A stretch of DNA of 64,000 nucleotides from Bradymonadales bacterium (GTDB lineage: Bacteria; Myxococcota_A; Bradymonadia; JAFGEP01), in assembly GCA_016931535.1 (NCBI GenBank), contig JAFGEP010000096.1, positions 104,091 to 168,090 of the forward strand, read 5' to 3'. A program made the position numbers and the translations under genes. Shown here one piece after another: positions 1-64,000 of this stretch. The notes below the pieces were generated by a model. The model searched no databases. It was not told the DNA's origin and worked only from the letters and a program-made list of their open reading frames with translations. How positions within the stretch are numbered: position 1 is the stretch's first letter; every line of letters begins with the position of its first letter.

Positions 1-141
1 CCGCGTCGCCCGGGCGTTTTCCTCCTCCTGGGTGCACTCTGCCACCCGGCGGCGCCAAGTGCTTGACGAAATCGGGTCGCTCCCACATCCTGGTTCAGCC
101 CGGCCTGGAGGGCTCGATCCGATGATCCGTGAGGTCGGTCC

Positions 142-1524
142 GTGAGAGTAGGGAAGCGCCTCACCTGCACATTGACCTGCGGTCTCTGGTTCTGGATGGC
201 ATGGATGGGGTGGCCCGGGGTGGGCCAGGCCTCTCGCTTTTTTGTCTCCATGGAGAGCGCTGGCGACGCCGACGAGCTGACGCGAAGCGACCTGGACGGC
301 CTGGTACGGCGCCGTTTCTCTCAGAGCCTTTTCTTCTCCGGTACCCACCTGCTCACCGAGGAGAGCAACTCCCTGGAGATCCTGTTTCGAGGTCGAGCCG
401 ACACCGACTTCGCTCGGCTGGTGGACGAGCGTTCCCGTGATCCGAGGGAACGGGAGGCGATCGGCTTCGAGCTGCAGATGGCCTATCTCCGTTATGCGCC
501 CACCGACTCGATCTCCTTGCGGGCCGGACGGTTGTTTGTCTTGGGGCCGCTGCCTGCCGTCGACCTGGACGGGCTCGCCCTGCAGATCAACGGGTTTCAC
601 GGGTGGAGCGGCCAGGTGGGGTTGGGACGGGAGGTCCGCTATGGGCAATCCCGGGTAGACGGTGGAGCCTTCGACGCCCTGGGGCCGCGTTGGTCCTACT
701 TTGACGACCCGAGGGAGGAGACGACCTGGTTGACCCAGGCCGACCTGGGTTGGTCGGGCGGCCCGGTGACCGCCCGGGGAGGGCACCGGGTGGGCTGGCG
801 TCACGGGGACCGGGTCAGTCAGCTGACCTCGCTGGTCGGGCGTCTGGTCTTGGGAGGTTGGGACGGGACCTTGCGGGGCACCTTCAATCACCTGATGGAA
901 AGGCCGGATCGGCTCGAGGCTCGGGTGACGATCCCGCTGGATGTGCTTTCGACCCGTCTACGCCTGGGATATAGCTACCTGCGTCCCTGGTTTGACGGCG
1001 ACAGCATCTTCAACGTCTTTCCCATGTCGCCCCACGTGTGCTGGCAAGCAGGGGCGGAGACTCGGCTCTCCCAGCGAACCGAGCTGTGGGTGGGCGGGCA
1101 CCAGCGGGTCTATGCTCTCCAAGAGGAGATCCCCTGGCTGGGAGGCCTCGATCCCGCTGCCGACACCTACTCGTCGGGCGGTGAGTTCAACCTGTATGCC
1201 CAGCTCCTGCCGGTCCTGCATGTTCGCGGGACCTTCAGTGGAGAGACCGGGTACGGCGGTACATTGCTCAGCACCGAGGCGGCTGCTTCCTGGCAGGTCG
1301 TGCCTCAGCGGCTCGAGCTGGGCGCGAGGTTACGTCACTTCTACCTGTCGGATCCGGATTTCAGCGGAACGAGGGAGCACCAGGGGGCGGCCAGGTTACG
1401 GGGGGCTTTTCGATTGAGTAGCTTTGGCGATCTGGCGGTCACCCTGGAAGGGGTAAGCAACTTTCGGACCACCGTGGCGTTCAGAGCGATGGCACTGGCC
1501 ACCTTCGACCTGGGGCCGTTTTGA
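142..1524 (+). CDS. Putative outer-membrane beta-barrel protein; the start codon is uncertain
   Basis: 460-aa ORF with alternating hydrophobic/polar beta-strand-like pattern, Gly/Tyr/Arg-rich, and a C-terminal ...FDLGPF ending in Phe, typical of OMP barrels. Its stop is 2 nt before the next ORF. No recognisable catalytic motif. Confidence 0.4.
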   Translation: MRVGKRLTCTLTCGLWFWMAWMGWPGVGQASRFFVSMESAGDADELTRSDLDGLVRRRFSQSLFFSGTHLLTEESNSLEILFRGRADTDFARLVDERSRDPREREAIGFELQMAYLRYAPTDSISLRAGRLFVLGPLPAVDLDGLALQINGFHGWSGQVGLGREVRYGQSRVDGGAFDALGPRWSYFDDPREETTWLTQADLGWSGGPVTARGGHRVGWRHGDRVSQLTSLVGRLVLGGWDGTLRGTFNHLMERPDRLEARVTIPLDVLSTRLRLGYSYLRPWFDGDSIFNVFPMSPHVCWQAGAETRLSQRTELWVGGHQRVYALQEEIPWLGGLDPAADTYSSGGEFNLYAQLLPVLHVRGTFSGETGYGGTLLSTEAAASWQVVPQRLELGARLRHFYLSDPDFSGTREHQGAARLRGAFRLSSFGDLAVTLEGVSNFRTTVAFRAMALATFDLGPF

Positions 1525-1741
1525 CGTGGCGAGTGGGACTGGTGCATGGGGAACGGGTCCTCCCGATCAGGGGGAATCAGCCGAATCGGGGCGCAAAACG
1601 ACAGAAGTCCGACCTGCCGAACGGCAGACCGATCCGAGGGTGGTGAGAAGACTCGTCGGATCGATGCGTCACGCCGAAGGGGCCGGCACTGCCGGTCATC
1701 AGATCGGCTCGGGTGTCCTTTGGACCTTCCATCGCTGGTCG

Positions 1742-2983
1742 ATGTGGTTCCCAGCAGTCTTGCGGTTCGGGTTTTCGTCCAGCTGGAGTGCTGGCAGGTC
1801 GTCCGATCGAACTGGTCGGGGGGTGCGGCTATGGATTGGCCTGGGGGCAGTGCTGGCGTTGGCCTGGGGGGCCTATGCCTGGGGTGAATCGGGGGATCTG
1901 ATCGGGACGCGGCTGCCCTCTAGGGCGGTATATCCTCCCCATGACTACCAGGTGATCTTCGACCACGCCTTTCACAGCCAGCAGTCGCCATGCCCCCTTT
2001 GCCACCGCATGGTGGCGATGGATGAGGGGGTCCCGGCCGAACCGATGCCCTCCATGGAGACCTGTGGAAGCTGTCACGACCAGGCAGCCGACACCGAGGA
2101 TCCGCTGGCGTGTTCCCATTGCCATCGCGACTACCGGCCGATGTGGCCGGATGATCGCGGGATGACCGGCGTTCGCGATCCGCGCTTTCCCCTGGTGAGG
2201 CCCAGGCCCCCCGTGAGGCTGGCGGCCAATCTCCACTTCGAGCATGGCACGCATGGGCGGATCCCCTGCGTCACCTGCCACCCGATGGAGGTGGAAGGTG
2301 GCGCTTCTCTGCCGCTGGAAGAGCTGTGCCTGGATTGCCACCGGAGCTCGGCGGTTTCGGACGACTGTGGGACCTGTCATCCTTCCGGCGATGACGGGCG
2401 GCTGGTCACCCGTTTTTCGGGCAGCCGCACAGCGAGCCCGCAGCTCCTCCGTCCCGCCGACCACGGCCTCTCGTTCCGACAGGACCATGGGGGAGCGGTA
2501 CAGGCGGAGCCGACCGCCTGTTTCCGGTGCCACTCGGAGCAGAGCTGTCTGAACTGCCACGTGCCCTCCCTGGGGATCAGGACCATCCACCCCCCGGGTT
2601 TCATCGAGGATCACGGTCTGGATGGGCGGCGAGCGGGGAGAAACTGTGCTTCTTGCCACCAGGTCACCGCCTTCTGCGTCGACTGCCACGTCGATGCGGG
2701 ATATGGAGACGACACGGTTCACGGACCCGTCTCGGGGTACCCCTACCACCCGGCCGGCTGGCAGGATCTGGATGGGCGGCATGGCCGAGCGGCCCAGCGA
2801 AACCTGGCCGAGTGCGCATCCTGCCATCAGGAGAGCCACTGTGCGGGATGCCACCAGGCGGTGTCTCCCCACGGTCCCGCCTTTGGCGCGCGGTGTGGGA
2901 CGTTGCGATCGGCCAATCCCTCCGTATGCACACGCTGTCACGCCGACGAGTACATGGCGTCCCTTCTGGACCGATGCCGATGA
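1742..2983 (+). CDS. Multi-haem c-type cytochrome, ~13 CXXCH motifs, with an N-terminal transmembrane/signal anchor
   Basis: CXXCH motifs read directly: CPLCH, CGSCH, CSHCH, CVTCH, CLDCH, CGTCH, CFRCH, CLNCH, CASCH, CVDCH, CASCH, CAGCH, CTRCH. The hydrophobic segment WIGLGAVLALAWGAYAWG precedes the first haem site. Start chosen at ATG 1742 (MWFPAV...). The ORF is open from 1526, so the true start could be upstream. Confidence 0.75.
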   Translation: MWFPAVLRFGFSSSWSAGRSSDRTGRGVRLWIGLGAVLALAWGAYAWGESGDLIGTRLPSRAVYPPHDYQVIFDHAFHSQQSPCPLCHRMVAMDEGVPAEPMPSMETCGSCHDQAADTEDPLACSHCHRDYRPMWPDDRGMTGVRDPRFPLVRPRPPVRLAANLHFEHGTHGRIPCVTCHPMEVEGGASLPLEELCLDCHRSSAVSDDCGTCHPSGDDGRLVTRFSGSRTASPQLLRPADHGLSFRQDHGGAVQAEPTACFRCHSEQSCLNCHVPSLGIRTIHPPGFIEDHGLDGRRAGRNCASCHQVTAFCVDCHVDAGYGDDTVHGPVSGYPYHPAGWQDLDGRHGRAAQRNLAECASCHQESHCAGCHQAVSPHGPAFGARCGTLRSANPSVCTRCHADEYMASLLDRCR

Positions 2984-3202
2984 TCTCTTCGTGAAGGTGC
3001 GGCCTCCGACGACCACCGGGGGATCGGATCCAACGCGTCGAGTGAGCGGGAGCTGCCTCGGAAACCAGGAGCCGGAGCGTGGGGCTGTCCTTGGGGGAAG
3101 GTCTGGCTGTAAGATGAGACGAACGCCGGAGGTTCGGGTTACAATCATGTTCCAGCTTCCAGCGGGAGCTGCGTTGACGGGAGAGGTTCAGGGGAGGCCA
3201 CC

Positions 3203-3757
3203 ATGGGCATGCAAGTGACCAAGGAGATGTTGGACGCCAGGCAGCAGAAGCTGATGGACACGGCCAACCAGATACTGAAGCTGGCCAACACGAAGGGCGA
3301 GCACGGGGACGAGATCGTGAAGCTGGCGAACCAGGCCCAGAAGGAGGCTCAGGAGCTGGAGGCGATGGCCAAGGTGTACGAGGCCCAGTCGCTGGAGGGC
3401 CGCAAGCCGGCAAAGGCGGTGCCAACAACCATCTACGTGGAGCTGACCGACGAGCAGCGCAAGCGCATCCTGGATGAGACCGGGGTGCGCATGGAGAGGG
3501 TGGAGATTCCGGACGATACCGGGATCATGGAGCGGACCATGCCCGTCAACCAACCTCCGGACATCTACCCCCTGGCTTTGCAGCAGGCCCGTTCGAGAAA
3601 AGCACTGGAAGAGGCCGAGCAGGCGGCAATGGCCGATGCGGCCAAGGGGCTGGCTGCCCTGAAGGCGCAGCGCAACCCGGACATGGACAAGCTGGTGGAG
3701 AAGGCCAAGGCGGATCCCAACTTCCTGTGCGGTCTGTTACAGAAACAGAAAAAGTAG
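3203..3757 (+). CDS. Hypothetical Lys/Glu/Ala-rich, coiled-coil-like protein
   Basis: 184-aa ORF with a GGGAGG-like RBS just upstream of the ATG. Coding-like codon usage, no signal peptide, no recognisable domain. Confidence 0.5.
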   Translation: MGMQVTKEMLDARQQKLMDTANQILKLANTKGEHGDEIVKLANQAQKEAQELEAMAKVYEAQSLEGRKPAKAVPTTIYVELTDEQRKRILDETGVRMERVEIPDDTGIMERTMPVNQPPDIYPLALQQARSRKALEEAEQAAMADAAKGLAALKAQRNPDMDKLVEKAKADPNFLCGLLQKQKK

Positions 3758-3998
3758 GAAGGGGCGAGGTTCGGATCCTGGCGAGTCCCAGTTCGGTTCA
3801 TCACCCATGTGGACCGGTCTGGGAAAGGGGAGGCCTTGTCGAATGGAGGTCAGGGACGACCGTCGGGCTGCCGAGAGGTTCTGGCGTGTACAGTTGGCAC
3901 CGAGGGAAGGGGTTGGCCACGGTGCTCGGGTCGATGGTCCCCCGAGGGCCATGTTACCCTGATTCCAGAAGGGCAATCACCAGAGTCGATCCGGGGGG

Positions 3999-4904
3999 CT
4001 AGGCGATGGTGTGGCCGGGAGCGCCGATGTTGTCGCCGCTGACCACCGGTCCCACCGGGACATAGGGTGGGGAGAAGGTGGGGATGGGCCCCTTGCCCAT
4101 GACCAGCATGACCTGCTGCTGGGGCAACCACATCAGGAAAGCCAGGGACAAGGTGGTGGCCACGGCCTCGAACAGGGTCTCGTGGAACTTGTCCGGGTCG
4201 TCGTCCTTGATCTTTTGGTCCAGGGCGTCCACGCACGCTTTTTTCATGTCGCTGGGGGCGACGATCTTGGACATCATGGCGGAGGGACAGGCGATAAAAG
4301 GGACCGGTACGTTGGGCATGGGGGGTGCCATGGGGCCCGGGAAGGCGGCGAAGGCGGGGTACCAGGGCAATCCGGGCACCATGACCTTGGCCGCCCAGGC
4401 GTCGAAGCACTCCCCAACCCCTTTGGCGCAGGCCTCCAGGAACTTTTTCTTGTTGTCCTTCCAGGCGGCGCCGCCGGGGAACATCTTGATCTTGTCCTCC
4501 ATCTTGGGGCCGTCGAGGCAGCCGGGGGTCCCGATGGCCGACACCGCCATGACCTTGAGGTCTTTTAACTTGGCTTCCAGCCGCCACATGTCCACGCCGA
4601 ACTTGACGGCGTCGATCAGGCCATCGTAGAGCTCCTTGTAGGCCTTGCCGATCTCGTCGCAGCTATCCTGGTGGTACTTGTTGGCGTTTTGTGGGTTGAG
4701 CCAAGGGAATGGCGTCTGTCCCGGGGTGGCGACCTTTTCCTCGGGTTTGAGGGAATCATCGTAGTGTTTGGCGGCGGGATCGCCCTGGGGCTGCTTCCAT
4801 TCCGTGGGCAGCTTGTGCATCTTCCCGACAAAGACCAGCTCACCTAGGATGTTGATGGGGCTCAGAGGGGGCATCTTTTCTCTCCGCTTCGCGCTTCTCC
4901 TCAA
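3999..4904 (-). CDS. Hypothetical Cys-containing protein with no recognisable domain
   Basis: 301-aa ORF, divergent from the PAAR gene and convergent with the 3203 ORF. Local GC is slightly lower than the surroundings. No signal peptide. Confidence 0.5.
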   Translation of the reverse strand: MRRSAKRREKMPPLSPINILGELVFVGKMHKLPTEWKQPQGDPAAKHYDDSLKPEEKVATPGQTPFPWLNPQNANKYHQDSCDEIGKAYKELYDGLIDAVKFGVDMWRLEAKLKDLKVMAVSAIGTPGCLDGPKMEDKIKMFPGGAAWKDNKKKFLEACAKGVGECFDAWAAKVMVPGLPWYPAFAAFPGPMAPPMPNVPVPFIACPSAMMSKIVAPSDMKKACVDALDQKIKDDDPDKFHETLFEAVATTLSLAFLMWLPQQQVMLVMGKGPIPTFSPPYVPVGPVVSGDNIGAPGHTIA

Positions 4905-5149
4905 AAGCTAGTCATTGGTGTCGAACTGTTCAAGTGCCGCGATGCTGGGTCCCTGCCAGTTGAGTGCGGGAACTTTGTTCCGCCACTTGCACAACGGCAG
5001 AATACACCATACCTTTGTGATTGGGCCAGGGTGATTTGGGCCCGGCGATGCGGTCGCTCGTTTCGCCTCTCCATGGGGTAGGGCGAAGGGCCCCTTCGCG
5101 CGATAACCAGTACGTTTTGTCGAGTGCGAACAAATAGTAGGAGTATCCG

Positions 5150-5473
5150 ATGCCTGCAGCAGGTCGTCTCGCAGATCTAGCCAAAGCGGATCCTCATGCC
5201 CATTGCTGTCCCGCCTGCCCTCATCCCACAGTGGGTCCCTTGATCCTTGGCTCGCCCGATGTGTTCATCAATAACATGCCAGCGGGGCGAAAGACGGATA
5301 TGGGCATCCATGCCGCCTGCTGTGGACCCAACATCTGGATGGCGGACGCCGGAAGCGGCACCGTGTTCATCAACGGGAAGGCCGCCTTCCGCAAGGACGA
5401 TGCCACCAAGCATTGTGGAAGCTTCGCTGGCAAGCTGATCCAGGGCAGCCCCGACGTGATCGTCGGCGATTGA
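5150..5473 (+). CDS. PAAR-domain protein (PAAR_motif/DUF4150-like spike-tip protein)
   Basis: 107 aa with repeated PAAR-type segments: MPAAGR...GSPDVFINNMPAGR...DMGIHAACCGPN...GSGTVFINGKAAFR...HCGSFAGKLIQGSPDVIVG. The paired CC/C metal-site residues are present. Confidence 0.8.
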   Translation: MPAAGRLADLAKADPHAHCCPACPHPTVGPLILGSPDVFINNMPAGRKTDMGIHAACCGPNIWMADAGSGTVFINGKAAFRKDDATKHCGSFAGKLIQGSPDVIVGD

Positions 5474-5720
5474 CCCGCCCGGTCCGATCCCTTTCCCCGA
5501 CCATTCGACCACCCCGCGCAGCGAACGAGGACCGTTGACCAACCAGATCCCGGTCTCTTTCCACCTGCTCCGGTAGCTCCGTCGTTTTTCCCGCCCCTCG
5601 AGGTCCGCCGCTCGGGGCCACTCTGTCCGGTTCGACCCGTTTTCCCTGTTCGAGTGGGCGGACAAGCAGAGCGCTCTCCCCTGCCGCGCCAATCGCGGGG
5701 CAGGCAGTGGATTTTTACCT

Positions 5721-6677
5721 TCACCCCTCCTTGACCGCCAGCCTTCCGTGGAGTCGATAGCGATATCGCACCCGGTGGGTGCGGGCCATCTCCCAGGGGA
5801 TCGAATCGACCCGTTCCAGAGTGCGCAGGCCAAGGCGGTGCAGCAGCGCATCCCACTGGCCGTCCTCGGTGGCCAGCCAATGTTCCGGCTCGACCAGCGA
5901 GCGGCTCCAGCTATCCGGCTGTGCCAGGATCAGGTAGCCGCCCGGTCGGATGAGCGCCACGGCCTGCCCGAGAACCACCCAGGGATCGCGGACGCTGTCC
6001 AGCAGGTTGACGGCCAGCACCAGGTCGAAGGCGGAAGCGGCCAGGGGCGGATGGAGGACATCGGCACAGATCCAGCGCACCCGTCCGGGGGTGGGGCTTA
6101 CCGGGACATCGGCCTGGGTGAGCTCGAACAGCCCTTCCGACCGGAGGCGAGGCCAGACGAGCTGTTGGCTCCGTTGGGCCAGGTTGGCCCAGTAGAGGTT
6201 GGTCGGTTCGTGGTCGAGACCCGTGACGGCGCAGCCGGTCCGGTGGGCGATCTCCAGGGTGAGGCGACCGGGACCGCAACCGAGGTCCACCGCCGTCTGG
6301 GTCGGCTCCGGGATGCGGGGCAGCAACAGGTCGCACAATGCGGTAAACGGCTCGGCTTCTCCTCCGTAGTGGGCGGACAGGTACATGGCGGCGAAGACCG
6401 CACTATCCCAGGTCGGCTCGCCGGGTGTCAGGCTGTTCAGCTCCACCAACCAACGCGCCATGGAAGGGAGATCACGGTTCACGTCGACCTGCAGAATCGA
6501 GTCGACAGACCCCGGCACGATCACCGGAACGCCGTTGGAGAGACGGGGAAACACTCGGCGGCAATCCGGGTTGGAGCAGGTCAGGCTATCCGGGTCGACC
6601 GGCCAGGCCTGGGGTGGCTGGCGGCACAGGGGGCAGATGAGAAGCTCGGAGGGATGAACAGCCATGCACCCTGTCAT
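5721..6677 (-). CDS. Class I SAM-dependent methyltransferase with an N-terminal Trm112-like zinc ribbon
   Basis: CxxC...CxxC ribbon (LICPLCRQ...LTCSNPDCRR) followed by the SAM motif I VDLGCGPGRLT. The start (ATG 6677 or 6665) is uncertain. Confidence 0.7.
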   Translation of the reverse strand: MTGCMAVHPSELLICPLCRQPPQAWPVDPDSLTCSNPDCRRVFPRLSNGVPVIVPGSVDSILQVDVNRDLPSMARWLVELNSLTPGEPTWDSAVFAAMYLSAHYGGEAEPFTALCDLLLPRIPEPTQTAVDLGCGPGRLTLEIAHRTGCAVTGLDHEPTNLYWANLAQRSQQLVWPRLRSEGLFELTQADVPVSPTPGRVRWICADVLHPPLAASAFDLVLAVNLLDSVRDPWVVLGQAVALIRPGGYLILAQPDSWSRSLVEPEHWLATEDGQWDALLHRLGLRTLERVDSIPWEMARTHRVRYRYRLHGRLAVKEG

Positions 6678-6731
6678 GCAAGAGGGGAAGAATGCTGCCG
6701 ACAACGAAACGGCCCGCAAGGGAGCGCATTC

Positions 6732-7493
6732 ATGGTCCGATGGTATATCACGCTCTTGTGGACGGCACTACTGGGGATGACATCCGGCTGCGAGGAGCAG
6801 CTGCTGTTCGAGCCCGATCCATTTCAGCGGGAGCTGGTGCGCACCTATGCCCGTGAGACCGGCTGGGCGGATCGGGCTTTCGGAGCCGACCTGGTATGCA
6901 TCACAACCACCAGACCCCTGTGTCTGTGCGACCCCGAGCGGCTGGACCAGATCGTCAACGGGCTCCCCAACCACCTGAGACTGGACCTCAACAGCGCCTC
7001 GCGGGAGGAGCTGATCCGACTTCCCGGGATCGGACCTCGCCTCGCCGAGCGGATTCTCGCCTCCCGTCGGGATCGCCCCTTTGCCTGTGTGGAGGACCTG
7101 ACCCGGGTAGAGGGTATCGGCCCTGGCCGTCTGGCCAAGCTAGCCCACCTGGTGCGGGTGGGGGCCCATGAGCCGGATCGTTCTGAGACTCGAGAGGAGC
7201 CCGAGGTAGCGGAGGAAGCTGGGGGAGGCGAGCGTGGGGTGGCGCCAGGCACGGGAGCGGCGCCGGACAGGGCGGAGAGGGCAGACAGGAGGGAAAGGGC
7301 GAGCAGAGGGGAGAGAGCCCAGAGGATTTCCTCTTCGAGGGGAAGGCATAGCCGGGGGAGAAGGGGGCCAAGGGAGCCGTCTGATGATCCGGGGATGGCT
7401 GCCAGCGGTGAGGCGAACCGGTTTTTCCAGCGGATCCGGGACCTGGTGGTCGCGGTGGTGGCGAGCAGCAAAATAGCTGTGCACGACCGGTGA
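6732..7493 (+). CDS. ComEA-family helix-hairpin-helix DNA-binding lipoprotein
   Basis: Lipobox LLGMTSGC, then the ComEA signature DLNSASREELIRLPGIGPRLAERILASRRDRPFACVEDLTRVEGIGPGRLAKL. Acidic/basic low-complexity C-terminus. The upstream part of the long 5748..7493 ORF is antisense to the methyltransferase and was rejected. Confidence 0.75.
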   Translation: MVRWYITLLWTALLGMTSGCEEQLLFEPDPFQRELVRTYARETGWADRAFGADLVCITTTRPLCLCDPERLDQIVNGLPNHLRLDLNSASREELIRLPGIGPRLAERILASRRDRPFACVEDLTRVEGIGPGRLAKLAHLVRVGAHEPDRSETREEPEVAEEAGGGERGVAPGTGAAPDRAERADRRERASRGERAQRISSSRGRHSRGRRGPREPSDDPGMAASGEANRFFQRIRDLVVAVVASSKIAVHDR

Positions 7494-7561
7494 AGCGTTG
7501 GCGGTGATCCACGGGCCGTGGGGCACACAAAGGGAGGAGGAGGAGCCCTGGCAGCGGCGAC

Positions 7562-8797
7562 TCAGTGGTCTCCGTCACACTCGATAGGGCCCAACGGCAG
7601 CTCCTGGTCCGCCAGGAAACCCATGAGCAGGCGGGAGCCGTGGGTGCTGCCCAGGTAGTGGTGGATCTCCTCGCAGGCTCCTCCGATGCGCAGGTTGCTG
7701 CCCGGTCCGGTCTCGTATCCTGCCGACGTCACCACAGCCCGCCCGTTGACGGGGTTGTATACCAGCATCCGGGTTCCTCCCGCGGGTCGATAGCGCCAGT
7801 ACATGTTGACATACCAGGCCTCGTCGAGTACTGGCGGGCGCACGGTGGAGCCCTGGCCATATTCGCACCCGCCCTCTCCGGCGGGGGCCCAGTCGCTGGT
7901 GCGGGTCATGACATAGCCGGAGACGCTCTGGGAGAGCGCATAGTGGTCCTCGAGCCCCTCTCTCGAAGAGGTGGGCCATCCGTCCGGAAATTCCTGGGTG
8001 GTGACCAGGTGGGCTTCGCGCACCACCTCGCCGATGGCCGGTAGCTGCAGCGGCTCTTCGCGGTTGATCAAGTCGATGGGATCTTGCTGCATCTGGCAGA
8101 CGCCCGAAAAGAGATCGGTCAGATCCACCTCCAGCGTGTAGGGACCAGCCAGGGCGGTTCCCTCGGAATCGACCCAGGTATCGACCACCAGGTAGAGGTC
8201 TTCTTCGGGCCACACCACGTGGTAGAAGCGGTAGTGATGGCGCACGAGGCATGCATCAGGATCCGGTCCGGACAACAGGTGGATGTCCACATCGATCTCC
8301 TGTTCGCTGCCATCGCCAACCGATACGGACAGGACACCGGCCGAGGGAAGAACCAGGCGATAGACCACTTCGGCGCCCGACTCGTTGATGGTGGGGGCGC
8401 AGCTGTAGGCGTCCACCTCTGCCTGGTCCACCAGGGAGGTGTCGCGGGAATCGGAGAAAGGAAAGCGGTCGATGACAAACGGCTCCTCCCAGGTGCCGGT
8501 GCCGGTCGGGAAGGGGGACTGGTCCTCGATCTCCGGAGACCAGTCACCGGGATCGATCGTACCATCGAGGACGAGATCGGGATCGGTCGGGAGTTCTGTG
8601 GGGGGAAGATCCGGGTCGTCGATCTCCGGGTCGGAGACCGGGATGTCGGACGGTCCCTGGTCGATCGGTTCAGCGTCTGAGATGTCGGATCGATCCGAAG
8701 CGGGAACATCGTGCAGCACCTGGCAGCCGAGGGGCTGCAAGGTCAGCCCGAAGAGAAGGACCGCAAGGTGGCAGCGAGCGAGAGAGGGTGCGTGCAT
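7562..8797 (-). CDS. Hypothetical secreted lipoprotein with an acidic Pro/Asp-rich N-terminal region
   Basis: Signal/lipobox LAVLLFGLTLQPLGCQ. 411 aa, coding-like GC3, no identifiable domain. Confidence 0.5.
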   Translation of the reverse strand: MHAPSLARCHLAVLLFGLTLQPLGCQVLHDVPASDRSDISDAEPIDQGPSDIPVSDPEIDDPDLPPTELPTDPDLVLDGTIDPGDWSPEIEDQSPFPTGTGTWEEPFVIDRFPFSDSRDTSLVDQAEVDAYSCAPTINESGAEVVYRLVLPSAGVLSVSVGDGSEQEIDVDIHLLSGPDPDACLVRHHYRFYHVVWPEEDLYLVVDTWVDSEGTALAGPYTLEVDLTDLFSGVCQMQQDPIDLINREEPLQLPAIGEVVREAHLVTTQEFPDGWPTSSREGLEDHYALSQSVSGYVMTRTSDWAPAGEGGCEYGQGSTVRPPVLDEAWYVNMYWRYRPAGGTRMLVYNPVNGRAVVTSAGYETGPGSNLRIGGACEEIHHYLGSTHGSRLLMGFLADQELPLGPIECDGDH

Positions 8798-8920
8798 GGC
8801 CGTGCCTTTGTCGTCGTGCCGGTTCATTCCACCTTGTTTGATAGCAAGCCTCTACCGTTTGCGCAAACGGTCGTCTATGATTCTATCCGTTCGGTGCAAC
8901 AACCAATAGACGAGGGAAAG

Positions 8921-9187
8921 ATGGACGAGGATACCTCGGGTTCTTCGAAGGAGAAACCGGTGGTCGCTGCCACCAGCCCCATCGCGCTCGAGCTGGAGGC
9001 GGGCACCTACTGGTGGTGCAGTTGCGGGCGTTCTCAGGCTCAGCCGTTCTGTGATGGTTCGCACGTCACCACCGGCTTGACACCACTGGAGTTTTCCCTC
9101 GAGGAGACCCGCACGGTCTACCTGTGCAGATGCAAGCAGACGAAGACCCCCCCCTTCTGTGACGGCAGTCACAACCGGTTGACCTGA
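8921..9187 (+). CDS. CDGSH-type iron-sulfur domain protein (mitoNEET-like, tandem CDGSH)
   Basis: Two C-x-C-x(n)-CDGSH motifs: WWCSCGRSQAQPFCDGSH and LCRCKQTKTPPFCDGSH. RBS GAGGGAAAG upstream of the ATG. Confidence 0.8.
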   Translation: MDEDTSGSSKEKPVVAATSPIALELEAGTYWWCSCGRSQAQPFCDGSHVTTGLTPLEFSLEETRTVYLCRCKQTKTPPFCDGSHNRLT

Positions 9188-9222
9188 CTTACGCCAAAAG
9201 GCTCGTCCGCAGGCGGAGGGGA

Positions 9223-12162
9223 GTGAAATCGTTGCGAATCGAGGCGACCATGCCGGTGTCAGACCCTCTTTCTGCAACATCGATAGAAGCCTCGCGTTCT
9301 CCACGCGGTACCAGGCACGTCTGTGTGTGGTGGGTATGCGGCTCCTCTGGCCAGCAGACGGGAAACCCCGGCAGTCGCCAGGCGAGGGGCGGTATCCCGT
9401 CGATCTGTCTTGCGCTGCTGGCCCTCTCGTTGGGGTGGGCGACCTGGGGATGCAAGGTGGAAGTGGCCGAGGTCCATTGCCTTGCCAGCACCGACTGCCC
9501 CGACCCGGGACAGCAATGTGTGGGGGGCCGGTGTGTACAGACCGATGACGGGGTGGATACCGGAAAGGACACCGAAGAGGATGCCCAACTGGATATCGAC
9601 CTCCCCGATTCGCAAGTGGATGGGGAGGACCAGGAGGACCAGGTAGAGCTGTGTGACTTTCAGCCCTACTGCTCGAATGACGAGAAAACGCTGATCACCT
9701 GTGTATCCGGCATGGTGGTCAGCCAGGATTGTGGCTCCCTGCGCTGTTGTGATGACGCCTGCGTGGATGTGAACAGCTCCGTGGCGCACTGTGGGGGGTG
9801 CGGCGACCGTTGCCCCGGCGCCGAAGAGGGGGTGAGCTCCACCTGTGTCAATGGCAATTGCCAGTCCTCCTGTCTGCTGGGTCGCATGGACATGAACGGA
9901 GATCTGGCGGAGGACAACAGCGACGGTTGTGAATGCTCCCTGGTTGATCCGGTGGGCGACTGCCCTCACCATGACTGCGGCTCGGGCACCACGGAGGAGG
10001 ATCGCTGCGACCTGAGCTCGCGATACCTGTATGTGGCCCCTGCACCCCTGGGCAGCTCCAGTGGAGATGGGAGCGCCGCTCAACCGTTCAAGACTCTCGA
10101 TGCGGCTCTCTTGGCCGTGACGGAGGACCACAACGTCATCCTGGTGGCGTCGGGCATCTACAACCTGAACCAGAAGCCGATCCAGTATGACGGGGAGGTG
10201 GAGATCTGGATCGCCGGAGGTTTCGATCCCTCGACAGACTGGCAGCGGTCGGAGGAACACCCCAGCACGCTAGCGGGGGCCAACCCGGTTGTCGAGATCG
10301 CGGGGAGCGCTCCAAGTCACTGGGTCCACCTGGTTCTCCTGGCGGAGGATGGAAGGGACGGGGGCCAGGCGGGAGAATCGGGAGAGACCAGCATCGGGAT
10401 GGTGGCGGTCAACACCGACCTCTCTCTGCACGAAGTGGAAGTGATAGCGGGTGATGGCGGCCTGGGCCAGCACGGGGCCGCGGGTTCTTCCGGGGTCGAG
10501 GTGAGCGTGCGAGGTCAAGCCGCTCAACCGGGTCTCGACGAGTGTATCTGCAATACGAGCGACCGGTGCACCACGGGTACGGGGAACAATATCTGTCCGC
10601 GGGCCGGGGGTTTAGGAGGAGGGAGCAATACCTGTCGCGAGGTGCCACGCTCCCACACGCGGGGAGGAGCAGGGGGGAGAGGGAAATACGGCGCATTGGA
10701 TGCGATGCCGGGTACGGATGGCGGTCATCCGTATGGAGGACTGGGAGGTACAGTAGGTTCGGGGGTCTTTCAGAACGGAGGGGTGGGAGCTGACGGATCG
10801 GCGGGAGCGCCAGGCATTGGTGGTGGGCCGTTTGGATATGTCCGCGGCAATCGCTGGCATTCTTTGCCAGGTGGTACCGGTGGAGAGGGACAGCCGGGTT
10901 TCGGAGGTGGGGGAGGTGCCGGGAAGGACCATGCACAAGATGACCAGGTGGCTGGCGCCTCCGGCGGTGGGGGTGGATCGGGAGGTTGTGGCGGTGTCGG
11001 AGGCCAGGGGGGGGGCGGTGGCGGAGGGAGCATCGCACTGTTGCTGATCGATACGCGAGCCCTCCTGGATGGCGGCCGGTTGGAGTCGGGAGAAGGCGGC
11101 GATGGCAGCCACGGCGCACAGGGGGGGGTGAGTCAGCCGGGTGAGTCGGGTCAACTGGGGGGCGCATTTGTCAACGGCTTGGGGGAGACCGAGAGGGCCG
11201 GCTCTGGTGGCGACGGTGGTGACGGTGGCGATGGCGGCCACGGTGGAGGGGGGGCGGCCGGTCTGTCGGTCAGCCTGATGGCGGTCGGATACCAGGAGGC
11301 CATTCGCTGGCTGGAGTTGCCTGATCTGGTCCACGGAGCAGCGGGAGTGGGCGGTGATGGGGCGCCGGACTATCGACTGGATCTGGATGGGGATGGCCTG
11401 CCCGACACCGAGGTCCTCTCCTCGGGGTACATCGGATATGCCGGCTATTTCCTGCGGTACGGCGAGGCCAAGACGGAAAGCGAGGAATCTGGCCAGTGCC
11501 CGCGAGGGATGGTCGAGGACTCGTCGGGGGTGAGCATCGGAGGTTTGCAGAGCCAGGTGACCTACTGCATCGACATGGTCGAGGCCACACGGCCGATGGC
11601 GACCAGCACGCAGGCCGAGGATTCCGACTGGAGCTTTTCTGGAGCTCAGGCCATGGCAGGTTACCAGGTGCTGCCCTGGAACCAGGTCAACCTGGTCGAG
11701 TCGATCATCGCCTGCAGCCGGGCGGGGAAAACCCTGTGTCCCATCGGGTTCCAACAAAATACCTGCCGGGGCGGAGAGGCGAATCATCCCTATCCCTATG
11801 GAAGCCCTCATCAGCCTGGGTTATGCAATGACGCCAGCGGAGGCCAGGGGAGCGTGGCCGTCACCGGAGGATATCCGTTGTGCGTTTCCTCCACAGGACC
11901 GGTCTTCGACCTGACCGGCAACCTGGCCGAGTGGGCCATCTCCATCCTTCCGCTGATGGGCGTCGATACCACCGAAACCGCTTATGGCGCGGTGGGCGGC
12001 AGCTACCTGGACGACAAGAACGACTCGTGCTGCAGCGCCCTGGAGTGGCTTTCAGGGATGAACATGTACGTCCGCCGGGAGGACCTGGGATTTCGCTGCT
12101 GTATGATCGCGGGCCATCTGCTCGATCAGGAGTACGGGGCGGTCATCATTCACGACCAGTGA
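9223..12162 (+). CDS. Large secreted Cys-rich-repeat / Gly-rich protein with a C-terminal FGE-sulfatase (SUMF1-like) domain
   Basis: Lipobox-like LALLALSLGWATWGC. Myxococcales-type Cys-rich repeats (C..DC...C..G.C, e.g. CGGCGDRCPGAEEGVSSTCVNGNCQSSC). Long GGxGG glycine-rich stretches. C-terminal motifs GNLAEWA...VGGSY...RREDLGFRCC match the FGE/SUMF1 fold. The start is uncertain. Confidence 0.65.
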   Translation: MKSLRIEATMPVSDPLSATSIEASRSPRGTRHVCVWWVCGSSGQQTGNPGSRQARGGIPSICLALLALSLGWATWGCKVEVAEVHCLASTDCPDPGQQCVGGRCVQTDDGVDTGKDTEEDAQLDIDLPDSQVDGEDQEDQVELCDFQPYCSNDEKTLITCVSGMVVSQDCGSLRCCDDACVDVNSSVAHCGGCGDRCPGAEEGVSSTCVNGNCQSSCLLGRMDMNGDLAEDNSDGCECSLVDPVGDCPHHDCGSGTTEEDRCDLSSRYLYVAPAPLGSSSGDGSAAQPFKTLDAALLAVTEDHNVILVASGIYNLNQKPIQYDGEVEIWIAGGFDPSTDWQRSEEHPSTLAGANPVVEIAGSAPSHWVHLVLLAEDGRDGGQAGESGETSIGMVAVNTDLSLHEVEVIAGDGGLGQHGAAGSSGVEVSVRGQAAQPGLDECICNTSDRCTTGTGNNICPRAGGLGGGSNTCREVPRSHTRGGAGGRGKYGALDAMPGTDGGHPYGGLGGTVGSGVFQNGGVGADGSAGAPGIGGGPFGYVRGNRWHSLPGGTGGEGQPGFGGGGGAGKDHAQDDQVAGASGGGGGSGGCGGVGGQGGGGGGGSIALLLIDTRALLDGGRLESGEGGDGSHGAQGGVSQPGESGQLGGAFVNGLGETERAGSGGDGGDGGDGGHGGGGAAGLSVSLMAVGYQEAIRWLELPDLVHGAAGVGGDGAPDYRLDLDGDGLPDTEVLSSGYIGYAGYFLRYGEAKTESEESGQCPRGMVEDSSGVSIGGLQSQVTYCIDMVEATRPMATSTQAEDSDWSFSGAQAMAGYQVLPWNQVNLVESIIACSRAGKTLCPIGFQQNTCRGGEANHPYPYGSPHQPGLCNDASGGQGSVAVTGGYPLCVSSTGPVFDLTGNLAEWAISILPLMGVDTTETAYGAVGGSYLDDKNDSCCSALEWLSGMNMYVRREDLGFRCCMIAGHLLDQEYGAVIIHDQ

Positions 12163-12387
12163 CCGCGTCGCGCCAGCCCCTCATCTATCCCCGACTCTTG
12201 TTCACATCTGCCGATCCTTGTGTGGTTAGGCCGTAAATGCGGCGATCAGCCGCAGTTGGTTCTTGAAATCCGGGTAAAACCAGAGCCGACCATCGAACGG
12301 GTCGGCTTCAGGATCTTCCAGGCCGTTTCGCGGTCAGGAGAGGATGTGGAAGACCTTGGCGCAAAGTGCAATGTGATGGCCTTCTTT

Positions 12388-12412
12388 CGCCCCTTCGGGG
12401 CTTGCTTTTCGG
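12388..12412 (+). terminator. Candidate Rho-independent terminator hairpin (GCCCC-TTC-GGGGC followed by TTGCTTTTC)
   Basis: GC stem plus T-rich tail in the convergent intergenic region between 9223..12162 and the M20 hydrolase. A second perfect hairpin CCCCGGGC/GCCCGGGG lies at ~12425-12448. Confidence 0.3.
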
Positions 12413-12554
12413 TTCTCCTCTGTTACCCCGGGCTTCAGCCCGGGGTGTGCGGCATAGTTGCAGACCAAGCCCCGTTAGGGGCGACACCCGACACCTGTGT
12501 ATTTTGGGAAAACTCGCCCTTGTCGGTTGTCGTGACCCGAGATGTGATCAAGAG

Positions 12555-13787
12555 TCAGCATCTATCCAGGGCCGACCAGGTGGCACACAGGTGCTCCAGC
12601 AAGCCCGCCAGGTGCTGGACCGCATAGGGGATGCAGGTTTCATCCACGTCGAACTGGGCGCTGTGGATCGGATGGACAATCCCCTTGGCAGGGTTGGAGA
12701 CACCCAAAAAGAGATAGCAGCCCGGTACGGCCTGGCTGAACTGGTAAAAATCCTCCGATCCCAACATGGGCGGGATGACCGCGACCCCTTGGGGGCCAAC
12801 CGCCTGTTCCAGGAAGGCGCGGGCTTTCGCTTCCAGCTGGGGGTGGTTGATCACGGCCTGCGTGCTTTGCTGGATTTGCACCTCTCCTCTTCCACCAAAG
12901 GCTGGGGGGATCTCCGAGACAACCTGTCGAATGGCGCTCCTGACGGCCTGGCGTAGCTCGGGATCGAAGGTCCGCAGCGATCCGCACAGTTCGGCCTCAC
13001 CGGCGATCACGTTGTGGGCTGTTCCCGCCCGGATGGTTCCCAGGGTGAGGACGCAGGGGTTGCGGGGATCGACCACACGGCTGGGGAGGGAAAGCAACGC
13101 CTCGATGACCGGCGCCGCCATCCGGATGGTGTCCACCCCCTGGTAGGGATAGGCGCCGTGAGCGGACCGACCGAACAGGCGGACGGTGAGGATGTCGTTG
13201 GCCGCGAAAGCGCCCCCTTGGCCCAAGCCGAATCTCCCGACCGACAGGTCGGTGTGGCAGTGGATCGCGAAGATAGCGTCCACGCCATCCAGCGCCCCCT
13301 GTGCCACCATAGCCTCTGCGCCGATGGGCCCATCCGAGCGGGGTGGCGCCTCTTCGGACGGCTGGAAGAGGAAGCGGACCCTCCCCTGCAGCTCTGCCCT
13401 CCGCTCGGCCAGGGTTCGGGCGATTCCGATTGCGACGGCCAGGTGGACATCGTGTCCGCAGGCGTGCATGACCCCCGGTCGGCAGCTGCGATACGGGGTC
13501 TCGTTGACCTCGTCGATCGGCAAGGCGTCCATGTCGGCGCGATAGGCGAGCAGAGGGCCGGGGAGGTCTCCCTCGAGGTCGGCGATCACCCCGTAGCCTG
13601 CCACAGCCGTTCGAAGCCGAAGCCCGGCGGGTTGGAGCCAGGCGACGATCCGGGATGCGGTTTCCGCTTCCTGGCCGGACAGCTCGGGGTTCCGGTGAAA
13701 ATCCCGCCGCAGGTCGATCAGGAGCTCTGGTTTGAACATGGATGGCAAGAGGTCACCCATAAAAGCCAGGGCATCCGCCCCGGTCAT
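12555..13787 (-). CDS. M20-family amidohydrolase (N-acyl-L-amino-acid amidohydrolase / hippurate-hydrolase-like)
   Basis: M20D metal-binding motifs MHACGHDVH, FQPSEE and GGAFAAND...FGRSAHGAYPYQGVD. ATG at 13787 (MTGADALAFM...). Confidence 0.8.
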   Translation of the reverse strand: MTGADALAFMGDLLPSMFKPELLIDLRRDFHRNPELSGQEAETASRIVAWLQPAGLRLRTAVAGYGVIADLEGDLPGPLLAYRADMDALPIDEVNETPYRSCRPGVMHACGHDVHLAVAIGIARTLAERRAELQGRVRFLFQPSEEAPPRSDGPIGAEAMVAQGALDGVDAIFAIHCHTDLSVGRFGLGQGGAFAANDILTVRLFGRSAHGAYPYQGVDTIRMAAPVIEALLSLPSRVVDPRNPCVLTLGTIRAGTAHNVIAGEAELCGSLRTFDPELRQAVRSAIRQVVSEIPPAFGGRGEVQIQQSTQAVINHPQLEAKARAFLEQAVGPQGVAVIPPMLGSEDFYQFSQAVPGCYLFLGVSNPAKGIVHPIHSAQFDVDETCIPYAVQHLAGLLEHLCATWSALDRC

Positions 13788-14050
13788 TACGAACGCGTGG
13801 AGTCGAAGCGGGGGAATGCCTGGGCAAGACAGACCTCCGCAGGTTTTCCGTGCGTAAAATAGTAACGACTCGGGGCCAGGGTGACAATCCGGCAGGGCTT
13901 CCCCACCGGCTTGACCTTTCCTCACCGGTTACTGTGGACCGCTTCGGTGGCCTGTTGGCACTGTTTCTCTCTGGCAATTGGCTGCCCGAGCTTGCCAGCC
14001 CTGGGCTGGAGCAGGTACCATGGGAATGTCACAACCAAAGAGGGAACTGT

Positions 14051-14876
14051 CATGCATCCCAGCAGGCATTGGATCCGCCCGAGCGCGGTGGCGGGCCAGT
14101 TCTATCCGGGATCTCCTGCGGCATTGGAGGCCACTGTCAAGCGCCTGCTGTGGCCACACGAGCGGGAGGCAGCCCTGGCTGTCATCGCGCCGCACGCGGG
14201 ATTTCTCTACTCCGGTGCGACGGCGGGTCGGGTGTTTTCGCGGGTTCGGGTGCCGGATCGGGTGGTCATCGCTTGCCCCAATCACACGGGGTGGGGGGCA
14301 CCTTTGGCGGTCTGGCCCGAGGGGGCGTGGGAGATCCCAGGGGCAGCCATTCCGGTGGACGAGGAGCTGGCGTCGGCGATCATGGCGGAGGACAATCGGT
14401 TCCAGGCTGACAGGCAGGCCCACCTGATGGAGCATGCCGTCGAGGTGGAGCTGCCGTTTTTGCGCGCCCTGAACCCCGCCGTCCGGATCGTGCCGATCAC
14501 CATCGGGTCGTTTCCGCGAGAGAGCTTGATCGAACTGGGGATGGCCCTGGCCCACGTGGCCTGGGACCGATCCGAGGACCGGGAGATCCTGTTCGTGGCC
14601 TCAACCGACATGAGCCACTACGTCCCCGCAGCCGAGGCCGAGCGGTGCGATCGAATGGCATTGGACCGGATCGAAGCGCTCGATCCCAGGGGTCTCTACG
14701 ATACCTGTCACGAGCAAGCCATCTCGATGTGCGGAGTGGCACCCACGACCATGGTACTCACGGCGGCGGTGGAGCTTCACGCGACCTCGGCCAGGATCGT
14801 GGACTACACCCATAGCGGCATGGTGACCGGCGACGATAGGAAGGTGGTGGGATACGCTGGGGCGATCGTGAGCTGA
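14051..14876 (+). CDS. MEMO1-family protein (AmmeMemoRadiSam system protein B-like)
   Basis: MEMO signatures VIAPHAGFLYSG, MEHAVEVELPFL...RIVPITIGS and FVASTDMSHY. ATG 14051. Confidence 0.8.
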
Positions 14877-15265
14877 GGCTAGCTCATGGGCTGAGCCGGA
14901 TCGCCCTTTGAGGCGTCTGGGGTTGTCGCCTGCCTGACAGGTAGGATCACCCCCATCGGCGCTTCGCCCCCTGGATGCAGATCCAGTCAGCTTTGCGCCA
15001 TCTCCCCGGCTGGCACGACAAGCCGGGGAGTATCAGGCGTCGGTCATCTCCTGTTTGAGCAGCCACCAGCTGTCATCCTCGAAGCGATGAAGTAACAGCA
15101 CAAGGAGGCCTGAACGGGTGCGAACCTTGAAGTAGGCTCCCTCCGGATCATACCAGCGGTCGGAGATCCCCATCACCGGTTCGGGGGGGTCCTCCAGCCA
15201 GACAGCGCGGGGCTCCTCATCCGCCTTGTAGCCGGAGTAGGAATCGACCCGGATGCGCCGGCGGG

Positions 15266-15691
15266 TCAATCGGTCACCCCGATGACCGTCAAGCGGACGG
15301 TTCTTCTGCGTGGGCGGCTGTCCAGGTTGATGAGGATGGGTTGCTGCCAGGTGGAGAATGCCGCTCGTGCATCCACGACCGGCGCGCTGAGGGAGGGTCC
15401 CAACAGGGCTGCTCGCAGGTGGGAGAAGCCGTTGCCGTCTCCCCAACGGGCGTTGTGGGCATAGTCGGCGTCGATGGGCGCGATCCGATCGAGCGCTTTT
15501 TTCAGGTCGGCGAGGCAGCCGGACTCGAACTCGATGGTGGTCAGCGCCGCGGTGGAGCCTTCGGCAAAGAGGGTGATGATCCCCTGGCGGATCTTCGATT
15601 CTCGGATCGCCTGGTCCACCGCCTGGCTGAGATCGGCGGCGTCGAAAGGTGCCTTGAGATCGGTGCTGTAGGTTGTGTGATGGACGATCAT
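15266..15691 (-). CDS. YjbQ/UPF0047-family protein (secondary thiamine-phosphate-synthase-like)
   Basis: 141 aa, MIVHHTTYSTDLKAP...ITLFAEGSTAALTTIE...GNGFSHLRAALLGPS, typical of UPF0047. ATG confirmed at 15691. Confidence 0.75.
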   Translation of the reverse strand: MIVHHTTYSTDLKAPFDAADLSQAVDQAIRESKIRQGIITLFAEGSTAALTTIEFESGCLADLKKALDRIAPIDADYAHNARWGDGNGFSHLRAALLGPSLSAPVVDARAAFSTWQQPILINLDSRPRRRTVRLTVIGVTD

Positions 15692-15704
15692 GGTTCCGTG
15701 TGTG

Positions 15705-17078
15705 TCAGGAGGGCTCCTCCTTGGGTGGGTGGGGCAGGGAAGGGGAGCCGTCGTCTTTCTTTTCGGCGGGTGTGCCGTCTTCATTGTTTTTGGGGATCGG
15801 CTCGATGAGTACGCTGACGATGTGGGTGGGCTCGGCCTCCAAGACGGTGAACAGGTAGTTGTCGTGTTCGAGGTGGTGTCCGGCCTGGGGGATGGCTCCC
15901 AGCTGGTCGGTGAGAAAGCCGCCGAGGCTCTCGTAGTCGTGATCTTCGGGGAACTTGAAATCGAGCTCATCCTCCAGCTCGTACAAGCCGACGCGGGCGT
16001 CGGCAACCATACGGCCTAGCTTGTCGATCCGGATGATGGCCTCTTCCTGGTCGAACTCGTCGAGGATCTCGCCGAAGAACTCCTCGATGATGTCTTCCAG
16101 GGTCACCACGCCGGCGGTGCCGCCAAACTCATCCACGGCGATGGCCAGGTGGATCCGCCGTTGCTGGAACTCGGCGAGGAGCGAATCGACCTTCTTGGAG
16201 ATGGGGACGAAGACGGGGGTGTGCAGGTAGTCTCTGACCTGGAACTCTTCGGGCGCCTTGTTCGCCAGCAGGAAGCGAAGGACATCCTTGGCGTAGAACA
16301 CGCCGACGATGTCATCGACGTTCTCGGCGTAGACCGGAATGCGGGAGTGGCCGCAATCGACCAGGGTCTGCACCATGTCGTTGAAGGGGATGTCATCGGG
16401 GACGGCCACCATGTCCACCCGAGGGATCATCACCTCCTTGACGAGGGTATCCCCGTACTCGAAGACGGTGTGCAGCAGCCGTTCCTTGTCTTCGCCCAGG
16501 CTGCCTTCTCGGGTGCCGAGGTTGACCATGAACTCGATGTCGTCCTCGGTGACCGACTGCTGGTTGCCATCCAGCTCCTTACCGATAGCGCCACGGACGC
16601 CCGCCCTGATGAAGCGCACCATGAACAGGGTGAAGGGGTAGAACAGGTAGTAGGAGAGCTGGACAAAGCGCATGGCTTTGGGAGCGATGCGCTGGAAGTA
16701 GGCCTTGGAGAGGAGCTTGGGGGTGATCTCGCCGAAGGTGAGGATGAGAAAGGTCATCACGCCGATTGCCAGAGCCAGCGCCCAGCCCTCGGAGGATCCC
16801 TGTCCTTGGGGGTTGGCCAGCAGGTGGTAGGAGAGATTGGTGGCCAGGGCGGTGGCGGCGATGTTGACCAGGTTATTGCCGATGAGGATGGTGGTCAGGA
16901 CATGGAACGGCTTGTCTACCCACAGCTTGAGGGCGCGATGCTTGCGGGGGTTTTCCTCCAGCAGCTTGGCGCTTCCCACGGGGCCGAGCGCGGTGAGCGC
17001 CGTCTCGCTACCGGAGTAGATGCCGGAGAGGAGGACAAAAACCACGATGCCGAGAATTTCAAACCCCAAGCCGTCCAC
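15705..17078 (-). CDS. CNNM/CorC/TlyC-family transporter-associated protein (DUF21 + CBS pair + CorC_HlyC)
   Basis: Four N-terminal TM helices, the GEITPK motif, tandem CBS domains and a C-terminal CorC/HlyC transporter-associated domain. Confidence 0.8.
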   Translation of the reverse strand: MDGLGFEILGIVVFVLLSGIYSGSETALTALGPVGSAKLLEENPRKHRALKLWVDKPFHVLTTILIGNNLVNIAATALATNLSYHLLANPQGQGSSEGWALALAIGVMTFLILTFGEITPKLLSKAYFQRIAPKAMRFVQLSYYLFYPFTLFMVRFIRAGVRGAIGKELDGNQQSVTEDDIEFMVNLGTREGSLGEDKERLLHTVFEYGDTLVKEVMIPRVDMVAVPDDIPFNDMVQTLVDCGHSRIPVYAENVDDIVGVFYAKDVLRFLLANKAPEEFQVRDYLHTPVFVPISKKVDSLLAEFQQRRIHLAIAVDEFGGTAGVVTLEDIIEEFFGEILDEFDQEEAIIRIDKLGRMVADARVGLYELEDELDFKFPEDHDYESLGGFLTDQLGAIPQAGHHLEHDNYLFTVLEAEPTHIVSVLIEPIPKNNEDGTPAEKKDDGSPSLPHPPKEEPS

Positions 17079-17585
17079 AGTAACTCCGCGAGATCGGGCT
17101 CAAATCACCATGGACCGTGGCTCGCCCTTTCGGAGGCGTCCATGCTCTTCCGGTCGAGCCCGGATCGGCCCGACCACCGCCGCTGTGAGGGGAAAGATAT
17201 GAGTCCGCGAGATCCAACGTGTTCCAGTTCGTTTCCCCGCTGGGCCCGGGAACCCGGGCGCGATGCCCTGGTCGTTCCGAGTGACCGGAGCCCTACCTGG
17301 GGTGTTGCCGTGGCGCTCTCACTCCTGGAAGAGGTCCTGACGGACCCCGGCTTTCACCAGGGGAGGATTGTGCACACACTGCAACTCAATTTTCATCATG
17401 GCTGTTTTTACCGCCCTTGTCGAGATTCATCGAGCGGATTGTCCCGGTGAACCGGCAGGCTGTCAAGAAGCCGTTTCCTGGAGGCAAACCCGTCATCCTG
17501 TAACACTTGCGCAAAGACCACGCTCTATGGAAAAAGGTCTGATCTGTCGTTGGGTTGGGCTTCTGTTCACTGGCGAGGATATCAA

Positions 17586-20018
17586 ATGCGAGCCGTACTG
17601 TTCTCACTGGTCTTGACATGGCTGATTGGCTTGACGCCCCCTTTGTGGGCTCAGGATGCTCCCCGGGTGGATCTCGAGGAGCTGAACCCCGATACGCATC
17701 CCGGCATCCGTCTCGTGTGGGACGGTCCAAGAGAGATGCCGGGTGCCATTCTGGGGCTCGAGCTGCCCGTACGAAGCGATGATCCGGCAGGGGATGCACG
17801 AGTTTGGCTGGACCGCCACGCCCACCTGTTCGGGGTCCAGGATCCGGTCCGCGAGCTGGCGTTCGAACGGATGTCTCGAACACCGACCCGCCAGGTGATC
17901 CGTTTTGCCCAGTGGATCGGGGAGGTGCCGGTGCTGGGGGGAGAGATCGTGGTCGTGCTGGACCAGGATGGGAACCTCCGTTCGCTGGTCAACGGGTACA
18001 TCCCCCTGGATGCTGCTCTCGATGAGCTGCTCGAGATCGAGCCGGAGTGGGACCGGGAGCTGGCCTTCGAGCGGGCGATGAGAGAGGGGGACGGCCTGTT
18101 CGCGACGCCGGAGGCGATGACCGCCCGCGATATCACCCGGTTGGTCTATGTCTCTCCTGTAGGGCAGTCGCCCATGCTGGCCTGGGAGGTCCATCCCCCG
18201 GGGGTTGCGCTGCACCTCAACTACAAGCTGTACTACGACGCGTTGACCGGCGAGCGGTTGTACCTGGTCAACGATATCCGCCATGCCGAGCTGGCCAATG
18301 TGTTCCTGTTCAGTCCCGGCTACGAGGGCACTGCAGAACCGGTGGTGGACGAGCTGCTGCTGCGGGATGACCCCGACGGCTACCTCACGGGGCCGTACCT
18401 GAAGGTGAACAACTGCATCGACACGGGGGAAACGGTCATCCGCAGGACGCGCGAGGTCCCCATCTGTACCGAGATGCAGGTGGCTGTCGCTGACGAGTCG
18501 GGCGACTTCCTGTACGAGCCGGACTTTTTCTCCCCAGAGGACACGTTCGCGGAAGCGCACATGTTCTATCACACGATGCGGATCTACCAGTACCATCGGA
18601 ACCTTGGCCTGGACACGGTGACCACCGTGCCGCTCATGGCGACGGTGAACTACCGGGTGGCGGCAGACACCTCCAGCTCGGAGGAGCGGCTGGCCCCCTA
18701 TGACAACGCCTTTTTCTATCCGGCCGGCGACTATGGCTACTTTGTGCACGAGTACGACTCGATCGTGTTCGGGCAGGGAACGGAGGTCGATTTCTCCTAC
18801 GACGCTGATGTGATCTACCACGAGTTCACCCATGCGGTGTTTCAGAAGATCGCCTCTCCCGGTTACCTGACCTACGACGAATACGGCCTTCGATCGGATC
18901 CCGGCGCGTTGAACGAGGCGATGGCCGACTACTTCGCGGGGACGGTGACCGGAGATCCCGAGATCGGGGAGTTTGTGGGGCCACGAGTCGATTTCAGCGC
19001 CGATCCGGCCAGGAATATCCGTACCCTGGAGAACACCGCGACCTGCCCCACCTCGCTCATCGGGGAGTCTCACCAGGACTCGGTCCATTTTTCCGGGGCG
19101 CTGTGGGAGATCCGGAGCGCCTTTCTGGAGGCTCGACCCGAGGAGATCGAGGTCTTCGACGGTGCCGTCTATAACGCCATGAACCAGTTCACCGAGCTGG
19201 TCACCTTTGACCGGGCGGCGGCCTTGCTGGCCCATGAGCTGGAGGATCTGGGGGTCGAGCTGGAGGAGGAGATGGAAGCGGCCTGGGCGCGCCATGGGGT
19301 GCTGGACTGCCAGCGCTGGATCGATCTGAGCGACCCGGAGTCGGCGGGGGGCGAGATCTACCTGTTTGGAACCGACTACATCACCTTGACACCATGGGTG
19401 CCCGGCTTCGTCCAGTATCGGGTGACCATACCCGAATCCGATCGCATCGCCACCAGCATCGGCATCGGCTTCGACTTTTTCACCTATGACATGGGTCGAT
19501 GGGGAGGTCCGGTGGTGCCCGGTTTCGTCATCTCCGAGAATGAGCCGGTTCAGTTCCGGATCTCCGGGACCCGGCTCTCGGGCAACTGGACCCAGCAGAT
19601 CGAGGCCAGCTCTGTGCTGTCGACCCGTTACCAGGCGACCTGGGAGGTGCCGGAGGGGATCGAGCCCGGGGAGTATTACTTCCTGCCGGTAGGGCTGTCG
19701 GGGATCGAGAGCCTGCTGTGGGATGTGCAGGCCGACGTCGAGTACAAGGATGCCGAGCCGGAAGAAGAGCTGGAGCCGGTCGTAGAGCCGGCACCGGAAG
19801 AGATGGAGGAGCAGCCAGAGGAGCTGTTGCCGGATGCCGGGACGGCAGACCAGGGGGCCGAAGAGGTGGAGTCCGACATGGGGGCTTCTTCCGCAAGTGA
19901 CGATGACGGCTGTGGCTGCAGCGCCACCGGTTTTCGGAGCGCAGGACGGTCGGTCGGCGTGCTGCTTCTTGCGGGATTTGGAATACTATTCCGGCGCCGA
20001 CGTCTGAACCATACGTGA
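17586..20018 (+). CDS. Secreted M4 (thermolysin-like) zinc metalloprotease with a MYXO-CTERM-type C-terminal sorting tail
   Basis: Signal peptide MRAVLFSLVLTWLIGLTPPLWAQ. Zinc site HEFTH followed by GALNEAMADYF (HEXXH + NEAxSD third ligand). C-terminus DDDGCGCSATG...VGVLLLAGFGILFRRRRL (GCGC + hydrophobic + Arg-rich). Confidence 0.8.
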   Translation: MRAVLFSLVLTWLIGLTPPLWAQDAPRVDLEELNPDTHPGIRLVWDGPREMPGAILGLELPVRSDDPAGDARVWLDRHAHLFGVQDPVRELAFERMSRTPTRQVIRFAQWIGEVPVLGGEIVVVLDQDGNLRSLVNGYIPLDAALDELLEIEPEWDRELAFERAMREGDGLFATPEAMTARDITRLVYVSPVGQSPMLAWEVHPPGVALHLNYKLYYDALTGERLYLVNDIRHAELANVFLFSPGYEGTAEPVVDELLLRDDPDGYLTGPYLKVNNCIDTGETVIRRTREVPICTEMQVAVADESGDFLYEPDFFSPEDTFAEAHMFYHTMRIYQYHRNLGLDTVTTVPLMATVNYRVAADTSSSEERLAPYDNAFFYPAGDYGYFVHEYDSIVFGQGTEVDFSYDADVIYHEFTHAVFQKIASPGYLTYDEYGLRSDPGALNEAMADYFAGTVTGDPEIGEFVGPRVDFSADPARNIRTLENTATCPTSLIGESHQDSVHFSGALWEIRSAFLEARPEEIEVFDGAVYNAMNQFTELVTFDRAAALLAHELEDLGVELEEEMEAAWARHGVLDCQRWIDLSDPESAGGEIYLFGTDYITLTPWVPGFVQYRVTIPESDRIATSIGIGFDFFTYDMGRWGGPVVPGFVISENEPVQFRISGTRLSGNWTQQIEASSVLSTRYQATWEVPEGIEPGEYYFLPVGLSGIESLLWDVQADVEYKDAEPEEELEPVVEPAPEEMEEQPEELLPDAGTADQGAEEVESDMGASSASDDDGCGCSATGFRSAGRSVGVLLLAGFGILFRRRRLNHT

Positions 20019-20089
20019 AACCGATCGCGCGGGTCTACTGGCAGCGCGGTCGACGTTACGGTAGTGGGCTGGCCAGGGAGTGTAGGGCA

Positions 20090-20836
20090 ATGGGCAAGCA
20101 CCTGATGGTACTGGTCGTTTGGGGCCTCGTCCAGGGAATGCCAGGGGGAGATCGACTCCTGGCTGCGGCCTTGGAGGGGGACCAGGTGGAGCGGATCGAG
20201 GCGCTGCCGGCCGAGCTGACCCAGGGGGAGAACCCGCCGGCAGAAGAGCCGTTGTCGCTGGACGCAGTGGTCGGTCGGGTCCAGGCCTTCTATGACAACA
20301 GCCTGTCGTACCATGCCGATTTCGAGCAGATCTACACCAACATCGCGCTAGACCAGGATCAGACCTCCAGCGGCCACATGTACTTCTTGAAACCAGGGAG
20401 GATGCGCTGGGACTACCAGAGCCCTCAGCCGAAGTACCTGGTCAGCGATGGCACCGTCCTGTGGATGTACGAGCCGGAGTTCAACCAGGTGGCACGCCTG
20501 GAGCTGGCCAACACCGAGTTCCCCTCGGCCTTGCGGTTCCTGATGGGCGAGGGGGTGCTGGCCCAGGAGTTCGATATCAGCCCCTGTCCCACCGCCGAGG
20601 AGGGGGCCTACTGCCTTCACCTGGTTTCCCGCATTGGGGAAGGGGACTACCAGTACCTCGAGTTCCTGGTGGATGGGGTCACCTTCTCGGTGCGAGAGAC
20701 GCTGGTGGTCGATCCGATCGGCAACCGGAACCGGTTCATCTTCCGCAATGCCACCACCACCGACCCCTTGCCCGAGGAGGGGTTCCAGTTTACCCCCCCG
20801 CCCGACGCGCGCTTCGTCACCCCCGAGATCCAGTGA
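20090..20836 (+). CDS. LolA-like outer-membrane lipoprotein carrier protein
   Basis: Signal peptide, then VQAFYDNSLSYHADFEQIY...GHMYFLKPGRMRWDY...YLVSDGTVLWMYEP, which aligns with the E. coli LolA core. Confidence 0.75.
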   Translation: MGKHLMVLVVWGLVQGMPGGDRLLAAALEGDQVERIEALPAELTQGENPPAEEPLSLDAVVGRVQAFYDNSLSYHADFEQIYTNIALDQDQTSSGHMYFLKPGRMRWDYQSPQPKYLVSDGTVLWMYEPEFNQVARLELANTEFPSALRFLMGEGVLAQEFDISPCPTAEEGAYCLHLVSRIGEGDYQYLEFLVDGVTFSVRETLVVDPIGNRNRFIFRNATTTDPLPEEGFQFTPPPDARFVTPEIQ

Positions 20837-20983
20837 TCCCAACTCTGCACCAGGGCTTCTCGGTGTTCGCGCCACCCGTCGGGCGAGCAGCAGGTGGCGT
20901 TGGATGATCATTTCTTTTCAGGGCCGGTCAATGGGGTACAATGGCTCCCATCGAATCACTTGCACGAGGACAGGGAGGTCACC

Positions 20984-21853
20984 ATGCGAGAGATGCTGAG
21001 GCAAGGATTGAAGAGATTCCTCGGCGCGGAACCCGCTCGTTATGCCAGGGGACGGCGCAACGCGACCATCATCGCCATATCCTCGCAGAAGGGAGGGGTG
21101 GGCAAGACCACCACAACGGTAAGCCTGGGCGCGGCCCTGGCCCGATTTCACGGACGCGCCACCCTGATCTTGGACATGGACGCCCAGGGCCACGTCCACG
21201 AGAGCCTGAGAGAGCACGTGGTGGGCCAGGGGGGCCGCCTCTCCTCGATCCTGCTCTCCTCCAGCAGCGCAGATGTGCTCGACAGCATCGTCAGCACCAC
21301 CATCGCCAACCTGCACATCACCCCCGCTGATCGCCACCTCAGCGAGACCGAGAGCCTGCTGGCCACCAAGATCGGCAAGGAGTTCATCCTGCGGGATGCG
21401 CTCAAGTACACCCGCACCCACTATGATTTCATCCTGATCGACTGCCCCCCCAACCTGGGCAACCTGACGCTGAACGCACTGGTGGCGGCCGATGCGGTGC
21501 TTATACCGTGCGATCCGTCACCGCTCGCCATCTCCGGGGTGGGGGAGATCATCCGGACGATGGCCACCATCAACGAGCGGCTCAACCGGGACCTGGACAT
21601 CCTGGGGATCCTGCTGACCCGGATCGATGGCCGCAACCGGACGGTCAACGAGGCGGTGGAGCGAGAGCTGCGCCGGGACTATGGAGACCTGGTGCTGGAC
21701 AACACCATCGGCGTCAATACCGGTCTGGCCAAGTCCCAGTTCTCTGGCACCTCCATCTACGACTACGACCCGGAGAGCCGGGCCGCCCTGCAGTACCGGA
21801 AGGTCGCGCAGGAGATGATGGCAAGGATGATGGGGAGCGTCTTGAGCTCCTAG
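20984..21853 (+). CDS. ParA/MinD-family P-loop ATPase
   Basis: Deviant Walker A ISSQKGGVGKTTT, Walker B LIDCPP. GGAGG RBS upstream of ATG 20984. Confidence 0.85.
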   Translation: MREMLRQGLKRFLGAEPARYARGRRNATIIAISSQKGGVGKTTTTVSLGAALARFHGRATLILDMDAQGHVHESLREHVVGQGGRLSSILLSSSSADVLDSIVSTTIANLHITPADRHLSETESLLATKIGKEFILRDALKYTRTHYDFILIDCPPNLGNLTLNALVAADAVLIPCDPSPLAISGVGEIIRTMATINERLNRDLDILGILLTRIDGRNRTVNEAVERELRRDYGDLVLDNTIGVNTGLAKSQFSGTSIYDYDPESRAALQYRKVAQEMMARMMGSVLSS

Positions 21854-22159
21854 TCTGCGCTTCCTGGTTGAGGGGCGGAGCCGGGTGGCGGCCCGACCGC
21901 ATGGGCCGCGATCGACTCGGAAGAGCAGACAGGCGGACGGCCTTGCTGGTCAACTGTTGGTGGGGGGAGAGGTAAAACCGGAAGCGGAACGCATCAAGCG
22001 GGTAGCGGATCACCGACATCTCGGGTTATCTATGGGGGGTTCTTGGCGAAGGGGTGCGGCAAGCCGAGCACGGTCACCCCACACCCAAGATCCGAAGCCA
22101 ACACACAAATACGCAGGTTGGAGGTCACGGTGCACCAACAGGATCTGGCACTGGGAGCG

Positions 22160-23671
22160 ATGGGGCTCGTGCAGGAGGAGCCGACGATTTTCGACGTCGG
22201 TCGGCCGGGGTTGACCGGTGTGGATCTGGGGCCCTGCGACGTGCCTGGGGTCGAGCCTACCGAGGTGATCCCGGAGGACTGGTTGCGCAGGGAGCCGGCC
22301 GAGCTACCGGAGGTGAGCGAGCCGGACGTCGTCCGTCACTACACGCGGTTGAGCCAGTGGAACTACAGTATCGATACCGGGTTGTATCCGCTGGGGAGCT
22401 GCACGATGAAGTACAACCCACGGATGAACGAGGCATTTGCCCGTTTGGAGGGTTTTGCCCGGTTGCATCCCTACCTGCCGGCCGAAAGGGTGCAGGGGGC
22501 CTACCGGCTGATGGTCGAGCTGCAGGAGATGCTCTGCGAGATCAGCGGGTTGGATGCCTGCTCGCTCCAACCGGCGGCGGGTGCCCAGGGGGAGCTCACC
22601 GGGCTGCTCTGCATCCGAGCCTACCATCGGCAGCGCGGCCAGGGCGATCGCCGGACGATCCTGGTACCGGACAGCGCCCACGGTACCAATCCGGCCAGCG
22701 CCGCCCTTTGCGGGATGAAGGCGGTGCAGATCCAGAGCGGCCAGGACGGCATCGTCCATCCGGATGCGGTGAGAGCCCGGATCGATGAGAAGCTGGCCGG
22801 GATCATGATCACCAATCCCAACACGCTGGGGTTGTTCGAGTCCCACATCGAGGAGATCTGCCGGCTGGTGCACGAGTCGGGGGGGCTGGTGTACTGCGAT
22901 GGGGCCAACATGAACGGCGTCATGGGGCGTTCCCGGCCGGGGGACTGGGGGGTGGATGTGATGCACCTCAACCTCCACAAGACCTTCTCCACGCCGCATG
23001 GGGGCGGGGGTCCTGGCGCCGGTCCCATCTGTGTCCGGCGGATCCTGGAGCCCTTTCTGCCCGTTCCTCGGATCGAGCGGGACGAGGAGGGGCACTACCT
23101 GGCGACGACGGACCGTCCCTTGTCGATCGGGCGGGTCCGGAGCTTCTATGGCCAGTTCCTGGTGCTGGTTCGGGCCTACGCCTACATCAAGACCTGCGGT
23201 TATGCGGGGTTGCGGGCCGCGGCCGAGTCGGCCGTGCTGAACGCCAACTACCTGCGGGTGCGTCTGCAGGAGCACTTTCCGATCGCCCACGATCGCTCGT
23301 GCATGCACGAGTGCATCTTTTCCGACCAACAGCTGCAAGCGTATGGAGTCAAGACGCTCGATGTCGCCAAACGGCTGATCGACTATGGCTTTCATCCCCC
23401 GACGGTCTACTTTCCCCTCATCGTGAAGGGCGCCCTGATGATCGAGCCCACCGAGAGCGAGAACCGCCAGACGCTGGATCGATTCGTCTCGGCCATGGCC
23501 GCCATCGCCCGGGAGGCCCGCGAGAATCCGGAGCTGCTGCACCAGGCGCCTAGCCGGGCCTTTCGCCGCCGGCTGGATGAGACCCAGGCCAACCGACGTC
23601 CCATCCTGACCTATCGCATGGGAGCGGGTCAGAACCGGAAAGGTCAGGGGTCGAAGAACCAGTCGGTGTAG
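22160..23671 (+). CDS. gcvPB: Glycine dehydrogenase (decarboxylating) subunit 2, glycine cleavage P-protein C-terminal subunit
   Basis: N-terminus EPTIFDVGRPG...AELPEVSEPDVVRHYTRLSQWNYSIDTGLYPLGSCTMKYNP and the PLP-lysine region HLNLHKTFSTPHGGGGPG match GcvPB. No gcvPA is adjacent. Confidence 0.85.
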   Translation: MGLVQEEPTIFDVGRPGLTGVDLGPCDVPGVEPTEVIPEDWLRREPAELPEVSEPDVVRHYTRLSQWNYSIDTGLYPLGSCTMKYNPRMNEAFARLEGFARLHPYLPAERVQGAYRLMVELQEMLCEISGLDACSLQPAAGAQGELTGLLCIRAYHRQRGQGDRRTILVPDSAHGTNPASAALCGMKAVQIQSGQDGIVHPDAVRARIDEKLAGIMITNPNTLGLFESHIEEICRLVHESGGLVYCDGANMNGVMGRSRPGDWGVDVMHLNLHKTFSTPHGGGGPGAGPICVRRILEPFLPVPRIERDEEGHYLATTDRPLSIGRVRSFYGQFLVLVRAYAYIKTCGYAGLRAAAESAVLNANYLRVRLQEHFPIAHDRSCMHECIFSDQQLQAYGVKTLDVAKRLIDYGFHPPTVYFPLIVKGALMIEPTESENRQTLDRFVSAMAAIAREARENPELLHQAPSRAFRRRLDETQANRRPILTYRMGAGQNRKGQGSKNQSV

Positions 23672-25128
23672 AACATCCCCATCCGTTTGAAGGTCACCGC
23701 GCCGAAGGCGTTGACCAGAAACCCCACCACCACCAGTACCTTGAAGAGGACGGTGAGGGGGTATCGCCCGATGGCCAGCAGGACGATGAGATAGGGGGTG
23801 TAGTCCAGGCTGAAGCGATAGCCGAACTGCTCCCAGCCGGTGTTCTGGTAGAAGAAGTGGAGCACCGCCATCAGGAACACCACCAGCCATAACAGTCGGA
23901 ACCAGAACACATCCTGGCGATACAGGCGGGGTCGGTTCTTGAACAGGTAGAACCATACCGGGGTGGTGAGAAACAGGCTCATGCCGTGCCGGCTGATCAG
24001 GACGTAGGGTGGATGCAGCTGGAGGCGTGGCACCAGGGCAAAGGCGGCGGCCAGGTTCCTTCCCAAGAAGTGGTAGTTGAACAGTCCGTAGTCTCGGATG
24101 TGGGTGAGACGGCCTTCCGCCAGGTATCGGTGGCCGAACTCGAACCAGCTCTCGAACCGGGCATGGTTCATGTAGAGCAGCGCGATGCCGATCACCAGGG
24201 GAAACAGGCAGAACTGGGCCAGCTTGAAGAGGGTCCGGCCCCAGTCCGAACGACGCCAACGTCCTCCCGGGAAGAAGAGGAAAGCGAAAAAGAGGAGGGC
24301 GGACCAGATCAGTGGGGTGCGGGTGGCAAAGCCGCAGGCCAGGAACAAACCCGCCAAGAGAGGATGCCTGGCGTCCAGCGCACAGAGCAGGTAGAGCAGA
24401 GTGAAGGTGATCCCGACGATCAGGGCGGTGAACCAGACCTGGCCCAGGATGGAGCACCACAGGTAGGTGGTTCCGAAGCCGAACAGGAAGACCAGCCAGA
24501 GGTTCTCCTGGTGGCTTCGCTCGGACCGTCCTCCCCGGGAGATCCGGCGCAGCACCAGGTACATCAGGGGCAGGTTGAGGGCCGCGAAGAACAGGGTGAA
24601 CCAGATGTCGTTGAATCCGTAACCCCAGATGGCCACCCCCGGCATCATGAGAACGGCCGGCCCCGGCGGGAAGGAGACATAGTAGTGGCGCTGCTCGCGC
24701 AGGCGGCGCTGGTCGGCCTGGTCGACAAGGTACATCTCGCCCGACAGGGTGAGAAACTTGCCGGCCTCTCGGTCGTACCATACCCCGCGGACGACCTCGC
24801 CTCCCGGGAGCTCCGTCTCGATATAGCGGGCCCAGTCGTTGTCGTGTCCCGGTGGCGGGTGCCGGGTCAGCTCCAGCTGGCCGTGGAGGAAGGCGTCGGC
24901 CAGGTAGATGAAGTGAGGATCGGTGGACTGCCTGCCGAGGCGGTCGAAGGTGAACAGGCAGAAAACGACCAGGCCGATGAAGAACAGGGCGAGCGGGGTT
25001 CGGATCGAGCGCCAGAACCCCAGTCCAGGGGCATCGGCCAGTGATCGGTCAGGGTCCAGAGAGGCCACCTCTCCATAGGGGCTGGGGTGGGTCCCGGAAG
25101 CGGTGATTTTCTCCAGTCGTTGGACCAC
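23644..25128 (-). CDS. Polytopic membrane protein, GT-C-like (ArnT/PMT-family-like glycosyltransferase candidate)
   Basis: About 12 predicted TM helices, aromatic-rich. Converges on gcvPB with a 28-nt overlap. The family assignment is tentative. Confidence 0.5.
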   Translation of the reverse strand: MVQRLEKITASGTHPSPYGEVASLDPDRSLADAPGLGFWRSIRTPLALFFIGLVVFCLFTFDRLGRQSTDPHFIYLADAFLHGQLELTRHPPPGHDNDWARYIETELPGGEVVRGVWYDREAGKFLTLSGEMYLVDQADQRRLREQRHYYVSFPPGPAVLMMPGVAIWGYGFNDIWFTLFFAALNLPLMYLVLRRISRGGRSERSHQENLWLVFLFGFGTTYLWCSILGQVWFTALIVGITFTLLYLLCALDARHPLLAGLFLACGFATRTPLIWSALLFFAFLFFPGGRWRRSDWGRTLFKLAQFCLFPLVIGIALLYMNHARFESWFEFGHRYLAEGRLTHIRDYGLFNYHFLGRNLAAAFALVPRLQLHPPYVLISRHGMSLFLTTPVWFYLFKNRPRLYRQDVFWFRLLWLVVFLMAVLHFFYQNTGWEQFGYRFSLDYTPYLIVLLAIGRYPLTVLFKVLVVVGFLVNAFGAVTFKRMGMFYTDWFFDP

Positions 25129-25428
25129 CTGCTCTGTATGGCTCCTATCCGGTTGGGTTGCCAGAGGCTGGCCGGGAAATAGCAGGCTATCCGGAGGATG
25201 ACAAGGGTGGAGCGACGCCGCCTGGGGTCACAAGCCCGCTTTTTTCCCGCCTGGTTGCGCGGCCAGTTCGATCGCGGCAGCAAGGCGCCCTCTCGCCCCC
25301 GCACACGACCGTGACTCCGGGCGGCTGAAGCGGGTCCGGGACCTTGGGGCTCCTTGTGCGGGTGTGGGGCACGATGGGGGACCAGCAGTTGCTTGGAAAG
25401 AGGGCGGAGTGGGGCTACTGTGGGCGCG

Positions 25429-27150
25429 ATGCGAAGGGTGACCGCCATGGCGGATCGGGTGCGGCGCCTGGTAGGGCAAAGCCCCACAAGACTCGGGCTG
25501 GCGCTGTTCTGCCTGCTGGTGGTGGCCTACCTGCCGGCATTGGCCAACGGCTTTGTCTGGGACGACATCAACGACATCTTGTTGAGCGACCGGCTGCGGA
25601 GTTGGGCCGCTCTGGGCGAGGTATTTCGGAATCCGGCGATGTGGGCGGCCGATCTCAATGTCGGTCCGGTGGCGACCTATCGCCCGCTGTCGCTGGGCTC
25701 CTTTGTCATCGACTACCAGATCTTCGGGTTGAACGCCTGGGGGTATCACCTGAGCAGCATCCTCTGGCACGGCCTGGCCCAGCTGGCGGTCTTTCTGCTG
25801 TTGCGCCGGTGGGTGCCGGCCGGGGCGGCCTTCGTGTTGGCCCTGATCGGCGGGCTGCATCCGGTCACTACTGAGGCGGTGGTCTGGATCAACGGTCGTT
25901 CGGAGGTGTTTGCGCTCCTGTTCGGAGCCCTGGCTTTGCTGGTGGCATCGAGGGGTTCGCCGAGCTGGGGGCGAGGGGTGGCGGTGGGTTGCCTGCTGCT
26001 GCTGTCGGCGCTGGGGAAGGAGACCGGTCTGGTGTTCATCCCCCTGGCGGTAGCCGTCCCCTACCTGCCGTGCGGCTCGTCACCAGGCAGTAGAGTCGGG
26101 GAGTCGGTCGAGCTTGCAGGGGTTGAGGAGCATGTCCGGAGAGGGAAGGAGGTTTTTCGGGGGGTGCCCAACCTGGCGATGGGGTTGGTGGTCGGAGGGC
26201 TGTACTTTCAAATGAGGAGGTGGGCCGTCGGGTTCGAGCTGGCGGTCCCGAGGTTCGAGCTGTGGGAAGCGCTGACCGTGCTGCCCTCGGTGACCCTCAA
26301 GGCGCTGCAGGCGATCGCGATCCCGCTCGATCGCTCGGTGGTGCCGATGTCGCACTGGTTGCAGGGGCTGGCCGGGTGGGAGCGGGGGCTGTACGGGATC
26401 GCCTTTGGCCTGCTGGTCGCGCTGTGGGGGGTGTTGCTGATCAGGCGGCGCTGGCTGGCGTTGTTTGGTTTGAGCTGGTGGCTGGCGTCGCTGATGCTGC
26501 TTCCCCTGATCGTGGTCATGAAGTGGCCGGGGCTACACCGCTGGTTGTACATCGGTCTTCCCGGGCTGGGGCTGGCGATCTATCGGCTGGCCGGCCATCG
26601 CCTCCGGGCGGGCGTGGTGCGGAACGGGGTGGTGATCGCGCTGATCGGTGGCTCTCTGTTCCTCACCGAGCGCAACATCCCGGTCTGGCGGGATCAGATC
26701 TCCCTGTTTCACGCCATGGTCGAGGAGTGGCCGGAGGATCCCTACGCCTTCCAGTCGCTGGCGGTAGCCTACCTGCATGCCGATCGAAATCGGGAGGCGG
26801 AAGAGGCGCTGCGCATCGCCATCGAGCTGGGACCGTGGAGCAGTCGGGCGCACTGGCTGTTGGGGGCGGCCCTGGCTCGCCAGGGCCACTGTGAGGAAGG
26901 GGTGAGGGCGGTGTACTCCCATCCGGAGGTGGTGTCCCAACCAGAGATGACCTCGGTCCGTGACCTGGGGGAGTGTTATCTCGGTCGGGGGCAACACGAT
27001 TCTGCGGAGCGGTTCTTCCGGCTATGTGCCGAGCGGATCACCCGGTGTCAGCAGGCGATCTCGCAGCTCGAGGCGATGGAAGAGGAAAGTGGGCCAGGGG
27101 GCGGAGGCGGCCTGGTACCGGAAGGGAGCGGGTCGCTGGTCAATCCATGA
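25429..27150 (+). CDS. TPR-containing membrane protein of the TMTC/PMT-like (DUF1736, GT-C) type
   Basis: FVWDDINDIL motif characteristic of PMT/TMTC-type GT-C enzymes, multiple TM helices, C-terminal TPR repeats (AYLHADRNREAEEALRIAIELGPWSSRAHWLLGAALARQGHCEEG). Confidence 0.55.
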   Translation: MRRVTAMADRVRRLVGQSPTRLGLALFCLLVVAYLPALANGFVWDDINDILLSDRLRSWAALGEVFRNPAMWAADLNVGPVATYRPLSLGSFVIDYQIFGLNAWGYHLSSILWHGLAQLAVFLLLRRWVPAGAAFVLALIGGLHPVTTEAVVWINGRSEVFALLFGALALLVASRGSPSWGRGVAVGCLLLLSALGKETGLVFIPLAVAVPYLPCGSSPGSRVGESVELAGVEEHVRRGKEVFRGVPNLAMGLVVGGLYFQMRRWAVGFELAVPRFELWEALTVLPSVTLKALQAIAIPLDRSVVPMSHWLQGLAGWERGLYGIAFGLLVALWGVLLIRRRWLALFGLSWWLASLMLLPLIVVMKWPGLHRWLYIGLPGLGLAIYRLAGHRLRAGVVRNGVVIALIGGSLFLTERNIPVWRDQISLFHAMVEEWPEDPYAFQSLAVAYLHADRNREAEEALRIAIELGPWSSRAHWLLGAALARQGHCEEGVRAVYSHPEVVSQPEMTSVRDLGECYLGRGQHDSAERFFRLCAERITRCQQAISQLEAMEEESGPGGGGGLVPEGSGSLVNP

Positions 27151-27934
27151 GGTCGTAGCAGATGTCGTCGTGGTCCTCGTACCACTCCTGGGTGCCACTG
27201 TTCATGCGAGAAAGCACCTCGGCCCGGCTACCCAGGCTCCACATGCCCAGCTCCTGCTCGATGGCCTCGAACTCGGCCTCGCAGTAGGTGGCCATGCGGT
27301 CGCACTCGTAGCGGGTGAAGGTCAGGGCGTGGCCGTTTCGGGCCATGTGCTCGCTCAGGTCTCCCACCTCACCGTCCAGGAACGCCAGGTAGCGGTCGAA
27401 GGTGTCCAGGGGGCAAGGTTGTCCCGGCGACTGACCGCAATGGACGGTCACCTGCTGGCCTTCAGCCACGTCTGCCAGGGCCTGCGCGGCGTTGTACCCC
27501 CACGGTTCCTGGTCGGAGGAGCAGACGTACTGGTATCCATCGGCCGTGTACTGCCGTGTCTTGTCGCATTCCGGTGCGTTGATCCCGTAGAGCCGCACCT
27601 TGTGGTACCAGCCGTCGACGGTGACATGGACGGTGTCGCCGTCGGTGATGACTGTGATGGTGCCGACCACCCCCTCGCGCAGGATCCGGTCGGGGGTGGT
27701 ATCCGGACTGGTATCGGGCTGGCTGTCGGGTGGAATGGCCGTGTCGTCGCCGTTCTCCTCCGCCGCGGTGTCGAAGAGAGGTGGCACATCGGCGGGGGCA
27801 TCTCGCAGAGAGCCGGCGGAAACGCTGTCGGAGGGGCCGCTGGAGCACGCGACCAGAGCGGTGCCGGGCAGGGCCGACAAGAGGAGGATCAGAGCGAGGG
27901 ATCCAAGGGCCGAAACAGGAGTACGAGGGTTCAT
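27140..27934 (-). CDS. Thermonuclease (staphylococcal-nuclease-like) lipoprotein
   Basis: Lipobox LLLSALPGTALVACS. SNase core TVITDGDTVHVTVDGWYHKVRLYGINAPE. Confidence 0.8.
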   Translation of the reverse strand: MNPRTPVSALGSLALILLLSALPGTALVACSSGPSDSVSAGSLRDAPADVPPLFDTAAEENGDDTAIPPDSQPDTSPDTTPDRILREGVVGTITVITDGDTVHVTVDGWYHKVRLYGINAPECDKTRQYTADGYQYVCSSDQEPWGYNAAQALADVAEGQQVTVHCGQSPGQPCPLDTFDRYLAFLDGEVGDLSEHMARNGHALTFTRYECDRMATYCEAEFEAIEQELGMWSLGSRAEVLSRMNSGTQEWYEDHDDICYDLMD

Positions 27935-28160
27935 GGCATTCTCGATATGGCCTTCTTGACCAGGTCAGGCGGCGAAGGCGGGATTGACAATTTTCTTCAA
28001 CCGCCCAAATGTAAGGGGACATCTCGTTTCCCCTCCTTTCTTGTAGGGGCAGCGGCGATTTGACGCAAGGGCCAGGGGGAGCGGAAATAGGCGAGAGGTG
28101 ATGCTCGGTTCTGGTATAGTAAGGCAGGTGCCGAGGGAGCTGATCGAGGTTCGGGTTTCC

Positions 28161-29273
28161 ATGAGTTTTCGGTTGAATGGGATCCGGTACTGGGTGCTGT
28201 TGGGGCTGGTGTTGGCCAGCCTGCAGACGGGGGTTGTGCAGGCCCAGGACGAGGAAGAGGAAGGAGAAGAGGAGGAGCTTCTACCCGAGCTCGAGATCAC
28301 GTTGCCTCGCGGTCTGGATCGGTCTCGTATGATTCCACCGGAACCCAGGGCCACGGTCCTGGATCGGTATCAGACAAACCGGATGCGTCCGCTTCGCGAC
28401 TCCGATCAGAACACCGGGGTCGGCCTTGCCCCCGGTTTCGAGAGACCCTCCGAGGCGGAGCGCCATGGGGATCGAGACGAGAGGCGGGAAAGCCGTCTGT
28501 CGGGCCTGAGGGATGGAACGCGCGCCAGCCGGCCCACCCCGACCTCTCGGCGCACATCGAGCAGCGGGAGCACACAGGTCACCCAGCGTTCGACCTCTGG
28601 ATCGAGGTCCGTTGCCACGGCTTCCGGGGGAACGACCCAGGAGGGGAGCACCAACATGCGGCGGGCACCGGGAGCCCAACGGGCACCCGGTTCCCCTGCG
28701 GAGTACGGGCGACTGATCGTGATCACCCAGTTCGATCGGGTGAGTGTGACGGTGGAGGGGCAGTCCTATCCCTATGGCTCGATGGATGGGGTGCTCCTGG
28801 TCGCAGGGGAGCAGTACGAGGTCGTGCTGGAGCCGAACACCCAGGGCGATCCGGACAGGGCGGCAACGGCATCTCAGAGTCGCCGGGTCATCTCGGTGCG
28901 ATTGCAGCCCGACGAGACGCGGGTGCTGATGGCCGATCTGAGCACGCCTTCCACAGGCCGCTCCAGTCGATCGACGGCCAGCACCCGCCGGCAGAGTGCT
29001 CGGCGAGAGACGGAGGAGAGCCGGTCGGAGGAGAGCACCGGTTATCTGGGGGTGAGCTCGAGCCCCCGGGGTATCGTCTACGTGGATGGCAACAACACCG
29101 GGCAGATGACACCGGCTCGTCGCATCGAGCTGGAACCGGGTCGCCACGAGGTACGCATCTTCTACGAAGCCGAGGACCGGTTCAGCGAGACCAAGAATGT
29201 GCTGATCCGGGCGGGGGTGAACACCAACGTCTTTTTCCGTGACCGGGGCCCGGAGGAGGCGGAGGCGGAGTAG
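28161..29273 (+). CDS. Secreted protein with a C-terminal PEGA domain
   Basis: Signal peptide, acidic EEEEGEEEE stretch, S/T/R-rich linker. C-terminal PEGA-like GYLGVSSSPRGIVYVDGNNTGQMTP...LEPGRHEVRIFYE. Confidence 0.6.
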   Translation: MSFRLNGIRYWVLLGLVLASLQTGVVQAQDEEEEGEEEELLPELEITLPRGLDRSRMIPPEPRATVLDRYQTNRMRPLRDSDQNTGVGLAPGFERPSEAERHGDRDERRESRLSGLRDGTRASRPTPTSRRTSSSGSTQVTQRSTSGSRSVATASGGTTQEGSTNMRRAPGAQRAPGSPAEYGRLIVITQFDRVSVTVEGQSYPYGSMDGVLLVAGEQYEVVLEPNTQGDPDRAATASQSRRVISVRLQPDETRVLMADLSTPSTGRSSRSTASTRRQSARRETEESRSEESTGYLGVSSSPRGIVYVDGNNTGQMTPARRIELEPGRHEVRIFYEAEDRFSETKNVLIRAGVNTNVFFRDRGPEEAEAE

Positions 29274-29501
29274 CACTGCTGAGCATCGCCATCCGCCGGG
29301 TCGGTGGCCCGCCGCCTCTTCGCCCTGCTCTGCGGGGTGGCGATCCGTCACCCGACATGGCATGCGGTGTACCAGCAAGGTCATCATGTCCAGGCGCACC
29401 CGCGCGCTCACCCACAGGCGAACCGTCAGACCCAGGCTCACAGGCAGCAATCTGACTGGGCATCGGCGACTGGTGCTCTTGGGGGAAGAGGGAATCTGGA
29501 C

Positions 29502-30767
29502 CTAGGCAAGCCGGACGGGTTTGCCTTCCAGCCTCTCCACCAGCTGGAGCGCTTCTACCAGGTTGTCCTCGATGGAGCAGTAGGTCCAGCTGCCATAACG
29601 GCCGATGGAGTAGACACCGTGTCTGGCGAGCCGTTCCTTGAGGCTGGCGACGGCTTGCTGTGACTTCGAGGTGATGTGGACATAGGCCGGGTCGAGCACC
29701 ACGTTGTGGGAGGCGATCAGCCGTTGACTCCCCACGATTCCGGCCGTCTTGAGGTCGTTCAACACGCGATCTTGCATGGTGGGGACATCCACGGCTGCGG
29801 AGGTGGGAAGTCCGATCTCGATGTAGAGGCTCATCTGCGGCGAGCCGAAGATGTTGTCGTAGAAGCCGACGCGGTAGAAGCAAAATCGAGGTTCGGGAAG
29901 GTACATCCAGTGGATCTGGGTGGGGCCCTTGGTGTCAAAGCCCAGGTTGAAGACCAGCACCTTGTTGGAAGTGAACAACCCCGGTTCGTGCTCGATACCG
30001 GTCATCTCGAGGAGTCGGTTGAAAGGAGTGGTACAGACCAGGGTGGAAAAGGCGATCTCGCGCTGGTTGGTCTGTGCCACCTTATGTTCCAGGTCGATCC
30101 GCAGCAGCGGTTCGTTCAGGGAGATCCGATCGTCCGGCAGGCGGGACTTGAGGGAATCGATGTAGGCGACGGCGCCGGATCTCGGGTAGGTGAAGGTGGT
30201 GTTGTAGGACCGGTTGTTGGGGAACTTGAAGTTGCGGATGATCTCGGCGAGGTCGGCGTGGGGGAAGAAGCGTCCCATGGCGTCGACGTCCAGCCGGTCG
30301 AGATCACAGGCGTAGAGCTTTTCGTTGTAGGGAAACAAGAACCGCCGGCAGATTCCGGAGCCGAACCGTGTCAACAACATGTCCTGGAAGCTTTCGACCG
30401 GGCGCTCCTCCCGGAAGAACAACTCGTACAGGCAATCGATGAAGTCCTCCTTGGGGAGCTGGTGGATATTCTTCTGGAAGGGAAAGTCCACCAGGGTTCC
30501 CTCGAACAGGATGCGGGCCCACTTGGTGATGGTCTGGACCTCGCCGGGGATCATCTGGCTGACCAGGTACCGCTCGAGGTGAGGATGGCGGAAATGGAAG
30601 AAGTGACCGGAGTAGTCCCAGACAAAGGGCCCTTGGCGAACCGTCTTGCAGTATCCCCCGATCTGGTCCTCTGCCTCCAAGACGAGCAGATCCTGACGGG
30701 GGGTGAAGCTGGCGTAGGCCAGGCCGGTGATGCCGGCGCCGATGACGAGGGTGTCGATAACATCCAT
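29502..30767 (-). CDS. FAD-dependent UDP-galactopyranose-mutase-family (Glf-like) protein
   Basis: N-terminal GxGxxG (LVIGAGITGLAY), IGGY, YSGHFFHF (compare Glf GAHIFHT), and a C-terminal GRYGSWTYCSIEDNL resembling the Glf GRLAEYKYYDM tail. Confidence 0.55.
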   Translation of the reverse strand: MDVIDTLVIGAGITGLAYASFTPRQDLLVLEAEDQIGGYCKTVRQGPFVWDYSGHFFHFRHPHLERYLVSQMIPGEVQTITKWARILFEGTLVDFPFQKNIHQLPKEDFIDCLYELFFREERPVESFQDMLLTRFGSGICRRFLFPYNEKLYACDLDRLDVDAMGRFFPHADLAEIIRNFKFPNNRSYNTTFTYPRSGAVAYIDSLKSRLPDDRISLNEPLLRIDLEHKVAQTNQREIAFSTLVCTTPFNRLLEMTGIEHEPGLFTSNKVLVFNLGFDTKGPTQIHWMYLPEPRFCFYRVGFYDNIFGSPQMSLYIEIGLPTSAAVDVPTMQDRVLNDLKTAGIVGSQRLIASHNVVLDPAYVHITSKSQQAVASLKERLARHGVYSIGRYGSWTYCSIEDNLVEALQLVERLEGKPVRLA

Positions 30768-31163
30768 GGGCGCGCTCAGGGTGCGAGGTGCGGTCGGACA
30801 AGAGGGTTGCGTCGCAACACCCAGCCCTGCTGGGTGGAGAGCTCCACCTCCTCAGACCGGCGACCGGAGGGCAGTAGAGGAAACACCAGGTTGTCATAGT
30901 CGGGACAGGACGCCCCAAAGGCCAGCACATCCTGGCACTCCGGAGTGTCCGGCAGCGGATCCGTTCTACCGCAGGTAACGTCCTGTGTGAACAGCTCCGT
31001 GGTATGACGGAGCCCCCCCAAAAAACCGCCTCGGGGGCGATGATCATCCCGATGCGGCCAGGGTCCTGGCGGAAGGAGGACATCTCCACCAAGCCGGCAG
31101 AATTTCTCGTTGCCTCTCACCAGATGAGACCTATAATGAGTAAATCGGCCTGGCGCTACTCTG

Positions 31164-34100
31164 TTGAATGGAATTATGACTTTACTACCCACTACCAGCA
31201 ATGGCCCCCTCCGAGCAGTACCCCCATCGGTTCAGCAAACGACCTTGGGTTTGAAAGCACCACCGCACCAGCAGGAGCTGGAGAGCCTGAGACAGCTCCG
31301 GGCGGAGGTGACAGAAGGCAAGACAGGCCGGGCAGCCATCCTGATCGGCCCCGGCGGCACAGCTGGGGCGGAGTTGCTGACCCAATGGAGGCAAGAGCTG
31401 CACCGCCAGCGGGAGCCGGTGTTCGAGGCGGACTGTTACCCTGGCGGGAGTGCCTACGCCCCTCTGGTCGAGGTGATGGCGCGTTACGTGCGGGTGGTCG
31501 AGAACCTGGGGTTGATGGACGCTGCGTTGGGTCAGCTTTACAGCCAGGTGGGCAAAGATCTGGGTGTTGTGCGGCTGGTGTCGGCCGAGCGGGGCCCTGC
31601 GGGCCCCCGGCGGGAAGGGGACGAGCTGCGGTTTTACGAGAGGCTGGGAGAGCTGTTCTCGCGATTGAGCGAGAAGGTCTCCGGCGTGATCCTGATCCGG
31701 GATCTTCACCTGGCGGATGCTGCGACGCGAGCGGCGGTCCAGTACTTGCTGCGCTTCGTGGTGACCGACCCCTTTTCCGGGGTCTCCCAAGCCCCATCGG
31801 GGTCGGTCTCTTTCGTGGGGCTATTTGCGGTATCGCTGGCGGAAGGGGAACCGTTGCTGGCCAACCTGCGAGAGCACCTCGATGGGCGACAGGGGGTTCG
31901 GTTCATCGACCTGACCGATGCCACCGAGGAGTCGGTGCGGCGGTTTTTGAGCAGTCCGGAGGTGATCCAGCGGTTTCTGGATTCGACGGGTGGAGATGCG
32001 ATCCACTTGGAGTCGCTGGTAGAGTCGCTTCCCCACAACGTCGAGGATCTGTACCTGCGGCGCTGCGAGCAGCTTTCCTCGCAGGAGAGGGAGGTGCTGG
32101 AGGGTCTTGCGGTCTGTGGCAAGCCCATTGCGCCCGACCTGTTGCTGCTGCTTTTGGGGCTGGAGTCCTGTGCGGTCATCCTGAACGACCTCATCCAGAA
32201 GCGGGTGATCGTGCGCCGGGTGCAACGGGGGCAGCTATTGATCGATCTGCCCTCGCAGGGGAATCGGCAGGTGATCTACCACCGGCTCGATCCAGCCAGG
32301 CGTGCTCGGCTGCACGGTCGGTACGCCGGGATACTCAGGCAGAGGGCCCGATTTGGTGATTCGCCGGATGTGGCGGAGCTGGCTCGTCACTACCTGAGGG
32401 GCGAGCATCCCCAGGAGGCGATCGAGACCTCTCTGCTGGCGGCTGAGCGGCTTCACATGACCTTTGCTTACGAGCAGGCGATCGAACTGCTGGAGGCCGC
32501 CTTGCCGTTGACGGCTGGGGGGAAGGACCGCCAGGCGGTGCTGGAACGGCTGGTCGACCTGTACGGCTGCCGGCACGAGCATCGACGGGCGTTGTACTAC
32601 TGCGGACTGCTGAAGAAAGAGGTGAGGCCCACCGACCGGGGGGTGCTTTTTCGGCGGACGGCCGAGTTCTTGCTCCAACTGGGCAGCTACCGGAGCGCCC
32701 TGCGCTTGTTGGAAAAGGCGGAGCAGGCGTTCGAATCGACAGGGGATGCGGCCGATCGTCAAGAGGAGCGCATCCGGATCGCTGCCATCGCTGCCGAGGC
32801 CCTCTATGGGCTGGGGCAGCACGACCGGGTGGTCCGGGAGTGCCAGGCGGGTTTGGGCCGGGTCCTCGGTTCGACTCAGGCCGAGGTGTTGCGCCAGGCG
32901 ATCCGGCTGAACAACACACTGGGCAAGGTGTACCTCCAGCAGGAAGAGTATGACAGGGCCATCGCGGTCTTTCGCCAGAATCTGGAGCAAGCCCAGGAGC
33001 AGGGGTGGTCGGAGGAGGCGGTCCGGGCCCGCTTCAACCTGGGTACCGTGGCGCTTTCCCAGCGGGACTATGAACGGGCGGAGGAGCTCCTGTCGTCCTG
33101 CCTGGTTTCCGACGAGGGCGAGGTCAGCCCGGTTATCCGTGCCTTCATCCAGATGAACCTGGCGGTGGCTTATCACAAGACCAACCGTTACGCCCGGGCC
33201 CTTGATTCCTACCTGCTCAGCCTGTCCACCTTCTCCCGGTCGGGCAACGAGCTGCAGTACGCGGTGGCGGCCATGAACCTGGGGGCGCTGTACGAGCTTC
33301 TAGGAGATCTGGGACGGGCGCGCGAGCTGGTAGGGCACAGCTTGAAGATCATGCAAGCACGGGGCATGCGCTACTACGAAGGCTGGGCCAGCTACGTGCT
33401 GGGAAGCATCGCGCTGGAGGAGGGACAGCTCGGGGAGGCCCGGGCATGTCTGGCGCATGCTCTACAGGTCATGTCCCAACAGGGTTCGGAGACCTGGGTG
33501 CAGCGCATCCAGGTGCGCCTATGTCGGCTGGATCTCCAGGCCGGCGAGGTCGCCGGTTGCCGGGCTCGGCTATCGGCTCTGGTACAGGCCGGTACGACCC
33601 GGGAAGAGCGCGAGATCGAGGCGGAGGCCCATCAAAGTCTGGGACAGGCCCTGATCGCTTCCGGCCAGACCGAAGCCGGGCTTTCGGAGCTGATGAGGGC
33701 CCGCAATCTGGCCGAAGAGGTCGAGGCCCAGGACCGGCTATGGCGGATCGATCTCCGTCTGGCGGAGCAGTACCAGCGCGACGGCCGGTCCGGTGAGGCG
33801 ATCGCCAGGCTGCAGGCTGCCGCCTCCCTGATCCACAAGGTGGCGGAGCAGCTGCCGCCCGGCGTCGAGTCGGTGTTTCTGGGTACCCCAGAGCGACAGC
33901 GGGTGTTTCAGCTATTGGAGGAGATCCGATCCAGCCGGCATCGGCCGGCGCCGATCACCAAGCAGATGGCGCTGCCGCAGGGTCGTGACTTTGCGGTCTG
34001 GCGTAAGCGTTATGGCCGGATGGTCGGGGACGACCGCAAGCTGCTGCAGATTTTCCGGATGATCGACCGGATCGCCGATAGCGGCTCCACGGTCTTGATC

Positions 34101-35165
34101 CAGGGGGAGAGCGGCACCGGTAAGGAGCTGATCGCAGAGGCGATCCACAACAACAGCTCCCGACGGGACCAGCCGTTCGTGAAGGTCAACTGCGCAGCCT
34201 TCGTGGAGACGTTGCTGCTCTCCGAGCTGTTCGGCCATGAAAAGGGCGCCTTCACCGGTGCCCTGAGCCGCAAGAAGGGCCGATTCGAGCTGGCCGATGG
34301 CGGCACCCTGTTTCTGGACGAGATCGGGGATATCTCGCAAAACACCCAGATCGCCCTGCTGCGCGTCCTGCAAGAGCGGACCTTCGAGCGGGTAGGAGGG
34401 GGCGAGCCGATCGCGGTGAATGTCCGGGTCATCGTGGCTACCAATCAGGCGATCGAGGAGATGGTCAAGCGGGGGGAGTTCCGGCTGGATCTGTACTACC
34501 GGCTCAAAGGTGTGATCGTCGAGCTCCCCCCCTTGCGATCCCGGCGCGGAGATATCGCGCCGTTGCTGAACCATTTCACCGCGCTTTGCCAGCCGGCGGG
34601 CCAGGGCAAGCGTTTTTCCTTCGAGGCCTTGGAGTACCTGACCCGCTACAGCTGGCCGGGCAACGTTCGCGAGCTGGAGAACTTTGCCCGAAGCATCTCG
34701 CTGTTTGTGGATGAGCCGGTCATCGACCTGCATCACATCCTGCAGTTCGAGGAGTTCTTCGATGACGGGGAGAGGATCGAGGAGCTGCCCGAGGATCTCC
34801 TGGCGGGGCTGCGGGAAGCGAGCCGATCACCAGAGGGATGCCGGATGGAGCAGGTCTGGTCCGCACAGCCATCGGAGCCGCCCCACCCCGACGAACCGGT
34901 GCCGATCGGAGCACAGGACGGCGGTTCGGTGGGCAGCGCGATGATGGTCTGGGCCAGAAACGAGGGGTTGGGCCTGCCCGAGCTGCGGCGGTGGATCGAG
35001 CTGGAGTACATCAAGCGGGCTCTGGCGGAGACGGGAGGGAATGTCACCCAGGCGGCGAAGCTTCTGGATATGAAGCGACCGCGGTTGAGTCAGATCATCA
35101 ACGGGACAGCCGAGCTGTCCGAGCTCAGGGACAAGCTGACCTCAACCGGGGAGGAAGGCACATGA
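31164..35165 (+). CDS. Giant sigma-54-dependent transcriptional activator with a degenerate NTPase-like/TPR N-terminal region and a Fis-type HTH
   Basis: Sigma-54 AAA+ core [15 protein letters not shown]...[13 protein letters not shown]...[10 protein letters not shown]...GNVRELEN. C-terminal [22 protein letters not shown]. The N-terminal 900 aa has a P-loop-like [15 protein letters not shown] that lacks the Walker Lys, plus many TPR-like repeats. Confidence 0.8.
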
Positions 35166-36052
35166 AAACGGTCATCACAACCTTCATCCCGATTTTGTTG
35201 CTGCTGGGCACCTTGTCGGGGTGCGCCCTGCTACAGGACGACCCCGCCGGCAGCCAGGAGGCGCCGGGCAACATTCCCCTGGGGGAGCAGACGGTCGCGC
35301 TGCAATCCGTGTTCGTGCTGGCCGAGCTGGACAGACTTCCCCCCGAGGTGCACCTCGAGGATCTGTACCTGGGGGTGGGAGCGATCTTCTTCGAGCCCAC
35401 CGATGGAAGCGATGCCGGTTTTGCCTATGCCAACCGTGACCCGTTCGCGCTGCACTTCCAGATCGACCAGGGAGAGATCCGGGCCGTTGCCCCGACGATC
35501 ATCCTTCCGGAGGGAGGAGAGTTCCAGATCTCGGTCCAGCTGGAGCCGCAACGCCTGCTGGCGCAACATCCCGGATCCGCGCTCTACTCGGCTCCCGAGG
35601 AGACCGACGAGGTTTCGCTGGTCTTGACCGGCACCTACGAGAAACCCGGACGACTGCCCAAGGATCCCCTGGTGGCCACTGAGCCGGCCCCGCTCCCATG
35701 GCGTCCGCAGCCCAACGAATCGCGGGACCTGCAAAGCGAGAGCAAGTCGGCCGAACCGGAGGAGATCCCCTTCATCTACGTCAGTGACCGCAGCGTCCGT
35801 TTTGTGCTGGGCGAGGTAGACCTGGAGAGCGGCAGTGCGGTCGAGCTGGTGATGCAGGTTCCGTTCGGGCTCTGGGTCGAGGAGAACCTGTCTCCGGCAC
35901 TCGACCGGGCCCTGGATTCCGGGTCGCCCGAGGAACGGGTAAGCGGCGATCTCAACAGCGAGATCGATCTGGATCTGTCCCGATGGCTGGAGGGACCTGA
36001 CGACGACGGACTCGACGGCCTGATCGGTGGTATCCAGGTGATCATCCGGTAG
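35162..36052 (+). CDS. Hypothetical lipoprotein, translationally coupled to the sigma-54 activator
   Basis: The ATG overlaps the upstream stop (ATGA). Lipobox LLLLGTLSGC. Confidence 0.6.
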   Translation: MKTVITTFIPILLLLGTLSGCALLQDDPAGSQEAPGNIPLGEQTVALQSVFVLAELDRLPPEVHLEDLYLGVGAIFFEPTDGSDAGFAYANRDPFALHFQIDQGEIRAVAPTIILPEGGEFQISVQLEPQRLLAQHPGSALYSAPEETDEVSLVLTGTYEKPGRLPKDPLVATEPAPLPWRPQPNESRDLQSESKSAEPEEIPFIYVSDRSVRFVLGEVDLESGSAVELVMQVPFGLWVEENLSPALDRALDSGSPEERVSGDLNSEIDLDLSRWLEGPDDDGLDGLIGGIQVIIR

Positions 36053-36265
36053 CGCACGGTTGGTTCAAGCTGCCACCTTCGGGTGGTGCGACATCCCTTG
36101 GCCCCTCGATGGGGCTGATCGAGGCCACCGAGGGCCGGTTCACCACAGGACAAGTTTCCAGGCGCACCGCCGCGGGTGACGTTTGCCAGGGAGCGCGAAC
36201 CCCGTCGGGCTGGTCGTCGATCTGGGTGCTCCTCTTGCCTGCCGGGGATGCTGGACGTATGTTAG

Positions 36266-36670
36266 AGACGGTTCAGGTCGGTCGCGCGGTCGCCGGTCCT
36301 TCAGGGGATCGGAGGAAAGTCCGGGCTCCACAGGGCAGGGTGGTCGCTAACGGCGACCAGGGGCAACCTTCGGGACAGTGCCACAGAGAGCAGACGGCCG
36401 CCCGGTTTCGTGAGAAACGGCGGTCACGGTGAAAGGGTGCGGTAAGAGCGCACCGGCGTGCCGGTGACGGTACGCGCAAGGCAAACCCCACCCGGAGCAA
36501 GGCAAAGCAGAGAGGTCGGCCAGAGCGCCGAGGGGGTGGCCCGCTCCCCGTCTCTCGGGTATGCCGCTTGAGGCACCTGGCAACGGGTGCCCTAGAGGAA
36601 TGATCGCGGCGGATCGTCCGTCATTGGCCGATCCGTACAGAACCCGGCTTACAGACCGGCCTGGACCTCC
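36266..36670 (+). ncRNA. rnpB: RNase P RNA, bacterial type A
   Basis: Universally conserved blocks GGAGGAAAGTCCGGGCTCCACAGGGCAGGGTG, GTGAAAGGGTGCGGTAAGAGCGCACCG, CACCCGGAGCAAGGC and ACAGAACCCGGCTTA. A 14-bp P1 helix pairs 5' GGTTCAGGTCGGTC with 3' GACCGGCCTGGACC. The ends are good to about 10 nt. Confidence 0.92.
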
Positions 36671-36711
36671 ATCCCGGACCCTATGGGTTGACTCGGAGAT
36701 GAAAAGGCCCC

Positions 36712-37335
36712 ATGTCAGCACGCTATAGGCCACCACTGTTGCTGTTTTCCTCGCCGGTGGAGCTGTCCGCCTGCTGCGATGCCCTGAAGGAGAAATGTAG
36801 CCTGCCATTTTCGGCGGAGCGGATCGGGGTTGGCCCCCGCAACGCTCGCCACAGCACGGCCCAGCTCCTGGACACCATCGATCCGCCGAGCCTGGTGTTG
36901 GCGGTGGGAGGGGCGACCTGGCTGTTACCTGGGAAGATCCCCGCTGTTTCGATCTGGGCCCGCGAGATCAAGCGGATCGGACAGGTGACCATCCGGCCCG
37001 AGATCAACCTGAGCTCGCAGTCACTTCAGCAGTTCGCAATGTACTCGGCTCGCCTGGTCACCGTCTCCAGGCCGGTGGTCAACCGCGAGAGCGGGGCCGA
37101 TATCGCCAACGAGGTGGAAGCGGAGATGGCGGACATGGAGTCCCACTCCATCCTCTCCGAATGTGTGCGCCGCGAGGTGTCCTGTGCCGCGATCCGGGCG
37201 GTGGTGAATCGAGCAGGGGAAAACCTGTCCGAACGCTACCGGGAAGCCACCGTGTCCGCGATGAACCTCTTGGGACAATCCCTGGTCGCGATCCTGCGAT
37301 GGCACGACGCCAAAGAGATGCGCCGACTTCGCTGA
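36712..37335 (+). CDS. Phosphorylase-family-1 nucleosidase-like protein (MTA/SAH nucleosidase / futalosine-hydrolase-like)
   Basis: PNP_UDP_1-like layout: PLLLFSSPVELSAC near the N-terminus, VLAVGGATWL (GxAGG-like), C-terminal ADMESHSILSECVRREVSCAAIRAVVNRAGEN. Starts 41 nt after rnpB with an AAAGG RBS. Confidence 0.5.
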   Translation: MSARYRPPLLLFSSPVELSACCDALKEKCSLPFSAERIGVGPRNARHSTAQLLDTIDPPSLVLAVGGATWLLPGKIPAVSIWAREIKRIGQVTIRPEINLSSQSLQQFAMYSARLVTVSRPVVNRESGADIANEVEAEMADMESHSILSECVRREVSCAAIRAVVNRAGENLSERYREATVSAMNLLGQSLVAILRWHDAKEMRRLR

Positions 37336-38363
37336 TGCCGTCCGGGAGCCAGAGAACAGTGACCGACTCGACTCTTTCTGCCTGCTCGGTGGTCATCCCC
37401 ACCTACAACCGCCTCGACCGAGTGTGCCAGGCGGTAACAAGCGTGCTTCTGGGGCGACTGCCAGCCGCCGAGGTCCTGGTGATCGACGACGGAAGCCAGG
37501 ACGGTACCGCCCAGGTGTTGGCCACAAGGGGAGCTCCGGTCCGGGTGATCCGCCTGGAGCGAAATGGGGGGGTGGCCCGAGCCCGGAACCTGGGGATCAG
37601 GCTGGCGGTCCATCCCTGGATCGCGCTTTTGGACTCGGATGACCGCTGGTTGGAGGAGCACCTGGAATGCCTGGTGAAGCACCTGGCCGCCTGCCCCGAC
37701 CGGCGGGTAGTGCAATGTCGAGAGCGCTGGTTTCGGCGCGGAGCTCGCGTGGCAGCCAGGAAGCACCAGCAGCCCAGATCGGGGGATCTGTACCTGCCCT
37801 CCCTCGAGCTTTGCCTGGTCTCCTCCTCGGCCGCGCTGGTCCACAGGGACCTGTTCTTCGAGGTGGGTCTCTACGACGAGCGGCTCCCGGTGTGCGAGGA
37901 CTACGACCTCTGGTTGCGGATGGCCACAAAGACCTCCTTTGGACTGGTCGATCGCGAGACGGTGGTCAAGGACGGTCCCCGAGAGGACCAGCTCTCCCGG
38001 CGCTTCTGGGGGATGGACCGATTTCGGGTCTTTGCCCTGGTCAAGCTGTTGAGCAGCCACCTCCCGGAGCGGTGGGCCCCGCAGACCCGCCAGGTGGCGT
38101 TGCGCAAGCTGGAGGTGCTGGCCGGCGGAGCCGCAAAGCGGGATAACCCACTGGCGGTCAAGGCCTATCACCGGTGGATGGAGGCCATCCGGCAAGGCGA
38201 GGGGGGCTGCCACGGTGATCCGGACGGGAACACGACCCGGCTGCCTGCACTGCTAGAGAACGCGGGGTTCACGTGGGAGGAGCGGGCATCGGATCCGATC
38301 CTCTCGGCACTGCTGGAACCACAACCGGAGCCGGTTTGGTCGGTGGTGGCGGAATCTCGGTGA
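37334..38363 (+). CDS. Family 2 glycosyltransferase
   Basis: GT-A fold motifs SVVIPTYNRLD, VIDDGSQDGT and the DxD LLDSDD. Start overlaps the upstream stop (TGATG). Confidence 0.8.
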
Positions 38364-39370
38364 AGGAGCATCCTGTGCAACATGGCGAACAAAACGGTGG
38401 TCCGACAGGTCGGATTACCTGCCTGCCTTTACATTCGGTCGCCATCGAGGACCAACGCTACCGGATCAGCAAGGGCGGGGCGGCCGACAGCCTGCGGGAG
38501 AGTATCGGGAGATGGGGCTGTCTGACCCCTCCCGTCTGCCACCAGACCGACGGCAGTCTGGTGCCGGTTACCGGCTTCCGGCGGCTTCAGGTTTGCCGGG
38601 AGCTGTTGGGGCCGGAGGGCACGGTCGAGGTGCGGGTGATGGACTCGTCCACCCCTCCGGTCGACCTGCTCTCCCTGGCGGTCTGGGATACCCGGAGGGA
38701 TGGGGCGGTCAATCCGTTTCTGGTGTGCCGGACGGTGCGCCGGGCCCTCGATCTGGGGCTGGAGAGGGAGCTCATCAAGGGGCGTCTCCTGGTCGATCTG
38801 GGGCAAGAGCCCGAGGACTCGGTGATGGACCGGCACCTGAGCCTGGAGCGGATCTGTGGACCTCTGGCCGAGGCGCTGGAGAGCCGTGGAGTCTCCTTGC
38901 GCCGTGCGCTGCGGTGGGTATCCGTGGGTGACAAGGCGGGTGAGCTGCTGGCCTGGCTGGCCGAGTCGTTTCGGCTGAATGGGCGGGCGCTGCAGGAGTG
39001 GGGCGGGATGCTGGACCAGGTGGCGCGACGGGACGGGATGAGCTGGCAACAGGTGGCTGAGAGGGCGGAGCTTGTCGCGCTGGCCACAGAGCAGGATCGC
39101 CAGCTGGACCAGCGGGCACAGGCGGCATTCGGCCGCCTGTGGGCGCTGCGCTACCCGACCTGGCAGGCGGCCAAGGTGGAAGCGGAGCAGCGGGTGAAGC
39201 GGCTGGGATTGCCCGAGCGGGTGGAGGTGAGCTGGGACGAGCGGTTCGAGGAGGAGGGCTTCACCCTGTCGATCGCGGTGCGGCAACCGGAGCAGCTCCA
39301 GGCGGACCTCGAGTCGCTCCTGGAACCGGAGCGCCTGGACCGTATCGCCAAGCTGCTGGAGGCGCTGTAG
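38360..39370 (+). CDS. ParB/sulfiredoxin-like nuclease-domain protein
   Basis: N-terminal ParB-like block SVAIEDQRYRISKGG...LTPPVCHQTDGSLVPVTGFRRLQVCREL (GxRR motif). Alpha-helical C-terminal half. GTG start overlaps the GT2 stop (GTGA). Confidence 0.55.
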   Translation: MKEHPVQHGEQNGGPTGRITCLPLHSVAIEDQRYRISKGGAADSLRESIGRWGCLTPPVCHQTDGSLVPVTGFRRLQVCRELLGPEGTVEVRVMDSSTPPVDLLSLAVWDTRRDGAVNPFLVCRTVRRALDLGLERELIKGRLLVDLGQEPEDSVMDRHLSLERICGPLAEALESRGVSLRRALRWVSVGDKAGELLAWLAESFRLNGRALQEWGGMLDQVARRDGMSWQQVAERAELVALATEQDRQLDQRAQAAFGRLWALRYPTWQAAKVEAEQRVKRLGLPERVEVSWDERFEEEGFTLSIAVRQPEQLQADLESLLEPERLDRIAKLLEAL

Positions 39371-39462
39371 CCGGTCCGGGTACATGGACGGCAAGGACCA
39401 TTGCGGCGAACCGGTCCGGTTATAGGAGAGATCGGCAGCCCGATCAGGAAAGGTAGGTTTCG

Positions 39463-40629
39463 TTGAGCGGTTTCGGCTTCAAGCGGGTCACGATCGAGCG
39501 GGATGTGGCAGAGCTGCCGGTGGCTCGCAGGTGGGCGGACTATGCCCTCCAGCAGCGGTTGGAGCTGGTGTGGGCCGAGCCGCAATCCGCGGCGATCCAC
39601 CAGGGGAAAAGCCTCTACGAGGGGAAGCAGGAGGTGGTGGTATGCCGATCGAAGGGGTCGGCCATCAAGCCCTGTCGAGGTCGGGATACGCGCTGTGTTC
39701 CCTGCAACCTGCACGTGATCAACCAGACCTCCAACTGCCCTTTCAACTGCAGCTACTGCTTCCTCCAGATCTACGTGAACAACCCGGTGACCACAGTCCA
39801 CGCCGATGTGGAGGAGATGATCGACCAGGTCGAGCGCCTGCTGGCCACGCAGCCGGAGCGGCTGTTCCGGGTCACCACCGGGGATCTGGGGGACAGCCTG
39901 GCGCTCGACGAGATCTCGCTGGTCAACCGGGACCTGGTCGAACGCTTTGCCCGGACCTCCAACGGCCTGTTGGAGCTGAAGACCAAGTCCCACCGCGTGG
40001 AACCGCTGCTCGACCTGGATCATCGCGGCCGGACGGTGGTCTCCTGGTCGATGAACACACCGGAGATGATCGCCGCCGAGGAGCACCGATGCGCCAGCCT
40101 GGAAGAGCGGCTGGAGGCGGCCCGGCGGGTGGTGGAGGCGGGGTACCTGGTGGCATTCCATTTCGATCCGATGATCGTGCACGACAGCTGGCAGGAGGGG
40201 TACCCGGCGGTGGCCCGACGGATCTTCGAGACGGTTCCGGCCGGGCGGGTGGCCTGGGTCAGCCTGGGATCCTTTCGTTTCCACCCGCCGTTGCTGGAGC
40301 GGGTGGAACACCGGTTTCCCGGCAGCCGCATCACCCTGGGCGAGCTGACGCTGGCCTCGGACGGCAAGATAAGGTACTTTAAGCCGATTCGAATCGGACT
40401 GTACCAGATCCTCTGGAAGGCCATTCGAGAGGCTGGTGGCCCTGACCCGTTCGTCTACCTGTGCATGGAGCTTCCAGAGCTGTGGCGGCGGGTGGCGGGG
40501 CATGTGCCGGAGCCGGACTACGGGCTGGACTTCGAGTTTGCCTGCAGCCTGGTCCGGCGCTATCCCTGGTTGATGAAGCGGCCGCCTCGACGGGAGGCCT
40601 ACCAGGGGGCCGGTTTGCTGGGTGGTTGA
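39463..40629 (+). CDS. SPL-family (spore-photoproduct-lyase-like, COG1533) radical SAM protein
   Basis: Cx3Cx2C cluster CPFNCSYCFLQ (compare B. subtilis SplB CMGHCHYCYLQ). Probable TTG start at 39463 with a GGAAAGG RBS. Confidence 0.7.
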   Translation: MSGFGFKRVTIERDVAELPVARRWADYALQQRLELVWAEPQSAAIHQGKSLYEGKQEVVVCRSKGSAIKPCRGRDTRCVPCNLHVINQTSNCPFNCSYCFLQIYVNNPVTTVHADVEEMIDQVERLLATQPERLFRVTTGDLGDSLALDEISLVNRDLVERFARTSNGLLELKTKSHRVEPLLDLDHRGRTVVSWSMNTPEMIAAEEHRCASLEERLEAARRVVEAGYLVAFHFDPMIVHDSWQEGYPAVARRIFETVPAGRVAWVSLGSFRFHPPLLERVEHRFPGSRITLGELTLASDGKIRYFKPIRIGLYQILWKAIREAGGPDPFVYLCMELPELWRRVAGHVPEPDYGLDFEFACSLVRRYPWLMKRPPRREAYQGAGLLGG

Positions 40630-40705
40630 GGCGGGGCGCATCCTGGCGATGGGCGCTCTGTGATGGTTGGAGATGGTCAACACAGGAAACGACTAAGAGA
40701 GCAGC

Positions 40706-41242
40706 ATGACTGAGGGACGAGAGCGCAAACGTACATGGCGGGAGATCGATCAGGCCAAGGACAAGAGCTACCACCGGCGTGAGGAGAGACCCGGGACGGT
40801 GCCGGAGAAGGGCAGCCGGTCCAACAAGGCGTACAAGGCGGAGCTGGATCGGTTCTTCAACGCGGGTCAGGCCAGCCTGCGCATCAAGACCCTGATGAAG
40901 GAGACCACCAAGGATCTGCCGCTGACAGCCGAGGAGAGTCCGGAACGGATCAAGCTGGTTCGCAAGGTGCGCAGCGCGGAGACCTTCGACGAGTTCGTGA
41001 CGGCGGTGAACGAGCTGAGGGGCCAGTTCGGATTGCCTCGCGACGTGGACATCCTCTCGCGGGTGCTGGAGCACCCCAACCAACAGGTGGTCCGGGAATC
41101 GCTGAAGCTCCTCAAGGAGCTGGCCAACCGGCTATCGCTTCTCCAGCTTCGTGCGATCGAAGTCCGCCTGGATGCCCTGGAGCTGAGCACCGACGATCCC
41201 GAGACCCTGTCAGACCTGGACGAGCTGCGCAACCTGATCTGA
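40706..41242 (+). CDS. Hypothetical protein with a basic N-terminus, Glu/Leu-rich
   Basis: 178-aa ORF inside the same-strand cluster. No recognisable domain. Confidence 0.45.
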   Translation: MTEGRERKRTWREIDQAKDKSYHRREERPGTVPEKGSRSNKAYKAELDRFFNAGQASLRIKTLMKETTKDLPLTAEESPERIKLVRKVRSAETFDEFVTAVNELRGQFGLPRDVDILSRVLEHPNQQVVRESLKLLKELANRLSLLQLRAIEVRLDALELSTDDPETLSDLDELRNLI

Positions 41243-41358
41243 GCGGGAGCGGGGACCAGGCAGCCGGGCAGTTCGAACCCGATCCCGGCCACCAGCAAGC
41301 GACATCGGATCCGACCCGGCTCGAAAGCAGCCGCCCGCATCGATGGAAAGGAGAGCGA

Positions 41359-42477
41359 GTGAACCAGAAGACGAAGGATGATCGGGAGTCCCGGGCAGCC
41401 CAACCCGGTCGGACCGCCGTATCCGATCTCCGGCCGGGAGAGCGGGTCACGACGACGCTGTTGACTCTGGACAAGCAGGCTCTGGTGACCCGCACGGGAG
41501 CACCCTACCTCAGCCTTCTATTGGGCGACCGCAGCGGGCAGGTGAACGCCAAGGTCTGGGAGAAGGCGGAGTTGTACGAGCAGAGCGTGGACTCGGGAGA
41601 CATCATCCGGGTGGATGCTCACGTGGAGACCTACAAGGGACAGGTACAGCTCCGGGTCGTCCACCTGGAGCGGGCGGCGCTCGATGGGATCGACATCGGC
41701 GAGTTTCTTCCCGCCTCCCGATTTGACCGGGGACAGATGATGTCGGAGCTGAGACAGCTGGTGGCCCGGGAGCTGAACGATCCGGATGTGCGCAGGGTGC
41801 TGCTGGCGGTGCTCGGCAACCAGGAGGTCGCCCAAGGGCTTCTGCGGGCGCCGGCCGCCAAGCTGAACCATCACGCCTACATCGGCGGTCTGTTGGAGCA
41901 CACCCTGAGCATGTGCCGGCTGGCCCAGCAGATCGCTCGCCACTACGCCCGGCAGTACCCCAACCTGCTCGACACCGATCTGCTGGTCGCCGGGGCGGTG
42001 CTTCACGACATCGGCAAGATCTGGGAGCTGTCCAGCGAGCCACACATCGACCTCACCGATGCCGGCCGCCTGCTGGGACACATCCCGTTGGCGGTGGCGC
42101 TGCTCGACCGCGTCTTGAAGAGCCTCGACCTGGAGGACACCGCGCTGGCGCTGCGGCTCAAGCACATGATCTTGAGCCACCACGGGGAGTACGAGTACGG
42201 CGCGGTGGTCCTGCCCCAGACGCCCGAAGCCCAGGTGCTGCACTACCTGGACCAGGTCGATGCCAAGCTGAACATGTTCGCCGATGCCATCGAGCGGACC
42301 GAGGGAAGCTGGTCCGCCTACGTCAAGCCGCTGGGCCATTTCGTCTACGCCGGAAACCGGCCCCAGGGAGATGCCGGCAACCCGGCCGAGGATGGCGCCG
42401 GCGGGGAGGACTCCCGCTCCACCTCCGGGAAGACGCTGGACCTGTTCGCGCCGCCCAAGACAACGGCCGAGGGGTGA
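41359..42477 (+). CDS. OB-fold + HD-domain phosphohydrolase, YhaM-like 3'-5' exonuclease family
   Basis: N-terminal OB-fold (LLTLDKQALVTRTGAPYLSLLLGDRSGQVNAKVWE), then HD motifs LNHHAYIGGLLEHTL...AVLHDIGK...LSHHGE. GTG start. Confidence 0.7.
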   Translation: MNQKTKDDRESRAAQPGRTAVSDLRPGERVTTTLLTLDKQALVTRTGAPYLSLLLGDRSGQVNAKVWEKAELYEQSVDSGDIIRVDAHVETYKGQVQLRVVHLERAALDGIDIGEFLPASRFDRGQMMSELRQLVARELNDPDVRRVLLAVLGNQEVAQGLLRAPAAKLNHHAYIGGLLEHTLSMCRLAQQIARHYARQYPNLLDTDLLVAGAVLHDIGKIWELSSEPHIDLTDAGRLLGHIPLAVALLDRVLKSLDLEDTALALRLKHMILSHHGEYEYGAVVLPQTPEAQVLHYLDQVDAKLNMFADAIERTEGSWSAYVKPLGHFVYAGNRPQGDAGNPAEDGAGGEDSRSTSGKTLDLFAPPKTTAEG

Positions 42478-42514
42478 GGGCACCTTGACGCGGTCCGTTC
42501 CCCCTCGCCCGCGC

Positions 42515-42955
42515 GAGCGTGAGCGCCTGAGCGCCTGAGCGCGAGCGTGAGCGACTGAGCGTGAACGTGAGCGGGACCGCCTGATCGTAAACCTGATCGG
42601 GATCGTGATCGATGTGGGCCCCAGTGGTCGAAGCCCCTGTCCTGCAGCCGCTCGTCGGCTTCGCCTTCCGAGCCCTTCGGGCTCGGGCTCGCGCTGCAGG
42701 GCAGTGTCTTCTCCCTCTGCCGTCGCACCAGGCAACACCCTGCGTGCCCATCGAGCCAGCCGTGAGCGTGAGCGCTTGAGCGCCTGAGCGTGAGCGTGAC
42801 CGTGTACTGGCCAGGGTCGTTCTCGTTCACGTTCAGGTTCACGTCAACGTCAACGTCAACGCCACGATCGTGAACCTGACCCTGATCGTGACCGGCTGAG
42901 CGGGAGCGTGAGCGCCTGACCGAGCGCGATCGCGAACGACTACCAGGCGTGGGGT
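42515..42955. repeat. Degenerate 6-nt-period tandem/inverted repeat array (GAGCGY / CTGAGC / GTGAAC units and their reverse complements)
   Basis: Runs such as gagcgtgagcgcctgagcgcctgagcgcgagcgtgagcgactgagcgtgaacgtgagcg and the inverted cgttcacgttcaggttcacgtcaacgtcaacgtcaac. A GC hairpin ccgagccc-ttc-gggctcgg sits in the centre. Non-coding. Confidence 0.7.
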
Positions 42956-43039
42956 TTCATCATGCCCGCGACCACGACCCGCTGCCGGTTGACACTGGCG
43001 GAGGGGAATGGTAGATGCCCGCTGGATGAAGGGGGGGGT

Positions 43040-43112
43040 GCCAACGTAGCTCAGTCGGCAGAGCAGCGCACTCGTAATGCGCAGGTCCCCGGTTCGAATC
43101 CGGGCGTTGGCT
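43040..43112 (+). tRNA. tRNA-Thr (anticodon CGT)
   Basis: Hand-folded cloverleaf: acceptor GCCAACG/CGTTGGC, D-stem GCTC/GAGC, anticodon stem GCGCA/TGCGC with loop CTCGTAA, T-arm CCCGG-TTCGAAT-CCGGG, discriminator T. 73 nt, no encoded CCA. Confidence 0.9.
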
Positions 43113-43233
43113 TGAACCAAGAAAATTCTCACCCGAATCGCGACGCAATCGCGACACGAATTGCGACATCGCCTGTCGAGTCCTGCTTTTGGTAGGGGAC
43201 GGCTCGAACGGGCGATCCTCCTGCCCTTAGTTT

Positions 43234-45375
43234 CTACTCCAGGCTTCGCGGGGGTCTTCGCCGGGTGGTTTGCTGGCGGGGAGGTTCCTGGGGCGGCTCT
43301 TCCTGTTGCGTTGGCTGTTCCTCTTCCAGCTGGGCTGGGGGCTGCTGCTCGTCGGCAGCTGCCTGTTGGCGTGTCTGCTGGGCCCGAGAGTTGCACTCGT
43401 GGAGGGGGGCCAGGTAGCGCCTGCGCAGGGCAGGGGAGATCTGGCGCATCTGGACGATGGCCTCGTCGGCGGCGCGGCAACGGTTGTTGTCGAGGGCGGC
43501 TTCAGCCGTGGCGATGAGCTCGCGGGCGCGGATGAGGTTACGGGCGACCTGCAGGTTCAGCTCCTGGTCCTCGGGGGTTTCCAGCAGCGCTCTCACCGTG
43601 GCCAGCTTTTGAGCCGCCGAGTCCACGTTGGCTGCGTTCAGCAGGAGCGCGGCCTGTCCAGCGAGGCCGGCGGCCTGTACCAGCTTGAAGGGCTGGTCGG
43701 GAAGAGGGGCAAGCTGAACCTGGGGGACGACGTTGGCACCGGTGGCGGTGGCCAGGAGATCCGTGGCGGTGCGATCGGTGCCTGGCGCGGATGCGGCCGA
43801 CGGTTGTGCGGAGTCCAGGATGGCCAGGAGGGTTGCCGCGGTCGGCTGACCGGGGGGTTGTGTTCCCTCCGGGACGGCTCCGCTGCCGTCGAGTGCTCCA
43901 GCGGTTGCTGCAAGGGTTGCCTGGCCGCCGGGGTCGGGCGTCTCGGCGGGAGCATCCTCGCGATCGGCGAACAGGAGGAAGTAGAGGGCGAGACCGCCAC
44001 CGACCAGGAGCAGCACTACCCACCATGCCGAGGAAACGTGGAATCTCTTGAGGCCGGCCGGCGAGAACTCCATGGGATCGACGTCGATGATCTTCCCCAT
44101 GGGGCTCTCTGCCTCGTCACCCCACGAGTACTCCTCCTCTTCTTTGTGGACGGGGGCCGGACCGAAGGAGAAGTCGGGTTCGGCATGAGCGGAGAGGGGA
44201 GATATCGGCTGGCCGGTGAGCGCTTGCTCCCATTCGCCGCTGCCTTTTTGGGGAGCCTTGAGCTCCAGGGTCTGTTCTTCAGCCAGGCGGGCGTTGGCCG
44301 CCTTGACCTCGTCCGGCTCGGTGGTCGAGCCGCGCAGTGAGCTGGAGCGCGAAGGACCGGTGGACTTGGCGGGAAGGTCGGGGAGCCTGGGGGTGATCTC
44401 CTCCAGGCGCGAGAGCACGTCGAGGGCGTTGGCAGGACGGGCTGAAGGCTCCTTTTGCAGGCATTTCTGGACCAGTCGAACCAGGTCTCCGGGGAGGTCA
44501 TCTCGCTCGAACAGCGCCTCCATGGGAGGGGGGTCCTTGATCTGGCGCTGGATGAGACGGGCGCGGTTCTTGTCTTCGAAGGGGGGGTGACCGGAGAGCA
44601 TGAAGAACAAGATGCAGCCCAAGGAGTAGGTGTCGGTGGCGAAGCTGACATCGAGCCCCTGGGCCTGTTCGGGCGACATGTACTCGGGGGTGCCGAAGAC
44701 CGCTCCGGTCTGGGTCAGTCGGCACTCGCCGTCATCGAGAATCTTGGCGATACCGAAGTCGATGACATTGGCGGTGTAGCGTTCGCCGGGACCTTCGGAG
44801 ACCAGGATGTTGTCCGGTTTGAGGTCCCGGTGGACGACCTGCTCGGCATGAGCGGCGGCCAGGACCTCGGCGATCTGGATGCCGAGTCGGAGGGCCAGGG
44901 CTGGGGGGAGCACGGTGTGCTCCTGGACCAGGTCGGTCAGGGAGATGCCTTCGATGAACTGGGTGACCAGGTAGAGGGTTCCGTCGTTCAGGCGTCCGAA
45001 ATCGAGCAGGGTGACGGCGTTGGGGTGCTTGACCCGGCTGTGTGTGCGGGCCTCGTTGAAGAAGCGGGCGACCAGCTTCTCGTCGGTGGCGAACTTGCGG
45101 TGGAGGAGCTTGACCGCGACCCTCTGGGGCAACGTCTCGTGCTCCGCGATGTAGACCTCGCCCATACCGCCTTCGGCGATCCGCTTCTTGATCCGGTATC
45201 GTCCGGCCACCATCTGTCCCAGGTAGGGGTCGGATCGGCTGTTCTCTTTGAATGCCGCCTTGCCGCAGAAGCCACAGTAGCGTGCGCCCAGGTCGAGCTG
45301 GGATCCGCAATGGGGGCAGGTGATGGTGGCCCTGGTCTCTTCCATGAACAAGCGCTCGAGAGTTCGCGGTTCCAT
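43234..45375 (-). CDS. Ser/Thr protein kinase with an N-terminal zinc ribbon and a C-terminal TM + Pro/Gln-rich extracytoplasmic region
   Basis: Zn ribbon CPHCGSQLDLGARYCGFCG. Hanks motifs GGMGEVY, VAVK, HRDLKPDNIL, DFG and GTPEYMSPE. One TM helix (WWVVLLLVGGGLALYFLLF). Confidence 0.85.
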   Translation of the reverse strand: MEPRTLERLFMEETRATITCPHCGSQLDLGARYCGFCGKAAFKENSRSDPYLGQMVAGRYRIKKRIAEGGMGEVYIAEHETLPQRVAVKLLHRKFATDEKLVARFFNEARTHSRVKHPNAVTLLDFGRLNDGTLYLVTQFIEGISLTDLVQEHTVLPPALALRLGIQIAEVLAAAHAEQVVHRDLKPDNILVSEGPGERYTANVIDFGIAKILDDGECRLTQTGAVFGTPEYMSPEQAQGLDVSFATDTYSLGCILFFMLSGHPPFEDKNRARLIQRQIKDPPPMEALFERDDLPGDLVRLVQKCLQKEPSARPANALDVLSRLEEITPRLPDLPAKSTGPSRSSSLRGSTTEPDEVKAANARLAEEQTLELKAPQKGSGEWEQALTGQPISPLSAHAEPDFSFGPAPVHKEEEEYSWGDEAESPMGKIIDVDPMEFSPAGLKRFHVSSAWWVVLLLVGGGLALYFLLFADREDAPAETPDPGGQATLAATAGALDGSGAVPEGTQPPGQPTAATLLAILDSAQPSAASAPGTDRTATDLLATATGANVVPQVQLAPLPDQPFKLVQAAGLAGQAALLLNAANVDSAAQKLATVRALLETPEDQELNLQVARNLIRARELIATAEAALDNNRCRAADEAIVQMRQISPALRRRYLAPLHECNSRAQQTRQQAAADEQQPPAQLEEEQPTQQEEPPQEPPRQQTTRRRPPRSLE

Positions 45376-45641
45376 CGTGTAAACACCGATCGGCAGGGGT
45401 TATTTCCCGAGGGCAGTGGCCTGGTCCGGCCAGCCATGGTGGCAGGCACACCCGTTGTTCCACCGCCGTCGAGAGTACCCGGGCCGATGGGCATTTCCAA
45501 AAAAGGTATAGCAAGTTTGGGGGTCGGGGGACAGGGAATGTCCTCAGCCGAGTTTCGCGGGGGGGGCAACAGGTGGCCAGACCGCCTTTGGGGGAGCCAC
45601 AAGCGGTTGGTGGTGGGATGCGCTGGACGGTGGGGCCCGTG

Positions 45642-48338
45642 CTAGCGAGTGAGGAGCTCTCCCAGCTGTGTTTTGACCCGATCCCGGATGGCGGGGTAGA
45701 TGTTCGGCTTGAGCTCTTCGATCTGATCGAGCAGGTGGTTGACCAGGGGGATGTCCTTGCGGAACACCGCCATGGTGACCTGTCCGATGATCAGGTCGAT
45801 GGCTTTTTCGATCTCGAAATCCTCCAGGATGGTGGCCCGATAGCGGCGTCTGAGCTCGACGGTCTTCAGGTTCTGATGTGCGGCTTTGACGCGGGCCAAG
45901 AGCTCGCGCGCCTTTTCTTGGGTAGATGGCTCCAGGTCCTCGCACCGCTGGGGGGAGTACTCCTCTTCCAGGTGGGACAACGCTCTGTCGATCTCCGCCT
46001 GGGTGGCCATCCAGTGCAGATGGAGAATCTCGAAGTCGTCAGCCTGGCGCAGGTTCCGGTAGTGCTCGGTGATGACCTCCTCCCTCTTGGCGCGAGTGGC
46101 GTGCTGGGAGGGTTTCGGGAGGAAGGAGAGTAGCCCCAGCTCCTTCAGTGCGAAGACGGCGGCGAAGGTCTGGGCGCGGGTGAGATTGGAGATTCGGGTC
46201 AAGGCGCGTAGCGAATGCTCACCACCAAGGCAGGTGGCGACAAAATGCTCCAGCTTGCCGTCCAGCCCCAGATCCTGGCAGAGGATGTCGGATCGGATCG
46301 ACAAGGTGGGATAGGAGGAGAGGTGTGGTTCCTGGATTTTTGTCATCTCGTCCCAGGACAGGGCGCCAAGCTGCCGATACAGGGGGTGAAAGCCCTTTGG
46401 AGGGGGTGAGCTGCGCAGCCCCAGCAAAGGAGGAGGGGGATCGAGGGCGAAAAGCCGGTAGGTCAGGGATCCTGCCGTGCCGAGTTCCGCGAGCAGCAGT
46501 TTGACCTTGGCCCGGTTGGCGTTTTGGAGCAAGCTGGAGTCCATCAGGCCCAGCTCGTGAATGGCGGTCTCTTCGGGGATGTTTCGCTCCGTCGCCGCTT
46601 CCCATATCTGTCTGGCCGATGCCTGGGGAAGAAGCCCCTGACCGGCCAACAAGAGGGGCAAGGAGTACTTGACGTCAACCGGCAGTCGGTAGGCGTCGGT
46701 CAGGGTGTCTGCCTGGTAGAAGAAGAACCAGCGCTGCTGATCACCAGGAGCATCGGCCACGAGCACACAGCACTGGGGCTTCCGGGCAGCCTGCACGACA
46801 ACGTCCAGCAGCTCGCTTCCGTCCGCGATCCCTTCGACCAGTGGGGGGGGCTGCAGATCCAGAACCTCCAGGAATCGATGGGCGCTCTCCAGCAGGCGAA
46901 GCTCTTCCGCCTCATCCGGCGTTGTCTCTTCCCCTTCGGCTCTCCCCTGGGCCACGGGGGTCTTGCCGGAGAGGCTGGTCGTCCTTCCTGTGGAGGCCGG
47001 CCGAGGTGTGGATTTCGTCTTGTCCAGCTCGCTGGCTGTCGGTTTTCCCGATAAGGCCGTCTGCTTCTTTGAGATCTCTTCGTGCCGTGGTGACGACGGC
47101 TCTCTGAGGGGCGCGGGGATAGCTGGCTGCGGTTCAAAGGGGACGAACCGTGCGGACCCCTCCTTGTCGTCCATCCCGGCGGTGACCGGTGACATCGGGT
47201 GCACTGGCTCCGATTCGGTCTGATCGGCGCGTGTCTCCGTAGGAGGTCCTTTTTTGGGTGATGGGATCTCCTGCGTCGGCTCGAAAGGAACGAACTGGAT
47301 TGATTCCTTTTCCTCCTGCCCTGTTGGACCTCCCTGGGAGCGGGGGGGTTCTTCCGTGGTGTCGAGAAGGTCCTCCAGGGAGACCGACTCCGGAACGGTC
47401 ACGCCGGAAATGAACGGTTGCAGCGTTGGCTTGCTCGCTCGGGATTCCCCGAAATCTGCCCTGACGGGTCGAGGGGAAGATGCCTCCTGTGCCAGCGAGG
47501 CAGGTGCTCCTGGAGTGGAAGGCGACTCCGACGGAAGGGGGGCAAGCTCGAGCCGCGGGATGGAGACCTCCGATCTCTGGGGGTCGGCACCGGGCGGTGG
47601 AGTGGATGCTGGCAATTGCGGTGAAGCGGGCTCAGAAAGTGGGGTGGGAACCGCCGCATCCAGACCGGTGCCTTCGCGGGCGATGGCAGAGGGGGTCTCA
47701 TTCTGGATCAGCTCATCCAGGGATACTTCGAGGGGCTGATCACGAGCCGGAATTCCCCGATCATCGGGTGATGGCATCTGGTCCGGACGCTTGCCTCGCA
47801 CCTGACCAGGACCGCCTGGAGGGCGGGTGACCTTGCATTTTTCGATGTCTTCCGCACGCACTCCGGTGGGAGCGGTCTGAGCGGTGGAGAGGCTTGGCTG
47901 GGGTTCTGCAAGGGAAGAGTCCTGTGCATGCGGTGCGATGCCAGGAACAGTTTGGGGGCCGGTCGTGCCTTTGGCTTCAGCTTGCTTCCCCGGCTGCCCA
48001 GAGGAAAGGGTGGTCAGAGAGGCGGCCAGCCGTCGGATGACCGTCTGGATCTGATCCGGCGCGAGGTCGGGTTGAAGGACGGCGATCCCGGCATTCCAGG
48101 CCAGGATTCTGCCTATGAACGCCTCCTGGTCTGGACCGGCTTGCAGTACGATCTTGATCTCTTGCTGGGGCGGCGGATGTTCACCGACGGAGAACAGAAA
48201 AGCTCCCATCTCCTGGCACTGCGCGAGTAGATGGCGCAACGGCTCGGCGGAGTCGAAGGCTGCGATCAGACGCGTCTCCTCTCCTGCACCTGCCGGTGCC
48301 AGTGTTGCTCGTGGGTTCCCCTCCACAGGCCTCACCAT
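45642..48338 (-). CDS. Large hypothetical protein with a Pro/Ser/Thr-rich central linker, a DUF4388-like region and a C-terminal J-domain-like helix bundle
   Basis: 898-aa ORF with coding-like codon usage and low-complexity PSTPGAP stretches. The C-terminal DFEILHLHWMATQAEIDRAL resembles a degenerate J-domain. Confidence 0.5.
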   Translation of the reverse strand: MVRPVEGNPRATLAPAGAGEETRLIAAFDSAEPLRHLLAQCQEMGAFLFSVGEHPPPQQEIKIVLQAGPDQEAFIGRILAWNAGIAVLQPDLAPDQIQTVIRRLAASLTTLSSGQPGKQAEAKGTTGPQTVPGIAPHAQDSSLAEPQPSLSTAQTAPTGVRAEDIEKCKVTRPPGGPGQVRGKRPDQMPSPDDRGIPARDQPLEVSLDELIQNETPSAIAREGTGLDAAVPTPLSEPASPQLPASTPPPGADPQRSEVSIPRLELAPLPSESPSTPGAPASLAQEASSPRPVRADFGESRASKPTLQPFISGVTVPESVSLEDLLDTTEEPPRSQGGPTGQEEKESIQFVPFEPTQEIPSPKKGPPTETRADQTESEPVHPMSPVTAGMDDKEGSARFVPFEPQPAIPAPLREPSSPRHEEISKKQTALSGKPTASELDKTKSTPRPASTGRTTSLSGKTPVAQGRAEGEETTPDEAEELRLLESAHRFLEVLDLQPPPLVEGIADGSELLDVVVQAARKPQCCVLVADAPGDQQRWFFFYQADTLTDAYRLPVDVKYSLPLLLAGQGLLPQASARQIWEAATERNIPEETAIHELGLMDSSLLQNANRAKVKLLLAELGTAGSLTYRLFALDPPPPLLGLRSSPPPKGFHPLYRQLGALSWDEMTKIQEPHLSSYPTLSIRSDILCQDLGLDGKLEHFVATCLGGEHSLRALTRISNLTRAQTFAAVFALKELGLLSFLPKPSQHATRAKREEVITEHYRNLRQADDFEILHLHWMATQAEIDRALSHLEEEYSPQRCEDLEPSTQEKARELLARVKAAHQNLKTVELRRRYRATILEDFEIEKAIDLIIGQVTMAVFRKDIPLVNHLLDQIEELKPNIYPAIRDRVKTQLGELLTR

Positions 48339-48519
48339 GACCTGGCCTACCTCAAGCCAGAGTGTAGCGGCGGGATTTCTGGATGGAAAGAACCAAGCGC
48401 GGTTCCAGTCGGCGCTTCGAGGGGAATCCCAGGCTAGGCCGCACGGGGCAGGAACGAGAAAAGATGCGACCTGGGCCGTTGCTCGGTCTTCGGCCTTCTT
48501 TCCTGTCCTCTGGCGGAGG

Positions 48520-49239
48520 TCAGGGCGCGGCGGTTTCGGTTGATGCCGGTTCCTGCTCGGCGGGTTGAGCCGCTTCAGGCTGGTCGTCAGCGGGAGGTTC
48601 CTGCTCGGCGGGTTGAGCCGCTTCAGGCTGGTCGTCAGCGGGAGCTGGCTCCTCGGTGGGGGTCGGCTGGGCGGGAGGTTCCTGCTCGGCGGGTTGAGCC
48701 GCTTCAGGCTGGTCGCCAGCGGGAGGTGTCACCGCCGGTTGTTCGGGCAGCGCCTCTTGTGGGGTGTCCGCAGGTTCCGGCTCGACCGGCTCGCCCTCTG
48801 TGGCCGGTGGAATGATCGGGATCTCAGGTTCGGTGGACGGTTCGACTGGAGGTTGTGGTGGTGTGGGGATCTCCAGCTCGAAGGGCTGAGAGGTCGAACC
48901 TTCGAGGTCGATCGGGATTTCTCCGGGCTCTCCGGGGGTTCCCAGGGTTTGTCCGATGGCGCCCGAGACCTCGTTGGGATCGACGTAGCCGCCGCCGACA
49001 CGGCTGGCGGGGTTGCTGGAGATGAAGGCGAGGATGAGGGAGAGCACCATGAACATGAAGGCCGATCCGACCGTGAGCTTGGAGAGGAAGGTGGCTGCGC
49101 CCCGAGCGCCGAAGACGGAGTCGGAGCCGCCTCCTCCGAAGACGGCGCCCATGCCGTCACCTTTCCCCGCTTGCAGGAGGACGACCATGATGAGAAACAG
49201 GCAGTTGAGGACGAACAGTACGTACAGCGCGGCAACCAT
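48520..49239 (-). CDS. secG: Preprotein translocase subunit SecG with a long Pro/Glu-rich tandem-repeat C-terminal extension
   Basis: SecG core MVAALYVLFVLNCLFLIMVVLLQAGKGDGMGAVFGGGGSDSVFGARGAATFLSKLT + second TM. ATG confirmed at 49239. The ~150-aa tail contains three 16-aa (48-nt) repeats of PADDQPEAAQPAEQEP. Confidence 0.8.
   Translation of the reverse strand: MVAALYVLFVLNCLFLIMVVLLQAGKGDGMGAVFGGGGSDSVFGARGAATFLSKLTVGSAFMFMVLSLILAFISSNPASRVGGGYVDPNEVSGAIGQTLGTPGEPGEIPIDLEGSTSQPFELEIPTPPQPPVEPSTEPEIPIIPPATEGEPVEPEPADTPQEALPEQPAVTPPAGDQPEAAQPAEQEPPAQPTPTEEPAPADDQPEAAQPAEQEPPADDQPEAAQPAEQEPASTETAAP
48549..48725. repeat. Three copies of a 48-nt direct repeat, two adjacent and one after a 33-nt spacer, inside the secG 3' region
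   Basis: gttcctgctcggcgggttgagccgcttcaggctggtcgtcagcgggag occurs at 48549, 48597 and 48678. It encodes the repeated PADDQPEAAQPAEQEP motif. Confidence 0.85.
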
Positions 49240-49479
49240 GACCCATGCCCTTCGAGGGTTCGCTTCGCTGCCTTGCCGGACGGCATCCCAGATGGTTTTG
49301 GACGACCGTGGCAGCGGGAGGCGAACTATACCGGCCAAGGTAGAGAGACGCAATTGTTTTATGGGGGGAGTCGGTGGCGCCGGGTGGCGGCAGGACCGAG
49401 GGATCGCCGCCGCTCCACGAGCGCCGGCCATTGGTCGGTGGGTGGTTTGAGATGCCGGGGGGTGATGGGGTACAGAGGG

Positions 49480-50754
49480 CTAAGCCCCCTGGGGGCCGAC
49501 CAGCTTATCGGTCTTCATCCGGTCTACCAGGGCGGTGGGGATGGTGAGGGAGCCATCGGCGTTCTGGTAGTTCTCCAGGATGGCGACGATGGTTCTCCCG
49601 ATGGCCAGCCCGGAGCCGTTCAGCGTATGCAAGTGCTGAGGTTTCCCGTCTGGGGAGCGGTAGCGGATGTTGGCTCGACGGGCCTGGAAGGCCTCGAAGT
49701 TGCTGCAGCTGGAGATCTCGCGGTAGCAGTTCTGGCTTGGGATCCAGACCTCGAGGTCGTAGCACTTGGCGGCGGAGAATCCGAGGTCTCCGCTGCACAG
49801 GCTCACCACCCGATAGGGGAGGCCCAAAAGCTGGAGCACCCGCTCGGCGTCTGCCACCAGGGATTCCAGCTCCTGGTAGCTGGTATCGGGGTGGCTGAAC
49901 TTGACCAGCTCGACCTTCTCGAACTGGTGCTGCCGGATGAGCCCGCGGGTGTCGATCCCGTAGCTTCCCGCTTCCTTCCGGAAGCAGGGGGAGTAGGCCA
50001 CGTACTTGATGGGAAGCCGCTCTTCGTCCAGGATCTCGTCGCGGTGGTAGTTGGTGACCGGGACCTCGGCGGTGGGCACCAGGAAATAGGAGTCAACCTG
50101 GAAGCTGTCCTCGCGGAACTTGGGCAGCTGGCCGGTTCCCATCATCGAGGCCTCGTTCACCAGGAAGGGGGGCAAAATCTCCAGGTAGCCGTGTTGCTTG
50201 GTGTGCAACTCCAGCATGAAGTCGACCAGCACGTGGCTGAGTCGAGCCAGCGCCCCTTTCAGGAACGCGAAGCGGGCTCCGGTGACCTTGCCGGCGCGAT
50301 CCATGTCGAGCAACCCCAGGAGTTCTCCCACGTCAACGTGATCTCGAGGGGGGAAGTCGAACTGGCGCGGAGCGCCCCACACCCGGATGACGGCGTTGTC
50401 GGACGAGTCCCGTCCCTGGGGAACGGACTGGTGGACCAGGTTGGGGATGTACAGCAGCCGTTGCTGCAGGGTATCCACCACCTCCTTGCGCTGGTCGTCC
50501 AGCAACTTGGCGCGCGTGGATAGCTCCCTGAGCTGGTTCCTGAGCTCCAGGAACTCCGGGCTCGACTTGTCGATCGCCTTGATCCGTTCCTGGTCCTGTC
50601 GCTGTTCGAAGCGAGCCGCTTCGGCCTGGAAGATGAGATTTCTGCGGGTTTCCAGCAGGACGGCCAGCTCTTCGAAGTCGATCTCGACATGGCGGAGAGC
50701 GGTCCGTTGCCTAACCTCATCAAAGTGTTCTGTCAGGTAGTGTAGATCTAGCAT
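49480..50754 (-). CDS. serS: Seryl-tRNA synthetase
   Basis: [14 protein letters not shown] aligns with E. coli MLDPNLLRNEPDAV. Class II motifs include [25 protein letters not shown] and [15 protein letters not shown] confirmed at 50754. Confidence 0.92.
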
Positions 50755-50764
50755 GGTGTGTGTA

Positions 50765-50848
50765 TGCGAGAGGGGGGACTCGAACCCCCACAGCCTTGCG
50801 GCCACAAGATCCTTAGTCTTGCGTGTCTGCCAGTTCCACCACTCTCGC
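50765..50848 (-). tRNA. Type-II (long variable arm) tRNA, Leu-like, anticodon loop CUAAGGA reading AAG
   Basis: Reverse complement: GCGAGAG-UG-GUGGAACUGGCAGACACG-CAAGA-CUAAGGA-UCUUG-UGGCCGCAAGGCUGU-GGGGG-UUCGAGU-CCCCC-CUCUCGC-A. Architecture is near-identical to E. coli tRNA-Leu. 84 nt, no encoded CCA. Confidence 0.8.
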
Positions 50849-50931
50849 ACCCCTTCCTGCAGCGCCCATTACCACAAATGAAGACCGGCGGTCAACGGCG
50901 GTTTTTCCCCGGCCTGCGGATCGATCCGCGA

Positions 50932-51690
50932 TCAGGACCAGGCAGCCTGGATGATGGCGAGGAAGCTTTCTGCCGAGAGACTGGCACCGCCGACCAGGCA
51001 GCCGTCAATGTCGGGTTGGGCCAGCAGTTGGGCGGCGTTCTGCGGCTTGACGCTGCCGCCATACTGGATGCGCACGGTACCAGCCAGCTCGGGGGAGTAG
51101 TGTTGGGTCAAGTAGGCGCGGATGAAGGCGTGAACCTCCTGCGCTTGCTCTTCGGTGGCCGTCTTCCCGGTCCCGATGGCCCAGATCGGCTCGTAGGCCA
51201 GCACCAGGCGCTCGACCTCGGAAGCGGTCAGGCCCTCCAGACCGCCCTCCAGCTGTTGCGCCACCCTCGTCATGGTCTGTCCGGCCTCCCGTTCCTCCAG
51301 GCTCTCCCCAAAGCACAGGATCGGGGTGAGATCGGCGTGGAGGGCCGCCCGGATCTTCCGGTTGACGGTCTGGTCGGTCTCCAAGAAGTGCTGGCGCCGT
51401 TCCGAGTGGCCGACGATCACGTAGCGGCAACCGACGGCCCGCAACATGGGGGCGGAGATCTCGCCGGTGAACGGTCCCGACTCCTCCCAGTGGAGGTTCT
51501 GGGCGGCCAGCGCGATGGGATGGCCGGCCAACCGTTCGGCGAGCTGCGCCAGGTGGGTGAAGGGGGGGGCGACGACCACGTCGGCGGCCGGGGGGTCGGG
51601 AAGCCCGGCGCACAGCTGATCGACCAGGACGAAGGCCTGGGCGGGGGTGGTGAACATCTTCCAGTTTCCGGCGATGATCGGTCTACGCAT
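50932..51690 (-). CDS. tpiA: Triosephosphate isomerase
   Basis: [12 protein letters not shown], active-site [10 protein letters not shown] and [14 protein letters not shown]. Confidence 0.92.
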
Positions 51691-51828
51691 GGTCTACTCC
51701 GGTTGCCTCTCCGCCGAAGCGGGATTGATCGGCGCTGGCCTTTCGGGTCGAGTTGTTGGCGGGAATCAGCACAGAAGTCTTCGTGTTGGAAAGCGCCGGT
51801 GAGCGGCGAGTCGGGTTGTTGGCTCGGT

Positions 51829-53028
51829 CTAGAACTGGTGGCCGGCTCGAAGCGCTTCGATACCGGGGAGGGACTTGCCCTCGATGAACTCCAGAGAGGC
51901 GCCGCCTCCGGTCGACACATGGGAGATCCGGTCGGTGAATCCGGCCTTCTTGACGGCGGCGGCCGAGTCGCCGCCTCCCACCACCGACACGGCGGGGGAG
52001 TTGGCGATCGCCTCGGCCATGGCGTGAGTGCCTGCCCTGAAGAGGTCCTTCTCGAACACGCCGAGTGGGCCGTTCCAGAAGATGGTTCCCGCCTGGCCGA
52101 CCTTTTGAGTGAACCGCTCGATGGTCTGAGGCCCCACATCGAATCCGGCCTGGTCGACCGGGATCTCCGCCCCCTCGGTGACCATCACGGTGTCGCTTTC
52201 CAGGGAGGGGGCCACCACGTGGTCGGAGGGGAGCAGCAGCTCGGTGCGTCGGCTATCGGCCAGGCTCAAGAGCTCGCGGGCCAGGTCCAGCTTGTCGGTC
52301 TCGACCAGGCTCTTTCCGACCTCGATCCCCTTGGCTTTCAGCAGGGTGTAGGCCATGGCGCCGCCGATGAGGAGGGCGTCGCATCGTTCGATCAGGGAGC
52401 GGATGACGCCGATCTTGTCCGAGACCTTGGCACCGCCCAGCACCGCCAGGAAAGGCCGTTGGGGGTTGGCAAGGAGACGGCCCAAGAACTCCAGCTCTCG
52501 CTGTACCAGGAGGCCGGCGCCTTTGTCCTGGAAGTGCTGCACCATGGTGTACATGGAGGCATCGGCTCGATGGCAGGTGCCGAAGGCGTCGTTCACGTAC
52601 ACCTGGAAGGGCTGGGCGAGCAGCCTGGCGAAATCGGGGTCGCCTTTCTTTTCTGCGGGGTGGAACCGCAGGTTCTCCAGGACGGCCACCGAGCCGGCGG
52701 GCAGGTCTTTGACCAGCCGCATGACCCCCTCCCCCACGCAATCGTCGGCGAAGCGGATCTCGTCATCCAGCAGCTCGGCCAGGCGGGTTGCGCAGGGCTC
52801 CAGCGAGAAGGCGGGATCCGCCCCCCCCTTGGGCCGCCCCAGGTGACTGGCCAGAACCAGGCGGGCACCGGCCTGACGCAAGGCGAGAATGGTAGGCAGG
52901 GCCCCCTGGATGCGGGCATCGTCCCGAACCCGCTTCCCATCGAGGGGGACATTGAAATCGACCCGACAGAACACCGGCCGGTTTTCCACCGCCAGCTCGT
53001 CCAGAAATCGGATGCCGGTCAACTCCAT
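51829..53028 (-). CDS. pgk: Phosphoglycerate kinase
   Basis: RVDFNVPLD...[10 protein letters not shown] at the N-terminus, C-terminal [12 protein letters not shown] at 53028 overlaps the gap stop (TAATG). Confidence 0.92.
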
Positions 53029-54035
53029 TACAGTCGCTCCCCGACATACTGGGCGAGATCGAGCAGGCGCAGGCTGTAGCCCCACTCGTTGTCGTACCAG
53101 CCGAACACCTTGGCCATCCGGTCTCCCAGGGCCATGGTCAACAGCGAGTCGAAGACGCAGGAGTGCGAGTTACCGATGATGTCCACGCTGACCAGCGGGT
53201 CGGTGGCGAACTCGAGGATGCCGGCGAGCGGCCCGGCGGCGGCCTCTTTCACGGCGGCGTTGATGGCCTCCTTGGAGACGGGCCGCTCGGTGTTGATGAC
53301 CAGGTCAACCAGGCTGCCGTTGGGGGTGGGGACGCGGATGGCGATCCCGTCGAGCTTGCCCTTGAGGTCGGGCAACACCAGCCCAACCGCCTTGGCGGCT
53401 CCGGTGGTGGTGGGGATCTGCGACACGGCTCCGGAGCGGGCGCGCCGGTAGTCCTTGTGGATCCCATCGAGCATCACCTGGTCGTTGGTGTAGCTGTGGA
53501 TGGTGGTCATGAAGCCGCTGGCGATGCCAAAGGCCTCGTGAAGGACCTTGGTCATGGGGGCCACGCAGTTGGTGGTGCAGGAGGCGTTGGAGACGATGTG
53601 GTGGCGAGCCGGGTCGTAGGCGTGCTGGTTGACACCCATGACAAAGGTGCCATCCACGGCGCCCTTGGCAGGGGCGCTCAGGATGACTTTCTTGGCGCCC
53701 CCCTGGATGTGGGCGATGGCCTTGTCCTGGCTCAGGAATCGACCGGTGCATTCGAGCACGACATCGACCTTCAGGTCGCTCCAGGGCAAACGTGCCGGGT
53801 CCCTCTCGGCCAGGACCTGGATCCGATGTCCGTTCACGACCAGGTTGGACCCGTCGGTTTCCACCGTCCCACCGAACTTCTTGTGGATCGAGTCGTATCG
53901 GAGGAGGTGGGCCAGCGCCTCCACGTCGGAGAGATCATTGACCGCCACGAACTCGAAGTTGGGGTTGGCGATCCCACCGCGAATGACACAACGCCCGATC
54001 CGTCCGAACCCATTGATACCGATGCGAATACCCAT
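53028..54035 (-). CDS. gap: Glyceraldehyde-3-phosphate dehydrogenase
   Basis: NGFGRIGR Rossmann start, active site SNASCTTNC, C-terminal WYDNEWGYS. Confidence 0.92.
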   Translation of the reverse strand: MGIRIGINGFGRIGRCVIRGGIANPNFEFVAVNDLSDVEALAHLLRYDSIHKKFGGTVETDGSNLVVNGHRIQVLAERDPARLPWSDLKVDVVLECTGRFLSQDKAIAHIQGGAKKVILSAPAKGAVDGTFVMGVNQHAYDPARHHIVSNASCTTNCVAPMTKVLHEAFGIASGFMTTIHSYTNDQVMLDGIHKDYRRARSGAVSQIPTTTGAAKAVGLVLPDLKGKLDGIAIRVPTPNGSLVDLVINTERPVSKEAINAAVKEAAAGPLAGILEFATDPLVSVDIIGNSHSCVFDSLLTMALGDRMAKVFGWYDNEWGYSLRLLDLAQYVGERL

Positions 54036-54194
54036 AATGTTCCTCTAGGTGATAAAAATCGTCCCATTTCAACACGACGGGCCTTTATACGGTGGCTGCC
54101 ATCAGGATGCAAGAAGGCATCCAAAGGGGTCGGAAACACTCGACCGGCTTGGTGAGCGCCACGGCACTACCTGGTGGCGAGCGCGGGTGCCCTG

Positions 54195-54931
54195 TCAGTT
54201 GAGCCACCGACCCTCAGAGGGGGATTCGTCCCGAGAGATCACACGAAAACGCCGGCGGAACAGGCGGCGCTTGAATCGAAGCCACCAGAGCTTCCAGGCC
54301 GGCGGGTTCCATCGAAGCAGTAGAAGCGCAGTGAGCATGCCACCCCAGTGGGCCTGAACCGCGATGGCCTCGCCGGAAAGCAAGCGGATCAGATCGATCA
54401 CCAGGAAGGCGATGAGGAGGCTGCGACCGCTCAGGCGGAAAAAGAAAAAGAACAGGGTCTGGCGCCAGTACATCAGGCAGTAGCCCATCACGACACCCGC
54501 GATGGCTCCCGAGGCGCCGATGGCAATGCCCAGCGGATGGCCGAACAGCCAGTAGGCCAACAGGGCCGAGACCAGGTACAACAGGCCACCGCCCAGGCCA
54601 TAGGCCACAAAGTGGCGAAGAAAGCGGGCCGTGCCCAGCATCTGCTCGATGGTAGGGCCGAAGAAGTAGAGCACGATCAGGTTGAAGCCCAGATGGAAGA
54701 TCTGGTCGGGATCGTGGATCCACATGTACGAGATCGGTTGCCAGAGCCTGACCCGAGCGATCCCGTCGAGGGAGAGACCGACCCATCGAATGATGCCGTC
54801 CATGCGGGCCTGGTTGAAGCCGAGGGCGTAGGCTACGGCCAGCTCGACCAGGAAGATGGCCAGATTGACGGCTAGCAACAGCTTCACCCCCCGTCTAAGC
54901 GGGGGGCGGTAGGAGAGGGGTCGACCGGAAC

Positions 54932-54935
<4 letters not shown>
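54195..54935 (-). CDS. Rhomboid-family intramembrane serine protease
   Basis: Six TM helices, catalytic GASGAIAG motif and a downstream His in a TM segment. Start overlaps the upstream regulator stop (ATGA). Confidence 0.75.
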
Positions 54936-56290
<1,355 letters not shown>

Positions 56291-56448
56291 AGATCGGCTC
56301 GCGGATGCCTTGGCGCCAAGGCTAGATTGTCGTCTGCTCGAGGCTCGGGATCAAGAGGTGTTCATTTCCGCTCGCAACGGCCACCGGCTCGCTCACCCTT
56401 ACCCTCCCGCTCCCGCTCCCCATCAGGAACATCGTTTGCATCGCAGGC

Positions 56449-57390
56449 TCAGAAGCGGACCACTTCGATGGTTTCCCGGAGCGATTTTTGGGGACGGTAG
56501 TTGAGAACCTCGCGGGCTCGGCGGTCGTCCACCATGCAGACATACTTGAGGAAATCGAGCTCGGCGGGGGTCAGCGCGCTGACCCGGAGATTCCAGAGGA
56601 GCTTGACGAGGGGTTTGGCGATCAGCTCGGGAATGGGGATCTTGGTTCGGCCGAGCTGTTTGTGAAGCACGGAGAGGGCGATGGCGCCTGGCCCGGCGAT
56701 GTTGAAGACGCCTCGGACACCGGGTTTCAGGCTGAGCACGATGGCTTCGATGAGGTCTTCGACGTGGATGACCTGCATCATGGGATCGAAGCCCAGGATG
56801 GTGGGCGGGTTCTTGAGACGCAGGTAGTTGGAGGGGGCGTTGCTGAGGTGTCCGAGGATGTTGACCGGCCGGAGGATGACCGTGTCGATCTCCGGATGCC
56901 GCCAGAAGAAGGAGTTGGTATAGATGTCGACCTCGATCAGGTCGCGGATGCCGGAGAAGGTGGAGGCGCCCAGCAGGGGGGCTTCCTCGTTGAGGAACTG
57001 GTTGTTGTTGGGGCTAGCGCCGTAGACGTTGGCGCTGGAGAGGAGGACGAACTTGGGGACATTGTGCTTGGCGCAGTAGTCGAGCAGCTTGTGGGTGCCG
57101 ACCACGTTGAAGGAGTGATGCTCTTCGGCGTCCTTGCGGAGGTCGTGGACGATGTTGAGGTGGATCACCGCGCCGATGCCCCCTTTACGGAAGATGTCCT
57201 CGCAGGCTTTGCGCCGGATATCCATCTGGTAGACGGTGACGTTTTTGGGGAGGTAGCGGGATCCGCGGCGATCGATGCCGATGATCTCGTACTCCTTGTG
57301 CAGCCTGCGGGCAAGCAGGCGACCCATGCGGCCGCTGATTCCGGTGATCACGAGCTTCTGCTTGGCAGGGGGACGGCGCCTTGGTTTCAT
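56449..57390 (-). CDS. NAD-dependent epimerase/dehydratase-family (SDR) protein
   Basis: N-terminal VITGISGRMG (GxxGxxG), YxxxK region and Rossmann fold. Confidence 0.7.
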   Translation of the reverse strand: MKPRRRPPAKQKLVITGISGRMGRLLARRLHKEYEIIGIDRRGSRYLPKNVTVYQMDIRRKACEDIFRKGGIGAVIHLNIVHDLRKDAEEHHSFNVVGTHKLLDYCAKHNVPKFVLLSSANVYGASPNNNQFLNEEAPLLGASTFSGIRDLIEVDIYTNSFFWRHPEIDTVILRPVNILGHLSNAPSNYLRLKNPPTILGFDPMMQVIHVEDLIEAIVLSLKPGVRGVFNIAGPGAIALSVLHKQLGRTKIPIPELIAKPLVKLLWNLRVSALTPAELDFLKYVCMVDDRRAREVLNYRPQKSLRETIEVVRF

Positions 57391-57409
57391 GGTGAGCCTC
57401 ACCAACAGT

Positions 57410-58285
57410 CTACCAGAAGATGGCCCGCCGTTTCTCGAGCCCCTGGTTGACCAGATCCTGAACGGCCTGCCGTACGATCTCCACCTTTTCCTTCAGCACC
57501 CGATCCTCATCATCCGGGTCTCCCTCGAATCGCATGGGGGTGCCGTAGTGGAGACGGTAGCGGACCGGATACGGGAAGAGGCCGGCCAGACCCAGCCAGG
57601 GAAAGGTCGGGGTGATGGGGAACGAGGGGGCTCCGACCAACCGGGCCAGCTTTCTGGCGTTCACAAAGGAAGGGGCCTGCTCCTCGGCACCGATCACGGC
57701 CAGCGGCACAATCGGGGTGCCGGTTTCCAGCGCCAGCCGCATGAAACCCAGGCCGAACTCCTCCAGCTGGTAACGCCGGTCAAAGGTCTTGGAGATGCCG
57801 CGAACCCCTTCCGGAAAGACCAGGATCCCTTCGCCTCGGGAGAGCAGCAGCACACAGTTCTCCGGGGTGCCCACCACCTGGCCGCAACGGGCCAGAAAGA
57901 AGCTGACGAAGGGGAGATCCGGAACCCACTTCTCCACCATGGAGCGCAGCAGCCGAGGCGGGGTCCGGCTCAGGATGGCGGATCCCACGATCACAAACCC
58001 GTCGAGGGGGATCTGGCCGGAATGGTTGGCGACCACCAGGACCGGTCCATCGGAGAGGTTCTCGATGCCGAAGACCTGAGTCCGGAAGTAAGAACGGTAC
58101 AGCCACTGCCCGAAGGGGATCACGTACTTCAGAAAGCCGGGCTGGAAACCAAAGGGGTCGAAGCCGAACTCATCCTGCTGGCGGTCCAGCTGCTCGATCC
58201 AGGCCAACACCTGGTCGTCGATGGCCTGGGAGGCCAGCTGCTCCATGAGCTCGGAGAACCGTTCCAGGATGACGGTCTTGTCCAT
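57410..58285 (-). CDS. Lysophospholipid/glycerolipid acyltransferase (PlsC/AGPAT family)
   Basis: Acyltransferase motifs ANHSGQIPLDG (HxxxxD variant) and VFPEGVRG. Confidence 0.75.
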   Translation of the reverse strand: MDKTVILERFSELMEQLASQAIDDQVLAWIEQLDRQQDEFGFDPFGFQPGFLKYVIPFGQWLYRSYFRTQVFGIENLSDGPVLVVANHSGQIPLDGFVIVGSAILSRTPPRLLRSMVEKWVPDLPFVSFFLARCGQVVGTPENCVLLLSRGEGILVFPEGVRGISKTFDRRYQLEEFGLGFMRLALETGTPIVPLAVIGAEEQAPSFVNARKLARLVGAPSFPITPTFPWLGLAGLFPYPVRYRLHYGTPMRFEGDPDDEDRVLKEKVEIVRQAVQDLVNQGLEKRRAIFW

Positions 58286-58637
58286 GAGCCTTCTCTCTCG
58301 TCACGCCGTTGCCCCATCAGAGGGCGATCGGGCTTGCTCTTCCCCGGTTTCTTCGTTTTCCCTCTTCCCCGGGAGCGTTGGCGGGTTCCCCCGATTCCTG
58401 CCGCATCGCCCGCCGGGGACGCGGTTTTCGAGGGTCACGTCAACAGGCGCCCCACCCCTCGCCAGGGAAGCGCTGGAATTCGGTTGCCATTCCCGGATCG
58501 ATTGTCGCTGCAACCTGCGACGGGGTCAACGGGCAGGTGTCCACCAAGAGGGTCCCGTCCAAGCGGCCCCTTGCGCCGTCGGACAAACCGGTTAAAGTGA
58601 CGGTACGGGAATCTTGCGGTCCGACCCTCCTGGAGTA

Positions 58638-59393
58638 ATGACCATGAGTGTAATCGAACGGCTCAACCGCCTGGTGCGCGCCAATCTCAATGACTTCATC
58701 TCTCGCGGTGCCGGGAGGGGTGCGCTGATGGAGGTGAAGAGGAGCCTTTCCGAGGCCAGGGCGCAGCTGATCGAGTGTCGAGCGACCGAGAAACGGCTGG
58801 CCCAGGAGTACGAGGGGTATCTCGACGAGGCGCTGTCATGGGAGGAGAGGGCGATGCTGGCTCTGCGGGCGGGCGACGAGCCTCTGGCCCGCAAGGCGCT
58901 CCAACGTAAGTACCAGGTGGAAAAACAAGCTCGTGAGGTGAAGCGGCAGCTGGACGACCAACGGGCCTACATGGTGGACCTGTCGCGCTCACTGGATGCC
59001 ATCGAGGTCAAGCTGGAGGCCGTCCGGGAGCACTCCAGGGTATCCCGCGGACAGGAGGGAAGAGTCGGCGAGGTTGGGCGGGGCGTCCCCCCCGTTGGAC
59101 CCCGGAGCATCGAGCCCCAACGTCTGGCCGATCTGGAAGCGGAGGCCGAGCTGGGCAGGCTGGTGACCCCCGAGAGCTTCACCGCCTTCGACGACATGGC
59201 CTCCCGGATATCTCGGGCAGAGGCCGAAACGGAGGCGTTACGGGAGCTCGATTCCTCCCCCACCTCTGGCTGGGAACCTACCGACGCCATCGATGCCCGG
59301 TTCAGGGAGCTCGAGATCAAGCGGGACATGGATCGGCTGGCCGGCAGGGGAGATGCGCTGAGCGATCTGCGCCGGCTGCTCGATGAAGAGTGA
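58638..59393 (+). CDS. PspA/IM30-family protein (phage-shock protein A-like)
   Basis: N-terminus SVIERLNRLVRANLNDFISRGA aligns with E. coli PspA [22 protein letters not shown]. Coiled-coil throughout. The ATG at 58638 or 58644 is ambiguous. Confidence 0.8.
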   Translation: MTMSVIERLNRLVRANLNDFISRGAGRGALMEVKRSLSEARAQLIECRATEKRLAQEYEGYLDEALSWEERAMLALRAGDEPLARKALQRKYQVEKQAREVKRQLDDQRAYMVDLSRSLDAIEVKLEAVREHSRVSRGQEGRVGEVGRGVPPVGPRSIEPQRLADLEAEAELGRLVTPESFTAFDDMASRISRAEAETEALRELDSSPTSGWEPTDAIDARFRELEIKRDMDRLAGRGDALSDLRRLLDEE

Positions 59394-59444
59394 CGGTCAG
59401 CCCGTCAATCGCCGCAATTTTCGTTGGCAAGCCGACCGGTGAGC

Positions 59445-59996
59445 TCAACCCCTGGGATCGACCGAGGTGTCGGAGCCTGTTGGCTGAAAGGCAAGCGGCC
59501 AATCGCGCGATCCGAGCCGCAACCGGTATCCATCAGGGGCCGGTTCGACCTGACTCATCAAGGCATGGTACGCCGCTCGCAGGAAACGGGCTTCCAGTCG
59601 GCCCTCCTTGATGCGGGCGACCAGTCGGTCGCCGCCATCGTATTGCAGCGAAGCGGGGTCCAGGGGTTCCTCACTCCCGTCGCTCAGATGCAGGGTGATG
59701 CGACCTGCGGGCTGGTCGAGGGAGAGTCGGGTGACGAAGAGGGGGGTATCTTCGACCGCAATGGGGTACACCGAACGTCCGACCGCCAGGACGAAGGTCC
59801 CTGCGGGGGTCCGGTCGATGCTCCGTTGGAAGAGGGCCACGATCCGGGGGTGTGACAGCGGCTCGTCCTGGAACCACCAGCGGCCATGTCGGTCGAGCCG
59901 GATCGGTTCGAGCGCGGTGCCTTGCCGCAAGGCCAGGCGGATCGATTCCGGGATGTCGGGGTCGTCCTGGATCTGTTGCAGCAGGTCTGGATCCAC
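59445..59996 (-). CDS. DUF1285-family hypothetical protein
   Basis: 183-aa ORF, IRLDRHGRWWFQDEPLSHPRIVALF...FVLAVGRSVYPIAVEDTPLFV, consistent with DUF1285. Confidence 0.55.
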   Translation of the reverse strand: MDPDLLQQIQDDPDIPESIRLALRQGTALEPIRLDRHGRWWFQDEPLSHPRIVALFQRSIDRTPAGTFVLAVGRSVYPIAVEDTPLFVTRLSLDQPAGRITLHLSDGSEEPLDPASLQYDGGDRLVARIKEGRLEARFLRAAYHALMSQVEPAPDGYRLRLGSRDWPLAFQPTGSDTSVDPRG

Positions 59997-60001
59997 CGGT
60001 T

Positions 60002-61468
60002 TCAGCCTTTCATGACGGCGATGGGTTTGAGACGGGCCACTTTTTTGGCGATGCCGGCCCGATGGACGACGTCCACGACCGAGGAGACGTCCTTGTAGGC
60101 TTCCGGCATCTCCTCGTTGACTGTGGCTCGACTGGCGGCGCGCAGTCGGATGCCCTGGCGTTTGAGCTCGGCGGTGATGTCCCGTTTGTGGGCCTTTTTC
60201 TTGGCGGCCATGCGGCTGAGCAGGCGGCCGGCGCCGTGGCAGGTGCTGCCGAAGGTTTCCTGGTAACCCATCTGGGTGCCGACCAGGACGAAGGAGTATC
60301 GGCCCATGTCGCCCGGGACCAGGACCGGCTGTCCGATCTGACTGTAGGCGGCGGGCAGGTCCGGGTGACCTGGTGGAAAGGCGCGGGTCGCGCCCTTTCG
60401 ATGGACGCAGAGCCTCCTTTGCGCTCCCTGGACTTGGTGCACCTCCAGCTTGGCGATGTTGTGGGCCACGTCGTAGACCAGCTCGATGCGGTGGCTGGCA
60501 GGGCCGATCTGGAACAGCTGCTCGACACAGAGGCGGAGCTGGGCGGTGATCAACTGGCGATTGGCAAAGGCGTAGTTGGCCGCGGCGGCCATGGCGCCCA
60601 GGTAGGCTCTCCCCTGCTCGCTATCCAGCGGTGCGGCGCAGAGCTGGGGGTCGGGCAGGTCGATGCCGTACTTGCGGGAGGCCTCGAGCATGACGGGCAA
60701 GAACTCGTCACACACCTGGTAGCCGAGGCCACGGCTGCCGGTGTGGATCAAGAAAGTGACGGTGTTGAGCTCCAGTCCCAGAATGCGGGCAACCGTTTCG
60801 TCGTAGATCTCGTCCACGTAGCCGATCTCGCAGAAATGGTTGCCGCTGCCCAGGGTGCCAAGCTGGGGCGCTCCCCGTGTCCGGGCTCTGGGGCTGACCT
60901 GGTCGGGCCTTGCCCCCTCGATGCAGCCGCGATCCTCGATGAACTCCAGGTCCCGCTCGGTCCCATGCCCCTGGCGGATGCACCAGCGGGCCCCCTGTGA
61001 GAGGACGGCGTCCATGGCCTTGGGGTCCAGCCGGATGTCCTGTCGGGTGGCTCCCACCCCGGCAGGGATCCTGGCATATAGCCCGTTCAGGAGATCCCCC
61101 AGCGAGCGACGGACGGCATCCAGCTCGAGATCGGAGCGGAGCAGTCGGACCCCGCAGTTGATGTCAAACCCGACGCCCCCGGGGGAGATGATCCCGCTGG
61201 AGGCATCGAAGGCGGCCACGCCTCCGATGGGGAATCCATAGCCCCAGTGGATGTCGGGCATGGCCATGGACGGGCCGACGATCCCTGGCAACTGGGCCAC
61301 GTTGGACACCTGGTCGAGACAGGGATCGTTTCGGACCGACTCGACCAGCTCATCCCCCAAGAAAATGAGACCCTCTGTGCGCATGGCGCCGGTTCTGGCG
61401 ATGCGCCATCGGATGTCGTCAACCCGCTCCAGGTTGCCCGCGTGCTTCCGGCTAGATTGCTTGGACAC
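60002..61468 (-). CDS. rtcB: RNA-splicing ligase RtcB (3'-phosphate/5'-hydroxyl nucleic-acid ligase)
   Basis: Aligns end-to-end with Pyrococcus RtcB: MPDIHWGYGFPIGGVAAFD, GFDINCGVRL, GSGNHFCEI, HTGSRGLG, HRKGATRAFPPGH, STCHGAGR. GTG at 61468 preceded by a GGAGGAG RBS. The ORF-track start at 61600 would overlap archease. Confidence 0.88.
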   Translation of the reverse strand: MSKQSSRKHAGNLERVDDIRWRIARTGAMRTEGLIFLGDELVESVRNDPCLDQVSNVAQLPGIVGPSMAMPDIHWGYGFPIGGVAAFDASSGIISPGGVGFDINCGVRLLRSDLELDAVRRSLGDLLNGLYARIPAGVGATRQDIRLDPKAMDAVLSQGARWCIRQGHGTERDLEFIEDRGCIEGARPDQVSPRARTRGAPQLGTLGSGNHFCEIGYVDEIYDETVARILGLELNTVTFLIHTGSRGLGYQVCDEFLPVMLEASRKYGIDLPDPQLCAAPLDSEQGRAYLGAMAAAANYAFANRQLITAQLRLCVEQLFQIGPASHRIELVYDVAHNIAKLEVHQVQGAQRRLCVHRKGATRAFPPGHPDLPAAYSQIGQPVLVPGDMGRYSFVLVGTQMGYQETFGSTCHGAGRLLSRMAAKKKAHKRDITAELKRQGIRLRAASRATVNEEMPEAYKDVSSVVDVVHRAGIAKKVARLKPIAVMKG

Positions 61469-61574
61469 GGTGGTGCTCCTCGGGTCCACCCCCGACCGCC
61501 AAGGGGCAAGCCCAACACGGCCTCGGTGTGCGGTCCTGAGCCCTTGCCGATGGAAGGGAGAACCGATCTTTATG

Positions 61575-62042
61575 CTATACGTCGAAGACCAGATCGGCAA
61601 ACCAGATCGGGGTCTCGATATAATCCTGATCCCGGCGGGCGTTGGTTTTCGGGGCAGCCTTTTCCCGTTCGACCTTCAGCTCATGGTAGGTGATCGCCTT
61701 GATCTCCCGCAGACCGACATGGTGATTGGGATCGAAGGTCAGACAACGGGTGGCGACCTGGAGCTGGTCTCCATGCAGATGCGCTTTTACAGCCACGGGG
61801 AGGAGTCGATGCACGTCGAAGCAGAACAAAAGTTCGCGAAGGAGCTCGACCAGGCGCTCTTCGGGGGTTGGTCGGCAAATGGTGAAGCTTCGGTCGATCT
61901 CCTCGCCGTCCAGCCCTTCGGCGATGATCTCGGTCATGGCCAGTGCCGCCGATTCGTACAGGTCGGTCTCGCGGGCCCCATGCAGGCGGATCTTGATATC
62001 GGCAGTGTGTTCGAGCCACTCGTACTGGGGGATCCGCCTCAT
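61575..62042 (-). CDS. Archease (RtcB activator)
   Basis: YEWLEHTADIKIRLHG...ITYHELKVE, typical of the archease family, immediately upstream of rtcB. Confidence 0.85.
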   Translation of the reverse strand: MRRIPQYEWLEHTADIKIRLHGARETDLYESAALAMTEIIAEGLDGEEIDRSFTICRPTPEERLVELLRELLFCFDVHRLLPVAVKAHLHGDQLQVATRCLTFDPNHHVGLREIKAITYHELKVEREKAAPKTNARRDQDYIETPIWFADLVFDV

Positions 62043-62099
62043 GGATCGATCTCGTTTTCGGACATGGGATGTTGGCGTGCAGAGGGACTCGCGGTCAGG

Positions 62100-63212
62100 T
62101 CAACTGCGGCCCTGCCTTTTCAGGATCTCTTCCTGTAGGACCTGGATGGCAAGCTGCCGCACCTCCTCGCGCAAGAACTGGTCCACCCTTTCCTGCATGT
62201 AGTTGCGAAGCCGTAATTCCAGCCCGTCGCGGAACAGCTGTCGCAAAGCGTCTCGAACGATGGGAGGCAGAAGCTCTCGCAAGACCGCGCGCAGCTCTTG
62301 TTGATCCACGTAGGGGGTGGCCGCTGGCCGGACCTCCGCTGGAGGGACCACCATGGCAGCGGGTCGCTGAGGAGCAGGGGGGGCGACCGGTACCGCAGCA
62401 GGAGGGGGGACCCGCATCGAGGGCGAGGTGGGGGACTGTGACGTCGGCGGCTGAAACCCTCGGGGGAGACGACCGCTCGGGGGGCGCGGCGGCGCAGGGA
62501 TTTGTTGTCCGGTGGCGTAGCGTGGGCCGGGTGGATAGGAGGCCCGTTGACTGGACGACACCTCGCGGGAGGCGGGGCCGCGCCCGATCCCTCCTGCCGT
62601 CGCAGGGGAGGGATAGGATTCCTGGGCCGCAGGAGCCGAAGCCGCCATGTAGCTTCCGGAGGGAAGGGGCTGCACTGCCGGCGCGGGGGCCACGTAGCTG
62701 GGCCCCCGGAACGGCTGCTCCGCAGGGGGTGCTCCCCGGGGAGGAGGGGTAGGGGCATAGGGCGCCGGTTGACCGACCGGTTGTGGAGGGGGCGGGGAGT
62801 AGGCCGGCTGTTCGATGCGGGGTGCGGAGGGTACCCGGAAAGCCGGCGCTGCCGCCAGGAGCCTGTTGAGGGTGGTGAGCAGCTCTTCGGTCAGAAAAGG
62901 CTTTATCAGGACGGCATCCGCTCCCGATGCATAGGCCTGGTTTTCATTGAAGGGGGCATAGCTGCCCCCCAGGATGATGGTGGGCACGTGGGCGGTGGCG
63001 GGGTTGCTCTTGATCTCCCGGCACAGGTCCAACCCGCTGACGTCGGGCAGGACGTAGTTGATCAGCAGCAGGCCGATGGCATACTGGTAGATTGCCTGGC
63101 GGCACTGTGCCCCGTTGGTCGTGGCGATCAGATCATGCCCGGAGCCCTTGAGGGCCATCTCCACCACGCGGCGAATCGTTTGACTCTCTTCAACTACAAG
63201 TACGATTGCCAT
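62100..63212 (-). CDS. FrzS-like pseudo-receiver protein (REC-like domain lacking the phospho-accepting Asp, Pro-rich linker, C-terminal coiled coil)
   Basis: CheY-like fold MAIVLVVEESQTIRR... but LLLINYVLPDVSG has Asn in place of the phosphorylated Asp. A ~170-aa Pro-rich linker follows, then a charged helical C-terminus. Confidence 0.65.
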   Translation of the reverse strand: MAIVLVVEESQTIRRVVEMALKGSGHDLIATTNGAQCRQAIYQYAIGLLLINYVLPDVSGLDLCREIKSNPATAHVPTIILGGSYAPFNENQAYASGADAVLIKPFLTEELLTTLNRLLAAAPAFRVPSAPRIEQPAYSPPPPQPVGQPAPYAPTPPPRGAPPAEQPFRGPSYVAPAPAVQPLPSGSYMAASAPAAQESYPSPATAGGIGRGPASREVSSSQRASYPPGPRYATGQQIPAPPRPPSGRLPRGFQPPTSQSPTSPSMRVPPPAAVPVAPPAPQRPAAMVVPPAEVRPAATPYVDQQELRAVLRELLPPIVRDALRQLFRDGLELRLRNYMQERVDQFLREEVRQLAIQVLQEEILKRQGRS

Positions 63213-63422
63213 CGGATTCAGCTCATACTAGCGTGTCACTCACTGCTAGCACGCCAGCATCCGAAGCGTCAAGAAGTGGCCTTCGGGGACCCGATGAACC
63301 GCTGTCGGGCGCAGTCACCCAACTGGCAACGGATGGCGGGGTGCAAACTAGTTTGATCCCGGCCGGTTTGGCGGTAATCTGTGACGTCGCACCAAGGGGG
63401 TGCGCAGGGTAGGGAGAGTTCG

Positions 63423-64000
63423 ATGGTACGCGCCTTGATCTGGCCGACGGCAGCCGTCTCGACCTTCTGGCTGCTCTTTCTTCTGAACACCGATGCGCTG
63501 GCACAGGATCAGCCGGCGCGCATCGTGATGTCGCAGGATACCGACGAATGGCATACGGGGAGCTTCTCGACCGGTGCGTCCGTGCAACGGTTGGAATCCG
63601 GGTGTGGCGGGATCATCTCCGAACTGCCCAGCTTCATCCTGGATCTCGAGCAGGATGGATGGGTAGAGATATCGCTGATGCCCGGCGACGACCAAGGGGC
63701 CGCCCTGGTGTTGCGAAGAGGGGGTGAAACACGCTGTGCCGATAACCGCCAGGATCGCGACGAGCCCCTGCAGATCGAGGATTTCCTGGTGGCCGGAGAG
63801 TACTACCTCTACGTGGGCCGGCTCGATGGGGTGAGGCCGGGCGAGTTTCGCCTCCATGTGCAGGGTGGCCCCACGGCGGTCGCCAACCGGATGAGGCGGA
63901 ACAGGGCGATGCGGTTCACGGGGATCAGCGGGGGCGAGGCAGAGGCTGCCTCCCGCCTGGCAGGCTGTCCGGGAGCCATCAGCCTCAGCCCCAATCACGT
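63423..64000 (+). CDS. Secreted hypothetical protein, 3'-truncated at the window end
   Basis: ATG 63423, signal peptide MVRALIWPTAAVSTFWLLFLLNTDALAQD. Open to the window edge, so absent from the ORF track. Preferred over the overlapping minus-strand ORF 63348..63998. Confidence 0.5.
   Translation, partial: MVRALIWPTAAVSTFWLLFLLNTDALAQDQPARIVMSQDTDEWHTGSFSTGASVQRLESGCGGIISELPSFILDLEQDGWVEISLMPGDDQGAALVLRRGGETRCADNRQDRDEPLQIEDFLVAGEYYLYVGRLDGVRPGEFRLHVQGGPTAVANRMRRNRAMRFTGISGGEAEAASRLAGCPGAISLSPNH

Follow-up and report, generated by a model that had tools for sequence, protein, structure and literature searches.

How is a bacterial tRNA-Leu read when its wobble base is encoded as A, and how is the protein gene that starts 10 nt behind it expressed? 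Both questions are raised by a locus in the 64-kb stretch of DNA analysed here (hereafter the window; 64% GC), in which a tRNA-Leu(AAG) gene stands directly in front of serS on the minus strand. Taken as a whole, the best explanation is likely to be that this is a real, functional and expressed tRNA gene with a genomically encoded A34, which would be edited to inosine and transcribed from its own promoter, and that serS is co-transcribed with it, so that processing of the tRNA would leave an mRNA translated without a Shine-Dalgarno sequence.

A type-II tRNA-Leu gene with the anticodon AAG

ARAGORN found two tRNA genes in the window, tRNA-Leu(aag) and tRNA-Thr(CGT), and called the former at 50764-50849 on the minus strand. 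The Rfam tRNA model RF00005 matched 50765-50848 end to end, covering model positions 1-71 with 53 bits (E = 9e-11; gathering score 29), and the gene is placed at 50765..50848 (minus strand). The anticodon, A34-A35-G36, spans 50814-50812 (50812..50814, minus strand) with A34 at 50814, and two independent tools, ARAGORN and the Rfam model, agree on this register. The full RNA reads GCGAGAG-UG-GUGG-AACUGGCAG-ACAC-G-CAAGA-CUAAGGA-UCUUG-U-GGCCGCAAGGCU-G-UGGGGG-UUCGAGU-CCCCCC-UCUCGC-A. Its acceptor stem is GCGAGAG/CUCUCGC, and the anticodon stem CAAGA/UCUUG closes a 7-nt loop (positions 32-38) with the sequence C32-U33-A34-A35-G36-G37-A38 (CUAAGGA). The variable arm is long (GGCC-GCAA-GGCU), which makes the tRNA type II; the discriminator is A73, at 50765, and CCA is not encoded. 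The D stem has 3 bp and a G13-A22 pair, a combination typical of tRNA-Leu. The covariance-model match, the variable arm, A73, the D stem and the NAG anticodon all place the molecule among the bacterial type-II tRNA-Leu, and it would be a putative substrate of LeuRS.

A first-pass annotation had described this element as an AAG type-II tRNA that ends 10 nt before the ATG of serS; ARAGORN, Rfam and the sequence itself confirm the description together with its coordinates. The same annotation went too far in describing a cloverleaf that folds cleanly and is almost superimposable on E. coli tRNA-Leu. The plain minimum-free-energy (MFE) fold contains no cloverleaf and does not differ significantly from shuffled sequences (z = -1.74), and the best match among the E. 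coli tRNA-Leu is 75% identical. The failure of the MFE fold is not counted against the tRNA; support for the cloverleaf comes from the covariance model and from conservation.

One anticodon arm in several phyla

The 21-nt anticodon arm of the window tRNA, CGCAAGACUAAGGAUCUUGUG, lies at 50803..50823 (minus strand) and is identical to that of a Streptococcus tRNA-Leu(AAG). A metagenome collection was scanned with this arm, allowing A or G at position 34, and at least 120 loci matched. All 120 matches listed have A at position 34, and G34 does not occur among them. These 120 listed matches comprise 86 distinct tRNA-Leu(AAG) sequences, which vary in their acceptor, variable and T arms and lie on contigs of 26-69% GC; as the scan required the arm, these figures give neither the true frequency of AAG nor the number of its origins. 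Representative loci were assigned by exact look-ups of their flanking proteins, and one of them, L152, by its RadA protein. The assigned loci include the Streptococcus pyogenes/dysgalactiae group (L152), Lactobacillus amylovorus, Defluviitaleaceae (Clostridia), Cloacimonadota (two loci) and Flexistipes (Deferribacterota).

The L152 locus ties the arm to experiment. Its tRNA has 86 nt plus CCA, that is 89 nt, with A34 at nucleotide 35, in agreement with the fragments of 89 nt and 54 nt that were found for S. pyogenes (PMC11472039). Its anticodon arm is the one that is identical over 21 nt to the arm in the window, and by this comparison the window tRNA has the very same arm as a TadA substrate validated by experiment.

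A study of 2026 placed almost all bacterial tRNA-Leu(AAG) genes in GtRNAdb in Bacilli (PMC13249217). Since the 86 distinct tRNAs among the listed matches include members of Bacillota, Cloacimonadota and Deferribacterota, the AAG tRNA-Leu is distributed more widely. The first-pass annotation had called A34 rare in bacteria outside tRNA-Arg(ACG); this stands for the literature, whereas the metagenomes show more cases. As judged from these loci, at least five phyla share the identical AAG arm, often with the tRNA gene in the secG/leuU position described below, and this distribution is probably more interesting than the tRNA-serS case itself.

In five loci, tRNA-Leu(AAG) adjoins a tRNA-Arg(ACG), and the arms of the two tRNAs match at positions 30-40 except position 35. 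[quoted passage not shown]

Probable editing of A34 to inosine

In bacteria, nearly all tRNA-Arg(ACG) carry I34, whereas tRNA-Leu(AAG) rarely does (PMC8266599); on the latter it was first shown in Oenococcus oeni. The tRNA-Leu(AAG) of S. pyogenes is fully I34 in vivo and is edited in vitro by S. pyogenes TadA, which has the substrate consensus YUAMGRA; E. coli TadA does not edit it (PMC11472039). The same I34 result was obtained for tRNA-Leu(AAG) of S. mutans and S. pneumoniae in a study in which AAG and GAG tRNA-Leu never occur together in one family (PMC13249217). In E. coli, inosine was seen in an orthogonal tRNA with AAG in a tRNA-Arg2-type loop, and changes at position 32, 37 or 38 blocked it (PMC11066159).

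The loop CUAAGGA of the window fits the consensus Y32-U33-A34-M35-G36-R37-A38, a consensus derived from S. pyogenes TadA. It keeps C32 and A38 but has G37, which requires a G37-tolerant TadA; given that the E. coli enzyme fails on S. pyogenes tRNA-Leu(AAG), editing here needs a TadA that tolerates A35 as well as G37. The canonical TadA substrate, tRNA-Arg(ACG), has the same C32-U33-A34-N35-G36-R37-A38 loop, yet differs in its amino-acid identity, in its type-I body and in the C at position 35.

Codon usage bears on the same point. In about 55 ORFs of the window, leucine is encoded by CUG (52%), CUC (28%), UUG (11.5%), CUU (6%), CUA (1.8%) and UUA (0.6%), giving a CUC : CUU ratio of 4.5 : 1. 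With CUC so much more common than CUU, an unmodified A34 would have a rare codon as its only cognate and would serve CUC poorly, whereas I34 pairs well with C. A tRNA-Leu(GAG) is found neither among the two tRNAs of the window nor on the related and metagenome loci that bear tRNA-Leu(AAG), where CAG, CAA and UAG do occur.

The mature form is thus proposed to be, most likely, tRNA-Leu(IAG). TadA would deaminate A34 to inosine, and the resulting tRNA-Leu(IAG) would read CUU, CUC and CUA, taking over the role that the secG-linked tRNA-Leu(GAG), leuU, has in other bacteria. We infer both the formation of I34 and the absence of a tRNA-Leu(GAG) from the rest of the genome.

Alternatively, A34 might stay unmodified; it would then form Watson-Crick pairs with CUU and perhaps allow weak reading of further CUN codons. 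There are precedents in Mycoplasma, in Salmonella proL mutants and in O. oeni, where some A34 tRNAs remain unedited (PMC8266599, PMC11066159). A search of the 64-kb window by tblastn and Pfam found no TadA gene, which also fits this reading; the sole deaminase-like match, a weak TadA tblastn hit (E = 0.001), lies inside an M20 peptidase and hence is not TadA. However, the tRNA would then be dedicated to a codon that makes up only 6% of leucine codons in the window, compared to 28% for CUC. In addition, editing has been proven for a tRNA whose anticodon arm is the same throughout (PMC11472039), and the Leu(AAG) species of O. oeni is among those reported to be I34-modified (PMC11472039, PMC8266599). 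We therefore regard an unmodified A34 as improbable, and A-to-I editing is much better supported than direct decoding of CUU by A34.

The tRNA-Leu(AAG)/(IAG) of Lactobacillales (Oenococcus oeni, Streptococcus pyogenes, S. mutans and Lactobacillaceae) is the closest known system, and the window tRNA appears to be of this already known kind, here in a different phylum and under the opposite GC bias. Both are type II with an encoded A34, the loop CUAAGGA and an identical 21-nt anticodon arm, and the window fits the same expected replacement of tRNA-Leu(GAG) (PMC13249217). They differ in the host, which for the window is Bradymonadales-like (Myxococcota) with 64% GC instead of a low-GC Firmicute, and in the codon at stake, which is CUC and not CUU or UUA. 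The acceptor, D and T arms also differ, and the window tRNA has no encoded CCA and is fused to serS; its editing is predicted. The codon setting is the opposite of that in Firmicutes: UUA and CUU dominate there, and CUC is common here.

I34 on tRNA-Leu is the only documented bacterial step from a single-substrate TadA towards the eight-substrate eukaryotic ADAT. [quoted passage not shown]

Linkage to secG

In 31 of the 120 metagenome loci listed, tRNA-Leu(AAG) is immediately preceded by a secG gene of the same strand. In E. coli, leuU, which encodes tRNA-Leu(GAG), follows secG by 14 nt, and in these 31 listed loci tRNA-Leu(AAG) occupies the exact position of leuU. In the window, secG (48520..49431, minus strand; Pfam SecG, 6.9e-21) encodes a protein with a long Pro/Glu-rich C-terminal tail, and the order in the clade is tRNA, (serS), secG. 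The linkage of tRNA-Leu and secG is conserved in this clade, including L220, the seventh of the lineages compared below; the SecG of L220 is 66% identical to that of the window, and its locus has the same tRNA with secG 133 nt later and no serS nearby.

Thus the window shares with the E. coli secG-leuU operon a CUY-reading tRNA-Leu that is linked to secG and, as predicted here, co-transcribed with a protein gene. The two differ in that leuU has the anticodon GAG and another arm (CUACC-UUGAGGU-GGUAG), and in that the E. coli order is secG and then tRNA, compared to tRNA, serS, secG in the window. The secG linkage mirrors secG-leuU(GAG) and so favours the idea that the AAG gene corresponds in position to the GAG gene, and the window tRNA appears to replace the secG-linked tRNA-Leu(GAG). 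The lack of any G34 version of the arm among the 120 matches listed suggests that the switch between AAG and GAG involves the whole arm rather than a single transition.

A broader reading can be put forward tentatively, as a possibility that we rate at somewhat below even chance. Extension of TadA to tRNA-Leu might be a recurrent switch across phyla, in which the secG-linked GAG gene is replaced by an AAG gene with one fixed 21-nt arm module; in this clade tRNA-Leu(IAG) would be the sole reader of CUC, and here the excision of the tRNA would in addition create the serS mRNA.

A promoter-like site upstream of the tRNA

The minus-strand gene order is sigma-54 response regulator, rhomboid, gap, pgk, tpiA, tRNA-Leu, serS, secG, an 898-aa ORF and a Ser/Thr kinase. 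The 898-aa ORF next to secG has no Pfam match, and a search with its protein returned only the protein itself, its low-complexity half probably having dominated the word filter. Directly upstream of the tRNA lies tpiA (50932..51690, minus strand; Pfam TIM, 2.3e-98), the last gene of gap-pgk-tpiA.

Between tpiA and the tRNA, at 50866..50895 (minus strand), there is a promoter-like site. It consists of a -35 hexamer TTGACC (50895-50890), an 18-nt spacer ending in TGG and a -10 hexamer TAATGG (50871-50866), and it ends 17 nt before the 5' end of tRNA-Leu. The same architecture (TTGAYY, a 17/18-nt spacer ending in TGn, and TAnnnn) recurs in front of the tRNA of five relatives, and also upstream of the tRNA-Thr(CGT) in the window (TTGACA at 42989-42994, TGG, and TAGATG at 43012-43017). 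A strict sigma-70 scan of 49300-51100 returned no promoter-like site, as TAATGG lacks the final T and fails, and the site was accepted on conservation alone. A terminator scan of the same interval found none from tpiA to the tRNA and none from the tRNA to serS. The tRNA would be transcribed from this promoter-like site of its own, with its -35 hexamer and extended -10, and read-through from gap-pgk-tpiA may also occur.

The junction between tRNA-Leu and serS

The serS gene (49480..50754, minus strand) encodes a seryl-tRNA synthetase of 424 aa with the Pfam domains Seryl_tRNA_N and tRNA-synt_2b. A protein of a Bradymonadales MAG at NCBI (SerS P0001) is identical over all 424 aa and has the same start. 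For comparison, a protein search gave the SerS relatives P0002-P0011, which are 62-65% identical to the window SerS, and the contigs of five of them were fetched. The window protein begins with MLDLHYL, and the relatives start at the same MLDL position. The ATG at 50754 that had been proposed as the start of serS is therefore confirmed by the identical NCBI protein and by the conserved MLDL start.

From the discriminator to this ATG there is a spacer of 10 nt, UACACACACC (50755..50764, minus strand). The tRNA and the serS ORF lie on the same strand with no terminator and no promoter in this spacer, as expected for one transcription unit. No GGAG-like Shine-Dalgarno motif was found upstream of the serS ATG, in agreement with the first-pass annotation; unlike serS, the genes gap, pgk and tpiA are each preceded, at a distance of 10-13 nt, by a GGAG-type site. 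The GC content is 62% over the whole of serS but 42% over its first 45 nt; this value ranks second-lowest among 410 windows of the gene, and it is exceeded at the starts of 11 other genes (53-64%). This start region includes two rare CUA codons. Only a weak structure is predicted for the processed 5' end (-6.9 kcal/mol over 60 nt), with the first 11 nt unpaired.

Neither of the two tRNAs of the window (Leu and Thr) has an encoded CCA, and a U directly follows the discriminator in the window and in every relative. Bacterial tRNA precursors without CCA are cleaved by RNase Z after the discriminator, and CCA is then added; the lack of an encoded CCA and the U after the discriminator thus point to this route. 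The following series of events is proposed. As no promoter or terminator separates them, serS would be on the same primary transcript as the tRNA. RNase P would mature the tRNA at its 5' end; at its 3' end the tRNA would be released by an RNase Z-type cut after the discriminator and would receive its CCA. This would leave a serS mRNA whose monophosphorylated end lies about 10 nt upstream of the AUG. Its translation would start without Shine-Dalgarno pairing, for which the CA-rich leader, being unstructured, and the AT-rich coding start would be favourable. In short, serS is probably co-transcribed with the tRNA and translated from a very short, non-SD leader. Similar arrangements are found in E. 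coli thrU-tyrU-glyT-thrT-tufB and in mitochondrial tRNA punctuation, where excision of an upstream tRNA generates the 5' end of an mRNA with a very short or absent non-SD leader. The window differs in being a single junction on a bacterial chromosome, with relatives that keep a hairpin spacer and with processing predicted from the sequence context.

In the five relatives the spacer between tRNA and serS is 60-79 nt long and contains a GC-rich hairpin of 11-15 bp; these spacers fold at -25 to -33 kcal/mol. The hairpin is followed by GGUUUGU in four of the five, and the ATG comes 15-25 nt later. This arrangement resembles an intrinsic terminator that is leaky, or else a 5' stabiliser. As this spacer leaves no room for a serS promoter, read-through from the tRNA promoter is an apparent habit of the clade. 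The hairpin spacer is missing from the window genome, where 10 nt are left, and the 10-nt junction is known from one MAG contig only. The unusually tight junction between tRNA and mRNA thus appears specific to the window genome, and the presence of a terminator-like hairpin between tRNA and serS in the relatives argues that the coupling is not a fixed trait of the clade. Being so compact, the junction would lend itself as a natural model for the translation of an mRNA that owes its 5' end to tRNA processing.

The first-pass annotation had also suggested that serS might be leaderless. In the strict sense this does not hold, as the only supported promoter is upstream of the tRNA and cleavage would leave a 10-nt leader. 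A truly leaderless mRNA, beginning at the A of the ATG, would need a serS promoter inside the 3' part of the tRNA. The sequence CATACA (50766-50761), located 6 nt before the A of the ATG, has the geometry of a -10 element, and the AT-rich, weakly structured start would suit leaderless initiation. By contrast, CATACA lacks the near-invariant final T, no -35-like hexamer occurs at 16-18 nt, where the G/C-rich T arm lies, and the promoter scan was negative. The relatives likewise leave no room for a promoter between the hairpin and the ATG. An internal promoter at CATACA was thus judged weak, and we consider this origin of the serS mRNA unlikely, slightly more so than an unmodified A34.

It is far less probable that the tRNA-like element serves mainly as a cis-regulatory leader of serS and not in decoding, for example as a mimic of a type-II tRNA through which SerRS would control its own synthesis. 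In favour of this reading, the element directly abuts serS, and type-II tRNAs are recognised by SerRS through their long variable arm. Its sequence is nevertheless nearly invariant and has all features of tRNA-Leu, including A73. The gene also occurs next to secG: the L220 tRNA precedes secG with no serS nearby, and the tRNA of the 31 listed loci mentioned above comes after secG. The adjacency to serS is therefore secondary.

Such junctions also matter for annotation, as the serS ORF has been called into the tRNA in one relative and tRNAs of this kind may be mistaken for errors. SerS entries of 455-510 aa were checked for read-through into an upstream tRNA, and P0007 is the only one; the others were rejected, as they are Bacillus-type proteins.

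Conservation of A34 among relatives

The contigs of the relatives come from several ENA assemblies, one JGI metagenome and one NCBI MAG. On every relative contig that reaches past the 5' end of serS, tRNA-Leu(AAG) lies directly upstream of serS; three contigs of less than 2 kb end before the position of the tRNA and show none. With L220, the tRNAs of seven lineages can be compared. They are 94-100% identical, A34 is invariant and GAG never occurs, and the variable arm shows one compensatory change from G-C to C-G. The comparison of position 34 at orthologous loci that the first-pass annotation had called for therefore came out uniformly as AAG. With the anticodon register and the serS start also upheld, each outcome that was to count against that annotation has failed to appear, and its interpretation is essentially correct.

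Although the window derives from a metagenome-assembled genome, the chance that A34 stems from faulty sequencing or assembly of a tRNA-Leu(GAG) gene, or from a mutation private to it, is negligible, since all related loci, from at least six independent ENA/JGI/NCBI assemblies, have AAG and the arm with G34 is absent among the 120 metagenome matches listed; the seven 94-100% identical tRNAs with their invariant A34 exclude a sequencing error as well as a pseudogene.

The tRNA is absent in the more distant SerS relatives P0012, P0016 and P0035. A scan of GTDB species genomes with SerS yielded relatives of at most 57% identity, and none of the 60 loci scanned for tRNAs (of 80) has a tRNA-Leu upstream of serS, so that these loci are of no use for comparing G and A at position 34. 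Horizontal transfer of serS from Firmicutes was considered because of the Bacillus SerS (57%) and was dropped, as Acidobacteria, Clostridia, Myxococcales and Proteobacteria all lie at 50-57%. As a separate observation, several of the GTDB SerS loci have a tRNA-Ser downstream of serS.

Distribution of the tRNA-Leu(AAG) anticodon arm

The 21-nt anticodon arm CGCAAGACUAAGGAUCUUGUG (window 50803-50823) is common to at least 86 distinct tRNA-Leu(AAG) genes in the metagenome loci L098-L217, the 120 matches listed by a scan with this arm in which A or G was allowed at position 34. The G34 version of the arm was found in none of these 120 listed matches. The contigs bearing the CGCAAGACUAAGGAUCUUGUG genes range from 26 to 69% GC. 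Assignment of representative loci gave Streptococcus, Lactobacillus, Defluviitaleaceae, Cloacimonadota and Flexistipes, a distribution wider than the statement that bacterial tRNA-Leu(AAG) genes are "almost all in Bacilli" (PMC13249217).

Genes adjoining tRNA-Leu(AAG)

Among the matches listed, 31 of 120 have a same-strand secG immediately 5' of tRNA-Leu(AAG) (e.g. L120, L131, L109, L140 and L148), which is the layout of E. coli secG-leuU(GAG) (L221). This shared layout suggests that the GAG gene was replaced in position by tRNA-Leu(AAG).

In five metagenome loci (L148, L149, L162, L195 and L200), two presumed TadA substrates adjoin, as tRNA-Arg(ACG) lies 8-97 nt from tRNA-Leu(AAG). The arm of this tRNA-Arg reads CUGA-CUACGGA-UCAG, with the loop UUACGGA in L200, and over positions 30-40 it is identical to the Leu arm except at position 35. 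Position 37 of tRNA-Arg(ACG) is G in these five loci, where tRNA-Leu(AAG) adjoins, and A in loci L004 and L048 and the distant SerS relative L093, with no tRNA-Leu(AAG) nearby. The last three also present serS clusters: L004 and L048 contain serS, two tRNA-Ser genes and tRNA-Arg(ACG), and L093 (7275-8864) has the order serS, tRNA-Ser(UGA), tRNA-Ser(GCU), tRNA-Arg(ACG), a TadA-type deaminase (160 aa, dCMP_cyt_deam_1/MafB19-deam), tRNA-Ser(CGA) and tRNA-Ser(GGA).

The tRNA-Leu/serS junction

An in-frame GTG within the tRNA gene opens a 456-aa ORF that continues into serS (window 49480-50850, minus strand). At the corresponding locus of a relative (L090, 6001-7368), the gene caller logged such an ORF as a 455-aa SerS (P0007), the N-terminus of which is translated tRNA plus spacer, a gene-caller artefact. 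Codons 2 and 4 of serS (window 50740-50754, minus strand) are both CUA, which makes up 1.8% of Leu codons in the window and is the least used CUN codon there; they add to the AT-richness of the start region and would be readable by I34.

The gap between tRNA-Leu and serS is 60-79 nt in five relatives (L081, L084, L087, L090 and L095), each of which has a GC-rich hairpin of 11-15 bp in this spacer; the spacers as a whole have predicted folding energies of -25 to -33 kcal/mol. The hairpin element sits 15-25 nt ahead of the serS ATG and is followed 3' by GGUUUGU in four of the five; it is not present in the window's own junction. The two readings of this element are a leaky terminator/attenuator and a stem that stabilises the 5' end.

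Neighbouring features in the window

SecG (window 48520-49431, minus strand) has a Pro/Glu/Ala/Gln-rich tail of ~160 aa with repeated PADDQPEAAQPAEQEP units, and probably starts at the Met before VAALYVLF rather than at the first ATG of the ORF. In relatives, too, SecG is long (169-214 aa). The 898-aa ORF (window 45642-48338, minus strand), 517 aa of which are covered by the NCBI annotation, is of low complexity in its N-terminal half; it has no Pfam match, and the only homologue found was itself. Genes of 558-764 aa, also without a recorded Pfam match, occupy the same post-secG position in relatives. Immediately 3' of the tpiA stop codon lies a perfect 14-nt palindrome, GCGGATCGATCCGC (window 50916-50929), which was rejected as a canonical terminator because no U-tract follows it.

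Like tRNA-Leu, tRNA-Thr(CGT) (window 43040-43112, plus strand) lacks an encoded CCA. The two genes also share a promoter-like architecture, which for tRNA-Thr comprises TTGACA, an N17 spacer ending in TGG, and TAGATG (window 42989-43017, plus strand), 22 nt ahead of the tRNA.
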